Assembly: GCA_040326155.1 (NCBI GenBank)
Contig: JBEQLE010000053.1
Coordinates: 1-13,015 of the forward strand
DNA: 13,015 nucleotides
DNA from: Leptospirales bacterium
GTDB lineage: Bacteria; Spirochaetota; Leptospiria; Turneriellales; JAOUFE01
Direction of reading: 5' to 3'
This document shows, one piece after another, positions 1 through 13,015 of the stretch (position 1 is its first letter; every line of letters begins with the position of its first letter). The notes beneath the pieces were generated by a model, which was not told the origin of the DNA, ran no database searches, and saw only the letters and a list, made by a program, of their open reading frames with translations. The position numbers and the translations under genes are program-made.

Positions 1-90
1 ACGGAAGAAAACGGAAATATTAAAATTCTTCCATATGAAGAAGTTGTAGAGAAAAAGAAAAAACGAAACCCAAATGAGATTATACACTAA
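1..90 (+). CDS. 3' end of an upstream CDS (partial); possibly FapA/DUF342-family flagellar-associated protein
   Basis: Frame 1 is open from base 1: TEENGNIKILPYEEVVEKKKKRNPNEIIH*. TAA at 88-90 overlaps the next ATG (TAATG), typical of translational coupling. The product guess rests only on recalled resemblance of 'EENGNIKILPYE' and the downstream neighbour, so it is weak. Confidence 0.55.
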   Translation, partial: TEENGNIKILPYEEVVEKKKKRNPNEIIH

Positions 91-425
91 TGTCCGTAAA
101 ACCACTAGATTTACAAGTAAATATGCAATCGGTGATGGAAACTTCTAAAGCCCAGGGAGTGAAACAAGCTGCCGCCGCTTCGGAGCAACGTTTGCTTGAT
201 GAGCGCAATGTTGAAGATTCCAAAAAAAGAGGACAAAAGGTAAATGAAACGCCAAAATCGGAATCCAGTCCGAAACTGAAAGATACTGAAGATCATTTTG
301 GAAATAAAACCGAGGCCGAACTGGAACAAGAATATTCCGACCGCAAACAAAAAAAGAAAAGTGATAAAAATAAATCTGAAGAAAAAACTGAAAAGAATGA
401 CGGCCATATAAACTTTTTGGCATAA
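90..425 (+). CDS. Hypothetical protein, 111 aa, highly charged (N-term MSVKPLDLQ, C-term GHINFLA)
   Basis: ORF coupled to the upstream stop (TAATG) and ending 1 bp before the SDR start. The N-terminal PxDLQ and C-terminal GxxIx motifs resemble small conserved proteins I recall downstream of fapA in flagellar operons. Confidence 0.75.
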   Translation: MSVKPLDLQVNMQSVMETSKAQGVKQAAAASEQRLLDERNVEDSKKRGQKVNETPKSESSPKLKDTEDHFGNKTEAELEQEYSDRKQKKKSDKNKSEEKTEKNDGHINFLA

Positions 426-426
426 T

Positions 427-1146
427 ATGAATGTATTTATTACCGGTGTCAGTCGCGGCCTGGGTTATGGTTTAGCTAAAACATTTCTAAAGCGAAATTA
501 CAAAGTATATGGAGTCGCCCGCTCTACCCCACCCCAGGATCTCTTCGATTTACCGGGGTTTCATTATCAGAGCTGTGACCTGCATAATTTTGAAAATATA
601 AAAACGGTCTTAGACGAACTCTTACCTACAGATGAAAATTTCCGATACTCCATTTTGAATGCAGGAATAATCGGCAAAGTTAATTCCATGAAAAACAGTT
701 CCCTTGGCGACTTAAAAGATGTGATGGATGTCAATGTCTGGAGCAATAAATTTATTCTCGATTATTTTCTGGAAAATTCAGTTCACACACAGACAATTAT
801 TGCGATCTCTTCAGGAGCTTCCGTCTCTGGAAATTATGGCTGGAACGGGTACTCTATTTCTAAGGCAGCTTTGAATATGATGGTCAGTCTCTACTCACAT
901 GAATTTACCGAACGCCAGATTTACTCTTTTGCTCCGGGTCTTATAGAAACATCGATGCAAGATTATATTGCAAACGAAGTCGACCTAATAGCTTTTCCAA
1001 CGATGCAACGGCTAATCGATGCCCGCGGAACCGAAATTATGCCAGCGCCGGAAACAGCGGCAGAAAAAATTATTGACTCCTTTAAAAAACTGGAATTGCT
1101 TCCCAGTGGTTCCTACGCTGATATTAGAAATCTAGATGTTGATTAA
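427..1146 (+). CDS. Short-chain dehydrogenase/reductase (SDR), sepiapterin/benzil-reductase-like
   Basis: Rossmann motif TGVSRGLG, LNAG, catalytic Ser in ISSGAS, YSISK (YxxxK), and APGLIETSMQ typical of the YueD/sepiapterin reductase-like subgroup. Confidence 0.92.
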   Translation: MNVFITGVSRGLGYGLAKTFLKRNYKVYGVARSTPPQDLFDLPGFHYQSCDLHNFENIKTVLDELLPTDENFRYSILNAGIIGKVNSMKNSSLGDLKDVMDVNVWSNKFILDYFLENSVHTQTIIAISSGASVSGNYGWNGYSISKAALNMMVSLYSHEFTERQIYSFAPGLIETSMQDYIANEVDLIAFPTMQRLIDARGTEIMPAPETAAEKIIDSFKKLELLPSGSYADIRNLDVD

Positions 1147-1148
1147 TT

Positions 1149-1973
1149 CTAAAGCATTTGTACGGAATATCGCATGAAGTCTTCAATTTCACGATCGGTG
1201 ACTTCGGGCAATACTCGTAATATATAAGTGTTGAATATTTTATCGTGTATTCCTCGACCCGATTTGCTAAATTGCATACTCAACAAAGTAAGAAATACAA
1301 ATGGAAATAGTTTAAATAGTCCCCGTAAAAAAGTTTTTCCTATACCGGGTATCGTGCCATCTTTGTTTACAATTATTATTCGGACTCTTCTGCGAATACG
1401 CGGAGCATGCTTGCCTTTTGTATTCAAATTCGATTCTTGATAGGCAATTAGAATTCGCCATCCAACCATAATCGCTAACAAACCGCCGATCAGTGGAATG
1501 GACATAAATGTTGTAAGAGCCTCGGGTATCTCCGGGTTCATCTCCATTAGAAAATTCTCTTGCCAGGTAATATAAGAATCGAATATTCCAATTTTTTTAA
1601 TAATACCTTGAACTACGGCGAGAGTTAAAAAAGCCCACCCTGCCAATAATGCACGTAACATATATTTTTCGTAAAAATAAGTCCAGACTCTCAAGTCTGT
1701 GGGGGCAAATTCAATCGCTGGTTCTGTCAGTTTTTCAAGATAGGGGGTTAGCTCTTTTATTTTTTCTTGATTATTTTCAAGTTTAAAAAAATGTATAATC
1801 TCAGAAACCTGTCGAAAATTCATTTTCTTAATCTCATCAATATGTAGATTACTCTCTTCGAGAATATCAACCGCTTCTTCGATTTGAACTGGCGCAAGAT
1901 TTGTAGTAGATACTTTTTTTACCCGTTTTTTCACAGGAGTTTTTTTAGATTTCACTTTTTTAGCTTCTGCCAT
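1149..1973 (-). CDS. RDD-family-like membrane protein with Lys-rich N-terminal extension
   Basis: About three hydrophobic segments. C-terminal 'IVNKDG...FLRGLFK...GRGIHDKIFNTYIL' matches the RDD pattern (xxDG...LR...RgLHDkiagTyV). Purine-rich RBS (AGGGGGG) upstream; overlaps the RND gene by 14 bp. Confidence 0.75.
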   Translation of the reverse strand: MAEAKKVKSKKTPVKKRVKKVSTTNLAPVQIEEAVDILEESNLHIDEIKKMNFRQVSEIIHFFKLENNQEKIKELTPYLEKLTEPAIEFAPTDLRVWTYFYEKYMLRALLAGWAFLTLAVVQGIIKKIGIFDSYITWQENFLMEMNPEIPEALTTFMSIPLIGGLLAIMVGWRILIAYQESNLNTKGKHAPRIRRRVRIIIVNKDGTIPGIGKTFLRGLFKLFPFVFLTLLSMQFSKSGRGIHDKIFNTYILRVLPEVTDREIEDFMRYSVQML

Positions 1974-4900
1974 TTTTAGATTTCCCCCCTAAAATATATT
2001 TATGGAATACATAACCTCGATCTTCCCAGATAGAATAGTAAGATGGAATTACAATCAAGGTAATTACCGTTGCAAACATTAATCCCCAGGCCATAGCCAA
2101 AGCCATCGGTTTCAGAAACGGATCGTTTCCACCAAAACCATAAGCCGTTGGTAATAGTCCAAAAACTGTTGTAATTGTAGTTAAAATTACAGGACGAAGG
2201 CGACTTAACCCTGCCTCAATAATCGAATCTCGTTTACTAAAACCAAGGTGGCGCATTTTATTAATAAAGTCCACAAACACAATGGAATCATTTACCACAA
2301 CTCCAATTAAGCCAACGATTCCAAGAGTAGCCATAAAACTGAGAACCAGGTCTCGGTCGAAAATCTTATGAACGAAAAATGCAATTGCTACGCCAATAAT
2401 ACCGAGCGGAATAACGATCATAATAACTCGCGGGTGACGAAGGTTGCCAAACAAGAGAACTAAAATTGCCCCAATCGCCAACAAGGCAATAAAGGCTGAT
2501 TGCACCAGTCCGCCCATAGATTCATTCGTGTCTTCCACCTCGCCTCCGGCGTTCAATGAGTACCCCGGATACTGTTTTAATTTAGATTCCATAATTCTCA
2601 AAATTTCTGCGTTGGCATCGACCGCACTGTTTTTCTTTTCATCGATATTTGCCTGCACCGTTATGGTCCGTTTTGAATCTTCGTGAGAAATTACATTAAT
2701 ACCAGGTTTTCTTTTAAACCCGGCAAGCTCATTAATGGAGACCAGGTTTCCCATGGTATTTCTTACCGTAACCTTTTGTAAAGATGAAAGATTGTTCCGT
2801 AATTTTTCAGGAAAGATCACCCGAATATCGATCTCTTCATCCACTTTTTTAATTGAGGTGGCAACATTTCCATCGAACGCGGTTTGTATGGTGGATGCAA
2901 TTTGCATAACAGAAACACCGGCGCGAGCTGCCCTTCTCTCATTTATTGTAACATGATATTCTTCTTTATCGGACTCCCAATTATCGCGAATATCGAATAC
3001 TCCACGAATGTTTGAAAGTTCAAGTTGTATAGTATCTGAAATTTCCCGCAGTGTTTTAAATTCGTCACCTCGAATTTGTATCGAGATTGGCTCGCCAATG
3101 GGTGGCCCGCCTCGCAACTCTTTAAACTGTAACTTTTCTAAAATGATGTTCCCCAGACTGGCAAAGGTAGGCAATTTGTTGTTGGTTGCCTTTTTTGCTA
3201 AAATTCCATTGGTACCAAAATAGTAGGTACCGGCGCCTGGCGCTTTCACTGTTTGTTGGATAATTCCTTTTATCTTTGTTGTATGTTCAATTTTGCCTGA
3301 TACAAGATTAAACAAGATCATCTTATTTACGGTCGATAACCAGAATCGGTTTTCACCAGATTTTTCCAGCCAATAAATCGGCTTTGCCGTTACCTCGTGA
3401 AATTGTAGAAATTTTTCTTGCTCTATGTCATATTGAATTAAACGACCGTCAAACGTACCAAACCAGATCGTTTTTCCATTATCAAAACTTTTAATATGTT
3501 CAATTCGAGCCAAACTCTCATATTCCCAGTTTGTTTCTTTCTGCTCTAAAAACCATTTTTTCGCTTTTGCCAGCCAGGGCTTCTCGGTGTTCACTTTTAA
3601 GGATTCTCGTTCAGATGCAGTAAGTATTGTCGGTTCTGCAATTACAGACTTAAAGTCCTTGTTCTCCGATAAAACGGTACGATCGACCGTTTCAACAATT
3701 CCTGTATCATTGAATTTCCAGGCTGCAACCTGGCCGGACTCAAAGTGAATTTTAACTAAGTTATTATCTATGTCGTATGTTATTTTTTCAAATGTTACAC
3801 CACTGTATTTTGCAAAACATTCCGTTTCAAAAATCTCCATATTGATTTGACATAAAACACCGGAATTAAGAGCAGCTAAAGCAAATCGCCGTTCCGGTTC
3901 AATTTTCACAAGGCCAGGTATTAAATCATCCGGTATTTGACTTATACCATATCGCCGGGGAATTGCATCCACTGTTTTTTTCAAATCGAGTTCGTCGCCT
4001 GTACCGATTCCAAAAAGTTTTTTGAACCAAGATACTTCTTCCAGGTTTGTGGCCCCCAATGAATATTCCCATATTTCAAAGGACCCTTTATCTGTTCCGA
4101 TAATTGCAGTTTTTGAATCGTTTAAAAACTCAATTTTGCTCACTTGCTCGTCACGGTATTTGGTCAGGTACTCCATCTCGCCGGTTTTAAGCTCCAGGGA
4201 GTACAACTCTCCTGAGTCAAAATAAATAACGGCAAACTCACCGGATGGTTCCATAGAGAAAATTAAGGGAACTTCATTGTCTCTGACTTTCTTTTGATCT
4301 ATAATATTACCTTTGTTCATGTCTATCGTAAAAAGAACATTTTCACCGGAATATACATAAAGAGTATTACCGGCAAGACCGCCGCCAGCAATAAAATGAG
4401 TATCCGGTATCGGTATTTTCTTTTGGCGGTTTAAACCTGAATAAACCAGGACCTCAGGCAGGTTATGTAAGACTATGGTCGATTTTTTATCTTGTGTAAT
4501 TTGAGTAAAAAGAACGGACTGCTTAGGATCAAGTTGTTGTTGTAAGAAAGCAAGTATCTGACGAGCTTTTCTCTCCCGGTTGGTTTCAGGTGATAAAAAA
4601 ACAGCAAGCATTGCGAAATTGTTTCCCCGTTTTACAAACGGGTCAGAAGGGTTCTCCTGGAGAATACCCACTCTGGTATTAAAACTATCAAGCTCCCCTT
4701 CGCGAAGATTTAAAACAGCGTCTTCATATGGCTGAATTCTTTTACCCATTTCTTCCAGGCTAATACCGTGGGTAGTTTCAGCTTTTATAAAAAAAGTATC
4801 GATATCGACTTTCGGAAACAGGCTAAAACCGGTGGCTTTAATCAGGCCAATGGCGACAAAAAACAGACCCATTATAAGCATAATAACCAGATAGCGATAA

Positions 4901-6501
4901 TTCAGAGCCTTTACTAAAATCTTTTTATACACCTTTTGTAAAAATGCAAATATTCGGTATTCCAGAGAACTTTTATTTTTTACAATTTCAGACAACTCTT
5001 TTCCGTTCGTGATGTCTAAAACGTGTGAAGGCAGTATAAAAAAGCTTTCGAACAAAGAGGCGCCCAGGGCTATAATTACGGCGGCAGGCATGGTCCATAT
5101 AAATTTACCCATAATGCCACCCATGAACATCAATGGCATAAAAGCGACCATGGTTGTTGTAACCGCAGCAATAACCGGCAATAACATCTCTTGTGCGCCA
5201 GTTACGGCAGCCTTAAGCGGTGGAACCCCTTTTTCTATTAAACGATATATATTTTCACCGACAACAATAGCGTCATCGACGATCATTCCCGAGACAATGA
5301 TAAGACCAAACATACTAATTAAATTTATGGAGATGCCGGTAAAACCCATGACTATAAAAGTAATGGCAAATGAAAATGGTATACCAAAAGCCACCATAAG
5401 TGCAACTCGCCATCCGAGAAAGAAGAAGAGAGAAGCAAGTACAAGTATAATACCAATTAAAACATTACCGCCAAGTACGCTTAAACGACGGCGAATAAAA
5501 AAGGAGATATCGTTCATGGTCGATATTTGCAACTGTGCTATTTCGGTCGGCTTTTCTTTTTCAAATTTGGCGATATCTTCTTTAACCCGATCGACAAGGT
5601 CTATGGCATCGGCCTTCTCTTTTTTTAATACGGTTAAAACAATGGCTTCTCGACCATTGGCTTTTTCAAGAACCGATTTTTCTTCAAAACTGTCTTTTAC
5701 ATAGGCAACATCGGAAATTCGAATTGCACCGCCATAATCATTGTATCGTAATATCACATCGTTTATTTCGCTGGCGTTTTCGAACTCTTGTACGGTACGA
5801 ATGTTGTACTCTTTGCCCCGTCCTTTAATCGTTCCACCGGGAAAGTTGAGATTTCTCGTCGCAAGAGCTGAAACAATTTCATCCGAAGAAATATTATAGT
5901 CATACATTTTAATCGGATCTACTTCAATGAAAATTTCTCGATCTCGGTAACCGCGTCTGGTAACGCTGGCGACCTCTTTTATTTGTTCAAGATTATCTTG
6001 CAAGGTTTTTGCAGCGTTTCTCAGCTGGTATTCCGTAAGCGGTTTTTTAGCTTCGGGGTCTGAATTCAAAGAGATTTCAATAATCGGTGTACGCGAAGAG
6101 GTAAGCTCGGCTACAATTGGGTCTTCAGCATCATCCGGAAGCTCTGTTTTTGCTCTGTCCGTCGCGTCGCGAATATCCTGCAGAACTTTCATTTTTTCAG
6201 TAATATTTGGCTCTAATGTTAAAATAACACCCGAACGACTGTCCAATGAAGTCGAGTTCATTTTCTTTACGCCTTCGACCTCTTTTAACTCTCGCTCAAT
6301 AGGAATGGTTACAAGTTTTTCAACCTCCGAGGGGGACGCCCCCGGATAAATAGTATTGATCATTACAATATCAAACTCTACTTTTGAAAATGCCTCTCGT
6401 TGCATGGAGGTAAAATAGTAGGCGCCCATGACGACAATTGCAATAGATACAAGATTGCCGAATATACTTCTGTGAATAAAATAATCGATTAGTTTACGCA
6501 T
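1960..6501 (-). CDS. RND-superfamily efflux permease (AcrB/AcrD/AcrF-like), 1513 aa, with ~460-aa WD40-like beta-propeller insertion
   Basis: N-term YPGASPSEVEKLVTIPIE, TM4 GMIVDDAIVVGENI, linker GGPPIGEPISIQIRG, TM10 GVVVNDSIVFVD, TM11 RLRPVILTTITTVFGLLP. Residues ~658-1118 are non-RND and beta-repeat-like. Start overlaps the TolC stop (TAATG). Confidence 0.95.
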   Translation of the reverse strand: MRKLIDYFIHRSIFGNLVSIAIVVMGAYYFTSMQREAFSKVEFDIVMINTIYPGASPSEVEKLVTIPIERELKEVEGVKKMNSTSLDSRSGVILTLEPNITEKMKVLQDIRDATDRAKTELPDDAEDPIVAELTSSRTPIIEISLNSDPEAKKPLTEYQLRNAAKTLQDNLEQIKEVASVTRRGYRDREIFIEVDPIKMYDYNISSDEIVSALATRNLNFPGGTIKGRGKEYNIRTVQEFENASEINDVILRYNDYGGAIRISDVAYVKDSFEEKSVLEKANGREAIVLTVLKKEKADAIDLVDRVKEDIAKFEKEKPTEIAQLQISTMNDISFFIRRRLSVLGGNVLIGIILVLASLFFFLGWRVALMVAFGIPFSFAITFIVMGFTGISINLISMFGLIIVSGMIVDDAIVVGENIYRLIEKGVPPLKAAVTGAQEMLLPVIAAVTTTMVAFMPLMFMGGIMGKFIWTMPAAVIIALGASLFESFFILPSHVLDITNGKELSEIVKNKSSLEYRIFAFLQKVYKKILVKALNYRYLVIMLIMGLFFVAIGLIKATGFSLFPKVDIDTFFIKAETTHGISLEEMGKRIQPYEDAVLNLREGELDSFNTRVGILQENPSDPFVKRGNNFAMLAVFLSPETNRERKARQILAFLQQQLDPKQSVLFTQITQDKKSTIVLHNLPEVLVYSGLNRQKKIPIPDTHFIAGGGLAGNTLYVYSGENVLFTIDMNKGNIIDQKKVRDNEVPLIFSMEPSGEFAVIYFDSGELYSLELKTGEMEYLTKYRDEQVSKIEFLNDSKTAIIGTDKGSFEIWEYSLGATNLEEVSWFKKLFGIGTGDELDLKKTVDAIPRRYGISQIPDDLIPGLVKIEPERRFALAALNSGVLCQINMEIFETECFAKYSGVTFEKITYDIDNNLVKIHFESGQVAAWKFNDTGIVETVDRTVLSENKDFKSVIAEPTILTASERESLKVNTEKPWLAKAKKWFLEQKETNWEYESLARIEHIKSFDNGKTIWFGTFDGRLIQYDIEQEKFLQFHEVTAKPIYWLEKSGENRFWLSTVNKMILFNLVSGKIEHTTKIKGIIQQTVKAPGAGTYYFGTNGILAKKATNNKLPTFASLGNIILEKLQFKELRGGPPIGEPISIQIRGDEFKTLREISDTIQLELSNIRGVFDIRDNWESDKEEYHVTINERRAARAGVSVMQIASTIQTAFDGNVATSIKKVDEEIDIRVIFPEKLRNNLSSLQKVTVRNTMGNLVSINELAGFKRKPGINVISHEDSKRTITVQANIDEKKNSAVDANAEILRIMESKLKQYPGYSLNAGGEVEDTNESMGGLVQSAFIALLAIGAILVLLFGNLRHPRVIMIVIPLGIIGVAIAFFVHKIFDRDLVLSFMATLGIVGLIGVVVNDSIVFVDFINKMRHLGFSKRDSIIEAGLSRLRPVILTTITTVFGLLPTAYGFGGNDPFLKPMALAMAWGLMFATVITLIVIPSYYSIWEDRGYVFHKYILGGKSKNGRS

Positions 6502-8069
6502 TACTTGACCTCGCTTAATAGCTCCTCTATATTAATTTTATACCTTTCGAATACTTCATTTTTTGCCAGATCGAACATTAAAAGATCGATATTAAAATTC
6601 ACCAACTCAACAAGTTCGGACTGCCGAGAAGCGATCATTAAGTCAAGAGCGTCTTTCACTCGGGCTGTACCAAAACGTCCTTTTCTGGCCTGAGACAAAA
6701 TACGCGAATAATACCTTTCGGCTTCTTTGCGATATTTACGTGTTTTAATTAACACATTATGTTGAGTGCGAACTTTATCAAGAGCGTCAAGAACGTCATC
6801 TCGTAGAACTTTTTGGAGTTGTTCCAGTTCTAGTCTTGCCTGTTTCAATTCATAATCGGCATTTCGAATCTTTGTGGCGGCTGAGGTATCCCCAAGAGGG
6901 TAACTTACCCGAACCCCGACACTCCAGGTGGGATAAGTAGCACCTAGAGTATCGCCAAAAGCGGTTCCAAAGTTTTTGTCTTGTCCCATCGTACTTAGTT
7001 CAAAAAAACCAACGATGGAAGGAAGAGCGTTATTTTTACTCATTTGCAAATTCAGGCGAGCCATCTCTATTTTTTTCAAAGCGTTATCATAATCTACCCT
7101 TTTTCTAAAAGCGGTTTCTAAAGCTTTTTCCGGGTCGAGTTCCGGCAGTACATCTACAAGTTCCGTTACACCCTCAATTTTAGTTTCGGGGGGCAGATTA
7201 ATCGTTCGCAAAAGTTTTCTGGTTGCAACAATTAATTCACGGTTGACTACTTCAAGTCTGCTTTCGGCCTGCGCAAGGGATGCATTTTGAAAACTTAATT
7301 CATACTTTTCTGAAAGCCCGAGCTTTATATTTCTAGCTACAATATTACGTAAATTTCGAGTAGAACTAACGGCAAGCTTCGCGTTCGTCAGACTGCCTTT
7401 AGCCACTACGACAGCCCAGTAATCGGCAAGAGCGTTAATGACAACGGAGGCAAGCTGGTTAATTAAGCTCTCTCGGGCCATTTGAGCTTCTGTTTTCATT
7501 TTTTTCTGATTCGTTAATTCATGAAATCCAAATGCATTTTTTAAAAGTTCCTGTTGAACCACAATAAAGAATACGGGCTTGTGATAAGCGGGGTCCTTGC
7601 TGCTAAAGCCGCTTATAGCTTTGTCATCACTATCGGACAGTGTTTCGGTAATTCCGGCGCGAACCATGGTCCCTGTGGCAAATAATTTTTGCAAGGCAAT
7701 CGTTGCTTTCATCTCGGTGCTGTTTGCTCCACCGAATGTGCTGGTCATTCCGCTTTCAGGCATTTGTTGATTTGTATATGCCACATCTCCTTCAATGGTC
7801 AGGGCATATCTGCTTAAAAAATTACGGTAAGCGGTATCGCTCATTAAAACATTATATATTTCTTTTCGAAGTGTCAGGCTGTTTTTTAAAACAAGTTTAA
7901 TCGCTTCTTCAAGCGAAAGATCGAGGTCGCCAATGGAAATACTGCCTTTTTCACCGGATTTTACTTCCTGGGCGCTCAGGTTTGATGAAATAGAAGATGT
8001 AAACGTCAATGTAAATACAAAAGAGAATAGAGTAGTAAATGATACCATCGATAGAAGTAGTTTTTTCAT
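6501..8069 (-). CDS. TolC-family outer membrane efflux protein
   Basis: Sec signal peptide (MKK + hydrophobic + NLSA/QE), LSLEEAIKLVLKNS start motif, long helical segments alternating with beta strands (PSIVGFFELS...WSVGVRVSYPL). GAGG RBS; ATGA overlap with the tetR stop; adjacent to an RND gene. Confidence 0.9.
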   Translation of the reverse strand: MKKLLLSMVSFTTLFSFVFTLTFTSSISSNLSAQEVKSGEKGSISIGDLDLSLEEAIKLVLKNSLTLRKEIYNVLMSDTAYRNFLSRYALTIEGDVAYTNQQMPESGMTSTFGGANSTEMKATIALQKLFATGTMVRAGITETLSDSDDKAISGFSSKDPAYHKPVFFIVVQQELLKNAFGFHELTNQKKMKTEAQMARESLINQLASVVINALADYWAVVVAKGSLTNAKLAVSSTRNLRNIVARNIKLGLSEKYELSFQNASLAQAESRLEVVNRELIVATRKLLRTINLPPETKIEGVTELVDVLPELDPEKALETAFRKRVDYDNALKKIEMARLNLQMSKNNALPSIVGFFELSTMGQDKNFGTAFGDTLGATYPTWSVGVRVSYPLGDTSAATKIRNADYELKQARLELEQLQKVLRDDVLDALDKVRTQHNVLIKTRKYRKEAERYYSRILSQARKGRFGTARVKDALDLMIASRQSELVELVNFNIDLLMFDLAKNEVFERYKINIEELLSEVK

Positions 8070-8785
8070 ATTGCCTCACAATAATTTTTTTTTAAGTTTT
8101 GTAACTCATGGTCCAGCAAATTTTTCACATTTTCAGGAATTTTTGGCAAGGTTACACTACGTGGAGCCAGAGATTTAAATACGTGATTGGTTAAATAATC
8201 AATTAGAACATTCTTGCCATTTTCTGGGTATAGTTTTTTCTGCATTGGCGAACCTTTGAAAAGATCGCGAGAGCGCATGTAGTGAACAATAGAAGAGATA
8301 ATCGTCCATACTTCGAAAATAGGATTTTCCGTTTCAAACTCTCCACTCTTGACACCTTCAATAATTACAGATTCAAGTCTTTCCATGGCCGGGGCAAAAA
8401 CTTCTTGAATTAAAACTCGTCCGTGATGATTACCTTCGGCCATGTCCCACGCCATCATCCTGTGAAACTCAGGGTCAAAACAATCGTAATGCATACTGAC
8501 GATGAAATATATAGATGAAGCAAGACTTTCAGACGGGGAAACGTCGACATCAGGTACACCCAATGGTAACTGCTCTGTCTGTGTACGGCCAACAACAAAA
8601 AACAGAACTTCACGATAAAGTTTTTCCTTCGTATCAAAGTAATAATGAATCATAGCCTTATTGGCTTTGGCGGTTTTAGCAATACTATCCATACGAGCAC
8701 CTGCAAAACCATTGCTTGCAAACTCTTTTTTAGCTGCGCGCAAAATTCGAATTTTAGTGCCTTTTTTATCCATATCCTGAGCCAT
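8066..8785 (-). CDS. TetR/AcrR-family transcriptional regulator
   Basis: HTH: RILRAAKKEFASNGFAGARMDSIAKTAKANKAMIHYYFDTKEKLY. Start uncertain (ATG at 8797, 8785 or 8773); 8785 chosen because 8797 lies inside the putative operator. Confidence 0.93.
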   Translation of the reverse strand: MAQDMDKKGTKIRILRAAKKEFASNGFAGARMDSIAKTAKANKAMIHYYFDTKEKLYREVLFFVVGRTQTEQLPLGVPDVDVSPSESLASSIYFIVSMHYDCFDPEFHRMMAWDMAEGNHHGRVLIQEVFAPAMERLESVIIEGVKSGEFETENPIFEVWTIISSIVHYMRSRDLFKGSPMQKKLYPENGKNVLIDYLTNHVFKSLAPRSVTLPKIPENVKNLLDHELQNLKKNYCEAI

Positions 8786-8791
8786 GAAACC

Positions 8792-8822
8792 AACCATTTA
8801 GTTTAACCATCTGGTTAGTCAA
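8792..8822 (-). promoter_or_regulatory. Putative tandem TetR operator with adjacent -35 element
   Basis: Perfect palindrome TAACCA-TC-TGGTTA (8804-8817) plus an adjacent imperfect copy AACCATTTAGTT (8792-8803). On the minus strand TTGACT (8822-8817) abuts it; the -10 is not canonical. Confidence 0.65.
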
Positions 8823-8860
8823 CCCTTTTATATATTATCAGGAAAATTCTGGCCAAAAAA

Positions 8861-8910
8861 GGTCGGAAATTCCCCATCAGCGAAATTTTCCTGATGGGGA
8901 ATTTCCGACC
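8861..8910. repeat. Perfect 20-bp inverted repeat with 10-nt loop (terminator-like on minus strand, or REP/MITE-like)
   Basis: GGTCGGAAATTCCCCATCAG (8861-8880) is the exact reverse complement of CTGATGGGGAATTTCCGACC (8891-8910). Flanked by A6 (8855-8860) and A9 (8911-8919), so it is followed by T6 on the minus strand. Confidence 0.85.
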
Positions 8911-8925
8911 AAAAAAAAATCACTG

Positions 8926-9066
8926 AACAAGCTGTCATAAACCACATTTTGAGACTACCTGAGTTTAACCGCCAAGCTCGAACGAAACTTGAGGTTAGTT
9001 TGGCGCTCCCATGGCTGACTCAAGTAGCCCTAAAACGTCAGATAAACTTGAAACGTTATCGGCATT
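8926..9066 (+). other. Imperfect long hairpin resembling a degenerate integron attC site
   Basis: 8947-8965 pairs with 9017-9035 (14/19, all mismatches transitions); inner stem 8970-8978 pairs with 8997-9005 (8/9). AAC at 8926-8928 and GTTATCGGCATT at 9055-9066 are nearly symmetric about the stem. Confidence 0.4.
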
Positions 9067-9117
9067 TTTGGCATGTATTTTATGTGAAATTCCAAGAACC
9101 TATTCAATTAAAAATAA

Positions 9118-9155
9118 TTGACAAGATGTAAATATGTGATAATATTTGTATTACA
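9118..9155 (+). promoter_or_regulatory. Sigma70-type promoter and putative antitoxin operator of the TA module
   Basis: TTGACA (9118-9123), 16 bp, TAATAT (9140-9145) preceded by TGn. Palindrome TGTA-T-TACA (9147-9155) just upstream of ATG 9164. Confidence 0.65.
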
Positions 9156-9163
9156 GGTTACTT

Positions 9164-9418
9164 ATGGCAACTTCGATTAGATTACCCAAGGAAATTGAAG
9201 AGAAATTAGAATCAATTTCTCATTCTGAGCATCTTAGCAAATCTCAAATAATTAAGAATTCCTTGGCAGAGTACTTTGACAAACATTATTCTGAAAAAAA
9301 CTCTTATGAATTGGGAAAGAATTATTTTGGAAAATACGGTACCGGACAAAGTGATTTATCAACAAAAAGAAAAGAACATCTGAAGAAGATAATCGATGAA
9401 AAAATGTCTAGTCGATAG
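9164..9418 (+). CDS. Ribbon-helix-helix (CopG-like) antitoxin, VapB-type
   Basis: MATSIRLPKEIEEKLESISHSEHLSKSQIIKNSLAEYF fits the RHH pattern; C-terminal G..G..DLS motif. ATG at 9164 with AGGT upstream is preferred over TTG 9146. Overlaps the PIN gene by 23 bp. Confidence 0.88.
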   Translation: MATSIRLPKEIEEKLESISHSEHLSKSQIIKNSLAEYFDKHYSEKNSYELGKNYFGKYGTGQSDLSTKRKEHLKKIIDEKMSSR

Positions 9419-9794
9419 CGGCCCTTTAGTTGCGCTCTTTAATAATAATGAAGCTATAGATATTATTCAGAAACATGATTTACTGTTATTTACGACGTGG
9501 CCGGTTATAACTGAAGTCGCCTACCTACTCGGTAAAAACCGAAAAATCGTTCAGGATTTTCTTAATTGGACTTACGATGGTGGATTAAGATTATTAGACA
9601 TATCATTATCTGATCTAAACCGAATTATTCATTTGGTGACTAAATATTCGGACGTCCCGATGGATTTTGCAGATGCCAGTTTAGTGGCAATTTCCGAAAG
9701 GGAATCCTTGGACAATATTTTCTCCTTTGATAGTGACTTCTATATTTACCGTCACAAGAAGAAATCATTCAACAACATTTGGAACGACAATTAG
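9396..9794 (+). CDS. vapC: PIN-domain ribonuclease toxin (VapC family)
   Basis: LVDSGPLVAL (D7), TTWPVITE (E40), MDFADASLV (D93), IFSFDSDF (D112/D114) form the PIN acidic active-site set; directly downstream of an RHH gene. Confidence 0.92.
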   Translation: MKKCLVDSGPLVALFNNNEAIDIIQKHDLLLFTTWPVITEVAYLLGKNRKIVQDFLNWTYDGGLRLLDISLSDLNRIIHLVTKYSDVPMDFADASLVAISERESLDNIFSFDSDFYIYRHKKKSFNNIWNDN

Positions 9795-9810
9795 ATTCGT
9801 AATGCCAAAA

Positions 9811-9902
9811 CTGTCGATCTTGAGTTCTTTGGCTATCTGGTTCGGTAGCATTCCCTTACTTTTCATTGATTGTACTTTCTTAAACATTTTTCGTTTCACC
9901 AT
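9811..9902 (-). pseudogene. istA: N-terminal ~30 codons of an IstA-like transposase
   Basis: MVKRKMFKKVQSMKSKGMLPNQIAKELKID resembles IstA N-terminal HTHs (G.S...IA.EL.IDRKTVRKY). The sequence diverges right after 'ID'; no DDE domain or istB is present. Confidence 0.65.
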
Positions 9903-9939
9903 TTTTCCCGCTCCTCTTATTAGGTACGGGACATAAAAA

Positions 9940-10018
9940 ATGTGCACTCCAGCTTTCCAAGCAATGTGTATTTCTACTTTCCGGATCATGTGTATTTCTA
10001 CTTTCCGGACCATGTGTA
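9940..10018. repeat. Direct repeats with 24-bp period (IS terminal transposase-binding repeats)
   Basis: ATGTGTATTTCTACTTTCCGGA exact at 9964-9985 and 9988-10009; degenerate copy at 9940-9961 (14/22); partial ATGTGTA at 10012-10018. Confidence 0.9.
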
Positions 10019-10086
10019 AAACCATGGTTTATTCATGCAAGATTCTAAAACCCATGATGCAGTGATACGACAATCGAACGGAGCAA

Positions 10087-10114
10087 CACAAAAAAACCGA
10101 AGGATTTTTTTGTG
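10087..10114. terminator. Putative bidirectional intrinsic terminator
   Basis: CACAAAAAAA-CC-GAA-GG-A-TTTTTTTGTG hairpin about 20 bp past the stop of the repeat protein gene. The stem is AT-rich, so strength is doubtful. Confidence 0.5.
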
Positions 10115-10135
10115 GATTAAACGAGGTGGGTGAGT

Positions 10136-11071
10136 CTAATCGATTTCGCTGTAAATATAGTCTACTCGATAACCGATGTCGTCATAAGTGTACCATGTGG
10201 CGTCGACTCCCTGTGCGCCAAAATATTTTTCCTGGGAGATATGCCCGGCATCGTATGAATATTTTGCATAATCGAAGAGTACGTCGTCTGTGGTAAACCA
10301 CGTTGCGTCCACCCCGGATGCGCTATAATATTTTACTGAAGAGATCAGGTCATACTCATAAGAGTAATCAGAGTAATCAGCCTGGACATCGTCAGTAGTA
10401 AACCACGTTACGTCTACCCCGGATGCGTTGTAGCCGATAATTTGAGAGACTTTTCCGTTGCTTCCGTAGATAGATGTATCATAGGAGAGAACGTCATCAT
10501 CAGTGGTATACCATGTTGCGTCGACGCCTATCCCATTGTAGATGACTTCTTTTGTAACTTTATTCTTCGAATTATACGATAACCCAATGTACTGCCCAAT
10601 AAGAACGTCGTCTGCGGTGAACCAGAGAGCGTCGACTCCGGCTGCACTATAAGCGACCTTTCTTATTAATTTCCCCGATGAGTCGTAAATAAATTTCCCG
10701 TAGTCGGCGACGACATCGTCGCCGGTAAACCAGAAAGTATCGGCTCCGGCCCCGGTGAGGTGTGTGATAAACTGAACATTTCCTTTCGAATTTACAACAA
10801 AAGAGTTATAATCGAATACCACGTCATCGTCGGTAAACCAGTACCCGTCAGTACCGGGTCCCGTGTAATATTTTACCATGGAAAGTTGCGATATAACGTC
10901 ATATTCATAAAGTTCGTAACCAAGCACGGCACCGGTAGGAATATCATAGTATATCTTTTGTTCCAGGAGGTAGTCGGGATTACTAGAGGTCGAGAGGTCA
11001 ACCGTGGAACCGATACAGTTCATCGTGTTAAACCCCAAAATCATTGACAGAATTAGATATTTAATATTCAT
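10136..11071 (-). CDS. Putative lipoprotein (311 aa) with seven 35-37-aa repeats carrying G-x-D-x-x-W-[FY]-T-x-D-D
   Basis: ATG 11071 with AGAGGTG RBS (11082-11076); signal MNIKYLILSMILGFNTMN-C; seven clear tandem repeats with YD/RHS-like Tyr-rich strands. Confidence 0.85.
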   Translation of the reverse strand: MNIKYLILSMILGFNTMNCIGSTVDLSTSSNPDYLLEQKIYYDIPTGAVLGYELYEYDVISQLSMVKYYTGPGTDGYWFTDDDVVFDYNSFVVNSKGNVQFITHLTGAGADTFWFTGDDVVADYGKFIYDSSGKLIRKVAYSAAGVDALWFTADDVLIGQYIGLSYNSKNKVTKEVIYNGIGVDATWYTTDDDVLSYDTSIYGSNGKVSQIIGYNASGVDVTWFTTDDVQADYSDYSYEYDLISSVKYYSASGVDATWFTTDDVLFDYAKYSYDAGHISQEKYFGAQGVDATWYTYDDIGYRVDYIYSEID

Positions 11072-11128
11072 TAGGCACCTCTTTAGCATAAAAATATGTT
11101 TTACGGAAACAAACGACAATTAATTTAC

Positions 11129-11156
11129 CGTATATCAAAAAAACATATATTGTCAA
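11129..11156 (-). promoter_or_regulatory. Possible promoter of the repeat lipoprotein gene
   Basis: Minus strand TTGACA (11156-11151), 16 bp, TG-A-TATACG; the -10 lacks the last conserved T. Confidence 0.35.
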
Positions 11157-11173
11157 CCGTTTTACGTTACGTG

Positions 11174-13015
11174 CTACAACGGATAGACCTGGACATCAAC
11201 ATCTTGCATTTCGACCATTCCTTCGAGCGCACAGTTGGCGGCAGAAACGGTAGTCGTATAAGGAATATTATGCTGTAACGCGGCGAGACGAATTCCGAAA
11301 GCATCGTTGCGGGTTACAACATCGGTAGGAATATTGATTAGCAGGTCTACGCCACCGCTTTTAATTTTATCGACAATATTCCCAGAACCCTCATGAACCT
11401 TATTAACAGTCTCAACTTCAATACCCTTGTTTTTCATAAAGGCGGCGGTGTTCTTCGTTGCTAGAATTTTGTACCCGGTTTTGGAAGCGCGTAATAAAGA
11501 TTCAACAAAAAGTTCTTTTGTGGAGTCACTTACCGAAATAAAAATAGTTCCTTCGAGTGGTAGGTGGCCCCCGGACGCGGTCTGGGCTTTATAAAAAGCT
11601 TCGGCTGGTGTTTTGCCTATACCCATCACCTCACCTGTTGATTTCATTTCGGGACCAAGCATTGTATCTACACCAGAAAACTTTTTAAAAGGCAGTACAA
11701 CTTCTTTAATATAATATAACGGGGGGTTAAGATTCTCTTTTATTCCCAGCTCGCGAACGGGAATACCGCTCATAACTCTGGTGGCCTCTTTCGCCAGGGA
11801 AATACCCGTGGCCTTGGCGACAAAAGGAACCGTACGACTGGCTCTGGGGTTTACCTCTATAAGGTAAAGCTCATCTTTATAAATGGCATATTGAATATTT
11901 AGAAGCCCTATAACTTTTAACTCCAGGGCAATCTTCCTGGTGGCTTCTTTTATTTCGTTCATCATTTTGTCTGAAACACCGCGAGGGGGTAAAATACAGG
12001 CGCTGTCACCTGAATGGACTCCGGCCTCTTCAATGTGTTCCATAATACCGGCGATAAAAACATCTTTAGAATCACACAAAGCGTCGACATCGAGTTCGGT
12101 AGCGTCCATTAAAAACTGGTCAATTAAAGCGGGACGATTAGCACTAATTTCGGTCGTTTTTTGCATGTACTCACGAAGCTGGTCGGGAGTATGAACAATA
12201 CTCATGGCCCTGCCGCCAAGAACATAAGAGGGTCGAACCAGAATGGGGTATCCAATTTCTTCTGCCGCTTTGAACGCCTCGTCCAGAGAAGTGGCCATCG
12301 TACCATGGGGTTGTTTCAACGAAAGTTTGTTGATCATGTTAGAAAACAGTTCTCGGTCTTCAGCCAGGTTAATACTTTCATAGGAAGTTCCGAGTATAGG
12401 AACTCCGGCCTTGTGCAACCCTTCGGCCAGACGCAAAGGGGTTTGACCCCCAAACTGTAAAATAACACCCAGAACTTTACCGCTTTTCGATTCAACTTCG
12501 ACAATATTTAAAATATTTTCTAGAGTAAGTGGTTCAAAATAGAGACGGTCCGATGTGTCGTAATCGGTAGAAACGGTTTCAGGGTTGGAGTTTACCATTA
12601 TGCTCTCGATACCCATCTCTTGCAAAGCAAAAGAGGCGTGACAACAACAGTAGTCAAATTCAATACCTTGACCAATTCGATTCGGGCCCCCGCCTAAAAT
12701 AATAACTTTATTTTTATCTGAAACTTCCGCTTCACACTCTGTTTCCTGGGTGGAATACAAATAGGGAGTATACGACTCAAATTCAGCAGCGCAGGTATCG
12801 ACCCTTTTATAAACCGGTTTTAAACCGGCAATTTCAGAAGAGTTAAAAAGAAGCTCTTCGTTTTTTTTGATAATAGTAAAAATATTAGTTTGTATATTCA
12901 GGAACTCCCAGGAACCTCTTTCAGCCATAGCAAGTTCATTCACCTCTACATTAATTTCTATAGAGCCCATTAAAACGGCAATCTGGCGCGTACAATATCC
13001 CAATTGCTTCCCTTT
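11174..13015 (-). CDS. carB: Carbamoyl-phosphate synthase large subunit (5' part outside the window)
   Basis: PVYKRVDTCAAEF, ILGGGPNRIGQGIEFDYCCCH, NSNPETVSTDYDTSDRLYFEP, RPSYVLGGRAM, HIEEAGVHSGDS, EVNPRASRTVPF, LGPEMKSTGEVMG and a C-terminal MGS-like domain. The frame stays open to the window edge (KGKQLGY...), so TTG 13003 is not the true start. Confidence 0.99.
   Translation of the reverse strand, partial: KGKQLGYCTRQIAVLMGSIEINVEVNELAMAERGSWEFLNIQTNIFTIIKKNEELLFNSSEIAGLKPVYKRVDTCAAEFESYTPYLYSTQETECEAEVSDKNKVIILGGGPNRIGQGIEFDYCCCHASFALQEMGIESIMVNSNPETVSTDYDTSDRLYFEPLTLENILNIVEVESKSGKVLGVILQFGGQTPLRLAEGLHKAGVPILGTSYESINLAEDRELFSNMINKLSLKQPHGTMATSLDEAFKAAEEIGYPILVRPSYVLGGRAMSIVHTPDQLREYMQKTTEISANRPALIDQFLMDATELDVDALCDSKDVFIAGIMEHIEEAGVHSGDSACILPPRGVSDKMMNEIKEATRKIALELKVIGLLNIQYAIYKDELYLIEVNPRASRTVPFVAKATGISLAKEATRVMSGIPVRELGIKENLNPPLYYIKEVVLPFKKFSGVDTMLGPEMKSTGEVMGIGKTPAEAFYKAQTASGGHLPLEGTIFISVSDSTKELFVESLLRASKTGYKILATKNTAAFMKNKGIEVETVNKVHEGSGNIVDKIKSGGVDLLINIPTDVVTRNDAFGIRLAALQHNIPYTTTVSAANCALEGMVEMQDVDVQVYPL

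Follow-up and report, generated by a model that had tools for sequence, protein, structure and literature searches.

The operon described here encodes an RND permease, P0001, whose second periplasmic loop is interrupted by 462 additional residues, and it raises the question of whether this insert is a genuine part of the pump and, if so, what it does there. In AcrB-type pumps substrates enter at the PC1/PC2 cleft, which also serves as the docking site of the periplasmic adaptor, a component thought to be indispensable for these pumps. The operon lies in a stretch of 13,015 nucleotides (the window) from a 171-contig draft genome of a marine spirochaete.

An AcrB-family permease interrupted between PC1 and PC2

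P0001 is an AcrB-family RND permease, encoded by a single intact ORF that is open throughout. The Pfam profile ACR_tran (PF00873) scores 636.3 bits against a cut-off of 28, with the match interrupted at aa 661/1138 (Table 1). Its first stretch (aa 5-661) corresponds to profile positions 2-648 of 1021, and its second, at window positions 2029-3090 in a genome-wide profile scan, to positions 672-1019. At the junctions, D658 closes '...QQQLD' and 'LEKLQFKELRGGPP' opens at L1121; removal of the residues between them shortens the protein from 1513 to 1051 aa. A hydropathy scan places hydrophobic segments at aa 12-31, 338-492 and 528-563 in part 1 and at aa 1328-1492 in part 2, and finds no TM segment in aa 32-337 or 564-1327, so that P0001 has the two clusters of TM helices and the large periplasmic loops of an RND protein. 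The insert falls between aa 563 and 1328, where the scan found no TM segment, and is soluble. An earlier examination of the window from its letters alone (the sequence-only reading) had placed the end and resumption of RND similarity at about aa 658 and 1121, expected a split ACR_tran match with about 1050 aa left outside the insert, and described an intact frame and a retained TM4 Asp-Asp pair; each of these points is borne out, and the split match puts the insert at the PC1-to-PC2 connection, the region which that reading had named.

The proton-relay pair of TM4, D409 D410, is invariant in 12/12 family members and is present in 5/5 sequences of a second alignment, and R1434 and R1436 of the TM11 Arg-x-Arg motif are likewise invariant in the family. 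TM10 differs. Its motif, GVVVNDSIV, contains N1404, which aligns with K of MdtB and R of MexK, followed by D1405; both residues are invariant in the family, and the basic TM10 residue of the AcrB family, which we take to be K940 in AcrB numbering, is thus absent from P0001, with N1404 in its place. This motif marks a large AcrB-like subfamily of at least 593 confirmed loci. The nearest solved chains to P0001 are MdtB (E 1.4e-85) and MexK (E 6.6e-80). All 11 matching NCBIfam RND-permease models (RND_permease_2, MdtB/C and AcrB equivalogs) score under their own cut-offs, the best of the named multidrug permease models being NF033617 with 562.9 bits against 1250.

Table 1. Features of the window discussed in the text. 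Positions are those of the window.
Feature	Position	Strand	Description
RND permease with inserted propeller (P0001)	1960..6501	minus	1513 aa; ACR_tran 636 bits in two stretches
RND part 1 (aa 1-658)	4528..6501	minus	TM1, first periplasmic loop, TM2-7, PC1 part of second loop; ACR_tran positions 2-648
Insert (aa 659-1120)	3142..4527	minus	462 aa, predicted periplasmic WD40-type beta-propeller; AF2 models, VIA, Foldseek, relatives' profile
Blades 1-4 of conserved propeller (aa 663-813)	4063..4515	minus	DSSP strands 15-49, 56-90, 97-133, 139-165; pLDDT 84-94 per 10-residue block
Nested lineage-specific segment (aa 814-992)	3526..4062	minus	Linker, duplicated blades 3-4, then helical stretch; low-confidence model, pLDDT 51-74
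Duplicated blades 3-4 (about aa 864-938)	3688-3912	minus	Second match of relatives' profile positions 104-177, at insert residues 216-290
Blades 5-7 of conserved propeller (aa 993-1103)	3193..3525	minus	DSSP strands 345-377, 382-417, 422-455; pLDDT 83-93
Closing strand (aa 1112-1115)	3157-3168	minus	DSSP strand 464-467; pLDDT 83-93
RND part 2 (aa 1121-1513)	1963..3141	minus	PC2/DC part of second loop, TM8-12; ACR_tran positions 672-1019
RDD-family membrane protein (P0004, 274 aa)	1149..1973	minus	14-nt overlap with RND stop
TolC-like outer-membrane channel (OEP family, P0002, 522 aa)	6501..8069	minus	Pfam OEP E 7e-19, TIGR01844 E 2.4e-14
TetR-family regulator (P0003, 243 aa)	8066..8797	minus	First operon gene; Pfam TetR_N E 1.3e-11, TetR_C_29 E 1.7e-6
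Palindrome, candidate operator	8861..8910		50 nt, 25-nt arms, 92% complementary, 64 nt upstream of tetR start
Terminator-like hairpin	1089..1107	minus	Just after RDD gene; consensus match only

The insert is predicted to be a seven-bladed propeller

Structure prediction indicates that the insert forms a seven-bladed WD40-type beta-propeller that superposes on solved propellers. The AF2 (AlphaFold) model of the insert alone (pLDDT 78.9, pTM 0.67) is all-beta and built from repeats of four strands, with 28-29 strands in its conserved parts. When this model was compared by VIA with 48,161 chains, the top matches (Z 22-24.5, rmsd 3.0-3.5 Å, 263-296 aligned residues) were WD40 propeller domains such as those of Lis1, WDR61, RACK1 and WDR5, proteins that we take to have seven blades. 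A second model, made independently over aa 530-1513, agreed with the first (Z 23-26). For both models the rmsd lies at 2.9-3.6 Å nearly throughout, and the matched chains range from 280 to 1144 residues, many of them single WD40 domains of about 300 residues. Foldseek returned E-values down to 3.7e-15, yet TM scores of only 0.2-0.3, and the best score in an ESM Atlas look-up was 0.81, below the meaningful level and to generic WD40 clusters only.

In Pfam the insert gives weak propeller matches: Pep3_Vps18 passes (28 bits, cut-off 23.1), while other propeller families fall far under their cut-offs and the WD40 repeat (PF00400) is unreported. With phmmer, WD40 and Reg_prop proteins are reached at E 3e-9 to 1e-3, and an exhaustive HMMER search yielded 89 matches at E<=1e-3, 15 of which were scanned in Pfam: six are RNDs with split or partial ACR_tran matches, six are WD40-repeat proteins and three are Reg_prop proteins. 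The Reg_prop-like matches come from the half of the insert that holds blades 5-7.

A profile built from the inserts of 11 relatives matches the insert of the window in two pieces (E 1.9e-37 and 4.1e-33), with blades 1-4 matching its positions 1-177. The segment nested between the two pieces is missing from 11/11 aligned relatives, whose inserts of about 330-340 aa are sufficient for seven blades. The conserved unit is thus a propeller of about 330-340 aa, to which the window's copy adds a tandem duplication of blades 3-4 and a helical stretch, both lineage-specific. The sequence-only reading had described a WD40-like propeller of about 460 aa in the second periplasmic loop. Its fold and site hold, in two AlphaFold models with Z 22-26 to WD40 domains, and the blade-like units that it listed coincide with predicted blades (4063-4146 is blade 4), but its length does not describe the conserved unit. 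The relative P0028 shows a different elaboration, with two hydrophobic TM-like stretches between blades 4 and 5. The conserved residues of the propeller (G, Y and F, together with WD-like strand motifs) seem to serve its structure; only ten columns are invariant among 12 sequences, mainly G, Y or P, and no conserved surface patch is identifiable on the propeller in this alignment.

One insertion, maintained within one order

Among 33 further MAGs of the order, which belongs to the spirochaete class Leptospiria, 16 carry the insert at the same site. Counting the window's own genome, 17/34 carry it (E<=1e-10), in each case within an open frame of 1360-1523 aa or at the end of a contig, and it is kept intact in 14/17 other genera. 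In a sample of 401 Spirochaetota genomes an RND-embedded insert was found only in this order (G000, G004, G005 and G008); the other ten matching genomes gave weak matches in frames of 399-1083 aa, and 0/75 genomes of the Leptospira-like family have an RND-embedded propeller. Across the order, identity to the window's copy is 20-28% for the insert and 47-57% for the whole protein. Between two congeneric genomes, dN/dS is 0.10 for the insert and 0.05-0.07 for the RND core. Purifying selection has maintained the insert in most of the order.

In an 82-row tree from which the insert columns were left out, 12 propeller RNDs form one clade with support 100. The propeller was inserted once, at the connection of the PC1 and PC2 porter subdomains, with the break falling between MdtB residue 664 and MexK residue 659. 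Members of the GVVVNDSIV subfamily that share the TM10 motif and are without the propeller are found in Leptospira and other Spirochaetota, Omnitrophota, Planctomycetota and Bdellovibrionota; in the C-terminal half their best tblastn segments are 37-54% identical. Where the propeller would be they have only some 45-100 aa of linker. They likewise lack an adjacent adaptor, and are orphan genes in the nine loci examined: a scan of 14 flanking proteins at seven loci of the sister clade, and the two loci of Leptospira homologues, showed no OEP, RDD, TetR or MFP neighbours. The OEP/RDD/TetR gene context was gained with the propeller.

Several candidate carriers outside this clade were rejected. Loci of Planctomycetia, Omnitrophota and Oligoflexales gave long tblastn spans, but their frames are of normal length (1028-1130 aa) and show no match to the insert profile; L050 and L051 (1333-1350 aa from stop to stop) do have about 100 aa there, but this sequence is not that of a propeller. 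A related-locus search with the single insert sequence found no relative, and a word-index homologue search with the insert returned the query alone, because the relatives are too divergent to share 5-mers.

A fixed RDD-family partner in an efflux-like operon

The gene order in the window is TetR, TolC-like channel, RND, RDD, and the propeller RND and the three-TM RDD-family protein constitute a fixed pair: the RDD gene lies directly downstream in 17/17 propeller-RND genomes and was not found in the other 17. The Pfam RDD profile (PF06271) gives P0004 17 bits (E 0.007), under its cut-off of 24.1. Ten of the 11 orthologues in relatives score 20-45 bits, nine of them at or over the cut-off, and the L018 orthologue has no Pfam RDD match; all 12 copies align, with 16 invariant columns. 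A hydropathy scan finds three hydrophobic segments in P0004, and the conserved C-terminal tail is predicted, from hydropathy and a charge count only, to be periplasmic. The predicted complex of the propeller with the RDD protein scored 0.00 in two runs without controls, which speaks neither for nor against binding.

Upstream, the OEP gene overlaps the RND start, and the stop of the TetR gene P0003 overlaps the start of the OEP gene; a TetR gene occupies the equivalent position in L013, L014, L015 and L018. P0002 has a single hydrophobic N-terminal segment (aa 3-23). Its orthologue is present in 32/34 genomes of the order (E<=1e-10), including genomes without the propeller RND, with one clear full-length copy in nearly all. 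Among the 17 propeller-RND genomes the OEP gene adjoins the RND in nine, is unlinked in four and was not found with this query in one, the remaining three being contig ends. The exception is G011, which has the propeller RND and the RDD gene, and whose other OEP genes are located elsewhere. With its TetR regulator and TolC-like channel, the operon looks like one for efflux of small molecules or amphiphiles. The hairpin after the RDD gene likely marks the operon end, judged by consensus in a search that found nine terminator-like hairpins against 6.8 expected in shuffles.

Of the partner genes of a tripartite RND system, that for the outer-membrane factor is present and that for the MFP adaptor is absent from the window. 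No MFP neighbour was found at any of 12 loci (the window and 11 relatives), and of five relatives checked, three near-complete ones yielded none. In these three, G005, G011 and G016, the profiles TIGR01730, PF16576 and PF13437 give no match over cut-off, and the only matches under cut-off score 19.6 (G005) and 17.4 bits (G016). G005 is 99% complete, with the propeller RND as its sole RND, and G011 is a single contig; a very divergent adaptor may exist in these genomes. P0094, a 327-aa protein encoded upstream, was rejected as a possible hidden adaptor, since it is made of repeats and matches no family. In the window's own genome the sole clear MFP adjoins a different RND, and a second RND-OEP pair, on contig C33, is also without a detectable MFP, as are the canonical-length RNDs of G011 and G016. 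Thus, the propeller need not replace an adaptor, since other RNDs of these genomes also do without an MFP. The RDD partner gene, the absent MFP gene and the altered TM10 relay were not remarked on in the sequence-only reading.

What the propeller might do

Our preferred reading, held tentatively and at rather less than even confidence, is that the propeller lies close to the membrane at the PC1/PC2 cleft and acts there, with the RDD subunit, in docking or gating. It would sit next to the cleft, against the periplasmic side of the inner membrane and at the site where adaptors dock on canonical pumps, as a platform for protein docking and gating, and together with the RDD subunit and its predicted periplasmic tail it could build an accessory entry or assembly site. 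The substrate would be an amphiphilic small molecule, transported at the expense of the proton gradient and handed to the TolC-like protein where that channel is present. The placement of the propeller relative to cleft and membrane, read from sequence, would be membrane-proximal because the break lies at MdtB 664/MexK 659 and P0028 has TM-like stretches between blades 4 and 5. MmpL3 and its propeller partner, discussed below, offer a precedent in trans. We do not regard the propeller as catalytic.

The propeller might instead bind the substrate or its carrier and so feed or occlude the entry cleft, a role that is possible but doubtful. Insertion precisely at the PC1-to-PC2 connection and purifying selection on the insert would suit such a capture role, as would the resemblance of the second half of the propeller to the Reg_prop repeats of periplasmic sensor domains in hybrid two-component systems, domains that bind ligands. 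However, no conserved pocket residues stand out among the ten invariant columns, and blade number and loops differ between lineages. Furthermore, control by a TetR regulator suggests that the substrates are small and hydrophobic, and canonical RNDs need no extra domain to take up such compounds. The proposal of the sequence-only reading that the domain captures large substrates (peptide, protein or glycan) finds no support, as nothing points to such substrates and the TetR and TolC-like genes look like those of small-molecule or amphiphile efflux.

It is unlikely that the propeller is a built-in adaptor, with three copies per trimer coupling the pump to the TolC-like channel. The missing MFP genes and the OEP gene directly upstream in 9/17 genomes are in keeping with this, as is the insertion site, at which canonical pumps are contacted by their adaptors. 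Against it, no orthologous OEP was found in G011, the OEP is unlinked in four genomes, and other RNDs of these genomes lack both MFP and propeller. From the known geometry of AcrB, moreover, the short linkers at the base of the porter domain would probably keep a domain about 45 Å wide from reaching the tip of the channel. The variant in which the propeller and the RDD subunit jointly replace the adaptor, either coupling the pump to the channel or forming a lateral substrate gate at membrane level, we consider quite unlikely.

That the propeller is a tolerated passenger in an insertion hot spot, contributing nothing beyond general stabilisation or steric bulk, appears more improbable still. 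Relatives without the propeller do have linkers there that vary between about 45 and 100 aa, the site has accepted a two-blade duplication in the window's copy and a hydrophobic hairpin in P0028, and the insert diverges faster than the core (20-28% against 47-57% whole-protein identity); yet a passenger would hardly be expected to stay intact in 14/17 other genera with a dN/dS of 0.10, or to co-occur strictly with a dedicated partner gene. Finally, a chimeric assembly or mis-joined frame, which the 171-contig draft and the sequence-only reading had left in doubt, is excluded by the conservation of the insert in 16 further genomes, among them one assembled as a single contig, and on contigs of megabase size. 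Across the junctions the composition shows no break. Two public DNA runs contain 6-10% of the sequence words searched for and gave two short contigs, 98-99% identical, at 2981-3183 and 3372-3556; the former, of 203 nt, spans the C-terminal junction and may be from the source sample. The remainder of the stretch is uncovered in these runs, which has no bearing either way.

Relation to known systems and implications

P0001 resembles the AcrB/MexB/MdtB-type (HAE1-like) RNDs in its full-length ACR_tran match, its two big periplasmic loops, the TM4 Asp-Asp pair and the TM11 Arg-x-Arg motif, and also in sharing its operon with genes for a TolC-like channel and a TetR regulator. It differs in the 462-aa predicted propeller at PC1/PC2, the RDD partner, the missing adaptor gene and N1404-D1405 in TM10. 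RND periplasmic loops accept extra domains elsewhere, among them the SecDF head domain, the MmpL periplasmic extensions and the NPC1/Patched ectodomains; to our knowledge, none of these places a beta-propeller between PC1 and PC2 in an AcrB-like pump. A full-text literature search found no description of an RND permease with a propeller insert or of an RND-RDD pair, in agreement with the sequence-only reading, which knew of no characterised example. One candidate precedent, bioRxiv 10.1101/2024.03.18.585509, was set aside, as the excerpts of that preprint name RND, WD40 and AcrB in unrelated contexts. A parallel is found in MmpL3 of mycobacteria, an RND-superfamily transporter that works without an MFP. 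It is reported to have an interaction partner, MSMEG_5308/Rv1057, that is a beta-propeller protein and may stabilise binding between TtfA and MmpL3 (PMC10171966). In that case propeller and transporter are two proteins, the latter a member of the MMPL family (PF03176); the likeness to P0001 is one of analogy and not of membership.

For the uncharacterised RDD family, these observations supply a definite partner that can be put to the test. Few membrane machines have been studied as well as AcrB-type pumps, and here a domain of 35-50 kDa, predicted to be folded, is conserved at the PC1/PC2 cleft, without an adaptor gene and with a fixed RDD-family partner. If the propeller and the RDD subunit did stand in for the adaptor, the system would be an adaptor-free RND export machine. 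The locus thus offers a natural experiment on how far the role of an adaptor may be taken over in cis, on what RDD proteins do, and on how the RND pumps of spirochaetes, many of them apparently adaptor-less, reach the outer membrane.

Pump core and insertion site

The pump is, on every sequence test but the basic residue of TM10, an AcrB-family RND permease. The Pfam AcrB/AcrD/AcrF model (ACR_tran) scores 636 bits on it over two stretches, one spanning residues 5-661 (profile positions 2-648 of 1021) and the other, located in a whole-genome scan, profile positions 672-1019, a split that the sequence-only reading had anticipated. The junctions it had placed at D658 and L1121 are correct, as are its length for the pump minus the insert (1513 - 462 = 1051 residues) and its observation that the frame is uninterrupted. 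The TM4 aspartates D409 and D410, which it had seen to be kept, are invariant in the pump alignments, and so are R1434 and R1436; at the TM10 site, lysine in MdtB and arginine in MexK, the pump has N1404, followed by D1405. All 11 NCBIfam RND-permease models that match the pump, named multidrug pumps included, fall far under their cut-offs. Its motif GVVVNDSIV belongs to a large RND subfamily with at least 593 confirmed loci in a pattern scan, distributed, among the matches listed, over Spirochaetota, Omnitrophota, Planctomycetota, Bdellovibrionota and others.

In MdtB the N-terminal phmmer match ends at residue 664; the C-terminal one restarts at residue 659 of MexK. We take this break to be, in AcrB terms, the point at which the porter subdomains PC1 and PC2 are connected. 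A hydropathy scan found no hydrophobic segment within residues 659-1120, and GC content is unchanged across the junctions.

Coordinates of the propeller pump, its neighbours and related features (window positions unless a locus is named)
Feature	Position	Strand	Remark
Probable RDD-family membrane protein, 274 aa	1149-1973	minus	three hydrophobic segments
Propeller pump gene	1960-6501	minus	single unbroken ORF, 1513 aa
Second ACR_tran stretch	2029-3090		
Contig from public run, 203 nt	2981-3183		
Insert, aa 659-1120	3142-4527	minus	462 residues, between ACR_tran stretches
Nested segment of insert	3526-4062	minus	missing from 11/11 aligned relatives
TolC-like OEP protein	6501-8069	minus	Pfam
TetR	8066-8797	minus	Pfam
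Palindrome, 50 nt	8861-8910		
Small ORF	9146-9418	plus	overlaps PIN-domain ORF
PIN-domain ORF	9396-9794	plus	Pfam PIN, E 4e-6
P0094, 327 aa	10136-11119	minus	hydrophobic N-terminus
Carbamoyl-phosphate synthase large chain, C-terminal part	11174-13015	minus	runs past window end
C33 RND (1040 aa) then OEP (506 aa), window's genome (G000)	L040 5004-9643	minus	
MMPL-family transporter, genus g4	L022 3066-5540	plus	
MMPL-family transporter, genus g4	L023 10484-12925	minus	

Fold of the insert

Propeller matches to the insert in Pfam are weak (Pep3_Vps18 scores 28 bits, its cut-off being 23.1). An AF2 model of residues 649-1133, computed from an alignment of 12 family members, is all-beta with strands in fours (mean pLDDT 78.9, pTM 0.67). 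Compared by VIA-align with 48,161 PDB representatives, it matches WD40 domains such as those of Lis1, WDR61, RACK1 and WDR5, and E. coli YncE, all of which we take to be seven-bladed, with Z 22-24.5 over 263-296 residues and an rmsd of 3.0-3.5 Å in almost all cases. Foldseek finds the same repeat type at E values down to 3.7e-15, with TM of only 0.2-0.3 because the top matches are tandem propellers. A second model, of residues 530-1513, produced the same propeller independently (model residues 131-591, Z 23-26). The conserved parts of the modelled insert contain 28-29 strands and therefore seven blades. The insert is thus predicted to fold as a WD40-type seven-bladed propeller, and the beta-propeller recognised from the sequence is borne out by two models with Z 22-26 to WD40 domains.

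Inserts of relatives are about 330-340 residues long (maximum 376, in genome G001). In the longer insert of the window, positions 104-177 of the relatives' profile (blades 3-4) match at residues 97-173 and again at 216-290, and a helical stretch follows the second match. The nested segment is modelled at low confidence (pLDDT 51-74) and is not part of the ring that can be superposed on seven-bladed propellers. In the metagenomic relative P0028 (1498 aa), blades 4 and 5 are separated by two inserted stretches that are hydrophobic and TM-like, at about columns 970-1060 of the alignment that includes it (A4), the same spot as the blade duplication in the window; these hint that the blade 4-5 edge may face the inner membrane.

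Conservation and origin

Within the window's order, the insert profile matches 17 of 34 genomes (E<=1e-10) and 15 of 18 genera, the window's own counted, always within open frames of 1360-1523 residues or at contig ends; genera g11 (0/14 genomes), g3 (0/2) and g18 (0/1, 54% complete) gave no match. Across a phylum sample of 401 genomes there are 14 matching genomes at E<=1e-5, and the insert is embedded in an RND only in G000, G004, G005 and G008, all of the window's order; the ten others have weak hits (E 2e-8 to 9e-6, frames of 399-1083 residues), and none of the 75 sampled genomes of the Leptospira-like family has the insert. An exhaustive representative search yielded six metagenomic RNDs whose ACR_tran match is split or partial (P0005, P0006, P0007, P0013, P0015 and P0028). 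Homologues interrupted at the same site, which had been put forward as a check, do exist: P0005, P0007, P0015 and P0028 were aligned, and the site is identical in all four. In a congeneric genome pair, dN/dS is 0.10 for the insert versus 0.05-0.07 for the core.

We built a FastTree phylogeny of 82 rows, excluding seven fragments shorter than 1000 residues and three duplicate loci and removing columns filled in fewer than 60% of rows, the insert columns among them. The 12 propeller pumps form a single clade with support 100, so that one gain suffices; their sister group comprises 16 propeller-less Spirochaetota pumps, and the Leptospira clade comes next. The fusion of a propeller into the PC1-PC2 connection is established as conserved, selected and of single origin, which upholds the earlier architectural interpretation of an AcrB-like pump with a propeller insert.

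Operon and RDD partner

In the window, four minus-strand genes overlap or abut, encoding TetR, OEP, the pump and the 274-aa protein. The RDD match of the last is weak (E 0.007); 10 of 11 orthologues score 20-45 bits, 9 reaching the 24.1-bit cut-off, and the copy at L018 gives no hit. The 12 copies can all be aligned and share 16 invariant columns. A profile of this protein finds it, in single copy, in exactly the 17 of 34 genomes that have the propeller, with the gene directly downstream of the pump in every one. These genomes are non-independent kin, the absences representing perhaps two or three losses, and the pairing is strict despite this kinship. No OEP, RDD, TetR or MFP (periplasmic adaptor) neighbour was found at seven sister-clade loci (14 flanking proteins scanned) or at two Leptospira loci, so the propeller and its RDD partner appear together.

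An OEP orthologue is present in 32 of the 34 genomes, including those that have no propeller pump. Among the 17 with the pump it is adjacent in 9 and unlinked in 4, and 3, where contigs end, cannot be assigned to either group; in G011 no orthologue was found, and other OEP genes sit elsewhere there. In genus g4 (G004, G010), an MMPL-family transporter of 813-824 residues replaces the OEP directly upstream of the pump. Of the seven sister-clade loci, which have no propeller, four (L046, L069, L073 and L112) share a conserved neighbour, a response-regulator/SpoIIE phosphatase gene located upstream of the RND and divergent from it.

The palindrome lies upstream of tetR, 64 nt from its start; it has 25-nt arms that are 92% complementary, with no loop, and may be a TetR operator. 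The small and PIN-domain ORFs, between the efflux operon and P0094, look like a VapBC-type toxin-antitoxin pair. P0094 carries some seven tandem repeats, each of about 37 residues (motif G.D..WFT.DD), and has no family match in Pfam or NCBIfam; the carbamoyl-phosphate synthase gene is ordinary.

Possible roles of the propeller

Our preferred reading, which we hold tentatively, is that the propeller would be a protein-docking or gating platform at the entry cleft, on its membrane-proximal side. It would act together with the RDD subunit (the conserved C-terminal tail of that protein would be periplasmic on charge count), and the substrate would be a TetR-sensed amphiphile. The PC1-PC2 connection is presumably the bottom of the AcrB periplasmic entry cleft and also an adaptor contact site. 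Such a position is compatible with substrate capture or gating by the propeller itself, which we consider rather unlikely; the capture role for large substrates suggested earlier is unsupported.

It is compatible, too, with true adaptor replacement, the propeller coupling pump to channel. No MFP gene lies near the propeller pump at any of 12 loci, and the pump thus lacks the adaptor gene of a tripartite system. The models used (TIGR01730, PF16576 and PF13437), which a very divergent adaptor could escape, found no MFP above cut-off in G005 (99% complete), G011 (one contig) or G016 (93% complete), the only lower matches being 19.6 bits (G005) and 17.4 bits (G016); in G005 the propeller pump is the sole ACR_tran gene. 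The only MFP of G014 adjoins a canonical RND, and the one clear MFP of the window's genome adjoins a different RND on contig C66. The third RND of that genome, on C33, is OEP-paired without a detectable MFP; a CHAT-domain protein is encoded upstream of it. Since other pumps of the same genomes also have no MFP, the lack of one does not set the propeller pump apart. RND-OEP pairs without an adaptor may be common in the order. We regard adaptor replacement as improbable.

Still less probable is a tolerated passenger domain: propeller-less relatives have linkers of ~45 (Leptospira) or ~100 residues (L050, L051) at this site, which therefore tolerates insertions, set against a fusion that is conserved and selected. 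An assembly artefact, the chimera about which the sequence-only reading had worried, can be dismissed because the insert is conserved in relatives, in half the order's genomes; the 203-nt contig, from a public run that may derive from the source sample, bridges the C-terminal junction.

For the docking or gating platform, the nearest functional analogy that we found is MmpL3, adaptor-less and with a beta-propeller partner that is there a separate protein. MmpL3 interacts with MSMEG_5308/Rv1057, a beta-propeller protein that may stabilise the interaction of TtfA with MmpL3 (PMC10171966). Searches of full texts outside subscription journals turned up neither an RND with a propeller insert, for which the sequence-only reading likewise knew of no characterised example, nor an RND-RDD pair. 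The propeller pump is of real interest to researchers working on RND pumps.
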